Program-made: the position numbers and the translations under genes
Assembly: GCF_055900595.2 (NCBI RefSeq)
Contig: NZ_CM148325.1
Length of the DNA: 64,000 nucleotides
Reading direction: 5' to 3' (one strand)
Notes under the pieces: model-generated
The model's database searches: none
The model's input: the letters and a program-made list of their open reading frames with translations, nothing else
What the model was told of the DNA's origin: nothing
Part shown: positions 1-64,000 of the stretch, in pieces
Layout of the letters: every line of letters starts with the position of its first letter
How positions within the stretch are numbered: the first letter of the stretch is position 1

Positions 1-627
1 GTAACGCAGGGGCTTTCCGAAGCGGGTTATGTCATTGATGCCGTTTCTGATGGCAGAGATGGGCTTTATCTTGCGCTGAAGGATGATTATGCATTGATCA
101 TTCTGGATATTATGCTTCCGGGTATGGATGGCTGGCAGATCTTACAAACGTTAAGAACAGCAAAGCAAACCCCTGTTATTTGCCTTACTGCAAGGGATTC
201 TGTCGATGACAGAGTCAGAGGGCTGGACAGTGGAGCAAATGATTATTTGGTAAAACCTTTTTCATTTTCTGAGTTGCTGGCAAGGGTTCGGGCACAATTA
301 AGGCAACATCACGCTTTGAATTCAACATTAGAAATCAGTGGCTTAAGAATGGACTCTGTAAGTCAAAGTGTGAGCAGGGACAATATCAGCATTACACTGA
401 CGCGCAAGGAGTTTCAGTTACTTTGGCTACTGGCCTCCAGAGCTGGCGAAATTATACCCAGAACGGTTATTGCGAGTGAAATTTGGGGAATCAACTTTGA
501 TAGTGATACCAATACGGTGGATGTCGCCATTCGCAGGCTCCGCGCAAAAGTTGATGATCCTTTTCCTGAAAAGCTAATCGCCACAATCCGGGGGATGGGC
601 TATTCATTCGTAGCGGTAAAAAAATAA
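1..627 (+). CDS. hprR: OmpR-family response regulator HprR (YedW), 5'-truncated by window edge
   Basis: Frame 1 is open from nt 1; translation has receiver and winged-helix domains matching YedW; stop overlaps the next ATG (TAATG). Confidence 0.85.
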   Translation, partial: VTQGLSEAGYVIDAVSDGRDGLYLALKDDYALIILDIMLPGMDGWQILQTLRTAKQTPVICLTARDSVDDRVRGLDSGANDYLVKPFSFSELLARVRAQLRQHHALNSTLEISGLRMDSVSQSVSRDNISITLTRKEFQLLWLLASRAGEIIPRTVIASEIWGINFDSDTNTVDVAIRRLRAKVDDPFPEKLIATIRGMGYSFVAVKK

Positions 628-1985
628 TGAAAAGATTATCTATAACCGTCCGTTTAACCTTGCTTTTTATATTGCTGCTGTCTGTTGCTGGCGCTGGAAT
701 TGTCTGGACTCTCTATAATGGCCTGGCAAGTGAGTTGAAATGGCGCGATGATACAACACTCATTAACCGGACAGCACAGATCAAGCAGTTGTTAATTGAT
801 GGGGTAAATCCAGATACGTTACCTGTATACTTTAACCGGATGATGGATGTTAGTCAGGATATCTTGATCATTCATGGTGATGGCATCAATAAAATTGTTA
901 ACCGGACAAATGTCAGTGATGACATGTTAAATAACATACCTGCTAGTGAGACAATCAGCGCAGCTGGCATTTACAGAAGCATTATTAATGACACTGAGAT
1001 TGATGCTTTACGAATTAATATTGATGAAGTTTCGCCATCATTGACGGTTACTGTGGCTAAATTGGCTTCAGCCAGACATAACATGCTTGAACAGTATAAA
1101 ATTAATAGCATTATAATTTGCATTGTCGCCATTGTACTTTGCTCAGTATTAAGTCCGCTGTTAATCAGAACGGGATTACGAGAGATCAAAAAGTTGAGTG
1201 GTGTAACGGAAGCGCTGAATTATAACGATAGCCGGGAGCCTGTTGAGGTTAGCGCATTACCGAGAGAACTAAAACCTCTTGGGCAGGCGTTGAATAAAAT
1301 GCATCAAGCCTTAGTCAAAGATTTTGAACGCCTAAGTCAATTTGCTGACGATCTCGCTCATGAACTTAGAACGCCAATTAATGCATTACTGGGTCAGAAT
1401 CAGGTTACGCTCAGTCAAACCAGAAGTATCGCTGAATATCAAAAAACAATTGCCGGTAACATTGAAGAGCTGGAAAATATTTCGCGGTTAACAGAGAACA
1501 TACTGTTTCTTGCCAGGGCAGATAAAAACAATGTTTTGGTGAAACTGGACTCGCTTTCTCTCAATAAGGAAGTCGAAAATTTGTTGGACTATCTTGAATA
1601 TCTTTCAGACGAGAAAGAGATTTGCTTTAAGGTCGAGTGCAATCAGCAAATCTTTGCGGATAAAATTTTACTGCAACGAATGTTATCGAATCTTATTGTT
1701 AACGCCATTAGATATTCGCCAGAAAAATCGCGTATTCATATAACCAGTTTTCTTGATACCAACAGCTATCTTAATATTGATATCGCCAGCCCTGGAACGA
1801 AAATTAATGAGCCTGAAAAACTCTTCCGTAGATTTTGGCGGGGAGATAATTCGCGTCATTCCGTAGGTCAGGGACTTGGTCTTTCTTTAGTCAAAGCGAT
1901 TGCCGAATTACATGGGGGAAGTGCTACGTATCACTATCTCAATAAGCATAATGTGTTCCGGATTACGTTGCCGCAAAGAAATTAA
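627..1985 (+). CDS. hprS: Sensor histidine kinase HprS (YedV)
   Basis: 452-aa ORF with N-terminal TM segments, HAMP and HisKA/HATPase motifs (HELRTP, GLGLS); translationally coupled to hprR. Confidence 0.88.
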   Translation: MKRLSITVRLTLLFILLLSVAGAGIVWTLYNGLASELKWRDDTTLINRTAQIKQLLIDGVNPDTLPVYFNRMMDVSQDILIIHGDGINKIVNRTNVSDDMLNNIPASETISAAGIYRSIINDTEIDALRINIDEVSPSLTVTVAKLASARHNMLEQYKINSIIICIVAIVLCSVLSPLLIRTGLREIKKLSGVTEALNYNDSREPVEVSALPRELKPLGQALNKMHQALVKDFERLSQFADDLAHELRTPINALLGQNQVTLSQTRSIAEYQKTIAGNIEELENISRLTENILFLARADKNNVLVKLDSLSLNKEVENLLDYLEYLSDEKEICFKVECNQQIFADKILLQRMLSNLIVNAIRYSPEKSRIHITSFLDTNSYLNIDIASPGTKINEPEKLFRRFWRGDNSRHSVGQGLGLSLVKAIAELHGGSATYHYLNKHNVFRITLPQRN

Positions 1986-2092
1986 CATAGGGCTTCAGTA
2001 CGCCATAAATTAACCGTGAAAAAACGCAGCCACGTCGTGAATACTAACGCGGCTGCGATTGATTATGCGCTTACATTAAAACGTAACAGGGA

Positions 2093-2944
2093 TTAACCCG
2101 CGTAAGCTGCCAGCATTTCCTGCGCCGCCAGTTTACCCAACGCATTCGCTGAGAAAGGACTGTCGCCGGTGAGAAGTTTACGGTCCTTATGTACTCGCCC
2201 GGTGATGTCGTCATTAATGATGTTCATGCCCATTTTCTTCAGTTCTTCGCCGAAGTACCAGTTGAGATGACCCGGCATATAGCCTATCTCTGGCGTTTGT
2301 TTGTCAGCGGCGTCTGGGAATGCACAAATGGAATAACCATTCAGTGGGTTATCGCCGTGGCGAAGCGCCAGAAAAGCCGCCGGGCCGTGGCAAAGGGAGA
2401 TAACAAAACGGTCATTTTTGATTGCCCACTGTAAAGCAGCAGCCACGTCCTGGCTTTCTGGTAAACCAATAAGTGCGCCATGACCACCAGGAACAAAGAT
2501 TGCTGCATATTCGCTATCAGCGTTGAGGCTGGCGACAACATCCGCGAGTTTCTTCGGATTGCGGAACAACGATTTATGCTGCTCAAAGAATGGCATTACT
2601 TTTTCATCTTTGTGCGGCATAGCCCAGTATTCAAACTTGGTCATCAGACCGGAAATGGTCGCCACTTCGAATTCGAAACCTGCAGCATGGAGATGATACA
2701 ACGGCAGCAACGTTTCAATCGGATGGTTACCAGTCGAGAACAGTTTTCCGTTATCGGTCGGCAAATAACGTTCGTCCGCGGCGATCACCAGAATTTTATG
2801 CTTACCGCGATACGGTTTTGGATAGTCCACGCCATCAAGATCAGAGACGGGACTGGTATATTGGCTAAGCGAATATTCTGAAGGGAAGAATGCATTATCT
2901 TCAGCAATATCGACCTGCGGATTTTTACTTGTTTGAACAGTCAT
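2093..2944 (-). CDS. hchA: Hsp31 glyoxalase III / chaperone
   Basis: 283-aa ORF, DJ-1/PfpI family, translation matches HchA; ATG at 2944. Confidence 0.93.
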   Translation of the reverse strand: MTVQTSKNPQVDIAEDNAFFPSEYSLSQYTSPVSDLDGVDYPKPYRGKHKILVIAADERYLPTDNGKLFSTGNHPIETLLPLYHLHAAGFEFEVATISGLMTKFEYWAMPHKDEKVMPFFEQHKSLFRNPKKLADVVASLNADSEYAAIFVPGGHGALIGLPESQDVAAALQWAIKNDRFVISLCHGPAAFLALRHGDNPLNGYSICAFPDAADKQTPEIGYMPGHLNWYFGEELKKMGMNIINDDITGRVHKDRKLLTGDSPFSANALGKLAAQEMLAAYAG

Positions 2945-3307
2945 AGTGTATTCCTTATTGTTGCTTAGTTAGGGTAGTCACTATATTTGCGACTGAGCTG
3001 GTCGCTATTTTTAACCAGGCTGGAAAATTGAGTCAATATATCGAAAGCGGTAGTCGGCGGGTGTAAGTATGTAATGATGATGCTGCACTGGTGTTGAATA
3101 TTATTCACGCCAAATTTTCCTTATTGAGCAACGTCGTCGCAAGTGGCCTCAATGATTTTAGACCATTATCAGAGGTACGGGGCGGCGGGGAGAGATTTAG
3201 TGCTGTGGAATATTGTGGTGCTGATGAATATTTATATCCTGGATTGGTAGAGAAAAAGCTTATTTCATGCACTATTTTTGCAAATATTTCTATATGGGAA
3301 GCGTGTT

Positions 3308-3316
3308 TGTTACGGG
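3308..3316. repeat. Left copy of the 9-bp IS1 target-site duplication (TGTTACGGG)
   Basis: The identical 9-mer directly flanks both IS1 ends. Confidence 0.85.
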
Positions 3317-3371
3317 GGTGATGCTGCCAACTTACTGATTTAGTGTATGATGGTGTTTTTGAGGTGCTCCA

Positions 3372-3647
3372 GTGGCTTCTGTTTCTATCAGCTGTCCCTC
3401 CTGTTCAGCTACTGACGGGGTGGTGCGTAACGGCAAAAGCACCGCCGGACATCAGCGCTATCTCTGCTCTCACTGCCGTAAAACATGGCAACTGCAGTTC
3501 ACTTACACCGCTTCTCAACCCGGTACGCACCAGAAAATCATTGATATGGCCATGAATGGCGTTGGATGCCGGGCAACTGCCCGCATTATGGGCGTTGGCC
3601 TCAACACGATTTTACGTCACTTAAAAAACTCAGGCCGCAGTCGGTAA
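3372..3647 (+). CDS. insA: IS1 protein InsA
   Basis: 91-aa [24 protein letters not shown]..., Zn-finger/HTH InsA. Confidence 0.95.
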
Positions 3648-4069
3648 CCTCGCGCATACAGCCGGGCAGTGACGTCATCGTCTGCGCGGAAATGGACGAA
3701 CAGTGGGGCTATGTCGGGGCTAAATCGCGCCAGCGCTGGCTGTTTTACGCGTATGACAGGCTCCGGAAGACGGTTGTTGCGCACGTATTCGGTGAACGCA
3801 CTATGGCGACGCTGGGGCGTCTTATGAGCCTGCTGTCACCCTTTGACGTGGTGATATGGATGACGGATGGCTGGCCGCTGTATGAATCCCGCCTGAAGGG
3901 AAAGCTGCACGTAATCAGCAAGCGATATACGCAGCGAATTGAGCGGCATAACCTGAATCTGAGGCAGCACCTGGCACGGCTGGGACGGAAGTCGCTGTCG
4001 TTCTCAAAATCGGTGGAGCTGCATGACAAAGTCATCGGGCATTATCTGAACATAAAACACTATCAATAA
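3566..4069 (+). CDS. insB: IS1 InsB (transposase made as an InsAB' fusion by -1 frameshift)
   Basis: 167-aa ORF overlapping the insA 3' end in the -1 frame, the standard IS1 arrangement. Confidence 0.9.
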
Positions 4070-4084
4070 GTTGGAGTCATTACC

Positions 4085-4093
4085 TGTTACGGG
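4085..4093. repeat. Right copy of the 9-bp IS1 target-site duplication (TGTTACGGG)
   Basis: Identical to 3308..3316. Confidence 0.85.
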
Positions 4094-4313
4094 TTAATTC
4101 ATCAGAATGTGCATTTGGGGTGTTGGCTGGAAGAGTCGCTGGTAGATGTTATTGTGCCAGCAGGGGCAGGGTAAGGTACTGTATCGATATGCTTTGGCAA
4201 TTGCATGTGCCGCAGATGGAGATGAAATGCCAATAAAAAAGCCTGAGTTCGATGAGGGACGAACTCAGGCTAGTGTTAAGTTTTACAGTAACACGCCGCA
4301 GCGCGTTGGCTGA

Positions 4314-5429
4314 TTAGAACTGGTAGACGATACCAACTGCAAACTGGTCATCAGCTGCTGCGCCAGTAATGGCGGCGTCATCTTTATCCAGCATGTTGAA
4401 TTTGTATGCAGTATAAACGTTCATGTTCTTATTAAAGTAGTACCAGGTACCAACTTCAATGTAGTTCACACGGTCAGCGTCAACATATCTATGTCCAGGT
4501 ACCCCTTTGATATCTTTACCTTTAGAGTACACATAACCTAAGGACGGACGCAGACCAAAGTCGAATTGATACTGAACAACCGCTTCAAAGTTCTGGGTTT
4601 CATTGATAAGTTGATCACGCATTATTGTATTGCCTTCTCGATCGGCAACACCTGTATCAATAGAACCCGGAGTCATATTACGAGTTTCGCCGTACATTAC
4701 AGCTGCGTAGACATTGTTCGCGTCATACTTTGCAGCCAACGACCACAGTTCAGCATTTGAACCGTTTCCATCGGCAACTTGATCGTTGGTGCGATCAGAT
4801 TTGCTATATGCACCAACGATACCAAAACCATTGATGTTATAGTCTACAGACAACGCATAGCCGTCACCATTTTGTTTCTTAGTGCTACGGTTGCTGTTTT
4901 TGCCTTGGTACTGAATCGCAAAATCAAGACCATCAACCAGGCCAAAGAAATCATAGTTACGGTAGGTTGCAACACCGTTGGTACGACCATTCATGAAGTT
5001 GTCAGCGGAAGCCCAGGAATCGCCACCCCATTCAACTAACATATCGGTATAAGCTGCGGCATCATAAGCAACACCGTAGTTACGGCCATAGTCAAATGAT
5101 CCTAACTCGTTATATTTCAAACCGGCGAAGGTTAAACGGGTTTTTTCCTGGTTTTCACCTTCGGGCTTGCTGGCGTCGAGGTTGTATTCAAACTGACCAA
5201 AACCAGTCAGTTCGCTGGTGATTTGGGTTTCACCTTTAACACCGAAACGAGCATAGGAGGTATCTTCGTTTTCGCTGTTATTATCATCAGTATTTGACCA
5301 GATGCGTTCGCCAACCATCTTGCCGTAGAAATCAACTTTATTGCCATCTTTATTATAAATTTCAGCCGCATTTGCTGCGCCAGCAACTAATAACGCCGGG
5401 ACCAGCATTGCCAGAACTTTTCTTTTCAT
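4314..5429 (-). CDS. yedS: Outer-membrane general porin, OmpC/NmpC family, apparently intact
   Basis: Track ORF 4314..5459; start trimmed to [21 protein letters not shown] signal peptide; C-terminal ...GIVYQF beta-barrel signature. Confidence 0.8.
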
Positions 5430-5976
5430 TATGTATTCCCTTGTGATTATAATCTTCATGAATATATCAATAAGTGCCGTTATCCAAAAAAAAGCACATT
5501 TGGATACTATTCTATGAAGTTCATTTTATTTTAAGGATTACATGTAACAAATGTATTTAAAAGATTTCAAAATGTTTCTAATCTATTTAATATAATTCGG
5601 GATTATGAATTCTGAATATAAACATTCATGAATATTATAAATGCATATCAATAAGTTATGAGTTGAGCAGAAAGATAGGGGGTATCAATGATTGTTGCGC
5701 TAAACACCTGGTGTGATCACGCGCACATTAATGAAGGAATAAAAAAAGCCGGCATCATGCCGGCCCCAAAAATATAAACAAGACGATAAAAGGCTAATAA
5801 CGTAAGCATCATGACACAGAATAATAAAAAGGTATAATTGTAATCAGTGCTAATATATTGATTAAATGAATTAATAAAGCCGATATCAAAGATAAATAAA
5901 ATCGCTCAAAACGATTTTTCCTGTATTCACTGCCGTTGCGCAAAAATTATCTATTTGTTCAAAAAATGAGTGAGTC

Positions 5977-6360
5977 TTGACTGGCTCATCCAATGTGGAA
6001 AAATGTGACTTTTATCACATAATAGTACTAAGTCTGAATTTTCCGGGTTATCTCAAAATGGAATACGGTTCGACAAAGATGGAAGAGAGACTCTCTCGCA
6101 GCCCTGGCGGCAAACTGGCTTTGTGGGCTTTCTATACATGGTGTGGCTATTTCGTCTGGGCAATGGCGCGTTACATCTGGGTGATGAGCCGGATCCCCGA
6201 TGCCCCCGTGTCGGGATTTGAAAGCGATTTAGGCTCTACCGCGGGAAAGTGGTTAGGGGCACTGGTCGGATTTTTATTTATGGCTCTGGTCGGGGCATTG
6301 TTAGGCAGCATTGCCTGGTACACCCGACCTCGTCCCGCACGTAGCAGACGCTATGAATAA
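5977..6360 (+). CDS. yedR: Small inner-membrane protein YedR
   Basis: ORF with two predicted TM helices; start uncertain (TTG at 5977, GTG at 5995 or ATG at 6058). Confidence 0.55.
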   Translation: MTGSSNVEKCDFYHIIVLSLNFPGYLKMEYGSTKMEERLSRSPGGKLALWAFYTWCGYFVWAMARYIWVMSRIPDAPVSGFESDLGSTAGKWLGALVGFLFMALVGALLGSIAWYTRPRPARSRRYE

Positions 6361-6399
6361 AAACTGCTAAGGTGGCGACTCTTTGGCAACGGAGCGCGT

Positions 6400-7095
6400 A
6401 TGGACTTACAACACTGGCAGGCACAGTTCGAAAACTGGTTGAAAAACCATCATCAGCACCAGGACGCGGCCCATGACGTGTGTCATTTTCGCCGCGTCTG
6501 GGCTACGGCACAGAAGCTGGCGGCAGATGACGATGTCGATATGCTGGTGATTTTAACCGCCTGTTATTTTCACGATATTGTGAGCCTGGCGAAAAATCAT
6601 CCGCAAAGGCAGCGTTCTTCAATCCTGGCGGCAGAAGAGACGCGTCGCCTGCTCCGTGAAGAGTTCGAGCAATTTCCGGCGGAGAAAATCGAGGCCGTTT
6701 GTCATGCCATTGCCGCTCACAGTTTCAGCGCGCAAATCGCCCCCTTAACAACGGAAGCTAAAATTGTCCAGGATGCGGATCGGCTGGAAGCCCTGGGGGC
6801 GATTGGCCTGGCGCGCGTGTTTGCCGTTTCAGGGGCATTGGGCGTGGCGCTGTTTGATGGTGAAGATCCGTTCGCACAGCATCGCCCGCTTGATGATAAA
6901 CGCTACGCGCTGGATCATTTCCAGACTAAGTTGCTGAAGCTACCGCAAACCATGCAAACCGCAAGAGGCAAGCAGCTGGCGCAGCACAACGCGCATTTTT
7001 TAGTCGAGTTTATGGCGAAGCTCAGTGCCGAACTGGCGGGGGAGAATGAAGGTGTCGATCACAAGGTGATAGATGCGTTTTCATCCGCTGGCTGA
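6400..7095 (+). CDS. yedJ: HD-domain phosphohydrolase YedJ
   Basis: 231-aa ORF with an HD motif (CYFHDIV). Confidence 0.8.
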
Positions 7096-7161
7096 GCGCG
7101 TGGCCCTAAATGGCTGTAATTATGTTAACCTGTCGGCCATCTCAGATGGCCGGTGAAATCT

Positions 7162-8580
7162 ATGCAGGAAAATATATCAGTAACCGATTCATACAGCACC
7201 GGGAATGCCGCACAGGCAATGCTGGAGAAACTGCTGCAAATTTATGATGTTAAAACGTTGGTGGCGCAGCTTAATGGTGTAGGTGAGAATCACTGGAGCG
7301 CGGCAATTTTAAAACGTGCGCTGGCGAATGACTCGGCATGGCACCGTTTAAGTGAGAAAGAGTTCGCCCATCTGCAAACGTTATTACCCAAACCACCGGC
7401 ACATCATCCGCATTATGCGTTTCGCTTTATCGATCTATTCGCCGGAATTGGCGGCATCTGTCGCGGTTTTGAATCGATTGGCGGACAGTGCGTGTTTACC
7501 AGCGAATGGAACAAACATGCGGTACGCACTTATAAAGCCAACCATTATTGCGATCCGGCGACGCATCATTTTAATGAAGATATCCGCGACATCACCCTCA
7601 GCCATAAAGAAGGCGTGAGTGATGAGGCGGCGGCGGAACATATTCGTCAACACATTCCTGAACACGATGTTTTACTGGCCGGTTTCCCTTGTCAGCCATT
7701 TTCGCTGGCTGGCGTATCGAAAAAGAACTCGCTCGGGCGGGCGCACGGTTTTGCCTGCGATACCCAGGGCACGCTGTTTTTTGATGTGGTACGCATTATC
7801 GACGCGCGTCGTCCGGCGATGTTTGTGCTCGAAAACGTCAAAAACCTGAAAAGTCACGACCAGGGTAAAACGTTCCGCATCATCATGCAGACGCTGGACG
7901 AACTGGGCTATGACGTGGCTGATGCAGAAGATAATGGGCCAGACGATCCGAAAATCATCGACGGCAAACATTTTCTGCCGCAGCACCGTGAACGCATCGT
8001 GCTGGTGGGTTTTCGTCGCGATCTGAATCTGAAAGCCGATTTTACCCTGCGTGATATCAGCGAATGTTTCCCTGCGCAGCGAGTGACGCTGGCGCAGCTG
8101 TTGGACCCGATGGTCGAGGCGAAATATATCCTGACGCCGGTGCTGTGGAAGTACCTCTATCGATATGCGAAAAAACATCAGGCGCGCGGTAACGGCTTCG
8201 GTTATGGAATGGTTTATCCGAACAATCCGCAAAGCGTCACGCGTACGCTGTCTGCGCGTTATTACAAAGATGGCGCGGAAATTTTAATCGATCGCGGCTG
8301 GGATATGGCCAAAGGTGAGAAAGACTTTGACGATCCGCAGAATCAGCAACATCGTCCACGTCGGTTAACGCCTCGGGAATGCGCGCGCTTAATGGGTTTT
8401 GAAGCGCCGGGAGAAGCGAAATTCCGCATTCCGGTTTCGGACACTCAGGCCTATCGCCAGTTCGGTAACTCGGTGGTCGTGCCGGTCTTTGCCGCGGTGG
8501 CAAAACTGCTTGAGCCAAAAATCAAACAGGCGGTGGCGTTGCGTCAGCAAGAGGCACAACATGGCCGACGTTCACGATAA
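7162..8580 (+). CDS. dcm: DNA-cytosine C5 methyltransferase Dcm
   Basis: Motifs FAGIGG and PCQPFS; start trimmed to MQENISVTD (residue 4 of the track ORF). Confidence 0.92.
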
Positions 8581-9031
8581 GGCCACTCGCAGCAAAAATA
8601 TGCGCGCGATTGCCACGCGTTATACGGCGATAGAGAAGCGCCTCGCCAGTCTGTTAACCGGGCAGGGCCTGGCGTTTCGCGTTCAGGACGCCAGTCTGCC
8701 CGGACGTCCGGATTTTGTCGTTGATGAATATTGTTGCGTGATATTTACCCACGGCTGCTTCTGGCACCATCATCACTGCTATCTGTTTAAAGTGCCTGCG
8801 ACTCGAACCGAGTTCTGGCTGGAGAAGATAGGTAAAAATGTTGAGCGCGATCGCCGCGATATCAGTCGCTTGCAGGAACTCGGCTGGCGCGTATTGATTG
8901 TCTGGGAGTGCGCGTTACGTGGGCGCGAGAAGCTGACGGATGAAGCGCTTAGCGAGCGTCTGGAAGAGTGGATCTGCGGCGAAGGTGCCAGCGCGCAGAT
9001 CGACACGCAGGGGATTCATTTACTCGCTTGA
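8561..9031 (+). CDS. vsr: Very-short-patch repair endonuclease Vsr
   Basis: Start at [16 protein letters not shown]..., inside a longer track ORF; overlaps the dcm 3' end by 20 nt. Confidence 0.9.
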
Positions 9032-9940
9032 TGCGTCCTGAATAACTGGCGTAACTACGGGTTTTGCCGGGAAGAGATATTTTCCCAACGTGACCAGTAC
9101 CACCGCGAAGACAATTACGCCGAGCGCCAGCCATTCAATCTTCGACAGCGTTTCTCCGCCCAGTCCCGTACCCAGCAAGACCGCGACCACCGGGTTAACG
9201 TAGGCGTAACTGGTGGCGAGAGCCGGACTGACGTTGCGGATTAAATACATATAAGCGTTAATGGCGATAATCGAACCAAACAGCGCCAGATAGCCGACCG
9301 CAAGGAAGCCTGAAAGGGAAGGGAGCGCCGTCAGTTTTTCACCTGCAATCATCGACGCGATCATTAACACCACGCCTGCCGCCAGCATCTCAATCGCACC
9401 CGCCATCATCCCTACAGGTAAGGTAATGCGCGAGCCATAAACCGAGCCAAACGCCCAGCTAATCGAGCCGATTAAAATCAGAATCGCGCCCCACGGATTG
9501 CCGCTTAAATTTCCACCGCTATTGAGCATGATGATTCCGGCAAGCCCAATGGCAATACCCACCCATTCCAGTTTGCGCGTTTTAATGCCAAACAGGCGGC
9601 TGAAGCACAGGGTAAAGAGGGGCACGGTTGCAACCACTACGGCGGCGATGCCGGAAGGAACATTTTGATGTTCGGCAACCGTCACCATGCCATTACCGAC
9701 AGCCAGCAATAACAGGCCAATCAGCGCGGCATTGAGCAGAGGACGTAGCGGGGGGAGTTTGTGTCCGCGCAGTAGTAAAAATGCCAGCAATAAAATACCG
9801 GCTGCCAGGAATCGAACGCCCGCCATCATTAACGGAGGCCAGCTTTCCACGCCAATCCGAATGACAAAATAGGTTGAGCCCCAAATGATATACAACGCAA
9901 ACAGCGCGCCAAAAAGCGGTAATAACTGGCGGAAACGCAT
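9020..9940 (-). CDS. yedA: EamA/DMT-family transporter YedA
   Basis: 306-aa ORF, ten predicted TM helices, two EamA repeats. Confidence 0.82.
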   Translation of the reverse strand: MRFRQLLPLFGALFALYIIWGSTYFVIRIGVESWPPLMMAGVRFLAAGILLLAFLLLRGHKLPPLRPLLNAALIGLLLLAVGNGMVTVAEHQNVPSGIAAVVVATVPLFTLCFSRLFGIKTRKLEWVGIAIGLAGIIMLNSGGNLSGNPWGAILILIGSISWAFGSVYGSRITLPVGMMAGAIEMLAAGVVLMIASMIAGEKLTALPSLSGFLAVGYLALFGSIIAINAYMYLIRNVSPALATSYAYVNPVVAVLLGTGLGGETLSKIEWLALGVIVFAVVLVTLGKYLFPAKPVVTPVIQDASSE

Positions 9941-10112
9941 AATCCCTCACGGTGGAAATAAAAAGGTGGTTCATAGTAAACGTGAAAATCATTCTGCTGG
10001 CGAGAGATATAATTGCACTTGATTGTTAAAAAAATGTTGCCCTGTGAAGCAAGTATCAGAGCTGCCGTTTTTGCTTCATACTTACACCCTTCAACAATAA
10101 AAATGAGAGGGA

Positions 10113-11030
10113 ATGCTTTTGGCCGGGAGTAGTTTACTGACGTTGCTCGATGATATCGCCACACTGCTGGACGATATCTCCGTGATGGGCAAACTGGCGG
10201 CGAAGAAAACCGCCGGTGTATTAGGGGATGACTTATCGCTCAATGCGCAACAAGTTTCAGGCGTGCGGGCCAACCGGGAACTTCCCGTGGTCTGGGGCGT
10301 GGCGAAAGGATCGCTGATTAATAAAGTGATTCTGGTGCCGCTGGCGCTGATCATCAGTGCGTTTATCCCGTGGGCGATTACGCCTCTGTTGATGATTGGT
10401 GGCGCGTTTCTCTGCTTTGAAGGAGTAGAGAAAGTGCTGCATATGCTGGAGGCGCGTAAACATAAAGAAGATCCGGCGCAGAGCCAGCAGCGTCTGGAGA
10501 AGCTGGCGGCGCAGGATCCGCTGAAGTTTGAAAAGGACAAAATAAAAGGGGCGATTCGTACCGATTTTATATTGTCTGCCGAAATCGTCGCCATCACGCT
10601 GGGGATTGTGGCCGAAGCGCCGTTGCTTAATCAGGTGCTGGTGCTTTCAGGCATCGCGCTGGTAGTGACCGTGGGCGTCTACGGTCTGGTAGGGGTTATC
10701 GTTAAGATTGATGACCTGGGGTATTGGCTGGCGGAAAAATCCAGCGCGCTGATGCAGGCATTAGGTAAAGGATTATTGATTATCGCGCCCTGGCTGATGA
10801 AAGCGTTATCGATTGTCGGCACGCTGGCGATGTTCCTCGTCGGCGGCGGGATTGTGGTACATGGTATTGCGCCGCTGCATCACGCCATTGAACATTTCGC
10901 CGGGCAGCAAAGTGCAGTGGTGGCGATGATATTACCGACTGTTTTAAATCTGATTCTTGGATTTATCATCGGCGGCATCGTGGTGCTGGGAGTGAAAGCC
11001 GTAGCGAAAATACGCGGTCAGGCACATTAA
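10113..11030 (+). CDS. yedI: DUF808 inner-membrane protein YedI
   Basis: 305-aa ORF with an ATG start; matches YedI. Confidence 0.8.
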
Positions 11031-11108
11031 TACTCGCACAGGCTATTATGCAAAATTCGCCATCTTCAACTAAGGTGAACAAGTTTCACTCGAAAAAAGG
11101 AGGCGAGT

Positions 11109-11291
11109 ATGAGCTTTATGGTTAGTGAGGAAGTTACGGTTAAAGAGGGCGGCCCGCGGATGATTGTCACCGGATACTCCAGCGGTATGGTTGAGTGTCG
11201 TTGGTATGACGGTTACGGGGTCAAGCGGGAAGCTTTTCATGAAACCGAGCTTGTTCCGGGGGAGGGAAGTCGTCCTGCGGAAGAAGTTTGA
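11109..11291 (+). CDS. yodC: Small protein YodC
   Basis: 60-aa ORF MSFMVSEEVTVKEGGPRMIV..., RBS-like AAGGAGG upstream. Confidence 0.65.
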   Translation: MSFMVSEEVTVKEGGPRMIVTGYSSGMVECRWYDGYGVKREAFHETELVPGEGSRPAEEV

Positions 11292-11528
11292 AAGGGTATC
11301 ATTAACACCCGACCGGATGTGGCGCTCACGTCGCATCCGGTCGGGTGTACCAGTGTCTGCACTGAATTGCCTGATGCGACGCTATCGCGTCTTATCATGC
11401 CTACGTTATAAAACTATCGATGTCTGTCGCGTCTTATCATGCCACCATTATAAAATTATCGCTGTTTTGCGGTACGCTATCGCCAGGTTATGCCAGAATC
11501 ATAAAAAAGCAGGTTGGGAGTCGTCAGG

Positions 11529-14053
<2,525 letters not shown>

Positions 14054-14332
14054 TTACCAGGATGATTCTCAAAACAGCACAAATAATCAAAGATGATTTT
14101 TTCGGGAGCGATCCCGTTGACGCCAGAGCCACCAAGGGGTGACGCACGTCACATTTCTATTCATAAGTAGCGTTAATCATTCATATCGCGAATATTTTCT
14201 TGTCAGCGAAAAAAATTGCGGATAAGGTGATGAACACATCAGATTTCCTGGTGTAACGAATTTTTTAAGTGCTTCTTGCTTAAGCAAGTTTCATCCCGAC
14301 CCCCTCAGGGTCGGGATTTTTTTATTGTGCAT

Positions 14333-14560
14333 TCAACGATTCACTTCAGAGACGCTGAAGTCATGAATATCCAGTTCGAAGGCATCCGCCAATTCACGCC
14401 ATGTATGATATTCACGTCCATCGACGCTAACGTGTTCAGAATCGTTCTGGCTGCGATGAACTTCGCTTTCGCTAATTTCATTGATCGCCGCCAGCAGGGC
14501 ATCGACATCGACGCTGACCTCACGTTTTGCGGTATCGCTGTACTCTTTTGCGGTTTTCAT
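14333..14560 (-). CDS. yodD: Stress-induced small protein YodD
   Basis: Start trimmed to MKTAKEYSDTAKRE... Confidence 0.7.
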   Translation of the reverse strand: MKTAKEYSDTAKREVSVDVDALLAAINEISESEVHRSQNDSEHVSVDGREYHTWRELADAFELDIHDFSVSEVNR

Positions 14561-14632
14561 CATCTTTCCTCGCAACCGTTACTCTGTTGTTGCCGCCAGT
14601 CGTTAAGTCCGCCTGGCATCTCTTAAGTATAG

Positions 14633-14911
<279 letters not shown>

Positions 14912-14954
14912 TCTTATTCAGCCTGACTGGTGGGAAACCACCAGTCAGAATGTG

Positions 14955-15578
14955 TTAGCGCATGTTGACAAAAATACCATTAGTCACATTATCCGTCAGT
15001 CGGACGACATGGTAGATAACCTGTTTATTATGCGTTTTGATCTTACGTTTAATATTACCTTTATGCGATGAAACGGTCTTGGCTTTGATATTCATTTGGT
15101 CAGAGATTTGAATGGTTCCCTGACCTGCCATCCACATTCGCAACATACTCGATTCGGTTCGGCTCAATGATAACGTCGGCATATTTAAAAAAGAGGTTAT
15201 CGTTGTCTCTTTTTTCAGAATATCGCCAAGGATATCGTCGAGAGATTCCGGTTTAATCGATTTAGAACTTATCAATAAATTTTTTCTGACCAATAGATAT
15301 TCATCAAAATGAACATTGGCAATTGCCATAAAAACGATAAATAACGTATTGGGATGTTGATTAATGATGTGCTTGATGTGCTGACTGTTAGAAGCATCAT
15401 GGATGAAACAGTCCTCATTAATAAACACCACTGAAGGGCGCTTTGAATCACAAGCTATGGCAAGGTCATCAACGGTTTCAATGTCGTTGATTTCTCTTTT
15501 TTTAACCCCTCTACTCAACAGATACCCGGTTAAACCTAGTCGGGTGTAACTACATAAATCCATAATAATCGTTGACAT
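14955..15578 (-). CDS. rcsA: RcsA, LuxR-type auxiliary regulator of capsule synthesis
   Basis: 207-aa ORF with C-terminal LuxR HTH. Confidence 0.9.
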
Positions 15579-15867
15579 GGCATACCCTCACTCAATGCGT
15601 AACGATAATTCCCCTTACCTGAATATTTCATCATGACTAAACGGAACAACATGGGTCACCTAATGCGCCACTCTCGCGATTTTTCAGGCGGACTTACTAT
15701 CCCGTAAAGTGTTGTATAATTTGCCTGGAATTGTCTTAAAGTAAAGTAAATGTTGCGATATGTGAGTGAGCTTAAAACAAATATTTCGCCGCAGGAGTAT
15801 CCTGGAAGATGTTCGCAGGTATTATTTTTCGGATAATCCTTAGGATAACATGATAAACGTTACGGAA

Positions 15868-16653
15868 TTATATTAATGGCAATTCACTAATAATATCAGC
15901 CAGCAAATTAAACATCTCACTGAATAAATGTTCGCAAAAAGGTGCAATTAACGGCATTAATGCCGCCATTAAAGAGATACCGACAGTCAGAGTTAATGGA
16001 AATCCAATAACAAAAATGGATAATTGCGGGGCCATACGATTCAGTAAACCTAATGCCAGATTCAGGGTCAGCAGCAGAGTAATGAGCGGTAACGCCAGCA
16101 TCAGCCCGTTAAGGAAAATCAAACTCCCTGCTTTGGTGAGTGCCAGAAACGCATTGCTGTTCAACGGTTCGCCACCAATTGGCAGGGTGTGAAAGGTATC
16201 GACCAGCAGTGAAATCAACCATAAATGACCGTTAAATGTCAGGAACAGCAGTAACGCCAGCATATCCATGATACGCGCTAAAACGGGCATATTGAGATGG
16301 CTGGCCGGATCGACAAACGTCGCAAATGACAGCCCCATTTGCAGACCGATAATTTCGCCAGCGGTTCGCACAGCGGCAAAGGCAAATTGCATGGTAAAAC
16401 CAAGCGCAATGCCGATCAGGATCTGCTGCACGGCCAGCCACAGAGCAAAGAACGAAAAAACAGGAACATCGTTGGCAGGTAATGATGGGGCAATAGCGAA
16501 CGTGATCATCATTGCCAGACCCAGTTTTACCCGTTTCGGCACGCTGAGTTCGCTCAGAATTGGCGCGGTAGAAATGAGCGCCAGCACGCGCAGTAACGGC
16601 CAGAAGTACAGACTTAGCCAGGAAAGCCATTGATCGCTTGTCACCTGCATCAT
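15868..16653 (-). CDS. fliR: Flagellar export apparatus protein FliR
   Basis: 261-aa polytopic membrane protein at the end of the fliLMNOPQR block. Confidence 0.92.
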
Positions 16654-16661
16654 TGTACGGG

Positions 16662-16931
16662 CTACCCGATGATATACGGCAGGTTAGTGAACAAGGTGCG
16701 GACGTAATCCAGCAACAGATTGAGCATCCACGGTCCGGCAATAATAATGGCAATAAATACGGCGATGATTTTTGGAATAAACGACAGCGTCATTTCGTTG
16801 ATCTGCGTGGCGGCCTGCAAAATACTGATGATAAGGCCCGTGACCAGCGCCACCAGCAACAGCGGGGCAGCCAGTGCCAGCGCGACTTTCATCGCTTCAG
16901 TCCCCATCATCATGACCGATTCAGGTGTCAT
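16662..16931 (-). CDS. fliQ: Flagellar export apparatus protein FliQ
   Basis: 89-aa ORF. Confidence 0.92.
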
Positions 16932-16940
16932 TTTGCCTCT

Positions 16941-17678
16941 CTAGCTGTAAAAGCTCTGCGCCAGCGAACCGACCAGCAATTGCCAGCCATCCACCAGTAC
17001 AAACAGCATCAGTTTAAAGGGCAGAGCAATGGTGGCGGGGGGGACCATCATCATCCCCAATGCCATCAACACGCTGGCAATCACCAGGTCGATAATCAAA
17101 AAAGGGATGAAAATCGTGAAGCCTATCTGAAATGCGGTTTTCAACTCGCTGGTCACGTAGGCCGGGAGCAAAATGCGCATCGGCACGGCTTCAGGTCCCT
17201 GCAACGGGCCAGTATTCGCCAGTCTGGCAAACAACCCTAAATCCGCCTCACGGGTCTGACGCAGCATAAACTCACGCAGCGGCTGCGCCCCTTTTTCCAG
17301 CGCCTCCTGCATTGATATTTTCTCTTCGCTGAATGGCTGGTACGCATCGACATAAATTTTGTCGATCACCGGCGACATAATAAAAAAGGTCAAAAACAGC
17401 GCCAACCCCAGCAATACCTGGTTAGGTGGCGCGGAGGGTGTTCCCAGCGCGTTACGCAATAAACCAAAAACAATGATGATGCGGGTGAAACTGGTCATCA
17501 TCAGTAAAATTGCCGGAATAAACGTCAACGAGGTGATGAACACCAGCGTCTGCACCGGGAGCGACCAGCTTTGTCCACCGCCAGGCAGCGGCTGGCTGGT
17601 GATACCCGGCAGTTGCGCGAAGGCGAGGGGCGTAACCAGCCAGAGAAGGACAGGTGCGACAGACAACAAACGACGCAT
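16941..17678 (-). CDS. fliP: Flagellar export apparatus protein FliP
   Basis: 245-aa ORF with signal peptide. Confidence 0.92.
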
Positions 17679-18043
17679 CAGGATCTCCCACTACGCTTAA
17701 GCAAATTTTTCATGACCGACTGAAAATCGGTCTGCGGTATCTCTTCTGTTGGTGCTGAAGGGGGAAGTTTATGCAGCAGATTGATTTGCCCTGCGGTAAC
17801 GCCGAGCACCAGCCGTGCATCTTCCACATCGACCACCACAACCCGTTCACGCGCGCCCAGCGAAGCACTGGCGCTAATTTTCAGACCGTTAACGCCAGTT
17901 CGTTTCGGGGCAAATCCCAACCGTTTTACCAGCCAGGCAGCAGCGAGGATCAGGGCAATAATGGCGATGAGTGCGCCGCTCACCTGCAGCAGTGGCGCAG
18001 CAGAAACCGGCGCGGAAGATTGCACAGTAGCGTGGTTATTCAT
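17678..18043 (-). CDS. fliO: Flagellar protein FliO
   Basis: Start taken at MNNHATVQ... Confidence 0.85.
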
Positions 18044-18045
18044 CA

Positions 18046-18459
18046 CTAACGGCTCAGGCGGCGCATTCGCTCAGACGGAGTAATGATATCGGTGATCCGC
18101 ACGCCATATTTATCGGCAACGACCACCACTTCGCCCTGGGCGATTAAATAACCGTTGATCAGAATATCCAGCGGTTCGCCCGCCAGACCGTCCAGCGCCA
18201 CGACTGACCCTTGCGTCAGACGCAACAGCTCTTTGATGGTCATCCGTGTGCGGCCCAGCTCGACGGTCAGCTTGACCGGAATATCCATAATCAGGTCGAT
18301 ATCCTGCAACGTTCCGCTGACATCACCACCGCCAAATTGCTGGAACACCGCGTCGGCAGCGCTTTTGCTACTGGTTGATTTTTGTTCGCTCAACGCTTCA
18401 GCCCACAGATCGTCCATTGCGCCGTTGTTGTCATCGGCCGGATTATTCATGTCACTCAT
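18046..18459 (-). CDS. fliN: Flagellar motor switch protein FliN
   Basis: 137-aa ORF. Confidence 0.92.
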   Translation of the reverse strand: MSDMNNPADDNNGAMDDLWAEALSEQKSTSSKSAADAVFQQFGGGDVSGTLQDIDLIMDIPVKLTVELGRTRMTIKELLRLTQGSVVALDGLAGEPLDILINGYLIAQGEVVVVADKYGVRITDIITPSERMRRLSR

Positions 18460-19460
18460 TTGGGCTGTTCCTCGTTCAGAGAATTTAAAATCGGGTTAAT
18501 CAAATGTTCTATCCGTAACGCATACTGACCGTTGAGAGTGCCGTACTGACTGGTCAGCACCGGGACGCCGTCAACATGGGCGATGATGCGATCGGGTTTT
18601 TCTATCGGCAGGACGTCGCCGGGTTTCAGTTTTAAAATCTGCGACAGGCGTAGCGAGATATCGGCAAAGTTGGCGACCAGCTCCAGCTGTGAATGCTGCA
18701 CCTGGCGCACCAGGTTATCGCGCCAGTTCTGATCTTCATTACGCGAGTTTTCCAGCGGCGGGTTAACCAACAATTCCCGTAGCGGCTCGATCATGCTGAA
18801 TGGCAGACAGATATTAAATTCGCCGGTCAGGTTGCCAATCTCCACATGGAACGGCGTGTTAACCACAATGTCGTTCGGCGAGGTGGTGATATTGGTAAAT
18901 TTCACCTGCATTTCCGAACGCACGTACTCAACTTCCAGCGGATTAATCGCCTTCCAGGCGTCGCTATAGCCTTCAAGCGCCAGCTTTAACATGCGGTTGA
19001 TGACGCGCTGTTCGGTATGGGTAAACTCGCGACCTTCCACTTTGGTCGGGAAGCGTCCATCGCCGCCAAACAGGTTATCCACGGCGATAAACACCAGACT
19101 CGGTGAAAACACCACCAGCCCTGTGCCGCGCAGCGGTTTCAGATGGATAAGGTTCAGGTTGGTCGGCACCGGCAGGTTGCGGGCAAATTCATGGTACGGC
19201 TGAATGCGGATGGCCCCGACGGTAATATCCGGGCTACGGCGCAGCAGGTTGAACAGCCCCATACGAAAATGGCGAGCAAAGCGCTCATTAATGATTTCCA
19301 GCGCCTGCAAACGTTCGCGCACAACCCGTCGTTGGGTATTCGGATCGTACGGACGAATGTCACTTTCGCCGCTAACACTGGCTGTCGGTTCGTCTTTGAC
19401 TTCGCTGTCGCCATTCAACAGCGCATCAATTTCAGCTTGAGAAAGAATACTATCGCCCAT
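18456..19460 (-). CDS. fliM: Flagellar motor switch protein FliM
   Basis: Start trimmed to MGDSILSQAEIDALL (residue 35 of the track ORF). Confidence 0.9.
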   Translation of the reverse strand: MGDSILSQAEIDALLNGDSEVKDEPTASVSGESDIRPYDPNTQRRVVRERLQALEIINERFARHFRMGLFNLLRRSPDITVGAIRIQPYHEFARNLPVPTNLNLIHLKPLRGTGLVVFSPSLVFIAVDNLFGGDGRFPTKVEGREFTHTEQRVINRMLKLALEGYSDAWKAINPLEVEYVRSEMQVKFTNITTSPNDIVVNTPFHVEIGNLTGEFNICLPFSMIEPLRELLVNPPLENSRNEDQNWRDNLVRQVQHSQLELVANFADISLRLSQILKLKPGDVLPIEKPDRIIAHVDGVPVLTSQYGTLNGQYALRIEHLINPILNSLNEEQPK

Positions 19461-19464
19461 GTCG

Positions 19465-19929
19465 TTATCGCAGAATAAAAGCGGTATACAGCACGTCGGT
19501 GACATCCTGTTTCGGTTGCCCGGCAACAAGCGGGGTGGAAAGCGTGGTTTTAATCTCGGCAATCAGGTTTTTCTTGCCTTCTTCTGTCGCCAGTACGGCA
19601 GCATCCTGACGCGAAAACAGTAACAGCAAACGGCTACGGACTTCCGGCAAATACTCACTCAGCCGCGAGCGGGTAGCTTCATCTTTCAGGCGCAGGGTTA
19701 TGCCGATATACAGCACGCGATCCGCATCGCCCAAATTGACCGTGAAGGTATCCAGCGCATAGAAGACCGGTGAGGGCACGACGCGTTGCTGCGCTTTGTC
19801 TTCAGCGGCAACCTGATGCGAATGCCAGTAGCTGTAACCTGCGCTGGCACAGGCCGCGAGGGTAATGAATACCAGAATCGGGATCCAAAGCGATCGCTTG
19901 CTTTTCTTGCTTATCGCGTAATCAGTCAT
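19465..19929 (-). CDS. fliL: Flagellar basal-body-associated protein FliL
   Basis: 154-aa ORF with one TM helix. Confidence 0.9.
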
Positions 19930-20033
19930 GTGTTGCGGTCTTCCTGTGTCGCTACTGCTTATCGGCTAATTATCCTGCGTCTTGAGCGCAACAAAGCGGG
20001 GAAAAGACGCGGATTACGGTGCTACCTCTGACG

Positions 20034-21161
20034 TTAGGCGAAAATATCAACGCCGCTGTTGCCTGTTACGCGCCCTTGTAAAGAGACGGGAACCGGAAGC
20101 GTATCGTCTTCTTCCCCCGCCAGAGGTTCATGGTTTACTGTGCGTTGGCTTTGCTGTTGTTGGGAAGCGGCCTGCTGCTGACCACTAAAGCTTTCGCCAC
20201 TGATGTTGCTTTGCCCTAACTGAATGCCACTTTCGGCCAGCTGCGTACGCAGTACCGGCAGCGCTGCTTCCAGGGCGGCGCGTACATGCTGATGCGGTGA
20301 AACCATCTGGATTTGTGCCTGGTTATCATCCACTTTGAGGGAGATTTGCACTTCACCTAAATCCTGCGGGTGCAGACGCAACTCTGCACTTTGTTGCCCC
20401 TGGCGGGTGAACAGCGAAATATGCTGGCTTAATGATTGTTGCCATTCGTGAGAACCCAGCGGTGCACTCAACACAGGCGCGGCGACGGTGGGCAGTGGCT
20501 GTGTCTGGTGTGGAGTGATTAGCGGGCTGGCGGCAGCGGTCACCGGTGAAGGTGTGCTGATGACTTCCGCTTTACTCTGGGCTTCTGCTACCAGCGGTGT
20601 TAATGGCTGAGCTGGCGTGCCGGGGGCATCATCAGGCTGTGCTGTTGTGAGTTGCGCAGAAGTCAGTTTTGTGAAGAGCGTTGGTTTCTCTGCCGGTAAC
20701 ACGGTTGACGGCACATCAGTCACTTTGGGCGTATTGTCAAAACCCGGCAACATCGCAAAAAGGGCGCTCAGGCTTGCGGTGACGTCTTCATTCAGATCAT
20801 CCGCTTTTTCGTCTTTTGCCGTATTGTTGCCAGCCACCGCAGCCAACGTCATCGTTTGAGCGGTGGTTAATGGTGTTGATGTGGATTGTTCGTCGTTGAT
20901 GACAGGCGGTGTTTCATCCACAGGGATCAGTAAATCCGCTTGTTGCGCATCGGCAAGAATCTCGCTGACCAGCGGCTCGCCTTTTGTCGTGGGCTTATCT
21001 GTTGCCACCAGCAACTGGGGGGCCGCTTTGTCGGTAGTTGTCTCGCCTGCTAATGCTTCGCTCAACAACGCGAGAAAATCTTGTGCAGCATCGCTGGCTT
21101 TGCCGCCAGGCAATGTGGTGGTGTCAACGTCGGCGGTAATCAAGGGCGCTAAGCGAATCAT
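20034..21161 (-). CDS. fliK: Flagellar hook-length control protein FliK
   Basis: 375-aa ORF with a Pro/Ala/Thr-rich central region. Confidence 0.9.
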
Positions 21162-21601
21162 TCAGGTTTCCTCATGGCGGCGCGCTGGGCGAACTCATCC
21201 ATCTTTTTCTGATCGAGGCGGTTTTCTGCAAGCAGTGCCGCCGTGGATTGCCGTTCCTGCAGTGTCTGCCAGGCCTGCAAACGTTGTTTCTTTTCTCGCC
21301 AGCTGTTCAGGGCAATGTCAACTTTCTGCGTCCACTGATTAAGTTGCTGGCGATGCTGAGTAATGGCTTTTTCCAACGTCTGGATAAACTGCTGATAGTT
21401 GATCCAGCGGTTGCTGGTCATCCCGGCACTCATATCGCTATTGAGGTTATTGCGATATTCATTCTGATAATCGATCAGCATTTTGAGCTGTTCTTCCGCC
21501 TGCTGACATCCGCGACGCATTTCACCCAGCAGGCGCGCGGCATCCTCTACCTCTTTTTCTGCCAGATCTTTCAGGGTCGCCAGCGCACCATGTTCTGCCA
21601 T
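21158..21601 (-). CDS. fliJ: Flagellar export chaperone FliJ
   Basis: 147-aa coiled-coil ORF. Confidence 0.9.
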
Positions 21602-21619
21602 CTACCGTTATCTCCTGGG

Positions 21620-22992
21620 TTATGACACTGTCGGGAAAATACGCTCCAGCCCCTGGAGAGACGCTTCCCAGTCCGCACGTTCAAAAATGCCTTGTTGCAA
21701 ATAGCCCTCCAGCTGCGGCCACAGGGCGATGGCTTTATCGAGCATCGGATCGCTGCCTTTGGCATACGCGCCGACGCTAACCAGATCGCGGTTACGCTGA
21801 AAACTCGACAACAGCTGTTTGAAGGTGCGCACTCGCGCGTAATGTTGCTCACTGATCAACGCCGTCATTGCGCGGCTGATCGACGCTTCAATATCGATAG
21901 CCGGATAGTGCCCGGCTTCCGCCAGTCGGCGAGACAGCACAATGTGACCGTCGAGGATTGCCCGCGCAGAGTCGGCAATGGGGTCCTGCTGGTCATCGCC
22001 CTCGGTGAGCACGGTATAAAACGCGGTAATCGAGCCGCCGCCGCTAATGCCATTTCCGGCACGCTCGACCAGTGCCGGTAATTTGGCAAACACCGACGGG
22101 GGATAACCTTTGGTGGCGGGTGGTTCGCCAATCGCCAGCGCAATTTCACGCTGGGCCATCGCATAGCGGGTGAGGGAGTCCATAATCAGCAACACATGCT
22201 GACCACGATCGCGAAAATCTTCGGCAATGCGCGTGGCATAGGCGGCACCCTGCATTCGCAGGAGCGGAGAAACATCCGCCGGAGCGGCAATCACTACTGA
22301 GCGTGCACGTCCTTCGGCACCGAGGATATTCTCAATAAAATCTTTTACTTCGCGTCCGCGTTCACCAATTAAACCAACGACAATGACATCGGCGCGGGTG
22401 TAACGGGCCATCATCCCCAGCAGCACACTTTTACCAACGCCGGACCCGGCAAACAGCCCCATACGCTGCCCGCGCCCGACGGTAAGCAGGGCATTGATTG
22501 GGCGCACGCCGGTGTCCAGCACATGTTCAATCGGTGTACGTTGCAATGGGTTAAATGGTGGGGTAATCAGCGCACCGGTTTCCGTCGTATCGGGGGAGGG
22601 GAGGCCATCGAGCGGTTTACCGCTGCCGTCCAGAACGCGACCTAATAACGCCGGACCGAGCGGCAACTGCTTGCCGCTTTGCAGTCCTTCAGCCGAAATG
22701 TTTTTGGCATAAACCCGCGCGCCGGGCAGGACACCTTCCACTTCCTCCAGCGGCATTAAAAACAGCCGTTGACCGTTAAAGCCAACGACTTCGCTTTCTA
22801 CTTCGTGCGTTTCGCTGCCGTTCTGACGCTCAATGACACAGGTTGCGCCGAGCGGCAATTGTAATCCGGTGGCTTCCAGCACCAGCCCGGTAGCGCGGGT
22901 TAATCGCCCGTAGCGACGTACCGCAGGCAACTGCGCCATTTTGGCTTCGAAGTTATCCAGCGTGGTTAGCCAGCGAGTCAGGCGCGTGGTCA

Positions 22993-22993
<1 letters not shown>
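21620..22993 (-). CDS. fliI: Flagellum-specific ATPase FliI
   Basis: 457-aa ORF with Walker A GSGVGKS. Confidence 0.95.
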
Positions 22994-26318
<3,325 letters not shown>

Positions 26319-26532
26319 CGCGCACCTCGTGGCTGATTATGGACGGCGTTATTGGCAAAGTGGAACAAGACTCACTCCCGGGTCAGCAAACTCGAAAAAT
26401 TGACGCTCCCATTATTTGTGCTTTCGTTTTTTTCTATCCGCCAATAAACCCGTTTTTTTGTTGCTATTTAGCGCCTTTGTCTTATTGACTTACTGGTAGG
26501 CTTTGCTACCAGAAATTATCCGGGAGACGAAA
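26319..26532. promoter_or_regulatory. Divergent fliF / fliE promoter region
   Basis: Intergenic region between divergent fliF and fliE; FlhD4C2-dependent class 2 status is inferred from K-12 knowledge, no binding box was mapped here. Confidence 0.5.
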
Positions 26533-26847
26533 ATGTCAGCGATACAGGGGATTGAAGGGGTTATCAGCCAGTTACAGGCTACGGCGATGAGTGCGCGTGC
26601 ACAGGAATCACTGCCACAACCGACCATTAGTTTTGCCGGGCAGCTGCACGCCGCGCTCGATCGCATAAGCGATACACAAACAGCCGCCCGCACGCAGGCA
26701 GAAAAATTCACCCTCGGTGAACCCGGCGTGGCGTTAAACGATGTGATGACCGATATGCAAAAAGCCTCAGTTTCTATGCAAATGGGGATTCAGGTGCGTA
26801 ATAAGCTGGTGGCGGCGTATCAGGAAGTGATGTCCATGCAGGTGTAG
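26533..26847 (+). CDS. fliE: Flagellar hook-basal body protein FliE
   Basis: Start trimmed to [10 protein letters not shown]... (104 aa). Confidence 0.9.
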
Positions 26848-27179
26848 GTTTTGTAACCTGTTGGTAATTACATCCCATCTGCCCGCGTGGGCATGGATGG
26901 GGCAAACTCACCCTATTTCTGGTTTAAAATGGATACCTGATCCTGAAAGTTTTCTGCCATCCACGATCCGTAAACGCGATAACATGTTTTGTCTTCGCTT
27001 TGCTCATAGGAAGAGTGAACTCTTTTGTTAGCCTGGGGTTCCTTCTGATCATTATTGTTCCTGCCTTTATCTCTTGCCACGCCAGAGCCCCCTGGATACA
27101 CATACACCAGGATGAAAACGGTGAGTTGTGTTCAAACTGTAGTACAATTCTCTCCAGTATGAACAGGAAAGAATATGCT

Positions 27180-27512
27180 ATGAACCCTTATATTTATCTT
27201 GGTGGCGCAATACTTGCAGAGGTCATTGGTACAACCTTAATGAAGTTTTCAGAGGGGTTTACACGGTTATGGCCCTCTGTTGGCACAATTATTTGCTATT
27301 GTGCATCATTTTGGTTATTAGCTCAGACACTGGCTTATATACCTACAGGGATTGCTTATGCTATCTGGTCAGGAGTCGGTATCGTTCTGATTAGTTTGCT
27401 TTCCTGGGGATTTTTTGGCCAACGACTGGACTTGCCAGCCATCATAGGCATGATGTTGATTTGTGCCGGTGTGTTAGTCATTAACTTGTTGTCACGAAGC
27501 GCACCGCATTAA
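27180..27512 (+). CDS. emrE: Small multidrug resistance (SMR) efflux transporter EmrE
   Basis: 110-aa four-TM protein MNPYIYLGGAILAEVIGTTLMKFSEGF... with the conserved Glu14; ATG at 27180 inside a longer track ORF. Confidence 0.9.
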   Translation: MNPYIYLGGAILAEVIGTTLMKFSEGFTRLWPSVGTIICYCASFWLLAQTLAYIPTGIAYAIWSGVGIVLISLLSWGFFGQRLDLPAIIGMMLICAGVLVINLLSRSAPH

Positions 27513-27680
27513 AAAATAATCATCCTTGAGATAACAGGAATCTGATTTGTGCATATTATGGCTAATGTTCGGGGCAACTTTATAATTATGATTGCATTTG
27601 CGCGATCATTGCGCCTTTTTGCATAATGAGATCAATGCACATCAAATAAAATAACGATAGGTCACAACAAAGAGGTTTTT

Positions 27681-28232
27681 ATGAAAAAACTTATCGTTTC
27701 AAGTGTATTGGCATTCATAACATTTTCTGCGCAGGCCGCAGCATTTCAGGTCACTAGTAATGAAATAAAAACAGGAGAGCAACTTACAACGTCTCATGTA
27801 TTTTCTGGATTTGGGTGTGAGGGGGGTAATACATCGCCCTCATTAACCTGGTCTGGTGCTCCAGAAGGCACCAAAAGCTTTGCCGTAACTGTGTATGATC
27901 CAGATGCGCCTACAGGCAGCGGATGGTGGCACTGGACTGTTGCTAATATTCCAGCAACGGTAACATATTTGCCCGCTGATGCAGGAAGACGTGATGGTAC
28001 AAAACTTCCGACTGGTGCTGTCCAAGGCCGAAATGATTTTGGCTATGCGGGATTTGGTGGAGCATGTCCTCCCAAAGGAGATAAACCCCATCATTACCAG
28101 TTTAAAATATGGGCTCTAAAAACTGATAAGATTCCTGTGGATTCTAATTCCAGCGGAGCGTTAGTTGGTTATATGCTTAATGCCAATAAAATTGCAACCG
28201 CTGAGATAATACCCGTTTATGAGGTAAAGTAG
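27681..28232 (+). CDS. ybcL: Periplasmic PEBP/RKIP-family protein YbcL
   Basis: 183-aa ORF with signal peptide; matches YbcL. Confidence 0.85.
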   Translation: MKKLIVSSVLAFITFSAQAAAFQVTSNEIKTGEQLTTSHVFSGFGCEGGNTSPSLTWSGAPEGTKSFAVTVYDPDAPTGSGWWHWTVANIPATVTYLPADAGRRDGTKLPTGAVQGRNDFGYAGFGGACPPKGDKPHHYQFKIWALKTDKIPVDSNSSGALVGYMLNANKIATAEIIPVYEVK

Positions 28233-28241
28233 GATAAGAGT

Positions 28242-29039
28242 ATGCTGGCAAAAGATAGGACTAACCTAAAGATTGAAGAAATACGGATGCATAAACATCA
28301 TGAGATTCACAGGGTTAAGCCTCTTATGCCAGCTTTATGTCGTATCCGTCAGGGAAAAAAAGTTATCAATTGGGAGACGCATAGTCTAACTGTTGATAAT
28401 AATCAGATAATATTATTTCCCTGTGGATATGAATTTTATATTGCGAATTACCCAGAAGCAGGTCTTTATCTTGCAGAAATGCTTTATTATCCCATTGATC
28501 TAATTGAAAAGTTCCAAAATCTTTATGCGATAACCGATCAAATTCGTAACACGACAGGTTTCTGCTTACCTCAGAATCCCGAGTTAATATATTGTTGGGA
28601 GCAACTAAAAACATCTATTTCCCGAGGCTTCTCAACGCAAATTCAGGAACACTTAGCAATGGGCGTTCTACTTTCATTAGGAGCACATCATGTTAATTGT
28701 TTACTTTTATCAGATAGTAAACAATCATTAATAAGTCGTTGTTATAACCTAATGCTATCCGAACCTGGAACAAAATGGACAGCAAACAAGGTAGCGAGAT
28801 ATCTCTACATTTCTGTTTCCACATTGCATCGCCGTCTGGCAAGCGAGGGAGTAAGTTTTCAAAGTATATTGGACGACGTGAGGTTAAATAATGCGTTGTC
28901 TGCTATACAAACGACAGTAAAACCCATCAGCGAGATTGCCAGGGAAAATGGTTACAAGTGTCCTTCTCGTTTTACTGAAAGGTTCCATAATCGTTTTAAG
29001 ATAACACCAAGAGAGCTAAGAAAAGCGTCCAGAGAGTAA
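28242..29039 (+). CDS. ybcM: AraC-family transcriptional regulator YbcM
   Basis: 265-aa ORF with C-terminal AraC-type HTH. Confidence 0.82.
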
Positions 29040-29330
29040 AAGTATTTTATGAAGGAGCAACAGCATCGATTTTTATTTTAGAAAATAAATACGGCATACT
29101 CAACCTATTGGAGCCTGAACAATCCGGTGACTTCTGCGCTAATCGGGGACGTTTATAAGCACATATAATTGATATTATCGTCCTCCATCACAATTTCAGA
29201 AATGCACGTGTGATTTTTTTGCATCCGGCGTTTGGACTATGTGGAGTTCAAGAGTGGGAAAGTTACAAGAGGTTGAGGGGATAATTAAAGGGATGCTTAT
29301 GACATTAGATATCCGGATAGGTACGGATAT

Positions 29331-29390
29331 CGTTGTTATTAAATCTAGTTTGTTGTTATTAAATCTAGTTCGTTGTTATTAAATCTGGTT
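29331..29390. repeat. Three tandem copies of a 20-bp unit (YGTTGTTATTAAATCTRGTT)
   Basis: Direct head-to-tail copies at 29331-29350, 29351-29370 and 29371-29390, differing at one or two positions each. Confidence 0.9.
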
Positions 29391-30019
29391 TATACGTTAA
29401 GATGCAACTACAGCAGAAATTGCCACTGTTAATTTTTTCATCGTGAGCCCTTTTATTTGAACTATTATTTAAAAATGATGTCACTGCACTATAAATATTC
29501 ATCCAATCAATGAGATTATTTCAAGATGTAAGTTTTAGTTTCTCATTTAAATTGTGAAGTAGATCCCTATCTTTATCTGAACTGTTTCTATTGCACACAA
29601 TGCATGACTATTTTGTGAACGAATATAAATTTGGTAGTCAAATTATATTAAAGGTTGTTATTTATGATTGACTCATAATTTATTTATTTAATTTAAATAG
29701 CCTAGAAATAACCATGGAAATTATTTGCATGATGTTTGTTTGGATTTATTAATGTAATTGAGGTGGTTTTATTTAATACGCAATATAGCGCCGCTTGATA
29801 TTAGTTCTATTTTTTTTGCGTAAGATAGATGAGACAAACAGAGACGCATAATGGTTTGCAAGGCTCTAATACTTTGATGTTGAGGATGTGATGGGGCATG
29901 TACGGGGCATAGTACAATGATGTCCATGCTGGTGTAGATAATCTCCAGGCTTATCCGGTGCGCCGTAAAACCCCGTCCTTCAGGGCAGGGATATAAGGCG
30001 CGGTTTTCCACCTGACCAG

Positions 30020-30443
30020 GTGTTTGCTGTTGTTCAATGTATTGGCGGATGACGGATATTGGCGCACCTCCGCAGCTACTGGCAAAATAGCCAGCACTCC
30101 ACAAAACGCCTTTGTAGTAATACCTGACTGCAATATCTGGTCGATCTCGTCGCAGTCACCTACCCGATACGCCTTTGAGGCTGTTTACCAGACTGGATAT
30201 CGCCAGTTTGGGAGGATAGTTAATTAACAAATGGACGTGATCTGGTTCGCCATCCATTTCAACCAGTTCAGCTTCAAAATCAGCGCATACATTTGAAAAG
30301 TAAGCGCGTAGTTTTTCTGTCGCGTCATGGTCAAAAATCTGACGTCGGTATCTGGTGACAAAGACCAGGTGAACATGCATCAGGAAAACACAATGCCTTC
30401 CACGCCGGATATCGGTTTCTTTTTTCACAGACCAAAGTATCAT
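30020..30443 (-). pseudogene. tnpA: IS200/IS605 TnpA (HuH Y1 transposase) interrupted by an in-frame TGA after codon 95
   Basis: N-terminal 95 aa carry the HuH motif (HVHLVF); TGA at 30156-30158; the same frame continues ...YYYKGVLWSAGYFASSCGGAPISVIRQYIEQQ (conserved TnpA C-terminus). Confidence 0.75.
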
Positions 30444-30450
30444 TTGGCCT

Positions 30451-31659
30451 GTGAAACGACTACAGGCATTTAAATTCCAGTTAAGACCAGGTGATCAACA
30501 GGAGTGTGAAATGAGGCGCTTCGCAGGCGCATGTCGTTTCGTTTTCAATCGTGCTCTGGCGCTTCAGAATGAGAATCATGAGGCCGGTAATAAATACATC
30601 CCTTACGGGAAAATGGCTTCCTGGCTGGTTGAGTGGAAAAATGCCACTGAAACGCAATGGCTTAAAGATTCTCCCTCACAGCCATTGCAACAGTCACTGA
30701 AAGACCTTGAGCGGGCTTACAAAAACTTCTTCCGGAAGCGGGCTGCTTTTCCCCGATTCAAAAAGCGGGGACAGAATGATGCATTCCGCTACCCGCAGGG
30801 CGTTAAGCTCGATCAGGAAAACAGCCGTATTTTTCTGCCGAAACTGGGCTGGATGCGTTACCGCAATAGCCGTCAGGTCACGGGTGTTGTGAAAAATGTC
30901 ACTGTCAGCCAGTCCTGCGGTAAGTGGTACATCAGTATTCAGACAGAAAGTGAAGTATCCACTCCGGTTCACCCTTCAGCATCAATGGTCGGGCTGGATG
31001 CTGGCGTGGCTAAACTCGCCACGCTGTCAGATGGCACAGTCTTTGAGCCTGTAAACAGTTTTCAGAAAAACCAGAAGACGCTGGCGAGACTTCAGCGACA
31101 GTTAAGCCGCAAGGTCAAATTCAGCAACAACTGGCAGAAGCAGAAACGCAAAATACAGCGACTGCATTCCCGTATCGCAAATATCCGCAGGGACTACCTT
31201 CACAAAGTCACAACGACCGTCAGCAAAAACCACGCAATGATAGTCATTGAGGATTTGAAGGTCAGCAACATGTCAAAGTCAGCAGCGGGTACGGTCAGCC
31301 AGCCGGGGCGCAATGTCCGGGCAAAATCAGGTTTAAACCGTTCGATACTGGATCAGGGCTGGTATGAAATGCGCCGCCAGCTTGAGTACAAGCAGCTCTG
31401 GCGTGGCGGTCAGGTGCTTGCTGTTCCGCCAGCGTACACAAGCCAGCGTTGCGCGTGCTGTGGTCATACAGCGAAAGAAAATCGCCTGTCACAAAGTCAA
31501 TTCAGATGCCAGGTATGTGGATATACAGCGAACGCCGATGTAAACGGCGCTCGTAACATTTTAGCGGCGGGGCACGCCGTTCTTGCCTGTGGAGAGATGG
31601 TGCAGTCAGGCCGCCCGTTGAAGCAGGAACCCACCGAAATGATTCAGGCGACAGCCTGA
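30451..31659 (+). CDS. tnpB: TnpB (IS605 OrfB) RuvC-like RNA-guided endonuclease, apparently intact
   Basis: 402-aa ORF with RuvC-I (GLDAG), RuvC-II (IVIEDLKV), zinc finger (CACCGH...CQVCG) and RuvC-III ([10 protein letters not shown]). GTG start at 30451; an ATG at 30511 is the alternative. Confidence 0.85.
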
Positions 31660-31698
31660 ACGTAGCAGGGATCCTCGTCCTTCAGGGCGTGGAGGATG

Positions 31699-32370
31699 TC
31701 AACAAACAGGTTGAATTAACTCCGCGCCCTGGTTTTTGACATTACCTACCGCGCGCGATACCGGGTGCCAGGTGAACTGGTTTGCTGGCACACAGCCGTT
31801 GGTAGCAATTTCTGATGCTTCTTTACCGCCAATCTCTTGCCGCATCCATTCCCGCGCAGCTTCTGGCGACAGTACCAGCGGGCGGCGGTCATGAATATCT
31901 ACCAGACCCTGGTCTGCTGCTGCAGTGACAATTAAAAATCCTTCGGCTTCGTCACCGCGCTCAAACGGTGTGCTACCTATCGCGGCCATAAAAACAGGTT
32001 GTCCGTCAGCACGATAGATAAAATAAGGCTGTTTTTTGTCGCCTTCTTTTTTCCACTCAAACCAGCCATCGGCAAAACAGATTGCCCGACCATGTTGCCA
32101 GAGCGGTTTAAACATACGACTGGTGGCCGCAGTTTCTACGCGGGCGTTAATCAGCGGCGGTTTATCCCACCATCCGGGAGCATATCCCCAGAAAACCGGA
32201 TCCAGATGAAGGTGTTCATCACGTTCACTGAGCAGAAGAACTTTGGTTCCCGGCGCGACGTTGTATCTGCCAATGGGTTCGGGATCATAGGGAATATCGC
32301 GTTCAATATCTTCCGCGAGAAGCGCAAGGTAATCTTCACGCGTTTGGGATTGGGCAAAGCGTCCACACAT
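31699..32370 (-). CDS. yedK: SOS-response-associated peptidase (SRAP) YedK
   Basis: Start trimmed to MCGRFAQ (catalytic Cys2). Confidence 0.85.
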   Translation of the reverse strand: MCGRFAQSQTREDYLALLAEDIERDIPYDPEPIGRYNVAPGTKVLLLSERDEHLHLDPVFWGYAPGWWDKPPLINARVETAATSRMFKPLWQHGRAICFADGWFEWKKEGDKKQPYFIYRADGQPVFMAAIGSTPFERGDEAEGFLIVTAAADQGLVDIHDRRPLVLSPEAAREWMRQEIGGKEASEIATNGCVPANQFTWHPVSRAVGNVKNQGAELIQPVC

Positions 32371-32478
32371 AGCAACCTCCTGAGAGCACACTGAAAAGAA
32401 TAGGAGAGGGGGCGGGTAAAATCTATGTGGTACAGAGGCAACGATATTCCCGCTGTTGGCCACAGCGGGAATGAGGGA

Positions 32479-32712
32479 TTACTTCTGAATTAAATAACGA
32501 ATGGTCGGCCCGTCTTGCTGAATATCCAGCACCGTATAGCCGTGATTACGAGCATCCAGTGGAATATTATTGATCGACTGCGGACAGTCGCTCACCACTT
32601 CCAGGATCTCACCTTTTTTTAACTGCGGCATCGCCTCAAGGGTTGCGACTGCCGGATAAGGGCAGGGTTCACCCACCATATCAAGACGGTAATCAGGAAT
32701 GATATTTTTCAT
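32479..32712 (-). CDS. yedF: TusA-like sulfur-carrier protein YedF
   Basis: 77-aa ORF with CPxP motif. Confidence 0.85.
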   Translation of the reverse strand: MKNIIPDYRLDMVGEPCPYPAVATLEAMPQLKKGEILEVVSDCPQSINNIPLDARNHGYTVLDIQQDGPTIRYLIQK

Positions 32713-33914
32713 GCGATCTCCTTAGCAGTCTGCGGTGCCGCACGGCGGAAGAAGCGTTTTTCCCAGCCGATAATCAACATCAGCGCAGTAAACAACAGCA
32801 AATATGTCACCAGCAGGCCACCCATCGGGCCAAAGGTTTTCAGCAGGTTGATTTTGTCCCAGTCGGTGGCCAGCGCCGGAGCGAAATCATCCCAGTAATA
32901 CGCCAGAATGGTTGAGCCGATCACATTGCCCAGACCGACCCACCAGTAGTGCACCTGACCTTCTACCGCGCGGTACATCCAACCGGTTTCGCAGCCGCCT
33001 GCCAGCACGATGCCAAAACCAAACAGTAAACCACCAATTACCGCGTTTGGTCCCGCCCACATGATTTTGGGTTCAACGCCTAACTGTACGTAACTGAAGA
33101 TCCCGATGGCACTCACCGCCATACCGATAATGATTGCTTTCGCCATATGGGTACGTCCGGTGATCCACATATCGCGGAACGCCGAAGTAAAGCAGATTTG
33201 CGCACGTTCAATCAGTAAACCAAAGCCGACGCCAAACAGCATTGCCAGCCCCAGTTTTGGTTGGTTCATCGCCGTGAGCAGCGCCCAGCCCAGCATACCG
33301 AAAAAGACCAGCATCCCGAGACGAAAACGACGCCGCGCCTGATCCGGTTTTTGCGTCAGCGGTGAGGCGGCAGAAACTTTCTGCATTTTCACGGGAATAC
33401 GGAAGATGGGCAGCAGGGTAAAGCGTGCGCCAAACCATGAACCAATGGCAGTGGCGATGGCAAAGAACCAGGCATGCAGCGAGAACTGAGGAATACCGGT
33501 AAAGAACGCCGCCAGGTTACAGCCCATTGCCAGACGCGCGCCAAAACCAGCGATAATACCGCCAATAATGGCCTGCATAATGCGGATACGGCTGCGTGGC
33601 ATGCGCAGTTTGACATTGTTGGCCCACAGCGCTGCGGCAAAGCAGCCGCCAAACATGCCGAGGATCATCATCCCGTCGATGCGGGTTAATGGCGATCCTT
33701 CCAGATGGATAATTTTAAAATAACCCCACTCTTCAGCATGGACGCCAAACAGCTGCAGGAGCTGGCCGCCCCAACGGGTAAATTCACCCGTGACAGCCCA
33801 AAAGGTGCCAGTAATGCCAAAATAGTAAGTGGAGAGAATACCCGCCGCGATGACCGCAGGGATGGGTGCCCAGAATTTAATCAACCAGGCGTGTTTGAAT
33901 TGCTGCCATGACAT
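32709..33914 (-). CDS. yedE: YedE/YeeE-family inner-membrane transporter
   Basis: 401-aa polytopic ORF overlapping yedF by 4 nt. Confidence 0.85.
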   Translation of the reverse strand: MSWQQFKHAWLIKFWAPIPAVIAAGILSTYYFGITGTFWAVTGEFTRWGGQLLQLFGVHAEEWGYFKIIHLEGSPLTRIDGMMILGMFGGCFAAALWANNVKLRMPRSRIRIMQAIIGGIIAGFGARLAMGCNLAAFFTGIPQFSLHAWFFAIATAIGSWFGARFTLLPIFRIPVKMQKVSAASPLTQKPDQARRRFRLGMLVFFGMLGWALLTAMNQPKLGLAMLFGVGFGLLIERAQICFTSAFRDMWITGRTHMAKAIIIGMAVSAIGIFSYVQLGVEPKIMWAGPNAVIGGLLFGFGIVLAGGCETGWMYRAVEGQVHYWWVGLGNVIGSTILAYYWDDFAPALATDWDKINLLKTFGPMGGLLVTYLLLFTALMLIIGWEKRFFRRAAPQTAKEIA

Positions 33915-34097
33915 GAATGTAGCCTCTGAACTCAGAAGGTTTGAAACAAGAGTCGCGAATCATACATCATGCAAATTTATTTTCGGGGTAATAATTCACA
34001 AAAATAATAGTTAGATCAAATTTCTCTCTGAACCTGGAAAGGCTGGCGACATCAGGGCTTTAATGCCACAATCCTCTTTTCTTCTCATGCAGGACGA

Positions 34098-34514
34098 ATG
34101 ATGAAAAAACTCGCAATTGCAGGCGCGCTCATGTTGCTGGCGGGCTGTGCCGAAGTCGAAAACTATAACAATGTCGTGAAAACCCCCGCGCCGGACTGGC
34201 TGGCGGGCTACTGGCAGACCAAAGGGCCGCAACGTGCGCTGGTCAGTCCGGAAGCGATAGGCAGCCTGATTGTCACTAAAGAGGGCGATACCCTGGATTG
34301 CCGTCAGTGGCAGCGGGTGATTGCCGTGCCGGGCAAGTTGACATTGATGTCAGATGATCTCACTAACGTTACCGTAAAACGTGAGCTGTACGAGGTTGAG
34401 CGTGACGGTAACACCATTGAGTACGATGGTATGACGATGGAGCGTGTGGATCGCCCGACGGCAGAGTGTGCCGCCGCGCTGGATAAAGCGCCGTTACCGA
34501 CGCCACTGCCGTAA
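34098..34514 (+). CDS. yedD: Lipoprotein YedD
   Basis: 138-aa ORF with lipobox LLAGC. Confidence 0.8.
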   Translation: MMKKLAIAGALMLLAGCAEVENYNNVVKTPAPDWLAGYWQTKGPQRALVSPEAIGSLIVTKEGDTLDCRQWQRVIAVPGKLTLMSDDLTNVTVKRELYEVERDGNTIEYDGMTMERVDRPTAECAAALDKAPLPTPLP

Positions 34515-34547
34515 TGAAATCTCCCCGGCTTGCCGCCGGGGATGAAT

Positions 34548-36035
34548 TTAAATCACCTCTTCGATAACCCACACGCTGACGCTGCCGCCGTTGCAAAAGA
34601 AGGTCGCTTCGCCGTTTTCGTCGGTTACTACGCTCTCTTGCCGGTTCCCCAGAAAATCACGCCAGGTTTTATTGCCGTAATTCTCTCCCAGATGAATGGT
34701 TTTTTCGCCATCATCCCCGTTCGACATGACCACCACGCAGCCGGGATATTCGTCGGTGCCACTGCGGCTAAAGGCAATGCAGTTCGGATGGTCGAAAAAT
34801 AACGTCTGTACACCGTGGGCGAAACGCTGACGGGCGAGAATTAACTCATCAAGCTGTTCGATTATTGGCATATCTATTGGATAGGTTTGCCCGTCACCAC
34901 CGACATCTTCGTAATGCGCACCGTAGAGGTCCGGATAGAACACCGAAGGAACGCCATTTTCCCGCAACAAAATTAGAGCATACGCCAGCGGTTTAAACCA
35001 CGGTTCGACCGGCGCTTCGAGGGCTTGCAACGGTTGGGTGTCGTGATTGGCAACGAGCGTCACGGCGTGGAAAGGATCGGCTTCCACTAATGTACCCGTG
35101 AAAATCTGCGTCATGTCGTAGTCGCGCCCCATGCGCGATGCTTCATGGAATTTCATCTGCAGCGGCGCATCAAACAGCATGGTTTTGCCTTCCACCTGAT
35201 CAATATACGTTTGCAGCTTATCAACTTCATGCGACCAGTATTCCGCCACAATAAACAGCGGCTTTGGCGCAACTTCTTGTACGTGTTCGATCCACTCTTT
35301 ATAAAACCATGCCGGTATATGTTTGACCGCATCAAGACGAAAACCGTCGCATTGCGTTTGTTCCATCACCCAGCGCGCCCAGTATTTAATCTCTTCCGTC
35401 ACGGCATGATTGCGGAAATCGATATTCTCGCCCATCAGATAATCGAAATTACCTAATTCATCATCAACCTGATCGTTCCAGCCTTCGCCGGTGTAGTCGT
35501 TAACAATTTTAAATATGCCATCTTCATCAGGGTTTTCGATATGGTCGATACCGCTAAAACATTTGAAATCCCAGATAAACTGCGAGTATTGCCCGGCACG
35601 AGCGGGGAAGGTGTAACGCGTCCAGCCTTCACACTCAATGATTTCTTCGTCAATTTGCGTACGGTCATCAGCATTTACACGCTGCACGCGAATAGCTTCT
35701 TTTTCATCCGCGCCCATTTTGTGGTTGACTACCACGTCCAACAGCACCGCAATGTCATTACGTTTCAGGGCGTCAATGGCGGCCAGCAGTTGTGCTTTAT
35801 CGCCATATTTAGTAGGGATGCTGCCTTTCTGATCAAACTCACCTAAATCAAATAAATCATAGGAGTCGTAGCCGACCGAATACCCGCCCGATGCGCCTTT
35901 ATAGGCGGGCGGCAACCAGACCATATTGATACCAATATCATTAAAACCGTCGGCGCGCTCGGCCAGTTCAGGCCAGAGCTTACCGCCTTCCGGGTAATAC
36001 CAGTGAAAACATTGTAACAGCGTGGGATTACGCAT
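34548..36035 (-). CDS. amyA: Cytoplasmic alpha-amylase AmyA
   Basis: 495-aa GH13 ORF. Confidence 0.92.
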
Positions 36036-36112
36036 TCTTCGACTCCATTCAAGGGGAACATTAGAAGCGTAGCCGTAATCGGATTATTCGCGAGCCATCG
36101 ACTCATTCAGAT

Positions 36113-36478
36113 TCAAAAGAGGTTATCCTGCGGAGCCAGCACAAAGCCGCCCTGATCGCCATAGGCACTTAACACCGATTTTTGCACCGATGACTGACCG
36201 ACCAGTTTCGCCAGTTCATCCATCCGAATCTGTAATAACTGCTTTACCTTGCTTTCGTTGTCGAGAATCAGGCGCAGCATCGGGCGGAGCTGCTCCTGCA
36301 TCGTGGTGGACGGGTCAATCTCTTCAGTCAAATGTGCAATCTCCTGCACCGCATTAACATACGCCATTTCGCTGGCGATGAGTTCGTCCCATTGTTCTTC
36401 CGTTGCCAGGCGTAACATGAGCTGGCTTTTTTCGACGAGTTGTTGCCAGGCGAAATACAAATGCGGTGCGTGGTTCAT
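36113..36478 (-). CDS. fliT: Flagellar chaperone / anti-FlhDC factor FliT
   Basis: 121-aa ORF. Confidence 0.9.
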
Positions 36479-36888
36479 CAGACTGGGTCCTGAATCAAAG
36501 AAGGGGAGAGTAACGACTCTTTCCAGGCATCGGCAATATTGCGCATTAATGCTTCCACTTCTTCGACTGCGGAGACATCGTTGCGTAAATTGGCTTGCAG
36601 CAAGCGCCTGACCATATAGCTATAAAGAGCAATCAAGTTTTGGGTTAATTCGTCTTTGCTCTCTTCATCAAGACTCACCCGCAGTCCGTTCTCAATGATG
36701 TTGATCGCTTTTGACAAAGAGACGCCTTTGCCTTGCTGATTGTTGTCCTGCATAAACAGGCGCGCTCTAACCAGTGCGCTCAGCACTCCATCAAATAGCA
36801 TGGTGACCAGCTGCTGCTGGCTGGCGCTCATTACGGCGCTTTCGACGCCAATTTGTGCATAGGCTTTTGAGCCGCTCGCGGTATACAT
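36478..36888 (-). CDS. fliS: Flagellin-specific chaperone FliS
   Basis: 136-aa ORF. Confidence 0.92.
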
Positions 36889-36902
36889 GCTGACCTCCGT
36901 GA

Positions 36903-38315
36903 TCAGGAATTACTCATTGCAGTAAATTGTTGGCTGAGATAGGTACTGGTGTTATTCAGTTTGCTCATCATGGTATCTAATTGCGTAAACTGTGCAGTGT
37001 AACGCGCCACGGTGTCATCAATGCTGGCACTGACGGATAGATACTGTTTGGTCAGTTTTTTCAGTGTGGCGTTAATACTGTCCTGTGCGCTATCAATAAT
37101 GCCATCATCGGCAAGGTAACCTTTTACCTCGGTGGCAATTTTGGTGGTAATTCCTGTTTCTTTACCATCGCCTACCAGCAATTCACGTACGGATGCTGTA
37201 TTTTCATTCAGGACTTTTTTGAGTTTATCATCATCAATTTTCAGCTTACCCGTCGTGCCGTCCTGCTTAATCCCGATCTCGTTTAATGTTTTGAAGGCAC
37301 CGTCGCTGGCACCGTTTGCAAATTGTGCGCGGATGCCGCTTTGAATTGTACGTACAACGCTGTCTCCGAGAAGTGCACCATTATTTTTATCTTGTGCTTC
37401 AGCACCTGGGTCTACTTCTTTATATTTTGTCAGGGTGTTAAAGGTGTCAATGAGGGAGTTATATGAATCCACCCAGCCTTTAATTGCTTCGGTTGCTTTA
37501 TCGTTGCTTTTTGTCACCGTGACCCGGACGTCAGTGACTTTTTTGGTCAAATCGAGAGTCACTCCCTGAGGAGCATCGGTAATTTTGTTACTTGAACGTT
37601 CAATATCGATACCGTTAACGTTTAGCTGTGCATTTTGCGCGTTAACCAGTTCCTTCATATTCCCGGTGTTGGTCTTGCTGTCATAAGCCAGCAGATCATT
37701 TAATTTACTGTCACCCTCAACAGATATGGTCATTTTATTGGCCAGACCTTCACTGGCGGTCAATACCAATTGATAGTTACCATCTTTGACTTTAACGATA
37801 CTAGCGGAAATTCCACTATCGGCATCGTTAATGGCTTTGCTGATCTCATCCAATGACGTCTGATCTTTATTGAGCTTGATTTCCAGCGGCTCTTTACGAC
37901 CGTCTTGGGTAATTTTTATTGTGCGTGTATCTGATGACTCATCACCCAGTGCATCTTTTGTTGATGCAATGATTGTCGGGGAATCAGTTCGTAAAGATTG
38001 CGCCTGCGCCAGTTGGGTTACGCTGATGGTATAGATACCGGGAGCAGCACCTGCTTCGGTGGAAACTTTAAGGTCTTCATTGCTACTGGTAACGGTAGTG
38101 CTTTTGAACAGATCGGCTTTATTTAACGCAGTATTTGCAGTCTGGAATTTTTCTAATGCACTTTTTAATGTGCCATAGGCTGTCAGACGTGCGGTATTGT
38201 CACTCTGTTGCTGAGTAATTGGGTTTAAGCGTTTTTTTTCAGCGATGGTCAGGTTGTTTAGCAATGTATCCAGCGGCAGATTCGAACCAACGCCAAGAGA
38301 TGTAAATGAAGCCAT
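36903..38315 (-). CDS. fliD: Flagellar filament cap protein FliD
   Basis: Start trimmed to MASFTSLGVGSNLPL (residue 27 of the track ORF). Confidence 0.88.
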   Translation of the reverse strand: MASFTSLGVGSNLPLDTLLNNLTIAEKKRLNPITQQQSDNTARLTAYGTLKSALEKFQTANTALNKADLFKSTTVTSSNEDLKVSTEAGAAPGIYTISVTQLAQAQSLRTDSPTIIASTKDALGDESSDTRTIKITQDGRKEPLEIKLNKDQTSLDEISKAINDADSGISASIVKVKDGNYQLVLTASEGLANKMTISVEGDSKLNDLLAYDSKTNTGNMKELVNAQNAQLNVNGIDIERSSNKITDAPQGVTLDLTKKVTDVRVTVTKSNDKATEAIKGWVDSYNSLIDTFNTLTKYKEVDPGAEAQDKNNGALLGDSVVRTIQSGIRAQFANGASDGAFKTLNEIGIKQDGTTGKLKIDDDKLKKVLNENTASVRELLVGDGKETGITTKIATEVKGYLADDGIIDSAQDSINATLKKLTKQYLSVSASIDDTVARYTAQFTQLDTMMSKLNNTSTYLSQQFTAMSNS

Positions 38316-38473
38316 ACCTAATTCCTTTTGATTGCAAACAGTAGATAAGCGGGTTATCGGCAATTTGTGCGCAAAGTTTAATAGTTGATTCACGAAGATG
38401 ATGCGCAGAGTAGAGTTGTATATTACGGATATTTCAGCCGTTAAGAAAAAACAGGAGAGAAACTAAAATTTTC

Positions 38474-38500
38474 TAAAGTTCGAAATTCAGGTGCCGATAC
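38474..38500 (+). promoter_or_regulatory. Sigma-28 (FliA) class 3 promoter of fliC
   Basis: TAAAGTTC-N11-GCCGATAC, close to the sigma-28 consensus TAAAGTTT-N11-GCCGATAA, about 70 nt upstream of the fliC ATG. Confidence 0.8.
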
Positions 38501-38569
38501 AAGGGGTACGGTGAGAAACCGTGGGCAACAGCCCAATAACATCAAGTTGTAATTGATAAGGAAAAGATC

Positions 38570-40144
38570 ATGGCACAAGTCATTAATACAAACAGCCTGT
38601 CGCTGTTGACCCAGAATAACCTGAACAAATCTCAGTCTTCTCTGAGCTCCGCCATTGAACGTCTCTCTTCTGGCCTGCGTATTAACAGTGCTAAAGATGA
38701 CGCAGCAGGTCAGGCGATTGCTAACCGTTTTACAGCAAATATTAAAGGTCTGACTCAGGCTTCCCGTAACGCGAATGATGGTATTTCTGTTGCGCAGACC
38801 ACTGAAGGTGCGCTTTCTGAAATCAACAATAACTTACAGCGTATTCGTGAATTGTCAGTACAGGCCACTAATGGTACAAACTCTGACTCCGACCTGAATT
38901 CAATTCAGGATGAAATTACACAACGCCTTAGTGAAATTGATCGTGTTTCTAACCAGACACAATTTAATGGTGTAAAAGTTCTGGCTTCTGATCAGACTAT
39001 GAAAATTCAAGTAGGTGCGAACGATGGTGAAACCATTGAGATTGCCCTTGATAAAATTGATGCTAAAACCTTGGGGCTTGATAACTTTAGCGTAGCACCA
39101 GGAAAAGTTCCAATGTCCTCTGCGGTTGCACTTAAGAGCGAAGCCGCTCCTGACTTAACTAAGGTAAATGCAACTGATGGTAGTGTGGGAGGTGCTAAAG
39201 CATTCGGTAGCAATTATAAAAATGCTGATGTTGAAACTTATTTTGGTACCGGTAATGTACAAGATACAAAGGATACAACTGATGCGACCGGTACTGCAGG
39301 AACAAAAGTTTATCAAGTACAGGTGGAAGGGCAGACTTATTTTGTTGGTCAAGATAATAATACCAACACGAACGGTTTTACATTATTGAAACAAAACTCT
39401 ACAGGTTATGAAAAAGTTCAGGTGGGTGGTAAGGATGTTCAGTTAGCAAACTTTGGTGGTCGTATAACTGCATTTGTTGAAGATAATGGTTCTGCCACAT
39501 CAGTTGATTTAGCTGCGGGTAAAATGGGTAAAGCATTAGCTTATAATGATGCACCAATGTCTGTTTATTTTGGGGGAAAAAACCTAGATGTCCACCAAGT
39601 ACAAGATACCCAAGGGAATCCTGTACCTAATTCATTTGCTGCTAAAACATCAGACGGCACCTACATTGCAGTAAATGTAGATGCCGCTACAGGTAACACG
39701 TCTGTTATTACTGATCCTAATGGTAAGGCAGTTGAATGGGCAGTAAAAAATGATGGTTCTGCACAGGCAATTATGCGTGAAGATGATAAGGTTTATACAG
39801 CCAATATCACGAATAAGACGGCAACCAAAGGTGCTGAACTCAGTGCCTCAGATTTGAAAGCCTTAGCAACCACAAATCCATTATCCAAATTAGACGAAGC
39901 TTTGGCAAAAGTTGATAAGTTGCGCAGTTCTTTGGGTGCAGTACAAAACCGTTTCGACTCTGCCATCACCAACCTTGGCAACACCGTAAACAACCTGTCT
40001 TCTGCCCGTAGCCGTATAGAAGATGCTGACTACGCAACCGAAGTGTCTAACATGTCTCGTGCGCAGATCCTGCAACAAGCGGGTACCTCTGTTCTGGCAC
40101 AGGCTAACCAGACCACGCAGAACGTACTGTCTCTGCTGCGTTAA
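38570..40144 (+). CDS. fliC: Flagellin FliC (H antigen), 524 aa
   Basis: Conserved N- and C-terminal flagellin domains ([22 protein letters not shown]... / ...QNVLSLLR) around a divergent central domain. Confidence 0.95.
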
Positions 40145-40160
40145 TTTACACTTATCGCTC

Positions 40161-40187
40161 AAACCCCGCCACCGGCGGGGTTTTTTC
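40161..40187 (+). terminator. Rho-independent terminator of fliC
   Basis: CCCCGCC-ACC-GGCGGGG hairpin followed by TTTTTT. Confidence 0.8.
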
Positions 40188-40308
40188 TGCATGGAATTTA
40201 CCGGTAACCCCCAAATAACCCCTCATTTCACCCACTAATCGTCCGATTAAAAACCCTGCAGAAACGGATAATCATGCCGATAACTCATATAACGCAGGGC
40301 TGTTTATC

Positions 40309-41028
40309 GTGAATTCACTCTATACCGCTGAAGGTGTAATGGATAAACACTCGCTGTGGCAGCGTTATGTCCCGCTGGTGCGTCACGAAGCATTGCGCCT
40401 GCAGGTTCGACTGCCCGCGAGCGTGGAACTTGACGATCTGCTACAGGCGGGCGGCATTGGGTTACTTAATGCCGTCGAACGCTATGACGCCCTACAAGGA
40501 ACGGCATTTACAACTTACGCAGTGCAGCGTATCCGTGGCGCTATGCTGGATGAACTTCGCAGCCGTGACTGGGTGCCGCGCAGCGTGCGACGCAACGCGC
40601 GTGAAGTGGCACAGGCAATAGGGCAACTGGAGCAGGAACTTGGCCGCAACGCCACGGAAACTGAGGTAGCGGAACGTTTAGGGATCGATATTGCCGATTA
40701 TCGCCAAATGTTGCTCGACACCAATAACAGCCAGCTCTTCTCCTACGATGAGTGGCGCGAAGAGCACGGCGATAGCATCGAACTGGTTACTGATGATCAT
40801 CAGCGAGAAAACCCGCTACAACAACTGCTGGACAGTAATCTGCGCCAGCGAGTGATGGAAGCTATCGAAACGTTGCCGGAGCGCGAAAAACTGGTATTAA
40901 CCCTCTATTACCAGGAAGAGCTGAATCTCAAAGAGATTGGCGCGGTGCTGGAGGTCGGGGAATCGCGGGTCAGTCAGTTACACAGCCAGGCCATTAAACG
41001 GTTACGCACTAAACTGGGTAAGTTATAA
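40309..41028 (+). CDS. fliA: Flagellar sigma factor sigma-28 (FliA)
   Basis: 239-aa sigma-70-family ORF; GTG start. Confidence 0.93.
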   Translation: MNSLYTAEGVMDKHSLWQRYVPLVRHEALRLQVRLPASVELDDLLQAGGIGLLNAVERYDALQGTAFTTYAVQRIRGAMLDELRSRDWVPRSVRRNAREVAQAIGQLEQELGRNATETEVAERLGIDIADYRQMLLDTNNSQLFSYDEWREEHGDSIELVTDDHQRENPLQQLLDSNLRQRVMEAIETLPEREKLVLTLYYQEELNLKEIGAVLEVGESRVSQLHSQAIKRLRTKLGKL

Positions 41029-41073
41029 CGTCAGTAAATGCCGCACTTTAATTTTGACTACCAGGAGTTCTTA

Positions 41074-41625
41074 ATGATGGTGCAGCACCTGAAAAGACGG
41101 CCATTAAGCCGCTATCTTAAAGACTTTAAACACAGCCAGACCCATTGCGCGCATTGCCGTAAATTACTCGATCGCATTACCTTAGTTCGCGACGGCAAAA
41201 TAGTGAATAAAATCGAGATTTCCCGCCTGGACACGCTGCTTGATGAAAATGGCTGGCAAGTGGAACAACAATCATGGGCGGCATTGTGCCGATTTTGCGG
41301 TGATTTACATTGCAAAACGCAGAGTGATTTTTTCGATATTATCGGCTTTAAGCAATTTCTTTTTGAGCAAACTGAAATGAGCCCAGGTACGGTGCGTGAA
41401 TATGTCGTTCGTCTGCGCCGTTTGGGGAATCATCTACACGAGCAAAATATTTCCCTCGATCAGCTGCAGGACGGTTTCCTTGATGAAATCCTCGCCCCGT
41501 GGCTGCCCACCACCAGCACCAACAATTACCGCATCGCATTACGGAAGTATCAACACTATCAGCGTCAAACGTGTACCGGACTTGTGCAGAAATCCTCCAG
41601 CCTGCCTGCTTCTGATATATATTAA
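41074..41625 (+). CDS. fliZ: Regulator FliZ
   Basis: Start trimmed to MMVQHLKRRPLS... Confidence 0.85.
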   Translation: MMVQHLKRRPLSRYLKDFKHSQTHCAHCRKLLDRITLVRDGKIVNKIEISRLDTLLDENGWQVEQQSWAALCRFCGDLHCKTQSDFFDIIGFKQFLFEQTEMSPGTVREYVVRLRRLGNHLHEQNISLDQLQDGFLDEILAPWLPTTSTNNYRIALRKYQHYQRQTCTGLVQKSSSLPASDIY

Positions 41626-41712
41626 ATAAGAATAAGATGTAGCGGAGTTGTTTTTGTGTTTACAAACAATGGCTCTACACTGCAAACAGACATAACAACA
41701 TTCGGGGTGAAT

Positions 41713-43604
<1,892 letters not shown>

Positions 43605-43618
43605 CTCCGGAAACGCTC

Positions 43619-44287
43619 ATGCAAGAAAGTATACAACTGGTTATTGATTCCTTGCCGTTCCTGCTGAAAGGGGCTGGGTATACCCTGCAACTCAGTATCG
43701 GCGGCATGTTTTTTGGCTTACTACTCGGGTTTATTCTCGCGCTGATGCGCCTGTCGCCAATCTGGCCCGTGCGCTGGCTGGCGCGTTTTTATATCTCTAT
43801 TTTTCGTGGTACGCCGCTCATCGCACAACTGTTTATGATCTATTACGGCCTGCCGCAGTTTGGTATCGAATTAGATCCCATTCCGTCAGCAATGATTGGT
43901 CTGTCGCTGAACACTGCCGCCTATGCCGCCGAAACGCTGCGCGCCGCCATTTCTTCTATTGATAAAGGTCAGTGGGAAGCCGCTGCCAGTATTGGTATGA
44001 CGCCGTGGCAGACCATGCGTCGCGCGATTTTGCCACAGGCGGCGCGGGTGGCGTTGCCGCCGCTGTCGAACAGCTTTATCAGTCTGGTAAAAGATACGTC
44101 GCTGGCCGCGACAATCCAGGTGCCGGAGCTGTTCCGTCAGGCGCAGTTGATTACCTCGCGCACGCTGGAGGTGTTCACCATGTACCTGGCGGCTTCGCTC
44201 ATCTACTGGATCATGGCGACAGTGTTATCGACGTTGCAGAACCATTTTGAGAATCAACTTAATCGCCAGGAGAGAGAACCAAAATGA
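43619..44287 (+). CDS. tcyL: Cystine ABC transporter permease TcyL (YecS)
   Basis: 222-aa permease ORF. Confidence 0.88.
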   Translation: MQESIQLVIDSLPFLLKGAGYTLQLSIGGMFFGLLLGFILALMRLSPIWPVRWLARFYISIFRGTPLIAQLFMIYYGLPQFGIELDPIPSAMIGLSLNTAAYAAETLRAAISSIDKGQWEAAASIGMTPWQTMRRAILPQAARVALPPLSNSFISLVKDTSLAATIQVPELFRQAQLITSRTLEVFTMYLAASLIYWIMATVLSTLQNHFENQLNRQEREPK

Positions 44288-45036
44288 GTGCCATTGAAGT
44301 TAAGAACCTGGTGAAAAAATTTCACGGTCAGACGGTGCTGCACGGTATCGACCTCGAGGTAAAGCCTGGCGAAGTGGTGGCAATTATCGGTCCGAGTGGT
44401 TCCGGCAAAACCACGTTGCTACGCAGCATAAATCTGCTGGAACAACCGGAAGCGGGAACGATCACCGTTGGCGATATCACTATTGATACTGCACGTTCAT
44501 TAAGTCAGCAAAAATCGCTGATTCGCCAGTTGCGTCAGCACGTCGGGTTTGTCTTCCAGAACTATAATTTGTTTCCGCATCGTACGGTGCTGGAAAACAT
44601 TATTGAAGGGCCGGTGATCGTCAAAGGCGAACCGAAAGAAGAGGCCACGGCGCGCGCTCGCGAGCTGCTGGCGAAAGTTGGGCTGGCCGGTAAAGAAACC
44701 AGCTATCCACGTCGTTTGTCTGGCGGTCAACAGCAGCGTGTTGCGATTGCGCGAGCGCTGGCAATGCGTCCTGAGGTGATTTTGTTTGACGAGCCAACGT
44801 CGGCGCTGGATCCAGAGCTGGTGGGCGAGGTCCTGAACACCATCCGCCAGCTGGCGCAGGAAAAGCGCACGATGGTGATTGTGACGCACGAAATGAGCTT
44901 TGCCCGGGATGTTGCGGACCGGGCGATCTTTATGGACCAGGGGCGGATAGTCGAGCAGGGGGCCGCAAAAGCGTTATTTGCCGATCCCCAGCAGCCTCGC
45001 ACCCGCCAGTTCCTCGAGAAGTTTCTGCTGCAATAA
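44284..45036 (+). CDS. tcyN: Cystine ABC transporter ATPase TcyN (YecC)
   Basis: 250-aa ORF with Walker A GPSGSGKTT and signature LSGGQQQR. Confidence 0.9.
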   Translation: MSAIEVKNLVKKFHGQTVLHGIDLEVKPGEVVAIIGPSGSGKTTLLRSINLLEQPEAGTITVGDITIDTARSLSQQKSLIRQLRQHVGFVFQNYNLFPHRTVLENIIEGPVIVKGEPKEEATARARELLAKVGLAGKETSYPRRLSGGQQQRVAIARALAMRPEVILFDEPTSALDPELVGEVLNTIRQLAQEKRTMVIVTHEMSFARDVADRAIFMDQGRIVEQGAAKALFADPQQPRTRQFLEKFLLQ

Positions 45037-45265
45037 TAAGAAAAAATCAGCCCCGACGATTCACCTGTCGGGGCGGGACGCCATTTCAAACGTGATAAAA
45101 CTGCTTAACAAATCAGCATAACTCATTAATAACATAAGAGAATGCGATGGCTTGCAAAAGTAATTCATTGCCTGAATAATATAAATTATATATAAATCTT
45201 ATTTATGTGATAGTTTGAATTATCATTATAAATGATACTCACTCTCAGGGGCGTTGCGGTTTACT

Positions 45266-45988
45266 ATGCAGGATACGGATTTTTTCAGCTGGCGTCGCAC
45301 GATGCTGTTGCGTTTTCAGAGGATGGAGGCCGCAGAAGAGGTCTACCATGAAATAGAGCTTCAGGCTCAGCAGCTGGAGTACGATTACTATTCGTTATGT
45401 GTTCGCCACCCGGTACCATTCACGCGACCTAAAGTGGCTTTCTACACCAATTACCCTGAGGCGTGGGTTAGTTATTATCAGGCAAAAAACTTTCTCGCAA
45501 TTGATCCGGTGCTGAACCCTGAAAACTTTAGTCAGGGCCATTTAATGTGGAATGATGACTTATTCAGCGAAGCACAGCCGTTATGGGAAGCCGCGCGCGC
45601 ACATGGTTTACGCCGCGGTGTCACTCAGTATTTAATGCTGCCAAACCGGGCGTTGGGCTTTTTGTCCTTTTCCCGTAGCAGCGCGCGCGAAATACCCATT
45701 CTTAGTGATGAACTGCAATTAAAAATGCAGTTACTGGTGCGCGAAAGTCTGATGGCTCTGATGCGTTTAAATGATGAAATAGTGATGACGCCAGAGATGA
45801 ATTTCAGCAAGCGCGAAAAAGAAATTTTGAAATGGACGGCGGAAGGGAAGACATCAGCAGAGATAGCGATGATTTTGTCAATCTCTGAGAATACGGTCAA
45901 TTTTCATCAGAAAAACATGCAGAAAAAAATCAATGCACCGAATAAGACCCAGGTTGCCTGTTACGCGGCCGCTACTGGCTTAATTTGA
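45266..45988 (+). CDS. sdiA: LuxR-type orphan AHL receptor SdiA
   Basis: Start trimmed to MQDTDFFSWRR...; C-terminal LuxR HTH. Confidence 0.9.
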   Translation: MQDTDFFSWRRTMLLRFQRMEAAEEVYHEIELQAQQLEYDYYSLCVRHPVPFTRPKVAFYTNYPEAWVSYYQAKNFLAIDPVLNPENFSQGHLMWNDDLFSEAQPLWEAARAHGLRRGVTQYLMLPNRALGFLSFSRSSAREIPILSDELQLKMQLLVRESLMALMRLNDEIVMTPEMNFSKREKEILKWTAEGKTSAEIAMILSISENTVNFHQKNMQKKINAPNKTQVACYAAATGLI

Positions 45989-46016
45989 TCTCTTTTCTCT
46001 GTTACGTGCCAGATGC

Positions 46017-46054
46017 AAAAACCGGCTGAAAGGCACGCTCTCAGCCGGTTTTAT
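46017..46054. terminator. Bidirectional rho-independent terminator between convergent sdiA and yecF
   Basis: AAAA-CCGGCTGA...TCAGCCGG-TTTT hairpin flanked by A- and T-runs. Confidence 0.7.
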
Positions 46055-46055
46055 A

Positions 46056-46280
46056 TTACTGACGGTAGGCTTGTTTAATTTGCTTAACCGTTTTGGAAAA
46101 TACTGCAGCCTGGGTTTCGTCTTCGATCAGCGCAAGCTGTTTTTCCATCTTTAACATCACGCGGCCCGCGTCAGCTTGTCCCATCGCCTGCAGCATCAGC
46201 GTCAGCATCGCTTTCAGGCAGGAGACTTCATTTGCCAGTTCTTGATTATTCTCGGCAGTAGAAAAATCAGGCGTACTCAT
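46056..46280 (-). CDS. yecF: Small protein YecF
   Basis: 74-aa ORF. Confidence 0.75.
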
Positions 46281-46738
46281 TTATTTTCCTCGTCATGTTG
46301 CAATGAAAATTTGCGGTGAAAAATGTTAAGGCGGCGGAGTATACCATAAGCTTTGCTAAAAATAGCAGTGGTTGTTTTTTGAGCGTGCCGTCAACGGTGC
46401 TATTAAATGTGTTAATATAATGACCAATAAATATTTTTATCATGAATGTTTTTTGCCCGTATTGTTCGGGTTAATTAATGTTACATATTCAGCGGGCTGA
46501 TTTTCATTTTTGCTGAATAAAGGTAATTTTTGTCACATTTCGTCGCAGGGCTTACTGTGAAACGATCCGGTAAGCCGTTGGTGACGGGCGTGACCATAAC
46601 TGTGGACAATCGAATTGACAAAAACGAGAGAAAAATCGAATACCCACCATTTTTAACGTTTCAAAGTTGCAATAAAAACCGCTAATATACGAATGACTAA
46701 CTATCAGTAGCGTTATCCCTATTTCTGGAGATATTCCT

Positions 46739-47395
46739 TTGATCAACGTTCTACTTGTTGATGACCACGAACTGGTGCGCGCAGGGATACGACGCATTCT
46801 GGAAGATATAAAGGGTATAAAAGTCGTCGGCGAGGCATCGTGCGGTGAAGACGCCGTTAAGTGGTGCCGGACAAATTCCGTTGACGTGGTGCTAATGGAC
46901 ATGAGTATGCCGGGCATTGGCGGCCTTGAGGCGACGCGCAAAATCGCGCGTTCCACAGCTGATGTCAAAATCATCATGCTTACGGTCCATACAGAAAACC
47001 CTTTACCAGCGAAAGTCATGCAGGCCGGTGCTGCGGGCTACCTCAGCAAAGGTGCGGCTCCGCAGGAAGTCGTGAGTGCGATCCGTTCTGTCTATTCAGG
47101 GCAGCGTTACATTGCTTCTGACATCGCTCAACAAATGGCATTAAGCCAGATCGAACCAGAAAAAACAGAAAGCCCATTTGCCAGTTTGTCTGAACGTGAA
47201 TTGCAGATTATGCTGATGATCACCAAGGGCCAGAAGGTCAATGAGATCTCAGAACAGCTCAATCTCAGTCCGAAAACGGTGAACAGCTACCGCTATCGTA
47301 TGTTCAGTAAACTAAACATTCATGGCGATGTTGAGCTGACTCACCTGGCAATTCGCCATGGTCTGTGTAATGCGGAGACATTATCAAGTCAGTGA
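46739..47395 (+). CDS. uvrY: Response regulator UvrY (BarA partner)
   Basis: 218-aa receiver plus LuxR-HTH ORF; apparent TTG start. Confidence 0.9.
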
Positions 47396-49224
47396 GTGAT
47401 CAGTTTGACGCAAAAGCGTTTTTAAAAACCGTAACCAGCCAGCCAGGCGTTTATCGCATGTACGATGCTGGTGGTACGGTTATCTATGTCGGCAAAGCGA
47501 AAGACCTGAAAAAACGGCTTTCCAGCTATTTCCGCAGCAACCTCGCTTCGCGCAAAACCGAAGCGCTGGTCGCCCAGATCCAGCAAATTGATGTAACGGT
47601 TACTCACACAGAAACCGAAGCGCTGTTGCTGGAACACAACTACATCAAACTCTATCAGCCGCGTTACAACGTTTTGCTACGCGATGATAAATCTTATCCT
47701 TTTATCTTCCTGAGTGGCGATACCCACCCGCGTCTGGCGATGCATCGTGGTGCGAAGCATGCCAAAGGTGAATATTTCGGCCCGTTCCCGAATGGCTATG
47801 CCGTACGTGAAACACTGGCGCTACTGCAAAAGATATTCCCCATTCGCCAGTGCGAAAATAGTGTTTATCGTAATCGCTCGCGTCCGTGTCTGCAATATCA
47901 GATAGGGCGCTGTCTGGGACCGTGCGTTGAAGGACTGGTGAGTGAAGAAGAATACGCTCAGCAGGTCGAGTATGTGCGCCTGTTTTTGTCTGGCAAAGAT
48001 GATCAGGTGCTTACGCAACTGATTAGCCGTATGGAAACTGCCAGCCAGAATCTGGAGTTTGAAGAAGCGGCACGTATTCGCGACCAAATTCAGGCGGTGC
48101 GACGCGTCACCGAAAAACAGTTTGTTTCCAATACCGGCGACGACCTCGACGTTATTGGTGTGGCGTTCGATGCGGGCATGGCTTGTGTCCACGTATTGTT
48201 CATTCGTCAGGGCAAAGTGCTCGGCAGCCGCAGCTATTTCCCGAAAGTGCCTGGCGGTACGGAACTGAGCGAGGTGGTAGAAACCTTCGTAGGCCAGTTC
48301 TATTTACAAGGCAGCCAGATGCGCACCTTACCGGGTGAGATCCTGCTCGATTTTAATCTTAGCGATAAAACGCTGCTCGCCGATTCCCTTTCAGAACTGG
48401 CGGGACGCAAGATTAATGTTCAAACCAAACCTCGCGGCGATAGGGCGCGTTATCTGAAACTCGCGCGCACCAATGCGGCGACGGCCTTAACCAGCAAACT
48501 TTCGCAGCAATCTACCGTTCACCAGCGACTGACCGCGCTTGCCAGCGTGTTGAAATTGCCGGAAGTGAAGCGGATGGAGTGCTTTGACATCAGCCATACC
48601 ATGGGCGAACAAACCGTCGCTTCCTGTGTGGTGTTTGATGCTAACGGCCCGCTGCGTGCGGAGTATCGGCGCTATAACATTACAGGCATCACGCCGGGCG
48701 ATGATTATGCGGCGATGAATCAGGTGCTGCGTCGGCGTTATGGTAAAGCCATTGACGACAGTAAGATCCCGGATGTGATCCTTATCGACGGCGGCAAAGG
48801 CCAGCTTGCGCAGGCGAAAAATGTCTTCGCCGAACTGGATGTCTCATGGGATAAAAATCATCCACTGCTACTTGGCGTTGCCAAAGGAGCAGATCGTAAG
48901 GCTGGGCTGGAAACACTGTTCTTTGAGCCGGAAGGTGAGGGATTCAGTTTGCCGCCAGATTCTCCCGCGCTGCATGTTATCCAGCATATTCGCGATGAAT
49001 CACACGATCACGCGATTGGCGGGCACCGTAAAAAACGGGCGAAGGTCAAAAATACCAGCTCCCTGGAAACCATTGAAGGCGTCGGGCCAAAACGTCGGCA
49101 AATGTTGTTGAAATATATGGGCGGTTTGCAAGGTTTACGTAACGCCAGCGTCGAGGAAATTGCAAAAGTGCCGGGTATTTCGCAAGGTCTGGCAGAAAAG
49201 ATCTTCTGGTCGTTGAAACATTGA
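47392..49224 (+). CDS. uvrC: Excinuclease ABC subunit C
   Basis: 610-aa ORF with GIY-YIG N-terminus; 4-nt overlap with uvrY. Confidence 0.95.
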
Positions 49225-49280
49225 TGTCTCTGTAGCAACATAGGGGTAATCTTACTGACAACAGATAGTTACCCGTCATT

Positions 49281-49829
49281 ATGCAATTTAATATCCCTAC
49301 GTTGCTTACACTGTTCCGTGTCATCCTTATCCCATTCTTTGTATTGGTCTTTTATCTGCCTGTCACCTGGTCGCCGTTTGCCGCCGCGCTCATTTTCTGC
49401 GTCGCGGCGGTGACTGACTGGTTCGATGGTTTTCTGGCACGCCGCTGGAACCAGAGTACCCGGTTTGGTGCTTTCCTTGACCCTGTAGCAGATAAAGTTC
49501 TCGTGGCTATCGCCATGGTGCTGGTAACCGAGCATTATCACAGCTGGTGGGTGACCCTACCGGCGGCAACGATGATCGCCCGTGAAATTATTATTTCTGC
49601 GCTACGCGAATGGATGGCGGAGTTGGGTAAACGCAGTAGCGTGGCTGTCTCCTGGATTGGGAAAGTGAAAACCACTGCCCAGATGGTGGCGTTGGCCTGG
49701 CTGCTGTGGCGTCCGAACATTTGGGTTGAGTACGCCGGTATTGCACTTTTCTTTGTGGCTGCGGTACTGACTCTGTGGTCAATGTTGCAATATTTGAGCG
49801 CTGCGCGTGCAGATTTGCTTGATCAGTGA
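49281..49829 (+). CDS. pgsA: CDP-diacylglycerol--glycerol-3-phosphate 3-phosphatidyltransferase
   Basis: 182-aa membrane ORF with CDP-alcohol phosphatidyltransferase motif. Confidence 0.9.
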
Positions 49830-49980
49830 TCGTTTCGGCGTAATTTTCAGCAAACGATCAAAAGTGGTGAAAAATATCGTTGACTCATCGCGCCAGGTAA
49901 GTAGAATGCAACGCATCGAACGGCGGCACTGATTGCCAGACGATAATAAAATCAAGTGATTAACTGATTGCTTGATGAAT

Positions 49981-50056
<76 letters not shown>

Positions 50057-50110
50057 GTTTAAAAGACATCGGCCTCAAGCGGATGTCTGGCTGAAAGGCC
50101 TGAAGAATTT

Positions 50111-50184
50111 GGCGCGTTAACAAAGCGGTTATGTAGCGGATTGCAAATCCGTCTAGTCCGGTTCGACTCCGGAACGCGCCTCCA
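50111..50184 (+). tRNA. cysT: tRNA-Cys (anticodon GCA)
   Basis: 74-nt GGCGCGTTAACAAAGCGG...GGTTCGACTCCGGAACGCGCCTCCA. Confidence 0.93.
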
Positions 50185-50196
50185 CTTTCTTCCCGA

Positions 50197-50283
50197 GCCC
50201 GGATGGTGGAATCGGTAGACACAAGGGATTTAAAATCCCTCGGCGTTCGCGCTGTGCGGGTTCAAGTCCCGCTCCGGGTACCA
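50197..50283 (+). tRNA. leuZ: tRNA-Leu (anticodon TAA), long variable arm
   Basis: 87-nt GCCCGGATGGTGGAATCGGTAGACAC...GGTTCAAGTCCCGCTCCGGGTACCA. Confidence 0.93.
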
Positions 50284-50326
50284 TGGGAAAGATAAGAATA
50301 AAATCAAAGCAATAAGCAGTGTCGTG

Positions 50327-50352
50327 AAACCACCTTCGGGTGGTTTTTTTGT
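50327..50352 (+). terminator. Rho-independent terminator of the tRNA operon
   Basis: ACCACC-TTCG-GGTGGT hairpin followed by TTTTTTT. Confidence 0.8.
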
Positions 50353-50478
50353 GCCTGCAACTTGTCGTTACACCCTCCTTAATTTTTAATCACCAGCAAA
50401 GCCACTCAAAAAGTATCTCTGATACGGACCGGCATGTAAGATAGGTGCTGGCGAGTTGAGATCCACAAGGAAAAGCGT

Positions 50479-51144
50479 ATGAAAACGGGACCGTTAAACG
50501 AAAGTGAGTTGGAATGGCTGGACGATATTCTGACCAAATACAACACTGACCACGCCATCCTTGATGTGGCGGAGCTGGACGGTTTATTGACGGCGGTGTT
50601 GAGTTCTCCGCAAGAGATTGAACCGGCACAGTGGCTGGTTGCCGTGTGGGGTGGGGCTGACTATGTGCCGCGCTGGGCGTCAGAGAAAGAGATGACGCGC
50701 TTTATGAATCTGGCTTTTCAACATATGGCCGATACCGCAGAGCGTCTGAACGAATTCCCGGAGCAGTTTGAGCCGTTATTCGGCTTGCGAGAAGTTGATG
50801 GCAGCGAGCTGACGATTGTTGAGGAGTGGTGCTTTGGCTATATGCGGGGCGTGGCACTTTCTGACTGGTCAACGTTGCCCGATTCGTTAAAACCAGCGCT
50901 GGAGGCGATTGCGCTGCACGGTACTGAGGAAAACTTCGAGCGGGTAGAGAAAATGTCGCCAGAAGCGTTTGAAGAGAGCGTAGATGCCATTCGACTGGCG
51001 GCGCTTGATCTACATGCGTACTGGATGGCGCATCCGCAGGAAAAAGCTGTTCAGCAACCGATCAAAGCAGAAGAGAAACCGGGGCGTAACGATCCTTGCC
51101 CGTGCGGTAGTGGTAAGAAATTTAAGCAGTGCTGCCTGCATTAA
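50479..51144 (+). CDS. yecA: UPF0149 / SEC-C-motif protein YecA
   Basis: 221-aa ORF with C-terminal [13 protein letters not shown] metal-binding motif. Confidence 0.85.
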
Positions 51145-51205
51145 GAGGTCAAATTGGGTGTCAGCGTTAATTCTGGCACCCAATAAGGAATTTGAGGCTA
51201 TCTGA

Positions 51206-52417
51206 TCACCCCACTTCTGGTAACAACCCTGCCGCAATCAAAAATTGCACGCCAATCACAGCAATACCACAGAGAAACACCACCACCAGCGCCGGACGAC
51301 CACCTTTCACCCGGTAACCCGCCTGAGGATTGTGCTTTCTGCTTTGCCAGGTCAACAGCGAAGGGATAATCAATGCCAGTACCGCCAGCGCCACACCGGC
51401 GTAACCCAGCGCCATCACAAATCCTCGTGGATAAAACAGTGCAAACGCCAACGGCGGCAGAAAGGTAATTGCACCAGTTTGCAACCGTCCACCAACGGTA
51501 TTTGAACGCTGAAATAAATCAGCCAGATAATCAAATAAGCCTAACGCAACGCCGAGAAATGACGTGGCGAGGGCTAAATCAGCAAATAAATGCACTGCCA
51601 GCTCAACATGCGGAGAGGCCACCATTTCGCGTAACGCCTGTAACAGCCCGTTTAATCCAGCATGATTAGCCAGCAATCCCATAAAGGTTGTTGAATCAAT
51701 GCTGCCAAGCGTTGCCACCTGCCAGAAAATATATGCCACCAGGGGGATCGCACTACCGGTTATAAACACCCAGCGTAGCTTACGAACGTTGCCATCCATA
51801 TAGCTGACAATACTCGGCACGCTACCGTGAAAACCAAATGAGGTAAAAATCACCGGGATTGCTGACAGAGCCAGCCCCTGTTGCAACGGCAGGGTTAAAA
51901 GATTCACTTTGTGAATATGCGGTAGTAGCAATACCAGCATCACCACCAGAAAAATAATTTTGGCGCTGAACAGAAAACGGTTAAATAAATCGACCAGCGA
52001 TGTTCCAACACAAACCACGCCACCGGCAACAAAAGTGAACAACAGCACGCCAGCGGTTGCCGACATTGAAATACCTGTCCAGTCGCTGATGCTGGAGGCC
52101 AACAATTCACCGGCACCGCTGATGTATGCCGCAGTCAGAGCATACATTAAGAACATCATACTGAAGCCCGTCAGCCATTGACCGTAGCGTCCCAGATAGC
52201 GTTTTGCCAGCGTGCCTAGACCGGTATCTGCCGGAACATGCTGGTACACCTCCAGCAGTAATAGCGCCGTGTAGCACATCAACGCCCAAAGCCCAATCAA
52301 CAAGATTAACGTAACGCTAAAACCAACACCGGCCGCAGCCAGCGGCATTGCCAGCATGCCTGCGCCAATTGTGGTTCCCGCCACGATAAAAACACTTCCC
52401 AGGGTTCTGTTTTTCAC
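51206..52417 (-). CDS. tyrP: Tyrosine-specific transporter TyrP
   Basis: 403-aa polytopic ORF. Confidence 0.88.
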
Positions 52418-52607
52418 GCTTTCTTCTGTCCTGACGATCTTTATGAGTGATATCTGCGGCGCAGGTTAAGGCATAACGGCTGCTTCGTCAAACCGACGTT
52501 ACATATGGTGTAAATATAAATGTACAATAAAAAGCATTCAGTCCTGCGCTGGCGCAAAGTCTTCATAAGCGGCAATCGCTACGCTAGGCTTTTTTTGAGG
52601 AGGGACG

Positions 52608-52847
52608 ATGGACTCTATTCACGGTCATGAAGTGTTAAATATGATGATTGAATCAGGCGAGCAATATACGCATGCCAGTCTGGAAGCTGCGATTAAAGCG
52701 CGTTTTGGTGAACAGGCACGTTTTCACACCTGCTCGGCAGAAGGGATGACAGCGGGAGAGCTGGTAGCGTTTCTGGCAGCAAAAGGCAAATTTATACCTT
52801 CGAAAGACGGTTTTTCGACCGATCAGAGTAAGATTTGCCGTCACTGA
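52608..52847 (+). CDS. yecH: Small protein YecH
   Basis: 79-aa ORF. Confidence 0.7.
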   Translation: MDSIHGHEVLNMMIESGEQYTHASLEAAIKARFGEQARFHTCSAEGMTAGELVAFLAAKGKFIPSKDGFSTDQSKICRH

Positions 52848-52884
52848 TTTGAAACGGCGGCAGTAAACCTGCCGCCGGAGAGCA

Positions 52885-53382
52885 TTAGTTTTGTGTGTCG
52901 AGGGTAGAGAGTTCTTTGTCGATAAAATACAGACCTTCGCCGCTTTTGCCTGCCAGGCTTAATTTATCAATAATCGATTTGAACAGTTTCTCTTCTTCAT
53001 GCTGCTCAGAAACATACCATTGCAGGAAATTAAATGTTGGGTAGTCCTGATTGGTCATTGCAGCATGAGCCAGTTCGTTAATTTTCTGGGTGATTAATTG
53101 TTCGTGTTTATAGGTTTCCTGGAATAATTCATCAAGTGAGGAATATTCAGCAAACGGAGATTCAACGGTATTAATACGCGGTAAATTGCCGGTATCAGTC
53201 AGGTAATCAAACAGACGCTGCATATGCGTCATCTCTTCCTGGGCGTGACGGCGCAGGAACGCGGCAGCACCTTCGAAGGTATGATAGCTGCACCAGGCGC
53301 TCATTTGCTGATAAAGCAGTGAAGAGTACAGTTCCAGGTTCATCTGCTCATTAAGTTTTTCAATCATTTCTGGTTTCAGCAT
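52885..53382 (-). CDS. ftnA: Ferritin FtnA
   Basis: Start trimmed to [15 protein letters not shown]... Confidence 0.9.
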
Positions 53383-53552
53383 GATAGTGCTCCACAAAGG
53401 TTATATTTGTTGCTGTGGCGTCACTATAATTTGTTATTTTATTATTTGCAAAAGGTAAAATATAAACTTCAATTATTAAAAATACGAATGGGAATAAAAC
53501 GCATTACCGCTATTTCTTTAATCAGCGAAGATCCCCTCGCTGATTAAAATAT

Positions 53553-53876
53553 TTAGAGAAAGACAGGGAAGGCGGAATGATGGCACTGATATGACAAAGT
53601 GAATTCCGTATTCAAACATAAGGAACCCGCAAAAAGGCTACAGTTGCCTACTGGCTGACCAAAGGGGACCGCGTGGGTATAGCCTTCCTGCTGGCATGCG
53701 CGATCGGCGATCCCGCGACTGACATAACGATCGGTATGGGCATGCTGCAAAAAAGCCTGGTCATAAACCAACCGTACAATACCTGTTGCCGCGTCAACTT
53801 CGCTCACATGGGCCTGGCGAGTAACCGTACACCCCGCCAGCGTTATTAATGAAAGAGTCAGAATCAGAAGTCTCAT
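53553..53876 (-). CDS. yecR: Lipoprotein YecR
   Basis: 107-aa ORF with lipobox LAGC. Confidence 0.75.
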   Translation of the reverse strand: MRLLILTLSLITLAGCTVTRQAHVSEVDAATGIVRLVYDQAFLQHAHTDRYVSRGIADRACQQEGYTHAVPFGQPVGNCSLFAGSLCLNTEFTLSYQCHHSAFPVFL

Positions 53877-54138
53877 GGTCCAGCCAGAAGAGTAAGAGAA
53901 AGCACTATTTTACGCGTTACAGCGCTGCGACAATGGCCGGAAAAGACGCCTGGCAGGCGCTATTTCTTGCCATCTGTAGGTGTCAGAAATAGGGGGGCTG
54001 TTTTTTGATTATCATTTTTATAACATTAAAGGAGTATTTATGTGATTTGTATCACATAAAGATTGATTTTTGTGATGGTTGTCATATTATAAGCGCAAAG
54101 ACAATAACACCTGTATAACAAATGGTCGGAGTGCCGCG

Positions 54139-54225
54139 ATGAAACTGCGCAAAATCCTGAAAAGTATGTTCAATAACTATTGCAAGACGTTCAAAGACGT
54201 ACCGCCAGGCAATATGTTCCGATAA
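54139..54225 (+). CDS. azuC: Small protein AzuC (28 aa), within the AzuCR/IsrB dual-function RNA locus
   Basis: ATG AAA CTG CGC...; MKLRKILKSMFNNYCKTFKDVPPGNMFR followed by a terminator; below the 60-aa track threshold and read by hand. Confidence 0.7.
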   Translation: MKLRKILKSMFNNYCKTFKDVPPGNMFR

Positions 54226-54254
54226 TAAAAAACCTGCTCCGGCAGGTTTTTTTG
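54226..54254 (+). terminator. Rho-independent terminator after azuC
   Basis: ACCTGC-TCCG-GCAGGT hairpin followed by TTTTTTT. Confidence 0.8.
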
Positions 54255-54339
54255 TGTCCTGATGACGGTGGATGTGACTATCGCTGAAGATGTGAAGCCG
54301 CTACTATAACGGCTTTCAAAATGCTATCAGGAGTTTACG

Positions 54340-54591
54340 ATGTCCCAGCCGCTGAATGCCGATCAGGAACTGGTTTCTGATGTGGTTGCTTGCCAGTTGG
54401 TTATCAAACAAATTCTGGATGTTCTCGATGTAATCGCGCCCGTTGAAGTTCGTGAAAAAATGTCCAGTCAGCTGAAGAATATCGACTTTACTAACCATCC
54501 CGCCGCCGCAGACCCGGTCACCATGCGGGCAATCCAAAAAGCCATCGCGCTTATTGAACTCAAGTTTACCCCACAGGGTGAATCCCATTAA
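54340..54591 (+). CDS. yecJ: Small protein YecJ
   Basis: 83-aa ORF. Confidence 0.75.
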
Positions 54592-54669
54592 AAAAACCGC
54601 TGCTTCAAACAGATGAGGCAGCGGTTTCTCAAAACCTTCATCGGCGCAATGCATTAGCGCCGATGATGA

Positions 54670-55173
54670 TCAATGCAGCTGGTGTGACACGACATTCAGA
54701 ACATGTTGGTCGGTCTGCACAGGGCACATACCCGCAAGTTTCGCACTGCGCACTTCATCAAGAATGGTTTGCAGCAACAGACCATCATGCTGCTGTTCTT
54801 TTTCCAGATCGCGCAGGAAATTGACGGTTGAATCATCATTCAGTTCTTTCGCTTCATCGGCTAACTGTGCCAACGTACTAGAACGTTGCTCGTATTCTTC
54901 CATCGTTTTTTGGAACAGTTCTTCCAGAGAGTTCAGTTTTTCACCGGGAACATCAATGGCTTTAACGATGGGGGTAGCGCCGACACTCTTCATAAAGTTA
55001 AACATGCGCATCATTTGGGTCACATTACTCTGTGCCTGGGCGCGAAGGAAAGTGGCGGTGCCGTTCAGACTCTGTTCAGAACACCAGTTACTCAGGTGAA
55101 GGTAGAGATTGGATGCGTAAAACTCGCGGTTCATTTGAGAGTTGAGTTTGAGAAGCATTCCAGCGGTTGCCAT
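54670..55173 (-). CDS. ftnB: Ferritin-like protein FtnB
   Basis: 167-aa ferritin-fold ORF. Confidence 0.85.
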
Positions 55174-55969
55174 ACCTAATATCCTTATATCCAGAAGTGG
55201 AGAGGTGCAAGATAAATCAAAACACCATAATTACTGTTTGCAGAATAATTCCTTTCTGCCGGTCCGAAATGTGATCGTGGAGTCAATTCTGACGATGATC
55301 TGAAATAAGAATAACGTCTGAACGGGTATAAGAAAATGCTTAAATCATCAAGTTTATATATTTTTACATTTCATTGATGAAATCAATGTAACTGCAATGA
55401 ATTTTAATGATAGCGCTTTTTGTATCTTGTTGATATTAATCAATGAATTTGAATTCATGATGAAGTGATGATTTTATAAAACGTTTTTTCATTTTTGCGA
55501 GATGGCTCTCATTATACGTGTTCTGTTAATTAATGAGCACAGTGATAATTAATGGCGAAATGAATGACGTACATTTTCCACATCTTTGAGTTGCGGTTAT
55601 TACACCATTTCAAAAACTCAACGCCAGGTAATGCGGCCTATTGACTGGTTAAAAAGAAGACATCCCGCATGGGTACCAAAGACAACAAGGATTTCCAGGC
55701 TAATCTTATGGATTAATCTGCTGTGCATTCGACAATTTGTCTGACAAATTGGCTTTCCCTTATGTCTTTTCCCGCTAAATTTATGCACGTTCTCACTGTA
55801 ATTCTGCGATGTGATATTGCTCTCCTATGGAGAATTAATTTCTCGCTAAAACTATGTCAACACGGTCACTTATCTTTTAGTTAAAAGGTAATGCTTTGTT
55901 TTCCGATTAATTTAACGAATGTCATTCGTTTTTGCCCTACACAAAACGACACTAAAGCTGGAGAGAACC

Positions 55970-56959
55970 ATGCACAAATTTACTAAAGCCCTGGCAGCCA
56001 TTGGTCTGGCAGCCGTTATGTCACAATCCGCTATGGCGGAGAACCTGAAGCTCGGTTTTCTGGTGAAGCAACCGGAAGAGCCGTGGTTCCAGACCGAATG
56101 GAAGTTTGCCGATAAAGCCGGGAAGGATTTAGGGTTTGAGGTTATTAAGATTGCCGTGCCGGATGGCGAAAAAACATTGAACGCGATCGACAGCCTGGCT
56201 GCCAGTGGCGCAAAAGGTTTCGTTATTTGTACTCCGGACCCCAAACTCGGCTCTGCCATCGTCGCGAAAGCGCGTGGCTACGATATGAAAGTCATTGCCG
56301 TGGATGACCAGTTTGTTAACGCCAAAGGTAAGCCAATGGATACCGTTCCGCTGGTGATGATGGCGGCGACTAAAATTGGCGAACGTCAGGGCCAGGAACT
56401 GTATAAAGAGATGCAGAAACGTGGCTGGGATGTCAAAGAAAGCGCGGTGATGGCGATTACCGCCAACGAACTGGATACCGCCCGCCGCCGTACTACGGGA
56501 TCTATGGATGCGCTGAAAGCGGCCGGATTCCCGGAAAAACAAATTTATCAGGTACCTACCAAATCTAACGACATCCCGGGGGCATTTGACGCTGCCAACT
56601 CAATGCTGGTTCAACATCCGGAAGTTAAACATTGGCTGATCGTCGGTATGAACGACAGCACCGTGCTGGGCGGCGTACGCGCGACGGAAGGTCAGGGCTT
56701 TAAAGCGGCCGATATCATCGGCATTGGCATTAACGGTGTGGATGCGGTGAGCGAACTGTCTAAAGCACAGGCAACCGGCTTCTACGGTTCCCTGCTGCCA
56801 AGCCCGGACGTACATGGCTATAAATCCAGCGAAATGCTTTACAACTGGGTAGCAAAAGACGTTGAACCGCCAAAATTTACCGAAGTTACCGACGTGGTAC
56901 TGATCACGCGTGACAACTTTAAAGAAGAACTGGAGAAAAAAGGTTTAGGCGGTAAGTAA
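55970..56959 (+). CDS. araF: L-arabinose-binding periplasmic protein AraF
   Basis: Start trimmed to MHKFTKALAAIGLAAVMSQSAMA signal peptide. Confidence 0.92.
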   Translation: MHKFTKALAAIGLAAVMSQSAMAENLKLGFLVKQPEEPWFQTEWKFADKAGKDLGFEVIKIAVPDGEKTLNAIDSLAASGAKGFVICTPDPKLGSAIVAKARGYDMKVIAVDDQFVNAKGKPMDTVPLVMMAATKIGERQGQELYKEMQKRGWDVKESAVMAITANELDTARRRTTGSMDALKAAGFPEKQIYQVPTKSNDIPGAFDAANSMLVQHPEVKHWLIVGMNDSTVLGGVRATEGQGFKAADIIGIGINGVDAVSELSKAQATGFYGSLLPSPDVHGYKSSEMLYNWVAKDVEPPKFTEVTDVVLITRDNFKEELEKKGLGGK

Positions 56960-57028
56960 TTTGCCGGAAAAATTCCCCTCTGCATGATGCAGAGGGGGTG
57001 TGAACGACCAGTGATTCACGGAGACGTT

Positions 57029-58543
57029 ATGCAACAGTCTACCCCGTATCTCTCATTTCGCGGCATCGGTAAAACGTTTCCCGGCGTTAAGGCGCTGACG
57101 GATATTAGTTTTGACTGCTATGCCGGTCAGGTTCATGCGTTGATGGGTGAAAATGGCGCAGGAAAATCAACTCTCTTAAAAATCCTCAGCGGCAACTATG
57201 CGCCAACCACGGGTTCTGTAGTGATTAATGGGCAGGAAATGTCCTTTTCCGACACGACCGCAGCACTTAACGCGGGCGTGGCGATTATTTACCAGGAACT
57301 GCATCTCGTGCCGGAAATGACCGTCGCGGAAAACATCTATCTCGGCCAGCTGCCGCATAAAGGCGGCATTGTGAATCGCTCATTGCTGAATTATGAGGCG
57401 GGTTTACAACTTAAACATCTTGGTATGGATATTGACCCGGACACGCCGCTGAAATATCTCTCCATTGGTCAGTGGCAGATGGTTGAAATCGCCAAAGCGC
57501 TGGCGCGTAACGCCAAAATTATCGCCTTTGATGAGCCAACCAGCTCCCTCTCTGCCCGTGAAATCGACAATCTTTTCCGCGTTATTCGTGAACTGCGAAA
57601 AGAGGGGCGGGTGATCTTATACGTTTCTCACCGTATGGAAGAAATATTTGCCCTCAGCGATGCCATTACTGTCTTTAAAGATGGACGTTATGTCAAAACC
57701 TTTACCGATATGCAGCAGGTTGACCACGACGCGCTGGTGCAGGCGATGGTCGGGCGCGACATTGGCGATATCTACGGCTGGCAACCGCGTAGTTATGGCG
57801 AGGAGCGCCTACGTCTTGATGCTGTGAAAGCACCAGGCGTGCGTACGCCAATAAGTCTGGCGGTTCGCAGTGGTGAAATTGTTGGGCTGTTTGGTCTGGT
57901 AGGGGCGGGGCGTAGCGAATTAATGAAAGGCATGTTTGGCGGGACGCAAATCACCGCCGGTCAGGTTTATATCGACCAACAGCCGATCGATATTCGTAAA
58001 CCGAGCCACGCCATTGCCGCAGGCATGATGCTCTGCCCGGAAGATCGCAAAGCGGAAGGCATTATTCCCGTGCACTCCGTTCGCGACAATATCAACATCA
58101 GTGCCAGACGTAAACATGTGCTCGGCGGTTGTGTAATCAACAACGGTTGGGAAGAAAACAATGCCGATCACCACATTCGTTCGCTCAACATCAAAACGCC
58201 GGGCGCGGAGCAACTGATCATGAATCTCTCAGGCGGAAATCAGCAAAAAGCCATTCTGGGCCGCTGGTTATCGGAAGAGATGAAGGTCATTTTGCTGGAT
58301 GAACCTACGCGCGGCATTGATGTTGGCGCTAAGCACGAAATATATAACGTAATTTATGCGCTGGCGGCGCAGGGCGTGGCGGTGCTGTTTGCCTCCAGCG
58401 ACTTACCTGAAGTCCTCGGCGTTGCCGACCGGATTGTGGTGATGCGGGAAGGTGAAATCGCCGGTGAATTGTTACACGAGCAGGCAGATGAGCGTCAGGC
58501 ACTGAGCCTTGCGATGCCTAAAGTCAGCCAGGCTGTTGCCTGA
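57029..58543 (+). CDS. araG: Arabinose ABC transporter ATPase AraG
   Basis: Start trimmed to [15 protein letters not shown]; two ABC cassettes. Confidence 0.92.
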
Positions 58544-58554
58544 GTAAGGAGAGT

Positions 58555-61910
<3,356 letters not shown>

Positions 61911-61916
61911 GAGCGG

Positions 61917-62345
61917 TTAATCACCCGTAAGTGGAACTAACAGCACATCGACCTCACTTGAGGCAATCACTCTTTTCGCCGAGCAGGATGCTCGCGAAAA
62001 GAAACTGTGATTGTGATTACCGCAAATCACCAAATCGAAATGATGTTTGTGACATACTTCCAGAATATGTTCGCTTAACTCACCGTAGGCAATAAACGTC
62101 TTGTCAACGGGATACCCCGCATCCTGAATTAACTTATCAAGAAAGCTTTGCGTTTCTTCTTGCATCACGCTGCGTAAATCTTCAAGCATCGGCGCGGCTA
62201 ATTGATTGTACATTTCCGGGTCGGAAGCGAGAGTAATTAAACTGATGTGTCCCTTTACTGGCCTGGCGATAGATACCGCTTTTGCCAGCAGTTGCTGACT
62301 TTCCGGTGTAACCGCAACAGCGACAAGAATATTGCTATAGCTCAT
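61917..62345 (-). CDS. uspC: Universal stress protein C
   Basis: 142-aa UspA-family ORF. Confidence 0.88.
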   Translation of the reverse strand: MSYSNILVAVAVTPESQQLLAKAVSIARPVKGHISLITLASDPEMYNQLAAPMLEDLRSVMQEETQSFLDKLIQDAGYPVDKTFIAYGELSEHILEVCHKHHFDLVICGNHNHSFFSRASCSAKRVIASSEVDVLLVPLTGD

Positions 62346-63124
62346 AACCTGTTCCTTATTCTGTGAACTTCAGGTGACATTAAAGCTTTACTCCTAATGG
62401 AGAAACGACGCAATCCCAACTCGGTCAAACAGGTAAATATTAGTCTGATTATTAGTAAAGACAATTAATCAATCACTCCCGGTGATCATATAATTTCAAA
62501 TGTAATTATAAGAAAATAGTGTACTGATTCTCCGCATTAAACAAGTGGTTAATATATGTAAAACATTTCATTTAACATTATGTTGATTGTTGCCTTTCTT
62601 TGTATTTAATTAGTTTGTTGTGCGGTAAGTGTCTGTTTAAAAATAGCTTATCTGGTATTGCATGAAAGTGATTATTTATAGCAGATGATTATTTACGGTG
62701 AGTTATTTTAACTGTGCGCAACATCCCATTTCGATTATTCCTGTTTCATTTTTGCTTGCTAGCGTAGCGAAAAACTTTTTAACAGATTGAAATACACCCA
62801 AAACAAAAGTATGACTTATACATTTATGTTAAGTAATTGAGTGTTTTGTGTGATCTGCATCACACATTATTGAAAATCGCAGCCCCCCTCCGTTGTATGT
62901 GCGTGTAGTGACGAGTACAGTTGCGTCGATTTAGGAAAAATCTTAGATAAGTGTAAAGACCCCCTTCTATTTGTAAGGACTTATTAAACCAAAAAGGTGG
63001 CTCTGCTTATTGCAGCTTATCGCAACTATTCTAATGCTAATTATTTTTACCGGGGCTTCCCGGCGACATCACAGGGTGCGGTGAAACCGCATAAAAATAA
63101 AGTTGGTTATTCTGGGTGGGAATA
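62346..63124 (+). promoter_or_regulatory. flhDC promoter and long 5'-UTR regulatory region, with no IS insertion
   Basis: About 780-bp AT-rich intergenic region upstream of flhD and divergent from uspC; no long ORF; no IS terminal sequences seen. Confidence 0.6.
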
Positions 63125-63475
63125 ATGCATACCTCCGAGTTGCTGAAACACATTTATGACATCAACTTGTCATATTTACTACTTGCACAGCGTCTGATTG
63201 TTCAGGACAAAGCGTCCGCTATGTTTCGTCTCGGCATAAATGAAGAAATGGCGACAACATTAGCGGCACTGACTCTTCCGCAAATGGTTAAGCTGGCAGA
63301 AACCAATCAGCTGGTTTGTCACTTCCGTTTTGACAGCCACCAGACGATTACTCAGTTGACGCAAGATTCCCGCGTTGACGATCTCCAGCAAATTCATACC
63401 GGCATCATGCTCTCAACACGCTTGCTGAATGATGTTAATCAGCCTGAAGAAGCGCTGCGCAAGAAAAGGGCCTGA
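63125..63475 (+). CDS. flhD: Flagellar master regulator subunit FlhD
   Basis: Start trimmed to [22 protein letters not shown]. Confidence 0.93.
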
Positions 63476-63477
63476 TC

Positions 63478-64000
63478 ATGAGTGAAAAAAGCATTGTTCA
63501 GGAAGCGCGGGATATTCAGCTGGCAATGGAATTGATCACCCTGGGCGCTCGTTTGCAGATGCTGGAAAGCGAAACACAGTTAAGTCGCGGACGCCTGATA
63601 AAACTTTATAAAGAACTGCGCGGAAGCCCACCGCCGAAAGGCATGCTGCCATTCTCAACCGACTGGTTTATGACCTGGGAACAAAACGTTCATGCTTCGA
63701 TGTTCTGTAATGCATGGCAGTTTTTACTGAAAACCGGTTTGTGTAATGGCGTCGATGCGGTGATCAAAGCCTACCGTTTATACCTTGAACAGTGCCCACA
63801 AGCAGAAGAAGGACCACTGCTGGCATTAACTCGTGCCTGGACATTGGTGCGGTTTGTTGAAAGTGGATTACTGCAACTTTCCAGCTGCAACTGCTGCGGC
63901 GGCAATTTTATTACCCACGCTCACCAGCCTGTTGGCAGCTTTGCCTGCAGCTTATGTCAACCGCCATCCAGGGCAGTAAAAAGACGTAAACTTTCCCAGA
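63478..64000 (+). CDS. flhC: Flagellar master regulator subunit FlhC, 3'-truncated by window edge
   Basis: ATG 2 nt after the flhD stop; hand translation [31 protein letters not shown]... with the Cys-rich Zn site CNCCGG; open to the window end, so absent from the ORF track. Confidence 0.88.

Follow-up and report, generated by a model that had tools for sequence, protein, structure and literature searches.

An IS1 copy in the spacer between two genes raises the question of whether it is a plain addition to the chromosome or a change to the expression of its neighbours. In the window analysed here, a stretch of 64,000 nucleotides of contig NZ_CM148325.1, such a copy lies between hchA and a yedS-type porin gene. 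The original prediction, made from the letters alone, described it as a complete element that had arrived by a simple and probably recent insertion, and suggested that it could change the promoter architecture of hchA or add an outward promoter. We compared the element with known IS1, the insertion site with complete E. coli genomes and metagenome contigs, and the surrounding spacer with promoter and RNA models, and weighed the possible readings against each other.

Structure of the element and its neighbourhood

The bounds of the element enclose exactly 768 bp. They include terminal inverted repeats that agree at 18 of 23 positions (IRL vs IRR) as well as insA and insB, and a perfect 9-bp duplication lies on either side, so that the predicted anatomy proved exact to the base (Table 1). 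The InsAB′ frame is open over 232 aa for a −1 shift at any point of the A-run. The fused protein matched the IS1 transposase profile NF033558 with 245 bits (cutoff 100) over profile positions 1–199 of 199, and its N-terminal zinc-binding domain was recognized as NF050000 (37.9 bits, cutoff 28). At the DNA level, the copy is 100% identical across all 768 bp to copies labelled “IS1-like element IS1A family transposase” in RefSeq, which occur in many E. coli genomes including REL606.

IS1 has been described as an element of 768 bp with IRL and IRR, insA and insB, an A6C motif for −1 frameshifting and a target duplication of 8 or 9 bp; its 232-aa InsAB′ bears zinc finger (ZF), HTH and DDE motifs, and its promoter PIS1 partly overlaps IRL (PMC12428005). 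The promoter-like site that our scan located in IRL corresponds to this known weak promoter. Because every defining feature of IS1 that is testable in a sequence was found, the element is, judged by its sequence, a member of the IS1 family and an exact copy of IS1A. With IS1A/IS1 of E. coli K-12 it shares the 768 bp, the imperfect 23-bp inverted repeats, insA and insB′ with the A6C motif, the 232-aa InsAB′ and the 9-bp duplication. The difference is one of chromosomal location only, as the TGTTACGGG target 364–372 bp upstream of hchA is unoccupied in K-12. All sequence requirements for transposition are intact in this copy.

The two flanking 9-mers, which had been called identical, showed no difference on careful checking: TGTTACGGG is present at both ends of the element, and string checks showed that the repeat stops at 9 bp on either side. 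No further occurrence was found on either strand of the 64-kb window, in which any given 9-mer should occur about 0.49 times. The chance that two 9-mers abutting IS1 would agree is 3.8e-6.

Matches to NCBIfam and synteny with K-12 agree with the names hchA and yedS proposed for the neighbours. Between IRL and the ATG of hchA (A at 2944, minus strand) lie 372 bp, and between IRR and the stop of the porin gene (4314) 229 bp, in line with the predicted distances of about 370 and 230 bp. The gene order in K-12 is drpB-rseX-yedS(pseudogene)-hchA-hprS-hprR, and the yedS-hchA spacer measures 591 bp there vs 592 bp in the window after the IS and one 9-mer have been taken out. K-12 MG1655 carries only the yedS pseudogene at the porin position; the RefSeq “porin” WP_000824355.1 is found at the equivalent place in genome CP062868 and in one of the genomes with another spacer insertion (L002). 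Read along the minus strand, the porin gene is followed by a terminator-like hairpin, then by IS1, entered via IRR and left via IRL, and finally by the upstream region of hchA. The sRNA gene rseX (5741–5830, minus strand; 95 bits, full length) occupies the same place as in K-12, with the porin gene on one side and drpB on the other, and another sRNA gene, dsrA, was identified at 14233–14319 on the plus strand (102 bits, full length).

No Rfam family was detected between 2900 and 4400 at E-values up to 1. In some genomes, PGAP annotates a 64-aa “hypothetical protein” that spans the insertion point (e.g., at 2587–2781 of L005); it corresponds to 3091–3321 on the plus strand of the window and its continuation. 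This reading frame was considered as an interrupted gene and rejected: since it is without a start codon and contains an in-frame stop in the window allele, in CP062868 and in K-12, it is probably an over-call and not a gene.

Table 1 Features of the IS1 copy and its neighbours, and other IS1 events at the locus, in window coordinates
Feature	Position	Strand or orientation	Basis or remark
hchA, glyoxalase III / Hsp31, intact, 283 aa	2093–2944	−	NF003168, 525.8 bits (cutoff 365)
Left target-site duplication copy, 9 bp, TGTTACGGG	3308–3316		single copy in uninterrupted allele, five genomes
Complete IS1, IS1A type, 768 bp, IRL end nearest hchA	3317–4084	+	direct reading, string checks
IRL, 23-bp left terminal inverted repeat, GGTGATGCTGCCAACTTACTGAT	3317–3339	+	18/23 positions match IRR
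Promoter-like site within IRL, CTGCCA-16-TATGAT, direction into insA, away from hchA	3324–3351	+	promoter scan
insA, 91 aa, zinc finger + HTH, repressor	3372–3647	+	ORF; IS1 transposase profile positions 1–81; IS1/IS1595 zinc-binding domain
insAB′ transframe gene, 232-aa transposase after −1 shift	3372–4069	+	open fusion; NF033558 match
insB′ frame	3566–4069	+	ORF list
A6C slippery motif AAAAAAC, −1 programmed frameshift	3623–3629	+	string check
IRR, 23-bp right terminal inverted repeat, reverse complement GGTAATGACTCCAACTTATTGAT	4062–4084	−	string check
Right target-site duplication copy, 9 bp, TGTTACGGG	4085–4093		direct reading, string checks
Terminator-like hairpin + T-run downstream of porin gene, between porin gene and IS1	4240–4271	−	sequence scan
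yedS-type porin gene, intact, ORF extendable to 5459, 371–381 aa by start	4314–5429	−	NCBIfam, OmpF/OmpC/PhoE-type porin
Spacer IS1, M2	3215–3223	as window	duplication GTGGTGCTG
Spacer IS1, 27992	3220–3228	inverted	duplication GCTGATGAA
Spacer IS1, RM9088	3239–3247	inverted	duplication CCCGGATTG
Spacer IS1, B-JRPT-4119	3297–3305	as window	duplication GGAAGTGTG; 11 bp from window’s site
Spacer IS1, 2020S05-235	4164–4172	inverted	duplication GGGCGGGGT
Spacer IS1, F1022	4207–4215	inverted	duplication GTGCCGCAG
IS1 deletion, O157:H16 PEA12-26	2502 joined to 3132		lost: hchA 5′ end
IS1 deletion, REL606	2738 joined to 46820 (hchA to uvrY)		lost: ~41 kb incl. fli genes
IS1 deletion, AMSCJX02	2821 joined to 6658		lost: hchA 5′ end through yedJ 5′ end
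IS1 deletion, EH10-18-47	3298 joined to 5928		lost: porin gene
IS1 deletion, H7	4430 joined to 5972		lost: most of porin gene (5′ part) + porin-drpB spacer

Distribution and age of the insertion

To reconstruct the allele without IS1, 300 bp from each side of the element were joined into a 600-bp query, with one copy of the 9-mer counted in the left half. This empty site is uninterrupted, contiguous and 100% identical in five complete E. coli genomes, with one copy of the 9-mer. Of the 5,426 complete E. coli genomes searched, 4,722 have a match to at least 80% of the query. The exact left junction (400-bp query) was absent from all 5,426 genomes, with the IS placed in the orientation of the window or inverted, and a 30-mer across the IS1 junction matched no metagenome contig in the collection. 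All near-matches to the junction were mapped and each was found to be a different event. Among them, F1022 (OY754357) was considered as the same insertion, with half-sites 1,377 bp apart, and rejected, as its IS1 lies elsewhere in the spacer and is inverted (Table 1). Since the empty site exists in five genomes and the junction in none of the complete genomes or metagenomes searched, the insertion is simple, as had been predicted, and strain- or lineage-specific rather than fixed in all related strains. None of the genomes searched shares the exact insertion site, as is routine for IS1.

The AT-rich spacer that separates hchA from the yedS-type porin gene on this E. coli chromosome was, we infer, the target of an intact, autonomous IS1 of the IS1A type. 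According to what is known of the IS1 family, the transposase would have bound IRL and IRR and linked both ends of the element to a target cut with a 9-bp stagger; repair of the gaps would then have duplicated TGTTACGGG, and flanking DNA would have been neither lost nor rearranged.

The same arrangement might be suspected to be a misassembled repeat, a product of IS1-IS1 recombination or the junction of an adjacent deletion. IS1 was found in 4,970 of the 5,426 complete E. coli genomes, at a median of 11 places per genome, and such multicopy elements are often collapsed or misplaced in short-read assemblies; moreover, deletions bordered by IS1 do exist at this locus in other genomes. However, recombination or deletion would leave unmatched flanks, as at four other loci compared here and in REL606, whereas the two flanks of the window’s copy adjoin each other in the empty allele, where the 9-mer is present exactly once, and each end of the IS is bordered by one perfect copy of it. 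Random misassembly would not yield a correct 9-bp duplication either, and we give an artefact or rearrangement almost no probability compared with simple insertion.

The prediction had further called the insertion probably recent, and this claim held in part. CP062868, one of the five genomes with the empty site, equals window positions 1–8393 minus the IS at 99.95% identity (7.6 kb of immediate flank). Given this value and the complete identity over 600 bp, the insertion would post-date an ancestor that the copies of the local allele shared very recently, and a recent date is plausible. Over the adjoining 25 kb (4094–29000), however, the closest complete genomes reach 99.5% identity at best and include no clonal relative, so that “recent” is only loosely bounded. 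An old insertion, fixed in a whole unsampled lineage and absent from the collection because its relatives are missing, would fit this lack of a clonal relative among the genomes compared. Even after substantial time, the 9-bp duplication would be expected to remain perfect and the 768-bp IS intact, and gene conversion can homogenise IS copies. The identity of the empty allele in five genomes and the near-identity of the 7.6-kb flank in CP062868 argue against such an age, as do the zero differences between this copy and the widespread IS1A sequence; we therefore regard an old, fixed insertion as unlikely.

The ancestry of the window is a mosaic, and no genome is close throughout. Positions 1–2738 equal E. 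coli B REL606 at 99.96%, and for positions 28000–52000 the identity to AMSCJX02, an isolate from a giant panda, is about 100%; over 1–2821 and 6658–11497 the same isolate reaches only about 97.7%. The window also contains an IS200/IS605 remnant at about 30018–31659, in which a degraded tnpA lies beside an intact 402-aa ORF of the InsQ/TnpB family (30451–31659, plus strand); in AMSCJX02, whose corresponding segment is 100% identical, the degraded tnpA carries a pseudogene annotation. Just upstream of this remnant, DLP12-like homologues of ybcL and ybcM are located at about 28000–29039.

Other IS1 insertions and IS1-bounded deletions at the locus

When the near-matches were mapped onto window coordinates, at least 17 independent IS1 events were counted at the locus. 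The 592-bp spacer between hchA and the porin gene alone received at least seven independent insertions, including that of the window, among the 5,426 genomes and the window, and the porin gene itself is interrupted independently by IS1 in at least six other genomes. Six independent IS1 ends, again including the window’s and in both orientations, fall into the AT-rich stretch 3215–3316.

Expected counts were derived from the genome-wide density of 2.2e-6 IS1 places per bp. For the whole spacer no enrichment was found (8 observed vs 7.0 expected); a hotspot at this scale can be rejected, as occupancy equals the genome-wide average. The 102-bp stretch 3215–3316 held 5 IS1 vs 1.2 expected (P ~0.008, for a stretch chosen post hoc). 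Because only this post-hoc sub-window is enriched, we treat the cluster as a side note and not as a finding. IS1 reportedly prefers AT-rich DNA, and the cluster fits a taste for AT-rich, dispensable DNA, so that a special explanation is unnecessary. A further-reaching reading would be that the AT-rich trough about 270–370 bp upstream of hchA is a preferred landing pad of IS1, whose copies are selected through hchA or porin expression or act as seeds of hchA-proximal deletions. We consider this quite unlikely; if it were true, the window’s copy would represent the intact “before” state of the deletions in E. coli B, AMSCJX02/28Eco12, the O157:H16 strain and others.

In several genomes (five of the loci compared), IS1 with unmatched flanks marks IS1-bounded deletions, by which the 5′ end of hchA, the porin gene, drpB or the 5′ end of yedJ were lost (Table 1). 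The IS1 of AMSCJX02 is flanked by CGGTTTTGG and GAAGAGTTC, the same flanks that were tabulated for isolate 28Eco12, in which an “IS1-like” element was placed “within hchA” (PMC6963479). The IS1 junction of REL606 corresponds to a deletion known from E. coli B (REL606/BL21), which spans 41 kb from uvrY to hchA (PMC3032704). E. coli B and the window have the locus in common, a 100% identical IS1 and the closely matching hprRS-hchA flank (window 1–2738). In contrast to the window’s copy, which deletes nothing, the IS1 of E. coli B is inverted and lacks a target duplication, with hchA codons joined directly to uvrY. As a simple adjacent deletion would preserve the orientation of the element, the arrangement in E. 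coli B is not derivable from the window’s copy in this way. Derivation of the AMSCJX02 deletion from the window’s insertion was likewise rejected, as the IS1 is inverted there, too, and only 91% identical.

Likely consequences for hchA and porin expression

Candidate core promoters of hchA lie within about 100 bp of its ATG, one as a scan match at 3036–3007 and one as the hexamer TATAGT at 2985–2980, recognized by inspection, and IS1 keeps a distance of at least 270 bp from them. Within IS1, the only promoter-like site is that in IRL, which is on the plus strand and points away from hchA. Hybrid promoters are said to be created by IS1 ends. Compared with such hybrid promoters, which are the subject of a general review (PMC9330008), the likeness here is an outward −35-like TTGGCA in IRL that faces hchA; the difference is that the flank offers AAACAC, AACACG or ACACGC at a spacing of 16–18 bp, none of them −10-like, so that the defining feature is lacking. 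A promoter scan across both IS1 junctions found no outward hybrid promoter at consensus level. Thus, neither a change in the hchA promoter nor an added outward promoter, as the prediction had proposed, is borne out by promoter distance, by the direction of PIS1 or by the junctions. On the other side of the element, the terminator-like hairpin already separates the porin gene from IS1. Considering the distance and direction of the promoters, the lack of a junction promoter and of an Rfam RNA, the absence of a broken conserved ORF and the intact neighbours, we rate it as by far most likely that the insertion is neutral or negligible for the expression of hchA and the porin gene.

The route to an effect that remains would be disruption of AT-rich or H-NS-bound DNA upstream of hchA. 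A regulatory insertion would act by splitting an AT-rich region that is a putative site of H-NS nucleation or bending, or through an outward or hybrid promoter at IRL, and would alter the transcription of hchA in a bgl-like manner. The gene hchA is reportedly silenced by H-NS and dependent on sigma-S. Within the spacer, GC content is lowest from 3195 to 3295 (0.26–0.34), and IS1 sits at the edge of this trough, where it puts DNA of 53% GC in place. The H-NS-silenced bgl operon is activated by insertion of IS1 or IS5 upstream of its promoter, according to PMC9678765 and PMC12428005, and the former also indicates that an IS can lift such silencing from a distance of hundreds of bp upstream. The likeness to hchA consists in an IS1 within AT-rich DNA upstream of a gene that H-NS reportedly represses; the distance to the candidate core promoter is greater at hchA, and the parallel is no more than a resemblance.

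The five other independent IS1 ends in 3215–3305, vs about 1.2 expected from genome-wide density, could reflect selection instead of target preference. However, the P value of this small cluster is post hoc and occupancy of the whole spacer is at the genome average. Both orientations are represented among the nearby insertions, and several of the events delete hchA or the porin gene, which fits tolerance together with a preference for AT-rich DNA better than selection for hchA activation. Together with the distance of the IS from the candidate core promoters and the lack of both a consensus-level promoter across the junctions and a −10-like hexamer behind TTGGCA, this makes a regulatory insertion very unlikely. 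Should the expression of hchA (glyoxalase III/Hsp31) nevertheless be changed, it would be one more case of IS-mediated regulation and would establish no new principle.

The element is thus very probably an autonomous IS1 of the IS1A type, private to this strain or a close unsampled lineage, that arrived by simple insertion and has no or a negligible effect on expression. The kind of event is already known, i.e., it is an ordinary IS1 insertion; few bacterial insertion sequences have been studied as thoroughly as IS1, E. coli strains routinely differ in their IS1 insertions, and the copy alone matters little. It is usable as a strain marker. Once inserted, it would add portable homology and an active IS end able to seed later adjacent deletions. 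In a wider sense, the locus illustrates how IS1 repeatedly inserts and then removes its neighbours, be it hchA, the yedS-type porin gene or, as E. coli B shows, the entire fli region.

Follow-up and report, generated by a model that had tools for sequence, protein, structure and literature searches.

An uninterrupted OmpK35/OmpF-like porin gene of a lineage other than that of K-12 yedS at the yedS position of an Escherichia coli chromosome

At the position where Escherichia coli K-12 carries the pseudogene yedS, the chromosome analysed here holds an uninterrupted porin gene of a different porin lineage. The gene lies in a window of 64,000 nucleotides (the whole stretch of contig NZ_CM148325.1, assembly GCF_055900595.2, that was analysed) and very probably encodes an intact general-diffusion porin of the OmpF/OmpK35 type, one of several lineages that swap at this slot. 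For this reading we rely on the intact open reading frame, its family and fold, the pore residues, the synteny, the structure of the alleles with their frequency in the population, and the signature of selection; what we infer in addition concerns expression (conditional and low), regulation, trimer formation and permeability.

Results

Reading frame, gene signals and locus

The open-reading-frame list and translation place the porin frame on the minus strand: it starts with the ATG at 5429, ends with the TAA at 4316-4314 and comprises 371 codons plus stop, uninterrupted by any internal stop. A frame this long that also matches its family from end to end lies far beyond chance. The gene and its signals are as follows.

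4314..5429, minus strand: porin coding sequence, 371 codons plus TAA; mature protein of 350 aa
5367..5429, minus strand: signal peptide of 21 aa, predicted cleavage between ANA and AE (alignment with OmpF/OmpC signal peptides)
5437..5442, minus strand: Shine-Dalgarno sequence AAGGGA, 7 nt before the ATG at 5429 (read from the letters)
4232..4271, minus strand: intrinsic porin terminator, in which a T-run follows a G+C-rich stem of 12 bp at 4271-4240 (terminator scan and folding)

The mature N-terminus, AEIYNK, aligns with the AEIYNK/AEVYNK of OmpF and OmpC, and the C-terminus reads AVGIVYQF. The Shine-Dalgarno sequence is unchanged across the six strains compared, and the terminator folds at -35.4 kcal/mol (z = -6.3 against shuffles). 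A 381-aa form from the in-frame ATG at 5459 (30 nt upstream, adding 10 residues) was rejected: it is without a Shine-Dalgarno sequence, and RefSeq uses the 371-aa form, whose start is also annotated in strains with identical sequence. The ORF list, translation and alignments agree with the coordinates, 371-aa length, signal peptide and C-terminal signature given in a preliminary description of the sequence. A sequencing error hiding a frameshift is unlikely, given identical sequences in many independent assemblies.

The region around the porin shows collinearity with K-12 (2,028-2,042 kb) and likewise with annotated genomes of E. coli. The porin slot lies between rseX/drpB(yedR) and hchA, as does K-12 yedS, with the following neighbours.

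5741..5830, minus strand: rseX, an Hfq-binding sRNA gene next to the porin on its upstream side (Rfam RF01401, 95.3 bits; gathering score 50)
5977-7095: drpB(yedR) and yedJ
3316..4084, plus strand: IS1, 769 bp, with insA/insB and a 9-bp target duplication, TGTTACGGG (boundaries, duplication)
2093-2944: hchA, beyond IS1 from the porin

Elsewhere in the neighbourhood, two compared strains (L005 1072-1353 and L006 1571-1852) have the cell-division gene drpB annotated as a pseudogene, with an internal stop. The yodC-dgcQ intergenic region (window 11318-11426) exceeds its K-12 and ST2350 counterparts by ~67 bp; it is made up of REP-like palindromes (GCCTGATGCGACGCT..., CCGGATGTGGCGC...), an ordinary REP/BIME copy-number variation.

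IS1, by which the window differs from all genomes compared, sits past the porin terminator by ~150 nt and ahead of the hchA start by 371 nt. It was considered as a disruptor of the porin and rejected, the element lying beyond an intact terminator with the porin gene untouched. Apart from IS1, the window strain is ~100% identical (rounded) over 7.9 kb to strains EC931, B771 and 1217KP, and in EC931 the element is missing from this adjacent sequence. When complete E. coli genomes were searched for the IS1 junction, none matched it as one identical stretch: most full-coverage matches were joins of two pieces, with IS1 at another place in the porin region, and one was a single piece at 94.7% (H110). 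The insertion appears private to the window strain. It could alter hchA expression, and transcription from it would run antisense towards the porin 3' end.

Comparison with K-12 yedS

The preliminary description had the yedS porin intact here and broken in K-12. K-12 yedS (b4496; formerly b1964-b1966) is indeed annotated as a pseudogene, and its letters show one in-frame TAG and one frameshift. That the frame at the yedS slot of the window is uninterrupted was borne out; of the two outcomes that would remove the contrast, a missed frameshift here and an intact allele in K-12, neither was found.

The window gene is nevertheless not the K-12 sequence minus its lesions. Nucleotide identity to the K-12 pseudogene is 68% overall. 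Flanks, 5'UTR and signal peptide match at 90-100%. In 50-nt bins numbered relative to the ATG, identity is 98-100% between -150 and +50, 90% between +50 and +100, 44-84% over nt 100-1100 of the coding sequence, and again 92-98% at the last codons and terminator. The window porin is ~60% identical to the repaired K-12 YedS (397 aa), 60% to OmpF, and 58% to both OmpC and PhoE. Mature-protein orthology with K-12 YedS, a member of an OmpS1-like lineage of 395-397 aa, was not found, the window protein being no closer to it (~60% aa identity) than to OmpF and falling in a separate clade of a neighbour-joining (NJ) tree. Intact copies of the K-12 lineage occur in many strains; they measure 395-397 aa, are 86-97% identical to the repaired K-12 YedS and go by the names 'outer membrane protein yedS', 'outer membrane protein S1' and 'porin OmpC'.

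These comparisons bear on the possibility that the window gene is the ancestral, undamaged form of K-12 yedS, with the stop and frameshift gained in K-12. Such an origin would fit the same position, the identical 5'UTR, signal peptide and last codons, and the presence in K-12 of one TAG and one frameshift. We give it almost no credence: the mature region is 44-84% identical per bin and ~60% at the protein level, the tree places the two in different clades, and the true intact versions of the K-12 lineage are a different protein, by which this origin is already refuted. Of the earlier contrast with K-12, the intact frame, the slot and the K-12 pseudogene stand; the equation of the two genes does not, and the alignments identify the window gene as a different porin lineage at the K-12 yedS position.

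Family, predicted fold and pore residues

Against Pfam Porin_1 (PF00267) the protein scores 396.1 bits (cut-off 23.7), residues 27-371 covering profile positions 1-337 of 337. Its closest match among solved structures is Klebsiella pneumoniae OmpK35 (9hn1, 486 bits, full length, E=9e-145), followed by OmpK35 5o77 (447 bits), Omp35 of Klebsiella (Enterobacter) aerogenes (5o78, 439), E. coli OmpF (399) and OmpC (~313-329). This ranking makes the 'OmpC/NmpC-like' label of the preliminary description imprecise, phage-borne porins of the NmpC/OmpD type being ~53% identical, and 'OmpK35/OmpF-like' fits better. A reading as a phage porin of the NmpC/Lc/OmpD type was rejected: although Porin_1 is common to both, the best phage-encoded match is 52.8% identical, and the neighbours are core chromosomal genes, not prophage. 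The protein also stays below the NCBIfam cut-offs for OmpF (NF007446, 449.9 against 583), OmpC (NF007841, 417.4 against 484) and PhoE (NF007544, 414.4 against 599), and therefore lies outside these three orthologue groups.

An AlphaFold2 model of the window porin (pLDDT 74.6, pTM 0.73, loops of low confidence) predicts a 16-stranded beta-barrel. Foldseek on this model returned OmpK35 5o77 (TM 0.81/0.89, E=2e-42) and OmpF at the top, with TM scores ranging from 0.79 to 0.89. All OmpF constriction residues considered (K16, R42, R82, R132, D113 and E117), together with the L3 GGD and the terminal F, are kept, their equivalents in the window protein being K37, R61, R98, R149, D129, E133 and G135-G136-D137. 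The L3 motif reads LVEWGGD, as in OmpK35, versus LPEFGGD. By family profile, modelled barrel fold, constriction zone, predicted Sec signal peptide and the aromatic BAM signal YQF, the protein is a Porin_1 member.

The resemblance to OmpK35/Omp35 (PDB 9hn1, 5o77, 5o78) and OmpF extends over fold, constriction and, for OmpK35, the LVEWGGD motif, at 62-66% identity to OmpK35. The window porin differs from OmpF and OmpK35 in sitting at another locus and in its score of 450 against the NCBIfam OmpF cut-off of 583. One external loop is longer, with a ~14-aa insertion around residues 253-275 relative to the sister allele L003.

Relatives and selection

The NJ tree joins the window protein to porins from Citrobacter, Enterobacter and Leclercia, at 74-77% aa identity, and from K. 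oxytoca (73%), with OmpK35 as sister; the lineage of K-12 YedS stands apart in a clade of its own, closer to OmpC, OmpF and PhoE. The Citrobacter and K. oxytoca genes occupy the same locus, in the order dcm-yedJ-porin in Citrobacter and dcm-yedJ-drpB-porin in K. oxytoca. Inside Escherichia, the window class includes an E. fergusonii porin (85%), the L003 sub-class (90%) and, in the 90% cluster, a porin of E. marmotae.

Paired with L003 and with the 352-aa allele L004, the window gene gives dN/dS values of 0.12 and 0.18, respectively; for Citrobacter and K. oxytoca the values are 0.10 and 0.12. The dS values are 0.5-1.5. These ratios (0.10-0.18) indicate clear, long-term purifying selection, which argues that the lineage encodes a working protein. 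Between E. coli allele classes dS is 0.51 and 1.24, and flank divergence, at ~1-3%, is far below it; the classes thus either greatly predate the chromosome around them or go back to an ancient import.

Allele classes at the slot across E. coli

Population counts were taken from 5426 complete E. coli genomes, with intact and disrupted copies inspected in samples of these. The class-specific 3' half of the window class (371 aa) is present at 95% identity or more in ~900 of the 5426 genomes, 892 of them with at least 80% coverage. The sister sub-class L003 (357 aa, 90% aa identity) accounts for ~600 genomes, a number obtained by difference; a 352-aa class (L004/L005), 68% identical in protein to the window porin, occurs in 1141, and the K-12/OmpS1-like class in 1662 at 83-100% identity. 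The approximate shares of complete genomes are 16%, 11%, 21% and 31%, in that order. In E. coli the slot is thus occupied by no fewer than three porin classes that have diverged deeply from one another, and one of these comprises two sub-classes.

Divergence between the classes is limited to nt ~100-1100 of the coding sequence, with sharp boundaries at conserved handles. Promoter region, 5'UTR, signal peptide and terminator are nearly identical among them, the signal-peptide stretch being 100% identical in all allele classes at the slot. Two alleles have a composite appearance. In L003, a mosaic, the first ~500 nt match the window allele at 90-100% (mostly 96-100%) and later bins at 14-88%; P0011, a protein of 352 aa with 81% identity to that of the window, falls into the 352-aa class in the tree and looks like another inter-class recombinant.

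The window allele is common and already catalogued. The exact protein, RefSeq WP_000824355.1, is recorded for at least 1000 contigs, where it is called 'porin', 'outer membrane pore protein F' or 'Outer membrane protein N'; in ST131 the window class is represented by an intact copy of 371 aa with 98.8% nucleotide identity. The K-12-type copies at the yedS locus are called 'ompC: porin OmpC' by PGAP (H41-H49), and many genomes therefore seem to have two ompC genes.

Elsewhere, the slot porin has been knocked out independently by IS1 (H35), IS2, IS3, a P2-like prophage, and a frameshift with an internal stop; such frequent independent inactivation implies that it is dispensable. Repeated loss is seen in L006, L018, L019 and H35, an IS30-like element lying just downstream in L018 and L019. 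In E. coli 2012C-4502 (L007 2498-2674), a P2-like prophage with ogr/Delta, late control D and tail genes truncates the porin after ~86 nt. The conserved signal-peptide region may contain a phage attachment site.

The same data speak to a recent horizontal import of a Citrobacter/Enterobacter/Klebsiella-type gene, replacing the resident yedS by homologous recombination. It is suggested by the closest relatives outside Escherichia being genes orthologous by locus, at 74-77% aa identity in Citrobacter, Enterobacter and Leclercia and at 73% in K. oxytoca, by the sharp boundaries at the handles, and by a dS to other E. coli classes of 0.5-1.2 against flanks of ~1-3%. Outside Escherichia, however, no donor above 77% aa identity was found, and the class has diversified inside Escherichia (85-90%) and spread over ~16% of genomes, unrelated lineages included; with no close donor for so diversified and widespread a class, any import was ancient, not recent. 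We consider a recent import improbable.

Upstream region and expression

The region between rseX and the porin contains the following elements.

5430..5740, minus strand: upstream regulatory region and 5'UTR, from the rseX terminator to the porin ATG, ~25% G+C (0.25-0.26 at 5400-5700)
5712..5727, minus strand: CRP-type palindrome TGTGCGCGTGATCACA, just past the rseX terminator, unique in the window (0 expected)

Across K-12, L003, L004 and L005, the 400 nt upstream of the porin ATG are 86-100% identical per 50-nt bin, and the last 100 nt 98-100%. A sigma-70 scan gave five sites where 5.1 are expected, that is, chance level; the candidates at 5616-5589 and 5550-5523 belong to this set. At the K-12 equivalent of the CRP-type palindrome, 2033766, an in vitro CRP footprint has been assigned to yedS (PMC12871828, a 2026 preprint). 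The palindrome at 5712-5727 is a candidate regulatory site only.

Regulation by RNA was considered as well. The 5' 36 nt of MicF pair with the yedS initiation region at -12.6 kcal/mol, compared with -13.1 +/- 3.0 for 500 shuffles and -27.4 for ompF. Direct MicF pairing at the translation-initiation region of yedS thus finds no support in the calculation, its duplex energy being the same as that of shuffles. A role of MicF/MarA in yedS regulation is said to be invoked in the 2013 study by Warner and colleagues, whose clinical isolate reportedly lacked both OmpF and OmpC.

The Salmonella porin at the same locus, OmpS1, is described as 'quiescent', being repressed by H-NS, with LeuO lifting this repression; ompS1 mutants are attenuated in mice (PMC4264507). 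In K-12, the yedS (ompS1) transcript is detectable and drops 2.5-fold upon sigma-E induction (PMC2731931). The AT-rich upstream region of the window, taken with the OmpS1 precedent, suggests silencing under standard conditions. A report of 'a putative porin with 50% homology to K-12 YedS' in the proteome of an O26 strain (PMC9731836) was set aside, as it could not be assigned to the yedS slot or to the window allele.

The window gene might then be a silent relic, its frame intact yet without useful expression, functionally irrelevant and awaiting the decay already seen in K-12. The AT-rich, H-NS-type upstream region, a promoter scan at chance, the quiescence of Salmonella OmpS1 and the frequent inactivation in other strains are all compatible with that fate. 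Yet dN/dS stays at 0.10-0.18 over dS values of 0.5-1.5, the pore residues are all kept and the upstream region is conserved across classes. The sigma-E-responsive transcript of K-12 yedS and the attenuation of Salmonella ompS1 mutants point the same way, as does the functional YedS reported from a clinical isolate by Warner et al. 2013. We regard a silent relic as quite unlikely. With an intact frame at a slot where K-12 has a pseudogene, an additional general porin in the window strain, as the preliminary description had proposed, is plausible.

Discussion

We favour the reading of the window gene as an intact OmpF/OmpK35-type porin. The protein would be a classical trimeric, 16-stranded porin that is exported by Sec, cleaved after ANA and inserted by BAM via its C-terminal YQF. 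Divergent porin lineages would replace one another at the slot between rseX/drpB and hchA, which goes by yedS in K-12 and by ompS1 in Salmonella, with the near-invariant promoter/5'UTR/signal-peptide region on one side and the 3' end and terminator on the other acting as recombination handles; K-12 carries another, OmpS1-like lineage in inactivated form. Expression is most likely conditional and low in standard conditions, in view of the H-NS-type AT-rich upstream region and as for Salmonella ompS1. The porin would matter most on loss of both OmpF and OmpC, by offering residual entry to small hydrophilic solutes, including beta-lactams and carbapenems.

More broadly, and with only a slight lean in its favour, we propose that the yedS/ompS1 slot is a multi-allelic porin cassette. 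At least three lineages (371/357-aa OmpK35-like, 352-aa and 395-397-aa OmpS1-like), 30-40% apart in protein, would be exchanged by recombination, intragenic mosaics included, behind one invariant promoter/5'UTR/signal-peptide handle and ahead of a shared terminator. Their comparable frequencies, a dS of 0.5-1.2 where measured against flanks of ~1-3%, and the repeated knock-outs would point to long-term balancing or frequency-dependent selection on a supposedly 'quiescent' porin, with phage, colicin, antibody and antibiotic as proposed pressures. No description of such a multi-lineage, cassette-like polymorphism of the yedS slot was found in the literature searched.

Several known porins bear comparison. 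E. coli YedS shares with the window porin the slot, 5'UTR, Shine-Dalgarno sequence, signal peptide and family, and it too is intact in non-K-12 strains; the K-12 lineage differs in length (395-397 aa against 371 aa) and in its mature protein, ~60% identical. Warner et al. [quoted passage not shown]

Salmonella OmpS1 is an H-NS/StpA-silenced quiescent porin activated by LeuO and OmpR, and its regulation may be carried over to the window gene by analogy, the AT-rich upstream region being consistent with H-NS silencing. The literature (PMC2731931) and annotations equate yedS with ompS1. The OmpS1-like label, a likeness drawn by names and not by alignment, belongs to the 395-397-aa K-12 lineage and not to the 371-aa lineage.

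The window gene itself is of little consequence, being a catalogued RefSeq 'porin' unchanged in many E. coli genomes. Nor is an intact porin gene at the yedS slot unusual, the class-specific half of the window allele being present in ~900 of 5426 complete genomes. A functional YedS in a clinical isolate was reported in 2013. What the comparison changes is how the slot is to be read. Calls of 'yedS intact or pseudogene' made against K-12 mix at least three different porins, and with the PGAP label 'porin OmpC' on K-12-type slot copies, the inference of porin loss in resistance genomics can err. An OmpK35-like pore at the slot is a candidate for residual carbapenem and cephalosporin entry in strains that lose OmpF and OmpC, and the slot porin is a candidate phage or colicin receptor in a lineage-dependent manner. 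If the slot is indeed a cassette locus, 'yedS' in resistance studies would denote functionally different pores, for example in ST131 and in K-12-like strains.

Follow-up and report, generated by a model that had tools for sequence, protein, structure and literature searches.

The AT-rich gap between yedS and drpB (yedR) of Escherichia coli is the known rseX small RNA locus

What does a strongly AT-rich stretch of DNA between two divergent genes hold, a bare spacer with promoters at its edges or something more? The question is raised by the gap between the porin gene yedS and drpB (yedR) in the window, a 64,000-nucleotide stretch of an E. coli chromosome, in which the gene order is hprR (94–627), hprS (627–1985), hchA (2093–2944, minus strand), IS1 (about 3306–4084), yedS, drpB, yedJ (6400–7095) and dcm (7153–8580). 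A first-pass annotation of this DNA had placed the gap at 5430–5976 and described it as very AT-rich, with long A/T runs. In composition this description is correct: GC content is 29.6% in 5430–5976 against 49.0% for the whole window, only 0.28% of the 547-bp windows are as GC-poor, and A/T runs of 5–8 bases are present (e.g. A8 at 5486 and A7 at 5741). The AT content of the intergenic region is thus well above the genomic background, as for an H-NS-silenced locus. Among the 547-bp stretches of the window, the one poorest in GC (28%) begins near 29276, outside the yedS–drpB locus. Of 5426 complete E. coli genomes, 4910 contain the 851-bp segment around the intergenic region, at 90–99.9% identity. 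The IS1 copy of the window, with its insA/insB ORFs at 3372–4069, separates hchA from the 3′ end of yedS; it is 98.8% identical to the IS1 of E. coli strain 100416, and NZ_CP062868, which is 99.9% identical over the 851 bp, has no IS1 at the hchA–yedS position.

An Rfam scan of 5200–6300 returned one significant match, the Hfq-binding small regulatory RNA gene rseX (RF01401), and a scan of the whole window gave the same match again. The 90-nt gene lies at 5741–5830 on the minus strand, and the match covers the full length of the model (positions 1–94 of 94), scoring 95.3 bits (gathering score 50; E = 1.6e-13). By the MG1655 annotation and by alignment, rseX is found between yedS and drpB on the yedS strand, as in K-12. 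The first-pass annotation had taken the gap to be free of genes and had itself named a conserved RNA gene as the result that would refute this; rseX is such a gene, and the empty-spacer reading is thereby refuted. The comparison with K-12 that it had proposed gives the same answer, as the curated MG1655 record places rseX (b4603, 91 nt) in the supposedly empty gap, with drpB on one side and the yedS pseudogene on the other. Compared with K-12 RseX (b4603, RF01401), the RNA encoded here agrees in locus, in orientation with respect to the flanking genes, and in core, hairpin 1 and terminator. Alignment to MG1655 revealed three point differences, namely C to A at 5803 in the hairpin-1 loop, U to G at 5767, directly preceding the terminator stem, and a tail shorter by one U; the length is 90 nt compared with 91 nt in K-12, and the downstream yedS is intact here whereas in K-12 it is a pseudogene. 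Overall, each testable defining feature of the RseX family was found, and the region is the known rseX locus; its central content is already known, and current understanding is unchanged.

Three weaker Rfam matches were rejected: STnc430 (25.2 bits against a gathering score of 47) and AniS (20.8 bits against 50) capture the rseX terminator hairpin only, and C0719 (13.9 bits against 50) is far under its gathering score. The whole-window scan also returned DsrA (102.5 bits) and three tRNA genes, at 14233–14319 and 49981–50280 (both plus strand).

These results bear directly on the view that the gap is a gene-free AT-rich spacer, holding only the yedS and yedR promoters and an H-NS nucleation site. 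This view can point to the AT richness itself, to the lack of any conserved ORF in the region and to the PGAP-annotated RefSeq records, in which the interval from the porin gene to drpB is bare of features. However, it is at odds with the full-length Rfam match and its terminator, with the annotation of rseX in the curated MG1655 record, with the retention of rseX in synteny across the genus Escherichia, and with the ∼91-nt transcript published for hns mutants (PMC8313858), and we give it very little credence.

The structure of rseX was considered together with its promoter. The gene ends in a Rho-independent terminator (5745–5767, minus strand), made up of the stem GGGGCCGGCA / UGCCGGCUUU, the loop UGA and a following U-run, and the rseX 3′ end was the only terminator-like site that a terminator scan found in 5300–6150. 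The minimum free energy fold of RseX shows hairpin 1 and the terminator, the latter being present in the centroid fold as well, and the stability of the fold is not unusual compared with shuffles (z = −1.27). No variation was seen in the terminator stem within E. coli, E. albertii and E. whittamii. Among eleven Escherichia sequences excluding E. fergusonii, the structure is 94% paired and no covariation was detected, because these sequences have diverged too little, so that this result is neutral on the fold. In E. fergusonii, the only species of the alignment in which the terminator loop is not invariant, the stem carries two compensatory G-C to A-U changes. With E. fergusonii included (12 sequences), 93% of cells are paired and three pairs are changed on both sides against 0.9 expected, a value reached by 4 of 500 shuffles. 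These compensatory changes, which come from a single lineage, lend modest support to the RseX terminator stem.

The rseX promoter region is assigned to 5831–5872 (minus strand) from motif coordinates, conservation and published work (PMC8313858). It contains the −10 element TACAAT (5842–5837) and a weak −35 element, TTAATC (5865–5860); the −10 pattern TAnnAT is kept in all Escherichia species examined, and a sigma-70 promoter of rseX is supported by 5′ RACE (Douchin 2006, as cited in PMC8313858). The best sigma-70-like match in the region is a different one, facing drpB: ATGACA-16-TATAAT at 5811–5838 on the plus strand, matching at 11/12. Its −35 lies inside rseX, in antisense, and its −10 overlaps the rseX −10 by 2 bp, so that the two form a back-to-back divergent pair. 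This site does not vary among E. coli strains; E. albertii has GATAAT instead, and conservation does not extend to E. fergusonii.

How far does rseX extend beyond E. coli? An exact-pattern scan with the rseX core, using one genome per bacterial species, gave nine loci. Five of these were confirmed by Rfam at 86.7–95.2 bits, all in Escherichia (E. albertii, E. whittamii, two further Escherichia species and E. coli E69); the four pattern matches in Desulfobacterales, Bacteroidales, Paenibacillus and Nostoc have no Rfam support and were dismissed as chance. The yedS–rseX–drpB–yedJ order, with orientations and spacings as in the window, is present in four of the five Escherichia loci, and the E69 locus stops just past rseX, so that only its yedS side is visible. 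E. fergusonii, found with DrpB as the anchor, has the same arrangement with a diverged rseX (68.6 bits). The exact-pattern scan had missed this species because the rseX core has diverged there, and the scan therefore does not allow rseX to be called exclusive to Escherichia. Lelliottia has drpB with neither the porin gene nor rseX, and an enterobacterial metagenome contig has a porin gene, a 545-bp gap (30% GC) and drpB, with no rseX match in the gap at E ≤ 0.1. Because this contig has the porin–gap–drpB arrangement without it, rseX is not an obligatory part of the region. Salmonella has been treated as having an RseX homologue, with Northern blots giving no signal (PMC1804206, PMC3632133).

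An alignment of nine E. coli strains, in which divergence was taken as mean pairwise difference, divides the region into slowly and rapidly changing segments: 2.6% in the yedS-proximal segment (5430–5605), 10.5% in the spacer that follows (5606–5740), 5.4% in rseX, 10.5% in a second variable spacer (5871–5940) and 1.9% in the drpB promoter and leader (5941–6057). The first of the two spacers, which extends over 5599–5740 (no strand), separates the rseX terminator from the yedS regulatory block and evolves fast. Within it, the palindrome GTGATCAC at 5713–5720, which contains a GATC site, is conserved across Escherichia species. The adjoining TAATGTG (minus-strand reading, 5724–5730) is likewise conserved across Escherichia species while the surrounding DNA diverges, and both stand just downstream of the rseX terminator. 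Two copies of a further motif, TTCATGAATAT...ATATCAATAAGT, are present, at 5456–5475 in the yedS leader and at 5626–5656 in this variable spacer, with exact 12-mers 181 bp apart. The repeated motif, the palindrome and TAATGTG may be sites for regulators. In some E. coli strains IS1 lies inside the intergenic region itself (two matches among the genomes searched). The copy in strain 100416 was inserted ∼50 bp upstream of where rseX starts, at the equivalent of 5879–5887 of the window (locus positions 891–1670), with a 9-bp target duplication, GCCGATATC, and it splits the rseX promoter from the drpB-side DNA.

The pattern of conservation also bears on whether rseX has any native function, or is instead an evolutionary relic, or a fortuitous promoter–terminator pair, that becomes visible only by artificial overexpression or removal of H-NS. 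Such a reading would account for the failure to detect native RseX in wild-type E. coli despite many attempts (PMC8313858) and in Salmonella under envelope stress (PMC1804206); it would also fit the variation of the rseX 5′ end and hairpin-1 loop between strains, a fold no more stable than that of shuffles, and the related enterobacterial locus without rseX. However, neither the rseX core, GUUAUUAGCCUUUUAUC, nor the terminator varies across Escherichia species, against a divergence of at least 10% in the flanking spacers, the terminator stem is kept in E. fergusonii by compensatory changes, and the position and orientation of the gene are constant throughout the genus. Further, transposon data suggest a requirement for rseX in S. 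Typhimurium (PMC3632133), and specific Hfq-dependent targets have been validated (PMC8313858, PMC11979758). We therefore regard a functionless rseX as improbable.

We also considered the possibility that the region encodes a small protein. The first-pass annotation had described it as being without ORFs, which holds for ORFs of at least 60 aa and fails for shorter ones, because six ORFs of 28–44 aa are present (5431–5517, 5474–5560, 5688–5777, 5717–5812, 5809–5943 and 5886–5993). Two of them, 5809–5943 and 5886–5993, both with TTG starts, are intact in most strains examined. However, the other four are broken in several strains by frameshifts, including changes in the length of A-runs, or by stops, the two TTG-start ORFs themselves undergo non-conservative replacements in divergent strains, and no small protein is annotated here in the curated MG1655 record. 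Across nine E. coli strains, none of the six showed coding-like conservation. The persistence of 5809–5943 and 5886–5993 is explained by their overlap with conserved rseX and drpB promoter DNA, and a small protein encoded here is next to inconceivable to us.

On its right side, the extent of the region depends on the start of drpB, a cell-division gene (plus strand, 6058–6360) whose 100-aa product matches the NCBIfam equivalog NF038392 at 151.6 bits against a cutoff of 50. The first-pass annotation had pointed out that the yedR start is ambiguous, and rightly so: the in-frame candidates are TTG 5977, GTG 5995, ATG 6058 and a fourth that it had not listed, ATG 6079, which is the start used by PGAP (93 aa, ‘M29’). 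The ambiguity has been settled by experiment in favour of ATG 6058. Yahashiri et al. found that translation of drpB begins at ‘ATG-22’ of the old GTG annotation, which corresponds to 6058 in the window, on the evidence of stop-codon scanning, start-codon mutagenesis and Western blotting of a chromosomal GFP fusion (PMC7648144); the curated MG1655 drpB has the same start (100 aa, ‘M22’). Because drpB starts at 6058, the intergenic region spans 5430–6057 (628 bp), and the right boundary of 5976 has to be moved accordingly. The same study put both the promoter of drpB and a transcription start seen by RNA-seq into the interval from GTG-1 (5995) to ATG-22 (6058) (PMC7648144). Within this published interval, our promoter scan found TGGAAA-16-CATAAT (5996–6023, plus strand), which is the probable drpB promoter, the hexamer assignment being our own reading. 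These positions lie inside the former yedR coding sequence, in a region that is 98% conserved. The annotations of two strains, 08-00022 and O157:H7 FRIK804, treat drpB as a pseudogene, one copy having an internal stop and the other a frameshift.

On the other side of the region lies yedS (4314–5429, minus strand), an intact gene of 371 aa plus stop that PGAP calls ‘porin’. Its ATG is at 5429, where PGAP also starts it in a strain 99.9% identical over 851 bp, and is preceded by the Shine-Dalgarno sequence AAGGGA (5442–5437). In NCBIfam, YedS scores as a general porin, under the cutoffs for OmpF, OmpC and PhoE, and the gene is a pseudogene in K-12 and in O157:H7 FRIK804. Upstream of the ATG, the DNA from ∼5598 onwards is nearly invariant in an alignment of five Escherichia species, and a 37-bp core (5499–5535) is invariant across Escherichia, E. 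fergusonii included, save for one base in one species. E. fergusonii retains 89% identity over 5430–5520 and 54% further upstream, where it is effectively unalignable. From this conservation, we delimit a yedS-proximal block at 5430–5582 (minus strand) that would comprise the 5′ leader, the core promoter and activator sites.

Four tandem 10-bp repeats at 5540–5579 on the minus strand, AGAAACATTT, TGAAATCTTT, TAAATACATT and TGTTACATGT, resemble OmpR half-sites and are conserved across Escherichia species. When the 10-mers are read from 5579 to 5540 against the OmpR half-site consensus, three of the four have ACA cores, the exception being the second, TGAAATCTTT. The yedS upstream DNA was also compared with that of K-12 ompC. 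The two give a colinear local alignment with a score of 35, against 18.1 ± 3.0 for dinucleotide shuffles (z = 5.6; 0 of 500 shuffles reach 35) and 16 for the reverse-complement control, so that similarity to the ompC–micF intergenic region is detectable. An exact 11-mer, ACATTTTGAAA, is common to the yedS repeats and the ompC upstream element, and we take it to be the heart of the OmpR C1 box of ompC. By this alignment the yedS regulatory region is homologous to that of ompC, and the two would be related by descent; the repeats at 5540–5579, judged from their sequence, are candidate OmpR-type activator sites of yedS.

A promoter scan found five promoter-like sites in the region against 4.1 ± 2.0 in shuffles, i.e. 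no enrichment, and because such hexamers are no commoner than in shuffles, promoter assignments other than the published ones are guesses. With this reservation, the candidate yedS core promoter is TTGTTA (5550–5545)-16-TAAAAT (5528–5523) on the minus strand, and an alternative −10 on the same strand, with a weak −35, is TAGAAT (5514–5509). Either candidate would give a leader of ∼75–90 nt, and both lie within the invariant core. Because the block at 5430–5582 is near-invariant across Escherichia and resembles the ompC region, it probably holds the yedS promoter and leader; the proposal of the first-pass annotation that the yedS promoter lies within the intergenic region is thus plausible.

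The leader and the signal peptide are nearly invariant; in the mature N-terminus of yedS, nucleotide difference among E. coli strains rises to 31% (mean pairwise). Between species, yedS alleles have 53–55% amino acid identity to those of other Escherichia loci, and the YedS of the window is 66–67% identical to that of E. fergusonii. Such a pattern would be expected if diversifying selection, or allelic exchange limited to the porin body, had acted on yedS. In E. fergusonii, the locus (1–2339) has two tandem porin genes upstream of rseX and drpB, and the drpB-proximal porin is 66%, and the distal one 53%, identical to the YedS of the window. Could yedS and rseX then form a horizontally acquired AT-rich cassette, silenced for that reason? 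This idea is compatible with our preferred explanation of the region as a whole. It is in keeping with the low GC content, the yedS alleles just 53–67% identical between strains and species, the Lelliottia drpB without a porin gene, and an H-NS-with-StpA backup of the kind typical of acquired genes, ‘possible Salmonella origins’ having been mentioned (PMC8313858). However, a porin gene stands beside drpB in every Escherichia species examined and in the distant enterobacterial contig, and the leader block is conserved in place. Arrangement and leader being conserved in place, the locus seems to have been resident for long, with allelic exchange restricted to the body of the porin gene, and we consider the acquisition of the whole cassette unlikely, if still worth bearing in mind.

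Salmonella ompS1 provides a known parallel to this arrangement: it is a normally silent porin gene of the OmpC/OmpF family that has, like yedS, an AT-rich upstream region, and it is OmpR-dependent. The likeness drawn here is one of label, yedS being labelled ‘ompS1’ in PMC2731931, and of regulatory logic. H-NS/StpA keep ompS1 quiescent, and LeuO lifts this silencing (PMC4264507). The micF–ompC and micC–ompN loci are similar to rseX–yedS in that the gene of an Hfq-dependent, porin-repressing sRNA stands upstream of a porin paralogue, and in both the sRNA represses a porin other than its neighbour. In contrast to their divergent arrangement, rseX is in tandem with yedS, upstream of it and on the same strand, and RseX has no sequence relation to MicF or MicC in Rfam scans. 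Duplex energies of RseX and of MicF with the yedS leader were not better than those of shuffles, as was also the case for the published RseX–ompC pair (94/300), so that the method does not inform on these pairings.

Silencing of the region by nucleoid proteins, as the first-pass annotation had thought likely, is supported by published K-12 work on RseX in hns and stpA mutants (PMC8313858). In K-12, RseX is undetectable in the wild type and appears on Northern blots of hns mutants as a band of ∼91 nt together with shorter products, and its increase in RNA-seq is strongest in the hns stpA double mutant (PMC8313858). Protein-occupancy peaks with H-NS, Fis and Rob motifs have been reported at −42/−32, −143/−118 and +1/+20 of rseX, the peak at −42 to −32 having an H-NS motif (PMC8313858); the equivalents in the window are about 5862–5872, 5948–5973 and 5830–5811. 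The rseX promoter stretch (5831–5880) is identical in the window and MG1655 and, because of this identity, we infer that H-NS/StpA silencing of rseX also holds in the strain of the window. By analogy with Salmonella ompS1, the silencing would extend to yedS. Once made in K-12, RseX represses ompA and ompC mRNAs in an Hfq-dependent manner (summarised in PMC7648144; PMC8313858), fimB and ihfB mRNAs (PMC8313858), and fepA through its terminator loop, the last in an Hfq- and RNase E-dependent manner (PMC11979758).

Taken together, the explanation that we prefer, and consider highly probable as a whole, is that the yedS–drpB intergenic region is a compound regulatory region and not an empty spacer. 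From the yedS side, it would consist of the conserved block, the fast-evolving spacer, rseX, the second variable spacer, and the drpB promoter and start. In this explanation, AT-rich DNA bound by H-NS, with StpA as backup, would keep rseX silent under laboratory conditions; rseX would be transcribed in the yedS direction from its own weak sigma-70 promoter up to a strong intrinsic terminator; RseX, once made, would act with Hfq to repress the five K-12 target mRNAs named above; and drpB would avoid silencing by means of a promoter near its own ATG.

The practical value of the rseX and drpB results is in annotation. In non-K-12 E. coli, the PGAP RefSeq annotation omits rseX and starts drpB at 6079 instead of 6058, and because it leaves the interval from the porin gene to drpB blank, strains other than K-12 seem to have an empty locus there. 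As yedS is not a pseudogene here, the region may have two outputs under its control, a functional alternative porin and an sRNA that represses porins; a report has connected YedS with the entry of carbapenems in a clinical isolate, which we mention as a lead only. More tentatively, and at present we rather doubt than believe it, yedS and rseX might form one co-silenced ‘porin-swap’ module under a single H-NS/StpA-coated domain. If so, the domain would extend over the rseX promoter as well as the yedS promoter/leader block at 5430–5582, and the near-invariance of the yedS leader, beside hypervariable porin bodies and rapidly changing spacers, would reflect a dense constraint from OmpR-like boxes and sRNA pairing sites. 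Relief of silencing, e.g. by LeuO or a host signal, would then switch on the YedS porin together with an sRNA that takes away the major outer-membrane proteins OmpC and OmpA.

Follow-up and report, generated by a model that had tools for sequence, protein, structure and literature searches.

The dcm and vsr genes in the window (the whole 64 000 nt stretch of DNA analysed here, from contig NZ_CM148325.1 of RefSeq assembly GCF_055900595.2) are the standard chromosomal pair of Escherichia coli, a reading to which we assign a probability of about 97 %. In this reading vsr begins at the ATG at 8561, within the 3' end of dcm, is carried with dcm on a shared mRNA and is probably coupled to it in translation. 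The coordinates, reading frames, vsr start, protein families and identity to K-12 can be read directly from the DNA and its comparisons; that the genes are co-transcribed, and that Vsr is lost when dcm has an early nonsense mutation, is taken from the literature. The features concerned are:

7162..8580, plus strand: dcm, DNA-cytosine (C5) methyltransferase, 472 aa (NF007772, PF00145 and PF18284, identity to K-12, RefSeq annotation in strain H1827/12).
8561..9031, plus strand: vsr, very-short-patch-repair T:G mismatch endonuclease, 156 aa (TIGR00632, PF03852, PDB 1CW0, identity to K-12).
8561..8580, plus strand: overlap of dcm and vsr, 20 nt with the dcm TAA counted, vsr being in frame +1 (sequence, K-12, H1827/12, E597, M171-1 and ETEC1701).

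The vsr ATG (8561-8563) lies inside dcm, which ends with the TAA at 8578-8580, and the reading frame of vsr is shifted by +1 against that of dcm, as (8561-7162) mod 3 = 1. From 8560 to 8580 the DNA reads c ATG GCC GAC GTT CAC GAT AA. The dcm codons at this end are CAT GGC CGA CGT TCA CGA TAA (H G R R S R stop, His467 being the first), and the vsr frame, one base along, is read as ATG GCC GAC GTT CAC GAT AAG (M A D V H D K). The shared stretch consists, on the dcm side, of 2 nt of the His467 codon followed by Gly-Arg-Arg-Ser-Arg-stop and, on the vsr side, of Met-Ala-Asp-Val-His-Asp followed by 2 nt of the Lys7 codon. The first-pass annotation had placed the vsr ATG at 8561 in the last codons of dcm, in another frame and with a 20-nt overlap, and both coordinates and frames agree with the sequence. 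The figure of 20 nt holds with the refinement that it counts the dcm stop codon; sense overlaps sense over 17 nt.

The identity of both genes is secure. The Dcm product (7162..8577) scored 949 bits against NF007772 (cutoff 710), with residues 1-469 covered, and also matched TIGR00675 (347.5 bits) and the Pfam families PF00145 and PF18284. Motif I (FAGIGG) and the catalytic Pro-Cys of motif IV (GFPCQ, Cys177) are both intact. The dcm ORF in the mechanical list (475 aa, 7153..8580) begins at a GTG at 7153, three codons ahead of the annotated ATG at 7162; the start at 7162 is backed over this GTG by the Dcm profile and by RefSeq. The Vsr product (8561..9028) scored 176.5 bits (E 2e-52, cutoff 97.85) against TIGR00632, profile positions 1-119 falling on residues 1-118, and 126.8 bits (cutoff 27) against PF03852, and matched PDB 1CW0 with an E value of 6.5e-103. 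Residues D51, H64, H69 and D97, which we take from the 1CW0/1VSR structures to be the catalytic residues of E. coli Vsr, and C66, H71, C73 and C117, which we take to be its zinc ligands, are all kept and are near-invariant in 115 homologues. We infer that this Dcm methylates the inner C of CCWGG, because 469 of its 472 residues are identical to those of K-12 Dcm, and that this Vsr nicks CTWGG sites with a T:G mismatch on the 5' side of the T, because it shares 98 % amino acid identity (3 substitutions in 156 residues) with the biochemically characterised K-12 Vsr (1CW0).

In K-12 MG1655, RefSeq places vsr at 2030448..2030918 and dcm at 2030899..2032317, which gives the same 20-nt overlap. The two genes (b1961-b1960) are the same as those in the window and have the same order, strand relation and +1 frame, and the flanks also agree, with yedJ upstream and a convergent yedA that overlaps the tail of vsr by 12 nt. 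When aligned with K-12, dcm is 99.65 % identical at the nucleotide level, the 5 differences leading to R100C, T384K and L393Q in the window, and vsr is 98.51 % identical, with 7 differences that lead to D21Y, R58C and T131S; over 50 nt the junction is identical. The first-pass annotation had called the arrangement a known one linking the cytosine methylase to the endonuclease that repairs T:G mismatches, and on both points it accords with the literature (PMC4444293, PMC2715241, PMC4924334) as well as with the K-12 RefSeq annotation. The window carries the K-12 dcm–vsr arrangement itself in another E. coli strain, with every sequence-level feature that defines it.

The arrangement is also general in E. 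coli. Of 5426 complete E. coli genomes, 5318 contain a 61-mer that spans the junction, 3335 of them as an exact match. Three strains with variant junctions (E597, M171-1 and ETEC1701) keep the annotated 20-nt overlap, and the changes found among the variants are H467Y in dcm, from the base just ahead of the ATG, and A2V in Vsr, from a change silent in dcm.

The window is from an E. coli chromosome. Many complete E. coli chromosomes match the segment 7100-9100 at 100 % identity; RefSeq annotates dcm, vsr and yedA in them, and the annotation of one, that of strain H1827/12, maps onto 7162..8580 (dcm) and 8561..9031 (vsr). Colinearity with H1827/12 over the whole window was considered and rejected, as it breaks upstream of 5853, where the position of IS1 differs, and across fliC. 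The window has a copy of IS1 at 3317-4084 (in the region 2739-5852), approximately 3 kb upstream of drpB-yedJ-dcm-vsr, and it differs in position and orientation from the IS1A of H1827/12, a strain otherwise identical across dcm-vsr. For window positions 1-7100 the best match among the complete genomes in the collection was 98.0 %, in three pieces. The variable region of fliC (flagellin, H-antigen) at 36865-40163 fails to align with H1827/12, but other strains, O6:H16 isolates among them, match it at 100 % identity; the difference is ordinary serotype variation.

Three of the substitutions relative to K-12 are rare and non-conservative, and they fall on conserved positions, which nearly all homologues fill with a basic or an acidic residue. 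Searched with 51-mers that match only when the allele of the window is present, 5426 E. coli genomes gave 31 with Dcm R100C (codon 100, window position 7459), 48 with Vsr D21Y (codon 21, 8621) and 214 with Vsr R58C (codon 58, 8732 and 8734). In a set of 115 diverse Vsr homologues, residue 21 is D in 66, N in 36 and G in 7, and residue 58 is R in 66 and K in 29; none has Y at the first or C at the second. Of 17 Dcm-like methylases, 14 have R at position 100 and one has K; this is the residue directly after motif I, Arg or Lys in the Dcm-like homologues and Cys in the window. The Dcm and Vsr of the window are presumed to function as in K-12 despite R100C, D21Y and R58C. It is improbable that the strain belongs to a lineage in which these three substitutions have jointly weakened the pair. 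Were it so, both methylation and very-short-patch repair could be reduced, and a methylase and its dedicated repair enzyme would be decaying together.

Five results, each independent of the others, place the true start of vsr at the ATG at 8561. In the mechanical ORF list, as noted in the first-pass annotation, vsr is fused into a longer ORF (8399..9031) that starts with TTG and encodes 210 aa. This ORF is an artefact of mechanical stop-to-stop ORF calling. Two further features bear on the start:

8549..8554, plus strand: AAGAGG, a putative Shine-Dalgarno sequence 6 nt ahead of the vsr ATG and within dcm codons (read from the sequence).
8399..8560, plus strand: stretch open in the vsr frame and non-coding in that frame (no Pfam match, Vsr profile stopping short of it, stops in relatives, variable sites).

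The alternative is a longer Vsr that starts at one of the in-frame TTG codons upstream (8399, 8489 or 8510), in which case the overlap with dcm would be 71-182 nt. The vsr frame is indeed open back to a TAA at 8390 and contains these three TTG codons, but the chance that any of them is used is close to nil. When the 210-aa ORF was scanned with the Vsr profile, the match began at residue 55, the Met at 8561, and the chain of the crystallised full-length K-12 Vsr (PDB 1CW0) begins ADVHDK, that is, at residue 2 (Ala2); the Vsr N-terminus does not align to a different start, the outcome that would have counted against the earlier annotation. The 54-aa extension upstream of the ATG has no Pfam match. 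No sequence resembling a Shine-Dalgarno was found ahead of the TTGs at 8399, 8489 or 8510, whereas the AAGAGG ahead of the ATG is identical in K-12 and in Escherichia albertii. In E. albertii, where the junction is otherwise the same, the vsr frame has a TAG nine codons upstream of the ATG and no start codon in between, and in Enterobacter sp. BIGb0383 a stop lies 17 codons upstream of the start.

Natural variation points the same way. In a comparison of three other E. coli strains with the window, in which upstream sites were sampled from 8331, there were eight distinct variable sites in 8331-8560. Six of the eight are silent in dcm (the exceptions are Q393L and H467Y), and seven would alter the vsr frame, giving six amino acid changes and one stop. 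Past 8561, the majority of the changes in these strains are silent in vsr. Between them the profile, 1CW0, the stops in relatives, the variable sites and the lack of a Pfam match effectively refute a longer isoform from an upstream TTG.

With the start of vsr at 8561, the pair sits in the following surroundings:

5811..5838, plus strand: candidate promoter upstream of drpB, the best sigma-70-like match (11 of 12 positions; consensus scan).
6079..6360, plus strand: drpB (yedR), mapped from the H1827/12 annotation and reported to be co-transcribed with dcm-vsr.
6400..7095, plus strand: yedJ, mapped from the H1827/12 annotation and reported to be co-transcribed with dcm-vsr.
9020..9940, minus strand: yedA, convergent, its 3' end overlapping that of vsr by 12 nt (9020..9031) (ORF list, K-12 and H1827/12 annotation).

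As vsr starts 20 nt before the end of dcm and out of frame with it, there is neither an intergenic space nor a promoter of its own. The consensus scan found no sigma-70-like promoter on the plus strand from 6023 to 9861, hence none in dcm ahead of vsr, and an internal promoter within dcm serving vsr was rejected on this basis. No credible terminator was found on the plus strand between dcm and vsr. The vsr stop codon (9029-9031) sits in the 3' end of yedA, the 12-nt overlap being tail to tail as in K-12, so that vsr overlaps a neighbour at each end, and there is no terminator-like site on the plus strand between vsr and yedA.

Published work describes dcm and vsr as an operon (PMC4924334, PMC12907096) in which dcm partially overlaps vsr (PMC4444293), and full-length transcripts obtained by SMRT-Cappable-seq place yedR, yedJ, dcm and vsr in one operon (PMC6131387). 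A single transcript with Vsr synthesis dependent on dcm translation comes from the literature (PMC4444293, PMC4924334, PMC6131387) and is consistent with the lack of a promoter-like site in dcm.

The pair can be pictured to work as follows. Dcm would methylate the inner cytosine of CCWGG, deamination of the 5-methylcytosine would give a T:G mismatch, and Vsr would nick 5' of the T, leading to very-short-patch repair. A single mRNA, probably beginning upstream of drpB and yedJ, would give both proteins. Ribosomes would load for vsr at the AAGAGG inside the dcm codons. Since ribosomes translating dcm would cross this site and stop 17 nt past the vsr ATG, Vsr synthesis may depend on translation of dcm, i.e. 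be translationally coupled to it. Vsr levels are said to go up in stationary phase, as Macintyre et al. reportedly found. An mRNA hairpin was considered as the basis of the coupling and dropped. When 8500-8620 was folded, a predicted hairpin (8530-8590) enclosed the Shine-Dalgarno sequence and the ATG, but its stability did not exceed that of shuffled sequence (z -1.5; of 200 shuffles, 19 folded equally well), and unfolding by dcm ribosomes is thus without structural support here. A literature search for translational coupling of vsr and dcm found nothing.

It is possible, if rather doubtful, that the overlap has no regulatory role. It would then be a neutral by-product of a shifted dcm stop, and vsr would be translated independently from a Shine-Dalgarno sequence of its own, which is a good one; the lack of significant RNA structure would fit. 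Against this stand the absence of a promoter-like site in dcm ahead of vsr and the loss of Vsr activity caused by an early dcm nonsense mutation. The mutation is dcm-6, in codon 45, and it abolishes vsr activity as well (PMC4444293, which cites Dar & Bhagwat 1993); this loss could also be explained by transcriptional polarity. Dar and Bhagwat are moreover said to have found, in 1993, that translation of Vsr begins at a start of its own on the dcm–vsr mRNA and that its efficient synthesis needs translation of dcm upstream.

The junctions of methylase–vsr pairs in other bacteria speak in favour of a neutral overlap. One genome per species in genome_contigs was scanned for the Vsr motif F-x-H-G-C-F-W-H, which yielded at least 120 loci, and phmmer identified every one of the 121 motif-bearing ORFs among the matches listed as a Vsr homologue. 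A C5-methyltransferase was found in the fetched flank for 65 of these 121, usually adjacent to vsr on the same strand and on either side of it. Among the matches listed, the methylase lies directly upstream in 22 cases, spread over diverse phyla; their junctions run from a gap of 305 nt to overlaps of 1, 4, 8, 14 and 20 nt, the last of these only in Escherichia and one Enterobacter. Pairs elsewhere, such as those of Neisseria and Caulobacter (ScmA/VsrA), link a Vsr endonuclease to a C5 methylase as here (PMC12907096). Unlike the 20 nt of the K-12 type, the geometry of the junction in other bacteria is variable.

Nor is the overlap conserved among close relatives. E. albertii has the 20-nt overlap, as does Enterobacter sp. 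BIGb0383 with a GTG vsr start, and Superficieibacter electus has a 14-nt overlap, also with a GTG start. In Enterobacter sp. Ag1 the two genes do not overlap: Dcm ends ...KQAVKKR 12 nt ahead of the vsr ATG, followed by TAAgcggagaaagaaATG, and the 12-nt gap has its own GGAG. The E. coli Dcm runs approximately 11 residues past the point where the Ag1 Dcm ends. The poorly conserved Dcm tail differs by genus (HGRRSR, SGGRSR, SGGRP) while the Vsr N-terminus is conserved, and for this reason the overlap looks to have arisen by extension of the dcm frame into the 5' end of vsr, which is under constraint. Judged from these sequences, the 20-nt overlap is a lineage feature of Escherichia and a few relatives that stems from the variable Dcm tail, and is not general to methylase–vsr pairs. 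Whether the overlap is neutral concerns only its importance, and a neutral overlap is compatible with the gene model given here.

Two vsr genes without a methylase directly upstream were also seen. In Enterobacter sp. Bisph1 a close vsr orthologue (E 4e-85), which starts near 3480 in minus-strand orientation, directly follows an unrelated 238-aa ORF and has no C5-methylase upstream. E. albertii has a second, distant vsr homologue (E 1e-29; locus L054) with no methylase directly upstream. Both are possibly 'orphan' vsr genes.

The dcm–vsr overlap in the window was read correctly, but the arrangement has long been known and nothing in it is new. Its practical value is for annotation, in that vsr starts at the ATG at 8561 and not at the TTG at 8399 of the mechanical ORF list. 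The biology has been textbook since about 1990: a methylase that puts the DNA at risk of mutation travels, and is expressed, with the enzyme that repairs its damage.

Follow-up and report, generated by a model that had tools for sequence, protein, structure and literature searches.

What placed emrE, ybcL and ybcM, three genes carried in E. coli K-12 by the prophage DLP12, between fliE and yedK? In the window (the whole 64,000-nucleotide stretch of contig NZ_CM148325.1, assembly GCF_055900595.2, that was analysed) the trio lies exactly where a first-pass annotation had put it (Table 1). That annotation took the genes to be a portable lambdoid "moron" module outside any prophage context. Our analysis reveals instead that they sit inside a 3.1-kb prophage skeleton with att repeats and phage relics, and that positions 26828–29937 are very probably what remains of a DLP12-like lambdoid prophage at fliE. 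The annotation was right that intact phage structural and integrase genes are missing from the window, the 64 kb of which are otherwise K-12-like core, but an integrase pseudogene and relics of Q, ylcH and a porin gene are present.

Table 1. Features of the fliE–yedK interval, with positions in the window.
Feature	Position	Strand	Description and evidence
fliE	26533-26847	+	104 aa, intact; last 20 nt = attachment-site core; ORF, and annotated fliE in matching genomes
attL	26828-26863	+	Core TGATGTCCATGCAGGTGTAG (26828-26847), then 16 nt of phage P′ arm
Integrase pseudogene, C-terminal piece	26889-26999	-	3′ end facing fliE; in-frame stop; tblastn E 4e-14
Integrase pseudogene, middle piece	about 26978-27088	-	About residues 230-277; tblastn over 210-277, 41% identity, E 1.6e-10
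ren last bases and ren-emrE spacer	27104-27179	+	92% identical to DLP12 (blastn)
emrE	27180-27512	+	110 aa; SMR proton/drug antiporter; NCBIfam match
Terminator-like hairpin with T run	27600-27623	+	Between emrE and ybcL; consensus scan
ybcL	27681-28232	+	183 aa; periplasmic PEBP/RKIP-family protein; NCBIfam PRK09818 match
ybcM	28242-29039	+	265 aa; AraC-family regulator; start 10 bp past ybcL; Pfam HTH_18
ylcH relic	29161-29214	+	In-frame stop; tblastn E 4.5e-5; last DLP12-colinear stretch before deletion
Antiterminator Q relic	29260-29349	+	Final 30 codons; QuuD-like (63% aa identity, tblastn E 2e-8)
Three tandem copies of a 20-bp unit	29330-29391	+	Unit made from Q end; at porin-deletion junction; Nissle alignment
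NmpC/OmpD-type phage porin gene	29400-29441	-	First 14 codons, MKKLTVAISAVVAS; tblastn, blastn map
AT-rich porin upstream region	29442-29917		Runs into right (P) arm of prophage
attR core	29918-29937	+	TGATGTCCATGCTGGTGTAG; 19/20 positions = fliE end; repeat search
IS609-type IS200/IS605 element	about 29956-31702		NCBIfam; ends set by Nissle comparison; subterminal repeats
yedK	31699-32370	-	Right-hand chromosomal flank

By their family matches, the products of the three intact genes are assigned as EmrE (an SMR transporter), YbcL (PEBP/RKIP-like) and YbcM (AraC-family). EmrE scores 237.9 bits against NCBIfam NF042984 (cutoff 226; residues 1–109), contains the essential, membrane-embedded Glu14 (MNPYIYLGGAILAE), and is 98.2% identical to the K-12 DLP12 protein and 100% identical to those of Nissle and O111. 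YbcL scores 400.7 bits against NF007330 (PRK09818; cutoff 277), begins with an N-terminus, MKKLIVSSVLAFITFSAQAAA, that is signal-peptide-like when judged by eye, and shares 95.1% identity with its DLP12 counterpart. Residue 99 of the YbcL precursor is Ala in the window allele, Thr in Nissle and Val in K-12. In YbcM, residues 185–261 match Pfam HTH_18 (E 3e-16), and identity to the DLP12 protein is 91.7% over the full length. From work in K-12, EmrE is known for proton-coupled efflux of cationic toxic compounds, while the K-12 and UPEC literature describes ybcL–ybcM as encoding a periplasmic PEBP protein and an AraC-type autoregulator; YbcL has been studied in UPEC strains as a suppressor of neutrophil migration. 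Binding of YbcM upstream of ybcLM has been reported in K-12 (PMC8464067).

Because dN/dS against the DLP12 copies is low (emrE 0.02, ybcL 0.09, ybcM 0.12), the comparison indicates that purifying selection keeps all three genes. Synonymous divergence from the same copies is 0.23–0.38 and, judged at these sites, shows DLP12 and the fliE island to be old, separate phage lineages. Between the window trio and the Nissle island dS is 0.02–0.08, which we judge to fall within the usual synonymous divergence between E. coli phylogroups. GC content is 35–45% over positions 27000–29000, as against 50–58% in the flanking fli genes and the yedK–yedE region.

The boundaries of the island are those of an integrated phage. 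All 36 nt of attL match the live phage IdasGreatGrand exactly, in which the last 20 nt of fliE and the 16 nt downstream follow directly after the int stop codon; this 36-bp stretch is, by its sequence, the attP of that phage. A longer pattern that includes the core has a single occurrence in the window, where chance predicts none. In genomes that lack the IS element, 16 bp separate the attR core from the yedK stop codon; the 20-nt core is conserved as a direct repeat in O111 and Nissle. The P arm beside attR does not match the P arm of IdasGreatGrand.

Adjacent to attL lie two pieces of an integrase pseudogene. The C-terminal piece corresponds to residues 387–423 of the 434-aa IdasGreatGrand integrase (78% identity), and the DNA of the relic is 86–87% identical to that phage. 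The orientation of this piece, 3′ end toward fliE, is the layout of a lambdoid attL. An internal deletion joins it to the middle piece, which is truncated on its 5′ side against the ren–emrE spacer and is specific to the emrE haplotype, whereas the C-terminal piece is common to the emrE-type and K-12-type alleles and is found in 5,159 of the 5,426 complete E. coli genomes surveyed. Among integrases of live lambdoid phages the relic matches, besides that of IdasGreatGrand (78% amino acid identity, E 7e-20), that of Enterobacter phage CobraSix (73%); the K-12 intG fragment likewise hits phage integrases at E 7e-20. NCBIfam models gave no match to the window fragment, which is too short and degraded for them; tblastn against phage genomes did match. 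The DLP12 integrase IntD, considered as a source of the relic, was rejected, as it belongs to another family and has no match here.

Between the att cores, the order int′, ren end, emrE, ybcL, ybcM, ylcH′, Q′, porin′ is that of DLP12 and of phage PhiR34_1, strands included. The three cargo genes are 91–94% identical to DLP12 at the nucleotide level and have the same order and orientation, as the annotation noted, but they are not contiguous there, DLP12 reading emrE–ylcJ–ybcK–ybcL–ybcM and the window island being without ylcJ and ybcK. A BLAST comparison of the flanks with DLP12, which the annotation had proposed, recovers colinear phage relics on both sides of the trio. Both elements are defective lambdoid prophages and share ren upstream and ylcH, Q and an NmpC-type porin downstream. 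The longer matching blocks run from the end of ren through emrE (92%, as also in phage PhiR47_2 for the ren–emrE match), across ybcL–ybcM–ylcH′ (89%), over the 3′ end of Q (82% to quuD by blastn) and over the 5′ end of nmpC and its upstream region (82%, with positions 29401–29779 matching the nmpC–essD spacer). Only about 9 nt of ren coding sequence remain, and colinearity past ybcM ends at 29246; the Q–porin junction that follows is common to many lambdoid phages. Nissle 1917 and strains like it have an intact porin gene (1083 bp) at this point. The two prophages differ in attachment site (tRNA-argU for DLP12, the fliE 3′ end for the window island) and in decay, DLP12, at about 21 kb, still having int, rusA, Q and lysis genes, and the window island, at 3.1 kb, no intact phage gene.

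The IS609-type element between the island and yedK had been overlooked in the first-pass annotation. Its tnpA is frameshifted (minus strand, about 29990–30443) and its tnpB is intact (plus strand, 30451–31659). It is no part of the prophage but a later arrival that inserted at the stop codon of yedK, and it adds one residue to the YedK C-terminus, which reads QPVC in place of QPV.

Live phages carry the same genes in the same surroundings. PhiR34_1, PhiR68_2 and PhiR70_1 are packaged, plaque-forming lambdoid genomes in which ren precedes emrE–ybcK–ybcL–ybcM and ybcN/ninB follows, Q and the gene for an OmpD-type porin lying further downstream; the full order, read in PhiR34_1, is ren–emrE–ylcJ–ybcK–ybcL–ybcM–ybcN...Q–porin. 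Their alleles are of the DLP12 type and 87.5% identical to the window, and they differ from it in having ybcK and another integrase. YbcM alleles of the DLP12 type also occur on 35 IMG/VR viral contigs, most with the same flanking genes, and the contigs that reach far enough upstream have the same ren–emrE–ybcK order. The proposal that the trio is lambdoid-phage cargo is thus borne out by live phages and viral contigs alike. It shares with morons a variable presence among related phages and a base composition unlike that of its neighbours. Because phages vary in which of these genes they carry, emrE, ybcL and ybcM are separate nin-region cargo and not one unit; PhiR47_2, for example, has emrE and ybcK with another ORF in place of ybcLM.

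Alleles of the fliE type (at least 97% identical) were found in no intact prophage at fliE among complete genomes or sequenced phages, and the best phage identity to them is 87–92%. One IMG/VR contig, L094, joins a fliE-type emrE–ybcLM to cI–cro–cII–O–P–ren and was considered as a less decayed version of the island. We do not rely on it, because its junction occurs in 0 of 5,426 complete genomes; it is possibly a chimeric metagenome assembly across the emrE repeat.

In the survey set of 5,426 complete E. coli genomes, the emrE-type arrangement stands beside fliE in 2,618 (48%) and the K-12 type or its deletion derivatives in 2,683. The annotation had held that its reading would be refuted if this were the ancestral core arrangement in most E. 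coli; at 48% the arrangement is not that of most E. coli, but neither is it rare. The K-12 allele (PR-G, with the intG pseudogene) agrees with the emrE type in locus, in left boundary and in the C-terminal integrase relic against fliE, and contains the LRR-protein pseudogene yedN′ and the GNAT acetyltransferase gene yedL in place of emrE–ybcLM. Of the K-12 content listed by the annotation, intG′, yedN′ and yedL are found, but yedM is no separate feature in the K-12 record; the name is used for the K-12 fliE locus in PMC5122947. The window island has a second att core copy, whereas none was detected within 3 mismatches in K-12-type or seemingly empty alleles. These "empty" fliE–yedK sites were rejected as an ancestral state, being K-12-type alleles with internal deletions in which the integrase relic is still present.

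The same site is in use today. IdasGreatGrand, E. coli UTAK-1 and other fliE-site prophages have the integrase family, att core and orientation of the window island. UTAK-1 contains an intact 38.7-kb prophage arranged as fliE–attL–int–xis...tailspike–attR–old int relic, and the P arm at its attR differs from IdasGreatGrand by 1 mismatch in the 60 nt compared. These phages and prophages are intact and, in the regions inspected, lack the trio, the UTAK-1 nin region consisting of ninB, ninE, ninX and ninF. A full-length integrase is annotated beside fliE in 5 further E. coli genomes, and full-length int and xis lie 24–42 bp after fliE in 12 of 80 representatives of other Enterobacteriaceae species, with fliE-site prophages in Citrobacter, Enterobacter, Leclercia and Kosakonia. 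Six of the 12 have more lambdoid early genes in the 10 kb past fliE (a PhiR34_1 early ORF in 6/6; exo, bet, cI, cro or cII in 5/6). EmrE, YbcL and YbcM were absent within 10 kb downstream of fliE in all 80 representatives. That the fliE-adjacent site is a recurrent integration hotspot, as the annotation supposed, is well supported. In the literature searched, nothing specific was found on fliE as a phage attB or on an emrE island there.

We infer a single ancestral integration followed by successive deletions. A lambda-like phage would have integrated site-specifically into the last 20 nt of fliE, leaving the gene intact by bringing its own copy of that sequence. Some 90% of the phage would then have been lost by deletion: int in large part, the early region from xis to P, ybcK, the genes from ybcN to ylcG along with most of Q, every lysis and structural gene and, in the present strain, the porin gene. 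The intact survivors are nin-region cargo, namely emrE and the ybcL–ybcM pair. Without an integrase the island can no longer move and is inherited vertically as one of two common fliE–yedK alleles, IS609 having landed beside it afterwards. The island has the direct repeats of the att core, the integrase remnant at attL and the colinearity with the lambdoid map that mark a cryptic prophage; of phage replication, regulation, lysis and structural genes it has fragments only (30 codons of Q, 14 of the porin gene, the last nucleotides of ren). It is a terminal-stage remnant and no prophage in the functional sense.

The number of prophages involved leaves room for a different history, in which an older phage left the integrase relic and a second, DLP12-like one, integrating later at the same core or recombining into the first remnant, left emrE–ybcLM–Q′–porin–attR. 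Its appeal lies in the distribution of the parts: the C-terminal integrase piece is present in both alleles and the attR copy in the emrE type only, which counts against certainty that the integrase relic and the nin/Q/porin segment come from one phage. UTAK-1 shows a new phage integrating beside an old relic to give tandem remnants, and the DLP12-like phages in databases use an integrase that has no match here. Yet the middle integrase fragment of the emrE type is contiguous with the C-terminal piece and abuts the ren–emrE spacer, an arrangement most simply read as a single prophage that underwent internal deletions. Tandem integration should also leave a third core copy between the remnants, and none exists within 3 mismatches. 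We therefore hold two successive prophages to be rather unlikely; phage origin would be unchanged in either case.

Readings that dispense with a resident prophage fare far worse. That the trio inserted beside fliE as a self-mobile cassette would suit its occurrence both in several phages and at two places in the chromosome, argU (DLP12) and fliE, together with the lack of intact phage genes in the window. The trio itself, however, encodes neither recombinase nor transposase and lacks terminal repeats, the DNA on either side of it consists of phage relics ordered as in a phage and enclosed by the phage att core, and the cargo varies from phage to phage. The annotation had named phage genes contiguous with the cassette as evidence against its proposal, and these are present as relics beside att repeats; nothing suggests independent movement, and the trio is what deletions left of a whole prophage. 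In our view the relics and repeats already refute the cassette, to which we give almost no credence. Equally far-fetched is the notion that the genes are native to the fliE–yedK interval and were picked up there by lambdoid phages such as DLP12. It would accommodate their presence at fliE in about half of E. coli, the purifying selection and a window–Nissle divergence that we judge to be about as large as in E. coli core genes. Against it stand the low GC content, the phage relics on both sides of the trio inside att repeats, and the absence of the trio past fliE in the 80 representatives, sister Escherichia species included, many of which have a clean convergent fliE/yedF pair; moreover, pick-up from the chromosome would not account for the remains of Q and of the porin gene that follow ybcM. 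In our view the outgroups and the relics have already refuted this reading as well. In sister Escherichia species yedK is missing at this position, so that the bacterial sequence next to attR may likewise be accessory DNA of older date.

Expression of the cargo can be considered from signals in the DNA. The hairpin between emrE and ybcL tentatively suggests that emrE may be transcribed separately from ybcLM. Promoter-like sites in the trio region are weak and fewer than in shuffled sequence, and the same consensus scan found no terminator-like site in the 333 bp from the fliE stop codon to emrE. Integration put phage DNA in place of the sequence that had followed fliE. Because no terminator is detectable there, transcription from the FlhDC-dependent class 2 promoter of fliE could conceivably run on and drive emrE, and perhaps ybcLM, wiring the cargo into the flagellar regulon; we consider this improbable. 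If true, efflux and YbcL production would be coupled to motility in the emrE-type half of E. coli, and this coupling might help explain why the fragment survived while other prophage DNA went. An Rfam scan of positions 26000–32600 gave no match at E ≤0.01.

The emrE–ybcL–ybcM island at fliE is thus real and explained, a neat yet commonplace instance of prophage decay that leaves current concepts unchanged. It shows that a family of lambdoid and P22-like phages still uses the fliE 3′ end as a conserved attachment site across Enterobacteriaceae, and illustrates cleanly where prophage domestication ends, with selected cargo only persisting between recognisable att scars. It also amends the picture that annotation gives. 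In about half of E. coli, UPEC included, emrE, ybcL and ybcM reside in a separate, more eroded fliE-side fossil and not in DLP12. Many genomes carry two diverged copies of the trio, which matters for knock-outs, for the calling of emrE as a resistance gene and for studies that relate YbcL alleles to function.

The window is a piece of E. coli chromosome, 99.1–99.9% identical to its nearest complete genomes over 26400–31800. The genes emrE, ybcL and ybcM lie between fliE and yedK, and the identities of the predicted products can be regarded as secure: EmrE scores 237.9 bits (curated cutoff 226), YbcL scores 400.7 bits (curated cutoff 277), YbcM contains an AraC-type HTH_18 domain, and the three are 98.2%, 95.1% and 91.7% identical, respectively, to the proteins of DLP12, the cryptic lambdoid prophage at argU of K-12. 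The same interval in K-12 holds intG′, yedN′ and yedL, and yedM has also been placed there (PMC5122947). The remainder of the window is K-12-like core without intact phage genes; gene calls and core comparison thus bear out the first-pass annotation in describing the trio beside fliE as free of intact phage genes. Its likening of the trio to DLP12 holds for gene order and not for contiguity, as emrE and ybcL are separated in DLP12 by ylcJ and ybcK, both absent from the window.

Mapping of the window against K-12 DLP12 by blastn reveals homology extending past the trio on both sides, with DLP12 order and orientation kept in all four blocks. Protein-level searches identify a Q relic (last 30 codons, 63% identity, E 2e-8), a porin relic (first 14 codons, − strand) and a ylcH relic interrupted by an in-frame stop. 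In Nissle 1917 and strains like it, the porin gene is intact (1083 bp) and lies exactly between the positions of the Q and porin relics. In the window this porin stretch, roughly 1.2 kb, is deleted and three tandem 20-bp repeats remain at 29330–29391; the repeat unit, TCGTTGTTATTAAATCTAGT, derives from the final Q-relic codons, and the repeats sit exactly at the deletion junction.

Features of the fliE–yedK interval and its flanks, with identities to DLP12 or to the reference integrase
Feature	Position	Strand	Match
fliI, fliH, fliG, fliF	left of fliE	−	
fliE	26533–26847	+	
Integrase fragment	26999–26889	−	residues 387–423 of 434-aa integrase, 78% identity
Integrase fragment	27151–26978	−	residues 210–277, 41% identity, E 1.6e-10
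End of ren, plus whole emrE	27104–27514		92% to DLP12
emrE	27180–27512	+	
ybcL, ybcM, start of ylcH	27526–29246		89% to DLP12
ybcL	27681–28232	+	
ybcM	28242–29039	+	
AT-rich stretch without ORFs	29040–29955		
3′ end of antiterminator gene quuD	29256–29350		82% to DLP12
Porin gene nmpC, 5′ end and upstream region	29401–29779		82% to DLP12
IS200/IS605 element, IS609-type	about 29956–31702		
yedK, then yedF and yedE	yedK 31699–32370	yedK −	

Directly 3′ of fliE come two integrase fragments, both on the − strand. The reference integrase is that of the live phage IdasGreatGrand, found by searching phage genomes with the K-12 intG fragment (E 7e-20), which also matches Enterobacter phage CobraSix (73%) and many Stx phages (57%). 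IdasGreatGrand DNA is 86–87% identical to the region 3′ of fliE. Its attP begins straight after the int stop codon and overlaps the fliE stop codon: 36 bp there match the final 20 nt of fliE and the next 16 nt without a mismatch. The 20-nt core, TGATGTCCATGCAGGTGTAG, recurs with one mismatch at 29918–29937; this second copy is conserved in O111 and Nissle and, where the IS is absent, is separated from the yedK stop codon by 16 bp. The segments run attL, int′, deletion, ren end, emrE, ybcL, ybcM, ylcH′, deletion, Q′, porin′, porin upstream region and attR. With att repeats, int′ and phage relics in order, 26828–29937 therefore shows all the marks of a lambdoid prophage in its integrated state, and it is very probably one reduced to 3.1 kb, at a terminal stage of decay with its cargo genes retained. 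The earlier placement of the trio "outside any prophage context" falls by the yardstick set with it, as relics of int, ren, ylcH, Q and porin lie within the att repeats. An origin from two successive phages, one leaving the integrase relic and the other the nin/Q/porin segment, is less likely than a single-phage origin; it is favored by the K-12 allele, which carries the same integrase relic but without attR.

The genes kept by this reduced prophage are phage cargo. The ybcL-ybcM-Q-porin region has matches in phages PhiR34_1, PhiR68_2 and PhiR70_1, with the order ren-emrE-ylcJ-ybcK-ybcL-ybcM-ybcN-ninE-ybcO-rusA-ylcG-Q-porin in PhiR34_1, while PhiR47_2 has ren-emrE-ybcK and another ORF where ybcLM would sit. 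The DLP12-type YbcM allele occurs in 35 IMG/VR contigs, most with the same flanking genes. Phage-borne copies are DLP12-type and 87–92% identical to the window, and the fliE-linked alleles are a lineage of their own. A 6.6 kb metagenome viral contig (IMGVR_UViG_3300029728_000157) joins cI-cro-cII-O-P-ren to fliE-type emrE-ybcL-ybcM-Q′, the latter part lacking ybcK and being 97.7% identical to the window; its cI-ren/trio junction occurs in no complete E. coli genome, and the contig represents either an uncommon prophage form that is less decayed or a chimera assembled across the emrE repeat.

The fliE 3′ end is used repeatedly. Of 5426 complete E. coli genomes, 5159 carry the integrase relic and 8 have a full-length integrase of IdasGreatGrand type, which is annotated beside fliE in 6. 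E. coli UTAK-1 (NZ_CP157165.1, 2159500–2209400) contains an intact 38.7 kb P22-like prophage at this site, spanning fliE-attL-int-xis to a tailspike gene, with the old integrase relic displaced to its attR side; its attR P arm and the IdasGreatGrand attP arm are almost identical, differing at 1 of 60 compared positions, and emrE, ybcK, ybcL and ybcM are all missing from the inspected regions of this prophage. Beside it lies a leucine-rich-repeat protein of 379 aa, intact, which corresponds to the product broken in the K-12 yedN pseudogene (yedN/yedM). The fliE core codon is TCC (Ser) in phage-type ends versus AGC (Ser) in K-12-type ends, a difference that marks the phage-derived side of the crossover. 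Across 80 loci, one FliE-bearing genome per species, full-length int and xis follow fliE by 24–42 bp in 12 (Citrobacter amalonaticus, C. portucalensis, Enterobacter soli, E. wuhouensis, Leclercia adecarboxylata, Kosakonia quasisacchari and Pseudenterobacter timonensis among them), 6 of which have further lambdoid early genes in the 10 kb examined. Partial relics occur in at least 5 more loci, and many have a clean convergent fliE/yedF pair 52–100 bp apart; EmrE, YbcL and YbcM were found within 10 kb of fliE in none of the 80. The E. coli and cross-species surveys thus support well the proposal of a recurrent integration hotspot beside fliE.

Both common alleles at this site are abundant: of 5426 complete E. 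coli genomes, 2618 (48%) have a fliE-to-emrE junction and 2683 (49%) a K-12-type one. The trio arrangement is neither rare nor that of most E. coli. Seemingly "empty" sites were rejected as the ancestral state, being K-12-type alleles with internal deletions. The ybcM-to-porin junction is retained in 454 emrE-type genomes, and 1064 of the 5426 share the IS609-containing layout of the window (≥80% of 26400–31800). The trio differs from DLP12 by a dS of 0.23–0.38, and the window from the Nissle island by 0.02–0.08; we judge the latter to be of a size commonly seen between E. coli phylogroups, and it points to long vertical residence. A dN/dS of 0.02 for emrE, 0.09 for ybcL and 0.12 for ybcM shows that selection has preserved the trio during decay of the surrounding phage genes.

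Having no integrase, the island is immobile; its proteins probably function as they do in K-12 and UPEC. EmrE, a member of the SMR family, exports cationic compounds by proton coupling. A terminator-like hairpin 3′ of emrE (27600–27623, consensus match only) suggests that emrE and ybcLM would be separate transcription units; the consensus scan found no such site between fliE and emrE. In K-12, YbcM binding has been mapped to ucpA, ubiT and the region upstream of the ybcLM operon, the last of which indicates autoregulation, and ybcM deletion increases H2O2 sensitivity 8-fold (PMC8464067). Lysis releases UPEC YbcL from the periplasm, and the protein suppresses the transepithelial migration of neutrophils; active and inactive variants differ at a single residue (PMC4810123). 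Position 99 of the YbcL precursor (codon 27975–27977) is Ala in the window, Thr in Nissle 1917 and Val in K-12; Nissle 1917 is a B2 strain whose allele type is shared with UPEC strains such as UTI89. The activity-deciding residue is reportedly position 78 of the mature protein, and precursor position 99 may be that residue.

Several other features of the window are of interest. The IS609-type element has a frameshifted tnpA, an intact 402-aa TnpB (RNA-guided nuclease family) and subterminal repeats at 29971–29991 and 31673–31693; its insertion at the yedK stop codon has changed the YedK C-terminus from ...QPV to ...QPVC. An IS1 copy (about 3315–4085) adjoins hchA, and beside it, where K-12 has the yedS pseudogene, lies an intact porin of the OmpF/OmpC family (381 aa; 4314–5459, − strand), strongly diverged from the allele of an O111:NM genome that is otherwise 98.5% identical. 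The predicted H antigen differs from that genome, as indicated by the flagellin gene centre (39036–39935), which is unaligned to it. The tRNA-Leu gene (50197–50283), followed by a P2-like prophage in O111:NM and, from 50352 onward, by yecA-tyrP as in K-12 in the window, is a second phage site here, unoccupied.

Within the fliE–yedF interval, yedK, which encodes an SOS-response-associated peptidase, is absent from sister Escherichia species, Citrobacter and Salmonella, and in Enterobacter cloacae a yedK homologue comes after int relics. The gene may itself be old accessory DNA acquired at the fliE hotspot, and since it is missing there in these relatives, the whole interval of E. coli may be layered accessory DNA. 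The island itself is well defined but unsurprising, and will be of use in genome annotation and in studies of YbcL and EmrE.

Follow-up and report, generated by a model that had tools for sequence, protein, structure and literature searches.

The palindrome downstream of fliE in Escherichia coli as a probable relic of a decayed phage integrase gene next to a predicted attachment site

The palindrome between fliE and emrE

The window analyzed here, a stretch of 64,000 nucleotides of contig NZ_CM148325.1, has its closest match in E. coli strain E2863 with 99.9% identity. It contains fliE, a palindrome shortly downstream of it, and then emrE, ybcL and ybcM. In positions of the window, these features are:

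26533..26847, + strand: fliE, 104 codons and a TAG stop codon (open reading frame list, E2863 annotation and attP alignment)
26874-26879 and 26896-26901, + strand: outer stem of the palindrome, 6 bp, CCCATC/GATGGG (read from the sequence)
26880-26884 and 26889-26893, + strand: inner stem, 5 bp, TGCCC/GGGCA (read from the sequence)
26885-26888, + strand: loop, GCGT
26894-26895, + strand: bulge of 2 nt, TG
27104..29779, + strand: DLP12-like block, emrE-ybcL-ybcM and flanks (local blastn against DLP12 of W3110; E2863 annotation)
27180-27512, + strand: emrE
27681-28232, + strand: ybcL
28242-29039, + strand: ybcM

The palindrome, CCCATCTGCCCGCGTGGGCATGGATGGG, extends over 26874-26901 of the + strand, starts 27 nt 3' of the fliE stop codon and occurs a single time in the 64-kb window searched. 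With a stem of 11 bp in total, the RNA of 26870-26905 has a minimum free energy of -18.5 kcal/mol on the + strand and -18.4 kcal/mol on the - strand. Compared to dinucleotide shuffles this gives z-scores of -2.3 (+) and -2.8 (-), and on each strand 5 of 200 shuffles fold equally well. Within its 101-nt context the + strand fold reaches a z-score of only -0.9, and in 36-nt windows 19 distinct sites on the + strand and 24 on the - strand of the 64 kb fold with -18.5 kcal/mol or lower. The palindrome is real, but its fold is only modestly unusual and not rare. Measured against shuffled controls, on which the sequence-only reading had let the significance of the fold depend, the hairpin is borderline: it lies at the level of about 2.5% as one pre-selected site, and is unremarkable for a scan of 64 kb. 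There is no T-run after the palindrome on either strand, a scan for the terminator consensus is empty at the site, and the bases directly 3' of the stem, GCAAACTCACCC on the + strand and ATGTAATTACC on the - strand, form no U-rich tract. Moreover, no Rfam covariance model matches over the hairpin at E <= 10. The earlier description of a GC-rich stem-loop that lacks a T-run and is not a classical intrinsic terminator agrees with both the folding energy and the terminator scan, which calls nothing here; this observation is confirmed, whereas its interpretation is supported only in part. The same consensus scan gave a terminator-like hairpin with a T-rich tail at 26684-26701 of the - strand, antisense inside the fliE coding sequence, which is probably due to chance.

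The integrase remnant and the predicted attachment site at the 3' end of fliE

Between fliE and emrE the following further features can be assigned:

26828..26867: predicted att core region of attL (left limit at the divergence of phage and host, right limit approximate)
26846-26859: inverted repeat AGGTT-TTGT-AACCT in the att core
26868..27151, - strand: remnant of an integrase pseudogene, presumably intG of K-12 (tblastn and PGAP; its tail reaches 26868)
27002-26889, - strand: integrase residues 386-423 (tblastn)
27088(27151)-26978, - strand: integrase residues 239-277, possibly from 210 (tblastn)
26983..26984: end of the homology to K-12-type genomes, between GATAAC and ATGTTT, a lineage-specific deletion junction inside the integrase remnant

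Read on the minus strand, the palindrome spans about the last 12 codons of the integrase remnant, which are ...P-S-M-P and then, frameshifted, T-R-A-D-G-M-stop, whereas the K-12-type reading is E-F-A-P-S-M-P-H-A-V-R-S-D-V-I. PGAP/RefSeq label this DNA in many strains as 'integrase, partial, missing N-terminus', located on the minus strand and ending few bases from fliE. We take it to be intG, the K-12 name of the integrase pseudogene adjoining fliE, for which the RefSeq records say only 'integrase, partial'. An assignment of the fragment to the N-terminal arm domain of a P4-type integrase was rejected, since annotation and tblastn place it at the C-terminal end. When metagenomes were scanned with the palindrome's 3' arm and adjacent bases, 120 contigs were detected, mostly with fliE-linked copies, and in about 30 metagenome contigs the same sequence forms the end of an intact gene for a 431-aa protein ending with LNQKLSEFAPSMPHAVGSDGY and the stop codon. 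This protein has the Pfam domains Arm-DNA-bind_2 (5.8e-25) and Phage_integrase (1.4e-18), and shares 95% identity with the integrase of Enterobacter phage CobraSix, 86% with that of Escherichia phage IdasGreatGrand, and 67-70% with those of phiP27, CharmingMan, YP3 and many Stx phages annotated as intR. CobraSix and IdasGreatGrand have a lambdoid gene order, with excisionase (xis), integrase, and non-coding DNA containing attP. Intact integrases searched with tblastn against the window gave E-values of 7e-15 to 1e-23, and about 110 codons are missing between the two fragments, near 26984. By homology, 26874-26901 belongs to a decayed tyrosine integrase gene of the IntR type and forms part of its 3' end.

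In 2594 of 5370 matching genomes fliE is followed by emrE-ybcL as in the window. In the remaining matching genomes including K-12/W3110, the homology ends at 26983 (query position 483-484), and W3110 retains only integrase residues 383-431, directly after fliE (tblastn). Since the homology breaks only at 26983/26984, the hairpin is located within DNA shared with K-12, and since the two integrase fragments flank approximately 26984, the break is a deletion inside the pseudogene. The comparison to K-12, which the sequence-only reading had proposed, thus places the hairpin in common DNA that is itself old phage DNA. The suggested boundary of an emrE cassette does not hold, as the homology to K-12 continues for 82 bp beyond the hairpin up to 26983, where the break is an internal deletion of the integrase pseudogene and not an insertion edge. 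The idea of a junction remnant survives in spirit, as a relic of a mobile-DNA junction, but not as the edge of the emrE cassette or of a lineage-specific insert.

The attachment site was derived from an alignment on the integrase-sense strand of the window, W3110, ST69, two phages and two metagenome copies. All aligned copies remain collinear across the int 3' end and stop codon and for about 60 nt beyond. After the int stop codon follow the inverted repeat AGGTT-N4-AACCT in E. coli and IdasGreatGrand, or TTAGGTTA-N2-TAACCTAA in CobraSix, and then ...TGCATG..CATCAC, and exactly at ...CATCAC the phage and bacterial copies part, with the phage P arm on the one side and fliE on the other. On the fliE strand, the common stretch GTGATG(TCC)ATGCAGGTGTAG comprises the final six codons of fliE with its stop, GTG ATG TCC ATG CAG GTG TAG, which are also present in the phage attP. 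Because attP carries a replacement fliE 3' end, these phages can be expected to integrate at the 3' end of fliE; and as the core is collinear and the copies diverge only on one of its sides, attL followed by the int end would lie right of fliE. Window 26828-27151 is therefore read as attL plus what is left of the integrase gene of a prophage with the fliE 3' end as its target. A second copy of the core (attR) is not present in the window. The UTI89/STLEFF29-type alleles match IdasGreatGrand almost perfectly and share with it a segment of 11 bp that is absent from the K-12-type and window-type alleles. The fliE 3' end is a predicted attachment site still used by present-day phages, and for this site living phage relatives are identified. 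In the searchable literature, no report on fliE as attachment site and nothing relevant on intG/fliE, CobraSix, IdasGreatGrand or DUF3596 was found.

Two chromosomal loci, 4857-5180 of L004 (E. coli T28R, NZ_CP142708.1) and 14142-14460 of L029, show an attP-like P-O-P' arrangement, in which a phage P arm including the P-arm doublet described below is joined via the core to the resident int remnant and replaces fliE. In T28R the P arm also carries a gene for a UmuD-like S24 peptidase as in CobraSix, and on the left side the fli operon is truncated beside IS1. Judged by their arrangement, these P-O-P'-like junctions are as expected if a phage had integrated into the resident attL.

The segment of 137 bp 3' of fliE is found in 5308 of 5426 complete E. 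coli genomes (~98%), normally once in each. A contig scan with a conserved downstream 29-mer gave only two stray contigs labelled Collinsella and Nocardioides, which are probably E. coli contamination. Identity of the segment between E. coli genomes is 80-99%, which is unusually diverse and, to our knowledge, exceeds the level expected for E. coli core DNA. At 26849-26983 several discrete alleles occur, with an 11-bp indel matching phage IdasGreatGrand, and the variation in the 137-bp segment is concentrated between att core and doublet. This diversity may stem from repeated integration and excision of phages, or from recombination with phages that enter the cell.

Right of the integrase remnant, 27104-29779 is collinear with the cryptic lambdoid prophage DLP12 of K-12 with 82-92% identity, and the orientation of the block with respect to int is that found in DLP12. 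The matches comprise emrE, ybcL, ybcM and two further segments, with identities given as 92%, 89%, 82% and 82%; the further segments match the 3' end of quuD, and the end of the porin gene nmpC with the spacer toward essD. Compared to DLP12, ybcK and the part from ybcN to rusA are missing from the window block. On the basis of these matches the 'emrE cassette' is best read as a putative second, paralogous lambdoid prophage remnant. Comparison to E2863 places an IS200/IS605-family tnpA fragment between ybcM and yedK (29769-31659), together with an intact gene for a TnpB/InsQ-type RNA-guided endonuclease of 402 aa (30451-31659). The palindrome was also considered as an end hairpin of such an IS200/IS605 element and rejected, since lineages lacking that IS have it as well and since it shares homology with int. 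In O157:H7 strain E32511 (L134, 748-935) an intact gene for the T3SS effector EspR4 (espR4, leucine-rich repeat) lies right of the int remnant, and in K-12 (W3110, L001 4697-5825) a frameshifted DUF5503 pseudogene is located at the same relative position; if related, both are possible prophage cargo at the fliE site. The variable fliE-yedK region would accordingly consist of the differently decayed remains of one or more prophages targeting the fliE 3' end, which include intG, the emrE-ybcL-ybcM block and probably neighbours.

The TGCCCCA doublet as candidate arm-type site

The 3' arm of the palindrome on the + strand, GGGGCATGGATGGGGCA, encodes A-P-S-M-P and is invariant in all E. coli alleles and phages examined, except that one G is missing in the window, in metagenome contig L094 and in strain 2547. 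In the int-sense direction the intact 3' arm is a doublet, TGCCCCA-TCCA-TGCCCCA, with a period of 11 nt. The copies of this doublet in the window and across the core are:

26888..26904, - strand: degraded doublet TGCCCCA-TCCA-TGCCCA, one C lost from the second copy, candidate P'-arm sites
CobraSix, at 3962: doublet across the core
IdasGreatGrand, at 3962: doublet across the core
metagenome contig L038: doublet across the core
CharmingMan: two doublets across the core, with a different core and a flank that by eye has no evident similarity to that of CobraSix

The pattern TG(C/T)CCCA-N4-TG(C/T)CCCA is found 33-63 nt before the stop codon in six of six phage int genes inspected, which share 67-95% identity. 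The doublet is retained despite differing peptides (FAPSMPH, YVPMMSH, FAPQMPQ, FAPSLPQ and SVPYMPH), and the four-fold-degenerate third positions within it, in GCC/GTC, CCA and CCC/TCC, are invariant. Furthermore, all four sequences in attP form harbor further doublets of like orientation on the far side of the core, 200-250 nt downstream. Since the doublet recurs in six int genes as well as across the attP core, it is probably an arm-type site to which Int binds, as far as can be told from the sequence pattern. Past the doublet, the C-terminal tails of the integrases of L130-L133, L128 and L129 are fully divergent (HAVGSDGY, HSHQSDTRDLLKSVG, QSKVSAQ, HRARL), and this tail divergence of related integrases accompanies different att cores. 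The tail codons therefore appear as if they were shaped by the overlapping attP sequence and not by protein function.

A wider reading combines several of these points: TGCCCCA doublets would be the arm sites of the whole IntR-type family, the C-terminal peptide (A/V)-P-x-(M/L)-(P/S) of int would be set by this DNA-site constraint as an overlapping code, and the fliE attL relic, present in ~98% of E. coli, would still serve as landing pad for phages such as IdasGreatGrand. We propose this combination tentatively and consider it somewhat less likely than not. If the landing-pad reading is true, repeated integration would explain both the hybrid junctions of T28R and L029 and the allelic diversity of the 137-bp segment. 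The doublet can serve as a candidate recognition motif, open to testing, for a widespread family of integrases to which those of Stx phages belong, and an arm-type motif could help in the prediction of attP sites and in the design of integration tools.

Variation and origin of the hairpin

In contrast to the fixed 3' arm, the 5' arm occurs in E. coli in several alleles, CCCATCTGCCC (window type), CCGATCTCACC (K-12 type), CCAATCTCACC and CCGATCCCACA. The fold of the hairpin ranges from -6.6 to -19.3 kcal/mol across the alleles. Applied to 18 distinct alleles, the structure of the window is paired in 66.5% of the cells, and no pair is altered on both sides. The metagenome search pattern fixed the 3' arm, so that compensating changes in this arm are unsampled in the metagenome set, and a structure-pair shuffle control was uninformative due to the invariant 3' arm. 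An ancestral register, CCATCC/GGATGG and CCCAC/GTGGG, folds with -18.5 kcal/mol in CobraSix-type genes and is 90% paired across the alleles, compared to 25-53% in slid controls; several C-to-U changes retain G-U pairs of this register on the fliE-sense strand. This pairing is a mild hint of weak selection on RNA, but would follow just as well from a bias toward transitions in a C-rich arm. The homologous position of phiP27, CharmingMan, YP3 and an Stx1 phage lacks a hairpin, and an RNA structure common to the whole family was rejected, as the hairpin is not conserved in distant integrases. The window-type allele is present in 1009 of 5426 complete genomes (~19%) with 95.6-97.8% identity to the 44-nt query. 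No complete genome is identical over 44 nt because the window has GGG where others have GGGG: at 26889-26891 the window reads GGG, and the best matches among 5,426 complete genomes as well as nearly all metagenome copies read GGGG, with the best identity to the window being 97.8% over 44 nt and 99.3% over 137 nt. The shortened run, which costs the second TGCCCCA repeat one C, is either a strain-specific deletion of 1 nt or a homopolymer sequencing error. Among the metagenome contigs, the window-type allele accompanies the emrE-type junction in 11 cases and a longer int remnant of K-12-like form in 8; the allele is unlinked to the emrE arrangement.

Window-type and K-12-type alleles have a derived T at 26880 in common; their differences are G>C at 26876 and CA>GC at 26881-26882. 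Each of these three window-type changes raises the complementarity of 5' and 3' arm, in a shifted register, which is suggestive of selection or templated mutation over drift. A template switch at a quasipalindrome, with the 3' arm serving as template for the 5' arm, could have generated the strong window-type hairpin, and would be compatible with the palindrome being an integrase relic. The three changes relative to the K-12 type indeed make the 5' arm an exact complement of the 3' arm, and no intermediate alleles occur among 126 metagenome copies. However, a single templated patch would also insert the 2-nt bulge sequence, and two patches are therefore needed. In addition, the site was chosen for its good pairing, which introduces an ascertainment bias, and the whole 137-bp segment is highly polymorphic (80-99% identity). 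We regard a template switch as rather unlikely.

The palindrome might also be a phage element that has been retained, be it a terminator of int, an RNase III site for retroregulation like lambda sib, or a protein-binding palindrome of attP. The hairpin that CobraSix-type intact genes hold at the same place speaks for this, and so does UUAUUAAUUAU, which comes next after the hairpin on the int-sense strand. Yet the structure is weak in IdasGreatGrand and absent in the four more distant phages named above, its inner stem is broken in some intact alleles, e.g., in a V-to-T variant with -13.6 kcal/mol, and the terminator scan of CobraSix gave no call at the hairpin. As the hairpin is located on the int side of the core, a sib-like switch that depends on the integration state does not apply. 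A retained phage element appears improbable.

Alternatively, the hairpin might act today at the 3' end of the fliE transcript, as a weak or factor-assisted terminator, or as a stem-loop that blocks exonucleases after Rho-dependent termination and insulates emrE. Its position 27 nt past the fliE stop codon on the sense strand, its energy of -18.5 kcal/mol, and the scan, which gave no canonical terminator for the interval from fliE to emrE, fit such a role; moreover, the original DNA downstream of fliE has been displaced by phage integration, and in most alleles the pairing is partly kept with G-U-preserving changes on the fliE-sense strand. Against it stand the missing U-tract and the energies of -6.6 to -19.3 kcal/mol between alleles while fliE is conserved: five of six sampled fliE-annotated strains with other alleles have the same FliE protein (WP_001274299.1) as the window-type strain E2863. 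Furthermore, no pair is changed on both sides, the strong allele is not tied to a downstream emrE, and the fold in the 101-nt context is unremarkable (z = -0.9). A present-day role of the hairpin for fliE is quite improbable. The Term-seq supplementary tables searched for 3' ends do not list fliE. Although a GC-rich imperfect palindrome just 3' of a gene resembles a dispersed extragenic palindrome of the REP/BIME type, as the earlier reading had suggested, this can practically be dismissed: the palindrome is present once in the window and, with 4768 places in 4714 E. coli genomes, has a median of one copy per genome, and it is homologous to integrase coding sequence.

The palindrome is probably a relic of the last codons of the decayed integrase together with an arm of the attachment site, and not a dedicated element. 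According to this relic reading, a lambdoid phage with an IntR-type integrase (Arm-DNA-bind_2 and Phage_integrase) would once have integrated into the 3' end of fliE. With the last six codons of fliE duplicated in attP, integration would rebuild fliE, and the product would have the order fliE, att core, and int 3' end pointing toward fliE. Most of the prophage would then have decayed, with the lineage of the window keeping two int fragments and the DLP12-like emrE-ybcL-ybcM. The 3' arm of the palindrome on the + strand would be the tandem TGCCCCA doublet, a putative P'-arm site for the arm-binding domain, whereas the 5' arm would consist of tail codons that are now non-coding and free to vary among E. 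coli. In ~19% of E. coli, three substitutions in the 5' arm would have led to a tighter hairpin in a new register. The hairpin presumably has no present-day function, and it can be explained without any new RNA or repeat family.

With respect to known systems, the palindrome is similar to a Rho-independent terminator in being a GC-rich stem-loop shortly after a stop codon, but differs from it by the lack of a U-tract, by the bulged stem and by not being conserved between strains. K-12 intG represents the same locus and the same DNA including the palindrome region, with 93% identity over 137 bp. In contrast to K-12 intG, the window has the internal deletion of ~110 codons, the extra fragment with residues 239-277, tail codons that differ by three substitutions, and the 1-nt deletion, and the hairpin of K-12 intG reaches only -12.2 kcal/mol, in the ancestral register. 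The locus resembles a lambda-type attL (B-O-P') in its xis-int-attP module, with int transcribed toward the junction and its 3' end abutting the core, in a short motif repeated with a spacing of ~11 nt on both sides of the core, and in the N-terminal arm-binding domain of the integrase. It differs in that the candidate arm sites lie inside the int coding sequence, in the motif TGCCCCA, which is not the lambda arm consensus, and in its target, the 3' end of a protein gene. Phage 21 and e14 insert in the 3' end of icd and bring a replacement 3' end with them. The predicted site described here follows the same principle, with an attP that carries the gene end and a target that stays intact after integration, and the target in this case is fliE.

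What the first reader, a model, noticed from the sequence alone, without database searches (positions are those of the whole stretch)
29040..29940. About 0.9 kb of strongly AT-rich, ORF-poor DNA between ybcM and the IS605-family element
No ORF of 60 aa or more falls in this stretch apart from the run-on tnpA frame; it contains long A/T runs (for example 29620-29760). Composition differs sharply from the flanking genes, suggesting horizontally acquired DNA that may be H-NS-bound, or an unannotated small RNA or small protein.
Basis: seen in the sequence. Interest (0 to 1): 0.35.

Follow-up and report, generated by a model that had tools for sequence, protein, structure and literature searches.

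The report
Orphaned prophage porin promoter, gene debris
The AT-rich, gene-free 0.9 kb is what remains of a decayed lambda-like prophage island in E. coli: scraps of two phage genes plus the complete control region of an NmpC/Lc-type porin gene that was itself deleted. It is ordinary genome decay, not a new gene.

Summary
Window 29040-29940 has 33.0% GC against a 49.0% window mean. It is the lowest-GC stretch in the 64 kb, falling to 24.3% over 300 bp, and its only ORF of 60 aa or more is the tnpA run-on frame.

The stretch is a mosaic of prophage debris in an E. coli island (emrE-ybcL-ybcM) between fliE and yedK:
- 29040-29246: DLP12-like ybcM/ylcH spacer.
- 29256-29355: last ~32 codons of a Q-antiterminator gene (quuD-like).
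- 29332-29391: a 20-bp unit repeated three times; five other strains carry 1-5 copies.
- 29400/29401: a deletion junction that removed ~1.2 kb, including nearly all of a porin gene that is intact in Nissle 1917.
- 29441-29397, minus strand: the porin's first 14 codons.
- 29442-29955: the porin's intact AT-rich upstream region.

The proximal 129 bp of that upstream region is 91% identical to the characterised K-12 nmpC promoter region. An IS605-family element starts at 29956.

"Horizontally acquired" is supported. "H-NS-bound" is supported only by homology: the K-12 nmpC/essD spacer is H-NS-bound in published ChIP data. There is no support for an sRNA or small-protein gene. 1034 of 5426 complete E. 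coli genomes carry this allele, and other strains have lost the promoter as well. Interest is low.

The parts
29040..29246 (+). Spacer downstream of ybcM, homologous to the DLP12 ybcM-ylcH region. The ylcH start codon is lost (ATG in K-12, ATA here).
   Evidence: blastn places 28900-29246 on K-12 DLP12 L003 3828-4174 at 83.6% identity. Alignment A2. K-12 ylcH translation.
29256..29355 (+). 3' remnant (about the last 32 codons) of a lambdoid Q-antiterminator gene (quuD-like). It now forms part of a meaningless 47-aa ORF, 29239-29382.
   Evidence: 82.5% nucleotide identity to the quuD 3' end, L003 5957-6053. BLASTP gives 19/30 identical to QuuD residues 98-127, E = 3e-11.
29332..29391 (.). 20-bp tandem repeat (GTTGTTATTAAATCTAGTTT), three copies, derived from the last codons and stop of the Q gene. 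Copy number varies between strains.
   Evidence: TRF reports period 20, 3.0 copies, 92% matches. Copies elsewhere: 1 in Nissle and EcPF18; 2 in O111:H8 99.1145, JKHS004 and IH5; 3 in W and ETEC6; 5 in Z0117EC0148.
29392..29401 (.). Deletion junction (ATACGTTAA|GATGCA, between 29400 and 29401). About 1.2 kb present in Nissle 1917 is missing here: the hairpin-rich sequence downstream of Q and of the porin, plus the porin CDS from about codon 15 onward.
   Evidence: Window 28900-29350 matches Nissle L004 5318-5768 and window 29401-29955 matches L004 7001-7555, while the Nissle porin CDS is at 5959-7041. The junction is identical in all porin-deleted strains examined.
29397..29441 (-). Remnant of the NmpC/Lc-type porin gene: start codon plus 13 signal-peptide codons, then a stop created at the junction (MKKLTVAISAVVAS*). 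It still holds the heptamer CAGUGGC (29428-29422), which is complementary to the RybB sRNA seed.
   Evidence: 40 of 41 nt identical to Nissle, K-12 nmpC and PA-2 lc. Translation. The Nissle porin is 90% identical to PA-2 Lc and matches Pfam Porin_1 at E = 1e-153. RybB duplex -13.9 kcal/mol (RybB sequence taken from memory).
29442..29779 (-). Porin 5' UTR, core promoter and upstream regulatory region, homologous to the DLP12 nmpC-essD spacer and the PA-2 lc upstream region. This is the most AT-rich part (25.7% GC).
   Evidence: About 82% identity over 29401-29779 to DLP12, PA-2, 434 and other lambdoid phages. Against K-12, -129..-1 is 90.7% identical and -199..-1 is 83.9%. K-12 PnmpC lies within -199..-1 (PMC11677980).
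29495..29524 (-). Inferred core promoter: -35 TTGAAA (29524-29519), 18-nt spacer, -10 GAATAT (29500-29495). The inferred start is G at 29489, which gives a 48-nt 5' UTR (29489-29442).
   Evidence: My inference from sequence conserved in all four aligned homologues. It is consistent with a sigma-70 promoter and a 'G' start reported for K-12 PnmpC (PMC11677980). It is not mapped experimentally, and the simple consensus scan did not pick it up.
29550..29571 (-). CRP (CAP) site, GATAGGGATCTACTTCACAATT. It is centred 71.5 bp upstream of the inferred start, a class I position.
   Evidence: The CAP site annotated in PA-2 record J02580 (L006 1434-1454) aligns here, and the TCACA half-site is intact. 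CRP activation of PnmpC is reported in PMC11677980.
29780..29955 (.). Distal, island-specific segment between the DLP12-like promoter region and the ancestral yedK stop codon. It contains an 11-12-bp tandem duplication at 29893-29915.
   Evidence: 98% identical to Nissle but only about 40-45% to DLP12 and PA-2, which is no real homology. No match in the phage collection. Present in 1555 E. coli genomes, always at this locus. TRF.
29956..31703 (+). IS200/IS605-family element that forms the right border. It carries a degenerate tnpA (minus strand, 30018-30443, with an internal stop) and an intact tnpB (30451-31659). It sits exactly at the yedK stop codon with no target duplication.
   Evidence: Empty-site comparison with Nissle: CTTATC|AAACAGG. 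Pfam Y1_Tnp, OrfB_IS605 and Cas12f1-like_TNB. RefSeq annotation.

Best explanation
**What it is (shown).** The stretch is non-coding debris of a DLP12-like lambdoid prophage remnant that sits between fliE and yedK in many E. coli genomes. The ancestral arrangement, still intact in Nissle 1917, is emrE-ybcL-ybcM, a ylcH remnant, a Q 3' remnant, a leftward-reading NmpC/Lc-type porin gene, its ~510-bp AT-rich upstream region, and then yedK.

**What happened in this lineage (shown).**
- One ~1.2-kb deletion removed the porin gene but left its first 14 codons and its whole control region.
- A 20-bp unit at the Q stop codon then expanded by slippage to three copies.
- An IS605-family element inserted at the yedK stop codon.

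The extreme AT-richness is therefore the normal composition of a phage-borne porin promoter region, now exposed as 'empty' DNA.

**How it most likely behaves (inferred).**
- It is probably coated by H-NS, as its K-12 homologue is.
- Where the promoter escapes silencing (37 C, cAMP-CRP), it starts a leftward transcript with a 48-nt leader and a 14-codon ORF.
- That transcript has no intrinsic terminator and runs antisense towards ybcM until Rho or RNases end it.
- It has no selected function and is being lost: EcPF18-type strains have deleted it.
For: **Homology map**
- The blastn map against Nissle, K-12 DLP12 and EcPF18 accounts for every base from 28900 to 29955, apart from 9 unaligned bases at the older ylcH/Q junction (29247-29255) and the 50-bp repeat-and-junction stretch.
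- The Nissle locus has an intact 360-aa porin. It matches Porin_1 at E = 1e-153 and is 90% identical to PA-2 Lc. It lies exactly where the window has the junction.
- The Q remnant is confirmed at protein level.
- The porin start and 40 of 41 nt of the signal-peptide codons are retained.

**Promoter region**
- It is 91% identical to K-12 over -129..-1.
- In K-12, PnmpC lies within -199..-1. It is sigma-70-dependent and CRP-activated, and 5' RACE shows it is active (PMC11677980).
- The CAP site annotated in PA-2 is conserved.
- nmpC rises 16.5-fold at 37 C against 23 C in K-12 MC4100 (PMC8544407). nmpC genes in CFT073 are also thermoregulated (PMC12890032).
- The K-12 nmpC/essD spacer is an H-NS-bound 'promoter island' in all the ChIP studies compiled in PMC3661553.

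**Population**
- The junction is identical in every porin-deleted strain examined, with 1-5 repeat copies.
- The full allele is in 1034 of 5426 genomes.
- The distal promoter segment is in 1555 genomes, so roughly 510 still have the porin.
- EcPF18-type strains carry a second deletion (about 29412-30070) across a GCAGCTAC microhomology, which removed the promoter too.

**Negative evidence**
- Rfam finds nothing.
- No conserved small ORF was found.
Against: - Nothing here measures transcription or H-NS occupancy in this strain.
- The -35/-10/start assignment is my inference. The simple sigma-70 scan did not call it: it found 2 promoter-like sites against 4.5 expected in shuffles.
- The H-NS high-affinity motif TCGATAAATT has only one 2-mismatch hit in the stretch.
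- Only part of the K-12 promoter island aligns with the window (about 29522-29779, at roughly 72-84% identity), and the coordinate transfer between K-12 records is approximate.
- The orphan promoter is 97.8% identical to the porin-intact Nissle allele, no more diverged than the flanking genes. Decay after loss of the gene is therefore not yet visible in the sequence, and retention under selection is not excluded.
Confidence: 0.85

Rival explanations
1. The orphaned porin promoter has been co-opted. It would make a short regulated RNA (48-nt leader, 14-codon ORF, repeat region) that acts either as a decoy for porin-targeting sRNAs such as RybB or as an antisense RNA to ybcM/ybcL.
For: - The promoter, 5' UTR and first codons are kept almost unchanged, 97.8% identical to Nissle.
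- The RybB seed complement CAGUGGC is retained at codons 5-7. The duplex is -13.9 kcal/mol, and 2% of shuffles do as well.
- RybB binds within the first five codons of ompD (PMC4911921) and targets nmpC in E. coli (PMC3333887).
- There is no minus-strand intrinsic terminator before ybcM.
- The allele is common, in 1034 genomes.
Against: - Retention is explained by the deletion being recent: there is one shared junction and the locus is no more diverged than its flanks.
- Many strains (about a fifth of matching records, judging by the spread sample) have gone on to delete the promoter, so it is dispensable.
- No terminator or stable 3' structure defines an sRNA.
- The homologous K-12 region is H-NS-bound and transcriptionally poor (PMC3661553).
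- There are no expression data.
Confidence: 0.07
2. The stretch encodes an unannotated small protein.
For: - Several ORFs of 20-47 aa exist.
- One of them, on the minus strand from 29502 (MNIYSAVTSF...), is open in the window, in Nissle and in PA-2.
Against: - That ORF overlaps the near-invariant promoter and 5' UTR sequence. It starts upstream of the inferred transcription start, and it shifts frame in K-12 through a 1-nt indel.
- The 47-aa ORF is a Q-gene remnant that reads on into the repeats.
- The other six ORFs in the porin upstream region are broken by stops or lack starts in K-12 and PA-2.
- The two shortest ORFs in 29150-29285 were not tested for conservation.
Confidence: 0.02
3. The three 20-bp direct repeats next to an AT-rich tract are a functional protein-binding array, either an iteron-type replication origin or an operator array.
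For: Three direct repeats with a 20-bp period, about two helical turns, lie next to the most AT-rich DNA in the window.
Against: - The ancestral state has a single copy, which is simply the end of the Q gene.
- Copy number drifts from 1 to 5 among close relatives, as expected for slippage.
- There is no rep or initiator gene nearby, and the adjacent AT-rich DNA is accounted for as the porin promoter.
Confidence: 0.02

Closest known systems
The nmpC promoter region (PnmpC, the nmpC-essD spacer) of cryptic prophage DLP12 in E. coli K-12
   Same: - It occupies the same position, directly upstream of an NmpC-type porin start codon.
- Identity is 82% over 379 bp and 91% over the proximal 129 bp.
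- The same conserved -35/-10 candidates and CRP site are present.
- It is AT-rich.
- The K-12 region is an H-NS-bound promoter island (PMC3661553) and a CRP-activated sigma-70 promoter (PMC11677980).
   Different: - Here the porin gene is deleted after codon 14. In K-12 it is disrupted near its 3' end by IS5.
- The region distal to about -340 is unrelated to DLP12.
- It abuts yedK and an IS605-family element rather than the lysis gene essD.
- It lies in the fliE-yedK island, not at the argU DLP12 site.
The lc porin gene upstream region of lambdoid phage PA-2 (GenBank J02580)
   Same: Identity is 81.6% over 29401-29770. The signal-peptide codons are shared. The annotated CAP site aligns to 29550-29571.
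   Different: The second, distal CRP site of PA-2 falls in the part that is not homologous here. There is no lc coding sequence and no downstream lysis genes.
The intact fliE-yedK island allele of E. coli Nissle 1917 and other B2 strains (emrE-ybcL-ybcM-porin)
   Same: It is the same locus and the same flanks, 97-98% identical on both sides of the junction.
   Different: Nissle keeps the 360-aa porin and the hairpin-rich sequence downstream of Q. It has one copy of the 20-bp unit and no IS605-family element.
'Promoter islands', also described as H-NS-silenced xenogeneic AT-rich DNA (Panyukov & Ozoline 2013, PMC3661553)
   Same: The DNA is AT-rich, horizontally acquired and intergenic. Its K-12 homologue is one of the 78 listed islands, and all the compiled ChIP studies show H-NS bound there.
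   Different: H-NS occupancy and promoter density were not shown for this sequence. The simple consensus scan found no excess of promoter-like sites over composition-matched shuffles.

Membership tests
NmpC/Lc (OmpD-type) lambdoid-prophage porin 5' regulatory region | Nucleotide homology to the characterised nmpC (DLP12) and lc (PA-2) upstream regions | tested here: met
   About 82% identity over 29401-29779. Against K-12, -129..-1 is 90.7% identical.
NmpC/Lc (OmpD-type) lambdoid-prophage porin 5' regulatory region | Directly abuts the porin start codon and signal-peptide codons | tested here: met
   ATG at 29441 on the minus strand, followed by MKKLTVAISAVVAS. 40 of 41 nt are identical to nmpC, lc and the Nissle porin.
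NmpC/Lc (OmpD-type) lambdoid-prophage porin 5' regulatory region | CRP/CAP site at the position annotated in PA-2 | tested here: met
   L006 1434-1454 aligns to 29550-29571, and the TCACA half-site is intact.
NmpC/Lc (OmpD-type) lambdoid-prophage porin 5' regulatory region | Drives a complete porin gene | tested here: not met
   The CDS is deleted after codon 14, and the junction at 29400/29401 creates a stop. It is an orphan member of the family.
NmpC/Lc (OmpD-type) lambdoid-prophage porin 5' regulatory region | Promoter activity, with CRP and temperature control | not testable with these tools
   Known only for K-12 nmpC (PMC11677980, PMC8544407) and CFT073 nmpC genes (PMC12890032).
H-NS-silenced xenogeneic DNA / promoter island | GC content far below the host genome | tested here: met
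   33.0% against 49.0%, with a minimum of 24.3%. It is the lowest in the window.
H-NS-silenced xenogeneic DNA / promoter island | Horizontally acquired origin | tested here: met
   Homologues exist in DLP12 and in lambdoid phages, and the locus is polymorphic among E. coli genomes.
H-NS-silenced xenogeneic DNA / promoter island | H-NS occupancy | not testable with these tools
   The K-12 homologue is bound in all the compiled ChIP studies (PMC3661553). The motif TCGATAAATT has only one 2-mismatch hit here, which is uninformative.
H-NS-silenced xenogeneic DNA / promoter island | Abnormally high density of promoter-like sites | tested here: inconclusive
   The simple sigma-70 scan found 2 sites against 4.5 +/- 2.1 in shuffles. 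PlatProm, the tool that defines these islands, was not available.
Small RNA gene | Match to a described RNA family | tested here: not met
   Rfam cmscan at E <= 1 over 26000-33000 gave no hit inside 29040-29955.
Small RNA gene | A promoter and an intrinsic terminator that delimit a short transcript | tested here: not met
   There is no minus-strand terminator between 29441 and 26800. The only plus-strand candidate (29308-29331) lies inside the Q remnant.
Small protein gene | An ORF kept intact across diverged homologues | tested here: not met
   Seven ORFs in the porin upstream region were tested. Six are broken in K-12 and PA-2. The seventh overlaps the invariant promoter/UTR sequence and shifts frame in K-12. 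The ORFs in 29150-29385 were not tested this way.
Iteron-type origin | A fixed array of repeats with an adjacent initiator gene | tested here: not met
   Copy number runs from 1 to 5, and the single ancestral copy is the end of the Q gene. There is no rep gene.

The most novel reading that the evidence does not exclude
The promoter left behind by the porin deletion still fires at 37 C under cAMP-CRP control. Its short leader-plus-14-codon RNA, which keeps the RybB seed target CAGUGGC, would act as a decoy for envelope-stress sRNAs or as an antisense regulator of ybcM/ybcL. That would be a new regulatory RNA born from a gene deletion.
Probability: 0.06. Interest if true: 0.45.

Novelty: new member of a known kind. 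Interest (0 to 1): 0.12.

Why it matters
It matters mainly as a clean negative. A strikingly AT-rich, unannotated 0.9 kb in about a fifth of complete E. coli genomes is fully explained, apart from nine unaligned bases at an older junction, as prophage decay. There is no need to invoke a new gene.

It also documents an ordered decay series at one locus:
- intact porin;
- porin deleted with the promoter orphaned, plus an IS605-family insertion and a 20-bp repeat of variable copy number;
- promoter deleted as well.

This series could serve as a lineage marker. It is also a natural test of what an orphaned, H-NS-prone promoter does. Annotators could label the Q and porin remnants as pseudogene fragments.

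Tried and rejected
- **Rfam scan at a permissive threshold.** Nothing fell in the stretch. Weak sub-threshold hits appeared only at the IS right end.
- **Simple promoter and terminator scans.** There was no enrichment over shuffles. They did not recover the conserved porin promoter, so the promoter model rests on alignment and literature.
- **H-NS nucleation motif search.** It gave one weak hit, which is uninformative.
- **Iteron or origin reading of the 20-bp repeats.** Rejected because the copy number varies and the ancestral single copy is the end of the Q gene.
- **Small-ORF reading.** Not supported by the ORF conservation test in K-12 and PA-2 for the seven ORFs in the porin upstream region.
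- **Search for phage homologues of the distal 29770-29955 segment.** None found, so its origin is unresolved. It may be the old prophage/chromosome junction.
- **Exact PnmpC coordinates.** I looked in PMC11677980 for the -35, -10 and start positions, but the text gives only the -199..-1 interval and a 'G' start; the figure is not held.
- **AppY paper and rpoZ ChIP paper.** Neither gave anything specific on the nmpC upstream region.
- **CFT073 c2348.** I did not verify that c2348 is the fliE-yedK island porin, so that paper is used only as general support.

Full report
**1. Observation**

The stretch 29040-29940 is real and unusual in composition.
- It has 33.0% GC against 49.0% for the 64-kb window (z = -3.0 for 901-bp windows).
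- The lowest 300-bp window (24.3%, 29451-29750) and the lowest 600-bp window (28.7%) in the whole 64 kb lie inside it.
- A/T-only runs of up to 25 bp occur, the longest at 29675-29699.
- The only ORF of 60 aa or more that overlaps it is 29769-30104 on the minus strand, the tnpA frame reading out of the IS. All other ORFs are 47 aa or shorter.
- RefSeq annotates nothing here in strains with near-identical sequence.

Two corrections are needed.
- The composition jump is sharp only on the right, where the IS is 50.7% GC. On the left, ybcM is already 37.8% GC, and the island sequence from 26850 to 29955 is 38.7%.
- The true right border is 29955/29956.

**2. Context**

The window is E. coli, 99.7-99.8% identical to strains W and ETEC6. 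The gene order is fliE, emrE, ybcL, ybcM, the stretch, an IS200/IS605-family element (degenerate tnpA, intact tnpB), yedK, yedF. The emrE-ybcL-ybcM genes are a second copy of genes known from the cryptic lambdoid prophage DLP12, 89-93% identical but lacking ybcK.

**3. Anatomy**

Pairwise blastn against three reference loci resolves the stretch. The loci are K-12 DLP12 (L003), Nissle 1917 (L004) and EcPF18 (L005).

- **(a) 29040-29246.** This aligns with the DLP12 ybcM-ylcH spacer (83.6%). The ylcH start codon is lost.
- **(b) 29256-29355.** This is the 3' end of a Q-antiterminator gene. It is 82.5% identical to the end of quuD, and BLASTP gives 19/30 identical to QuuD residues 98-127 (E = 3e-11). 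The junction between (a) and (b) is shared with Nissle, so an older deletion removed ybcN through most of Q.
- **(c) 29332-29391.** This is a 20-bp unit present three times. Nissle and EcPF18 have one copy, which is simply the last Q codons and stop. Three other strains have two copies and one has five. It is a slippage-prone minisatellite, not a fixed array.
- **(d) Junction at 29400/29401.** Nissle carries 1232 bp (L004 5769-7000) where the window has the 50 bp of 29351-29400. Most of those 50 bp are the two extra repeat copies, so the net loss is about 1.2 kb. The lost DNA is hairpin-rich sequence downstream of Q plus a leftward porin gene (CDS 5959-7041). That porin is 360 aa, matches Pfam Porin_1 at E = 1e-153, and is 90% identical to the Lc porin of phage PA-2. 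The junction ATACGTTAA|GATGCA is identical in every porin-deleted strain examined, which implies one ancestral event.
- **(e) 29441-29397, minus strand.** The porin ATG and 13 further codons survive (MKKLTVAISAVVAS, then a junction-created stop). 40 of 41 nt are identical to nmpC, lc and the Nissle gene.
- **(f) 29442-29955.** This is the porin's upstream region, 97.8% identical to Nissle throughout. The part 29442-29779 (25.7% GC) is homologous to the DLP12 nmpC-essD spacer and to the lc upstream region of PA-2, 434 and many other lambdoid phages (about 82%). Against K-12, identity is 90.7% over -129..-1 and 83.9% over -199..-1. The distal 176 bp (29780-29955) has no phage homologue. It occurs only at this locus, in 1555 E. 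coli genomes.
- **(g) IS border.** The empty site in Nissle is CTTATC|AAACAGG. This shows that a 1748-bp IS605-family element (29956-31703) inserted without target duplication exactly at the yedK stop codon, turning ...QPV* into ...QPVC*.

**4. What is known about the homologous promoter**

- In K-12, PnmpC lies within -199..-1 of the nmpC start codon. It is a sigma-70 promoter with a 'G' start mapped by 5' RACE. CRP activates it at two sites, and OmpR, IHF and MprA repress it. It is active enough to drive the IS5 transposase gene nested in nmpC (PMC11677980).
- nmpC mRNA rises 16.5-fold at 37 C against 23 C in K-12 MC4100 (PMC8544407). nmpC genes of CFT073 behave similarly (PMC12890032). I did not verify which CFT073 gene corresponds to this island.
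- The K-12 nmpC(-)/essD(+) spacer is one of 78 AT-rich 'promoter islands'. The table marks it as H-NS-bound in all the ChIP data sets compiled (PMC3661553). By approximate coordinate transfer, about 257 bp of that island aligns with window 29522-29779.
- The CAP site annotated in PA-2 record J02580 aligns to 29550-29571 and keeps its TCACA half-site.

**5. Promoter model (inference)**

In the block that is invariant across the four aligned homologues I place these elements:
- -35 TTGAAA at 29524-29519;
- an 18-nt spacer;
- -10 GAATAT at 29500-29495;
- a G start at 29489, which gives a 48-nt leader.

This puts the CRP site at -71.5, a canonical class I position. The generic consensus scan did not call this promoter, so it remains a model.

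**6. Mechanism**

*Shown.* The AT-rich 'empty' DNA is a porin control region whose gene was deleted, joined to scraps of ylcH and Q.

*Inferred.*
- It is H-NS-coated, like its K-12 homologue.
- When de-repressed (37 C, cAMP-CRP), it starts a leftward transcript that encodes only 14 codons.
- The transcript meets no intrinsic terminator before ybcM and is presumably ended by Rho or degraded.

*Dispensability.* EcPF18-type strains carry the same porin junction plus a second deletion (about 29412-30070). It spans a GCAGCTAC microhomology and removes the promoter and the left end of the IS. In the even-step sample, about a fifth of matching records are of this type.

*Counts.*
- 1034 of 5426 complete genomes carry the full stretch.
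- About 510 keep the porin, which is 1547 with the distal segment minus 1034.
- About 1540 match only through DLP12-like nmpC copies elsewhere.

**7. Rivals**

- **Co-opted regulatory RNA.** The remnant keeps the RybB seed complement CAGUGGC at codons 5-7. The duplex is -13.9 kcal/mol and 2% of shuffles are as good; the RybB sequence was taken from memory. RybB binds the first five codons of ompD and targets nmpC (PMC4911921, PMC3333887). This is possible but unsupported: there is no terminator, further loss is frequent, and there are no expression data. I put it at about 6-7%.
- **Small protein.** Not supported. Six of the seven ORFs tested in the porin upstream region are broken in K-12 and PA-2. 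The seventh overlaps the invariant promoter/UTR sequence and shifts frame in K-12.
- **Iteron origin or operator array.** Rejected because the copy number varies and the ancestral single copy is the end of the Q gene.

**8. Comparison and novelty**

The stretch works like, and is homologous to, the nmpC/lc porin regulatory region. It fails only the feature 'drives a complete porin gene', so it is an orphan member of that family. It also fits the class of H-NS-prone xenogeneic AT-rich DNA, but occupancy is untested here.

Nothing categorically new is present. Interest is low (0.12).

Noticed in passing
window 29332-29391; L004 5750-5769; L005 7293-7311; L007-L010 from 2893: A 20-bp unit derived from the end of the Q gene varies from 1 to 5 copies among otherwise near-identical E. 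coli strains. It could serve as a typing marker for the porin-deleted lineage.
   Followed up: partly
window 29956-31703: A 1748-bp IS200/IS605-family element is inserted, without target duplication, exactly at the yedK stop codon, which adds one Cys to YedK. Its tnpA is degenerate (internal stop) but its tnpB (402 aa) is intact. In the samples examined its presence tracks the porin deletion.
   Followed up: partly
window 31586-31629 (+): A weak, sub-threshold Rfam hit to RAGATH-18 (25.4 bits, E = 0.22) lies at the 3' end of tnpB, near the right end of the IS. This is where a TnpB guide (omega) RNA would be expected.
   Followed up: no
L005 (EcPF18) 7311-7330, compared with window 29403-29411 and 30071-30078: A second deletion across an 8-bp microhomology (GCAGCTAC) fuses the porin remnant to the inside of tnpA. 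It removes the porin promoter and the left end of the IS. The annotated 175-aa 'TnpA' in that strain is therefore a fusion artefact.
   Followed up: partly
L004 (Nissle) 5780-5958 and L003 (K-12) 6056-6245: A conserved run of four GC-rich hairpins lies between the Q stop and the porin stop. It is entirely missing from the window. From memory, this is where the DLP12 sRNA IpeX and the terminators lie. I did not verify this.
   Followed up: no
window 27514-27526, compared with L003 366-2453: The island copy of the emrE-ybcL-ybcM cluster lacks ylcJ and the ybcK recombinase gene, which separate emrE from ybcL in DLP12.
   Followed up: no
window 5291-6090, 55161-55660, 62311-62880: These are three other stretches where 300-bp GC falls below 33%. 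They were not examined.
   Followed up: no
L003 8541-8601 (K-12 nmpC upstream): In K-12, a 1-nt deletion relative to PA-2, Nissle and the window puts an upstream ATG (60 nt before the nmpC ATG) in frame with nmpC. This is probably meaningless if the mapped start lies downstream of it.
   Followed up: no
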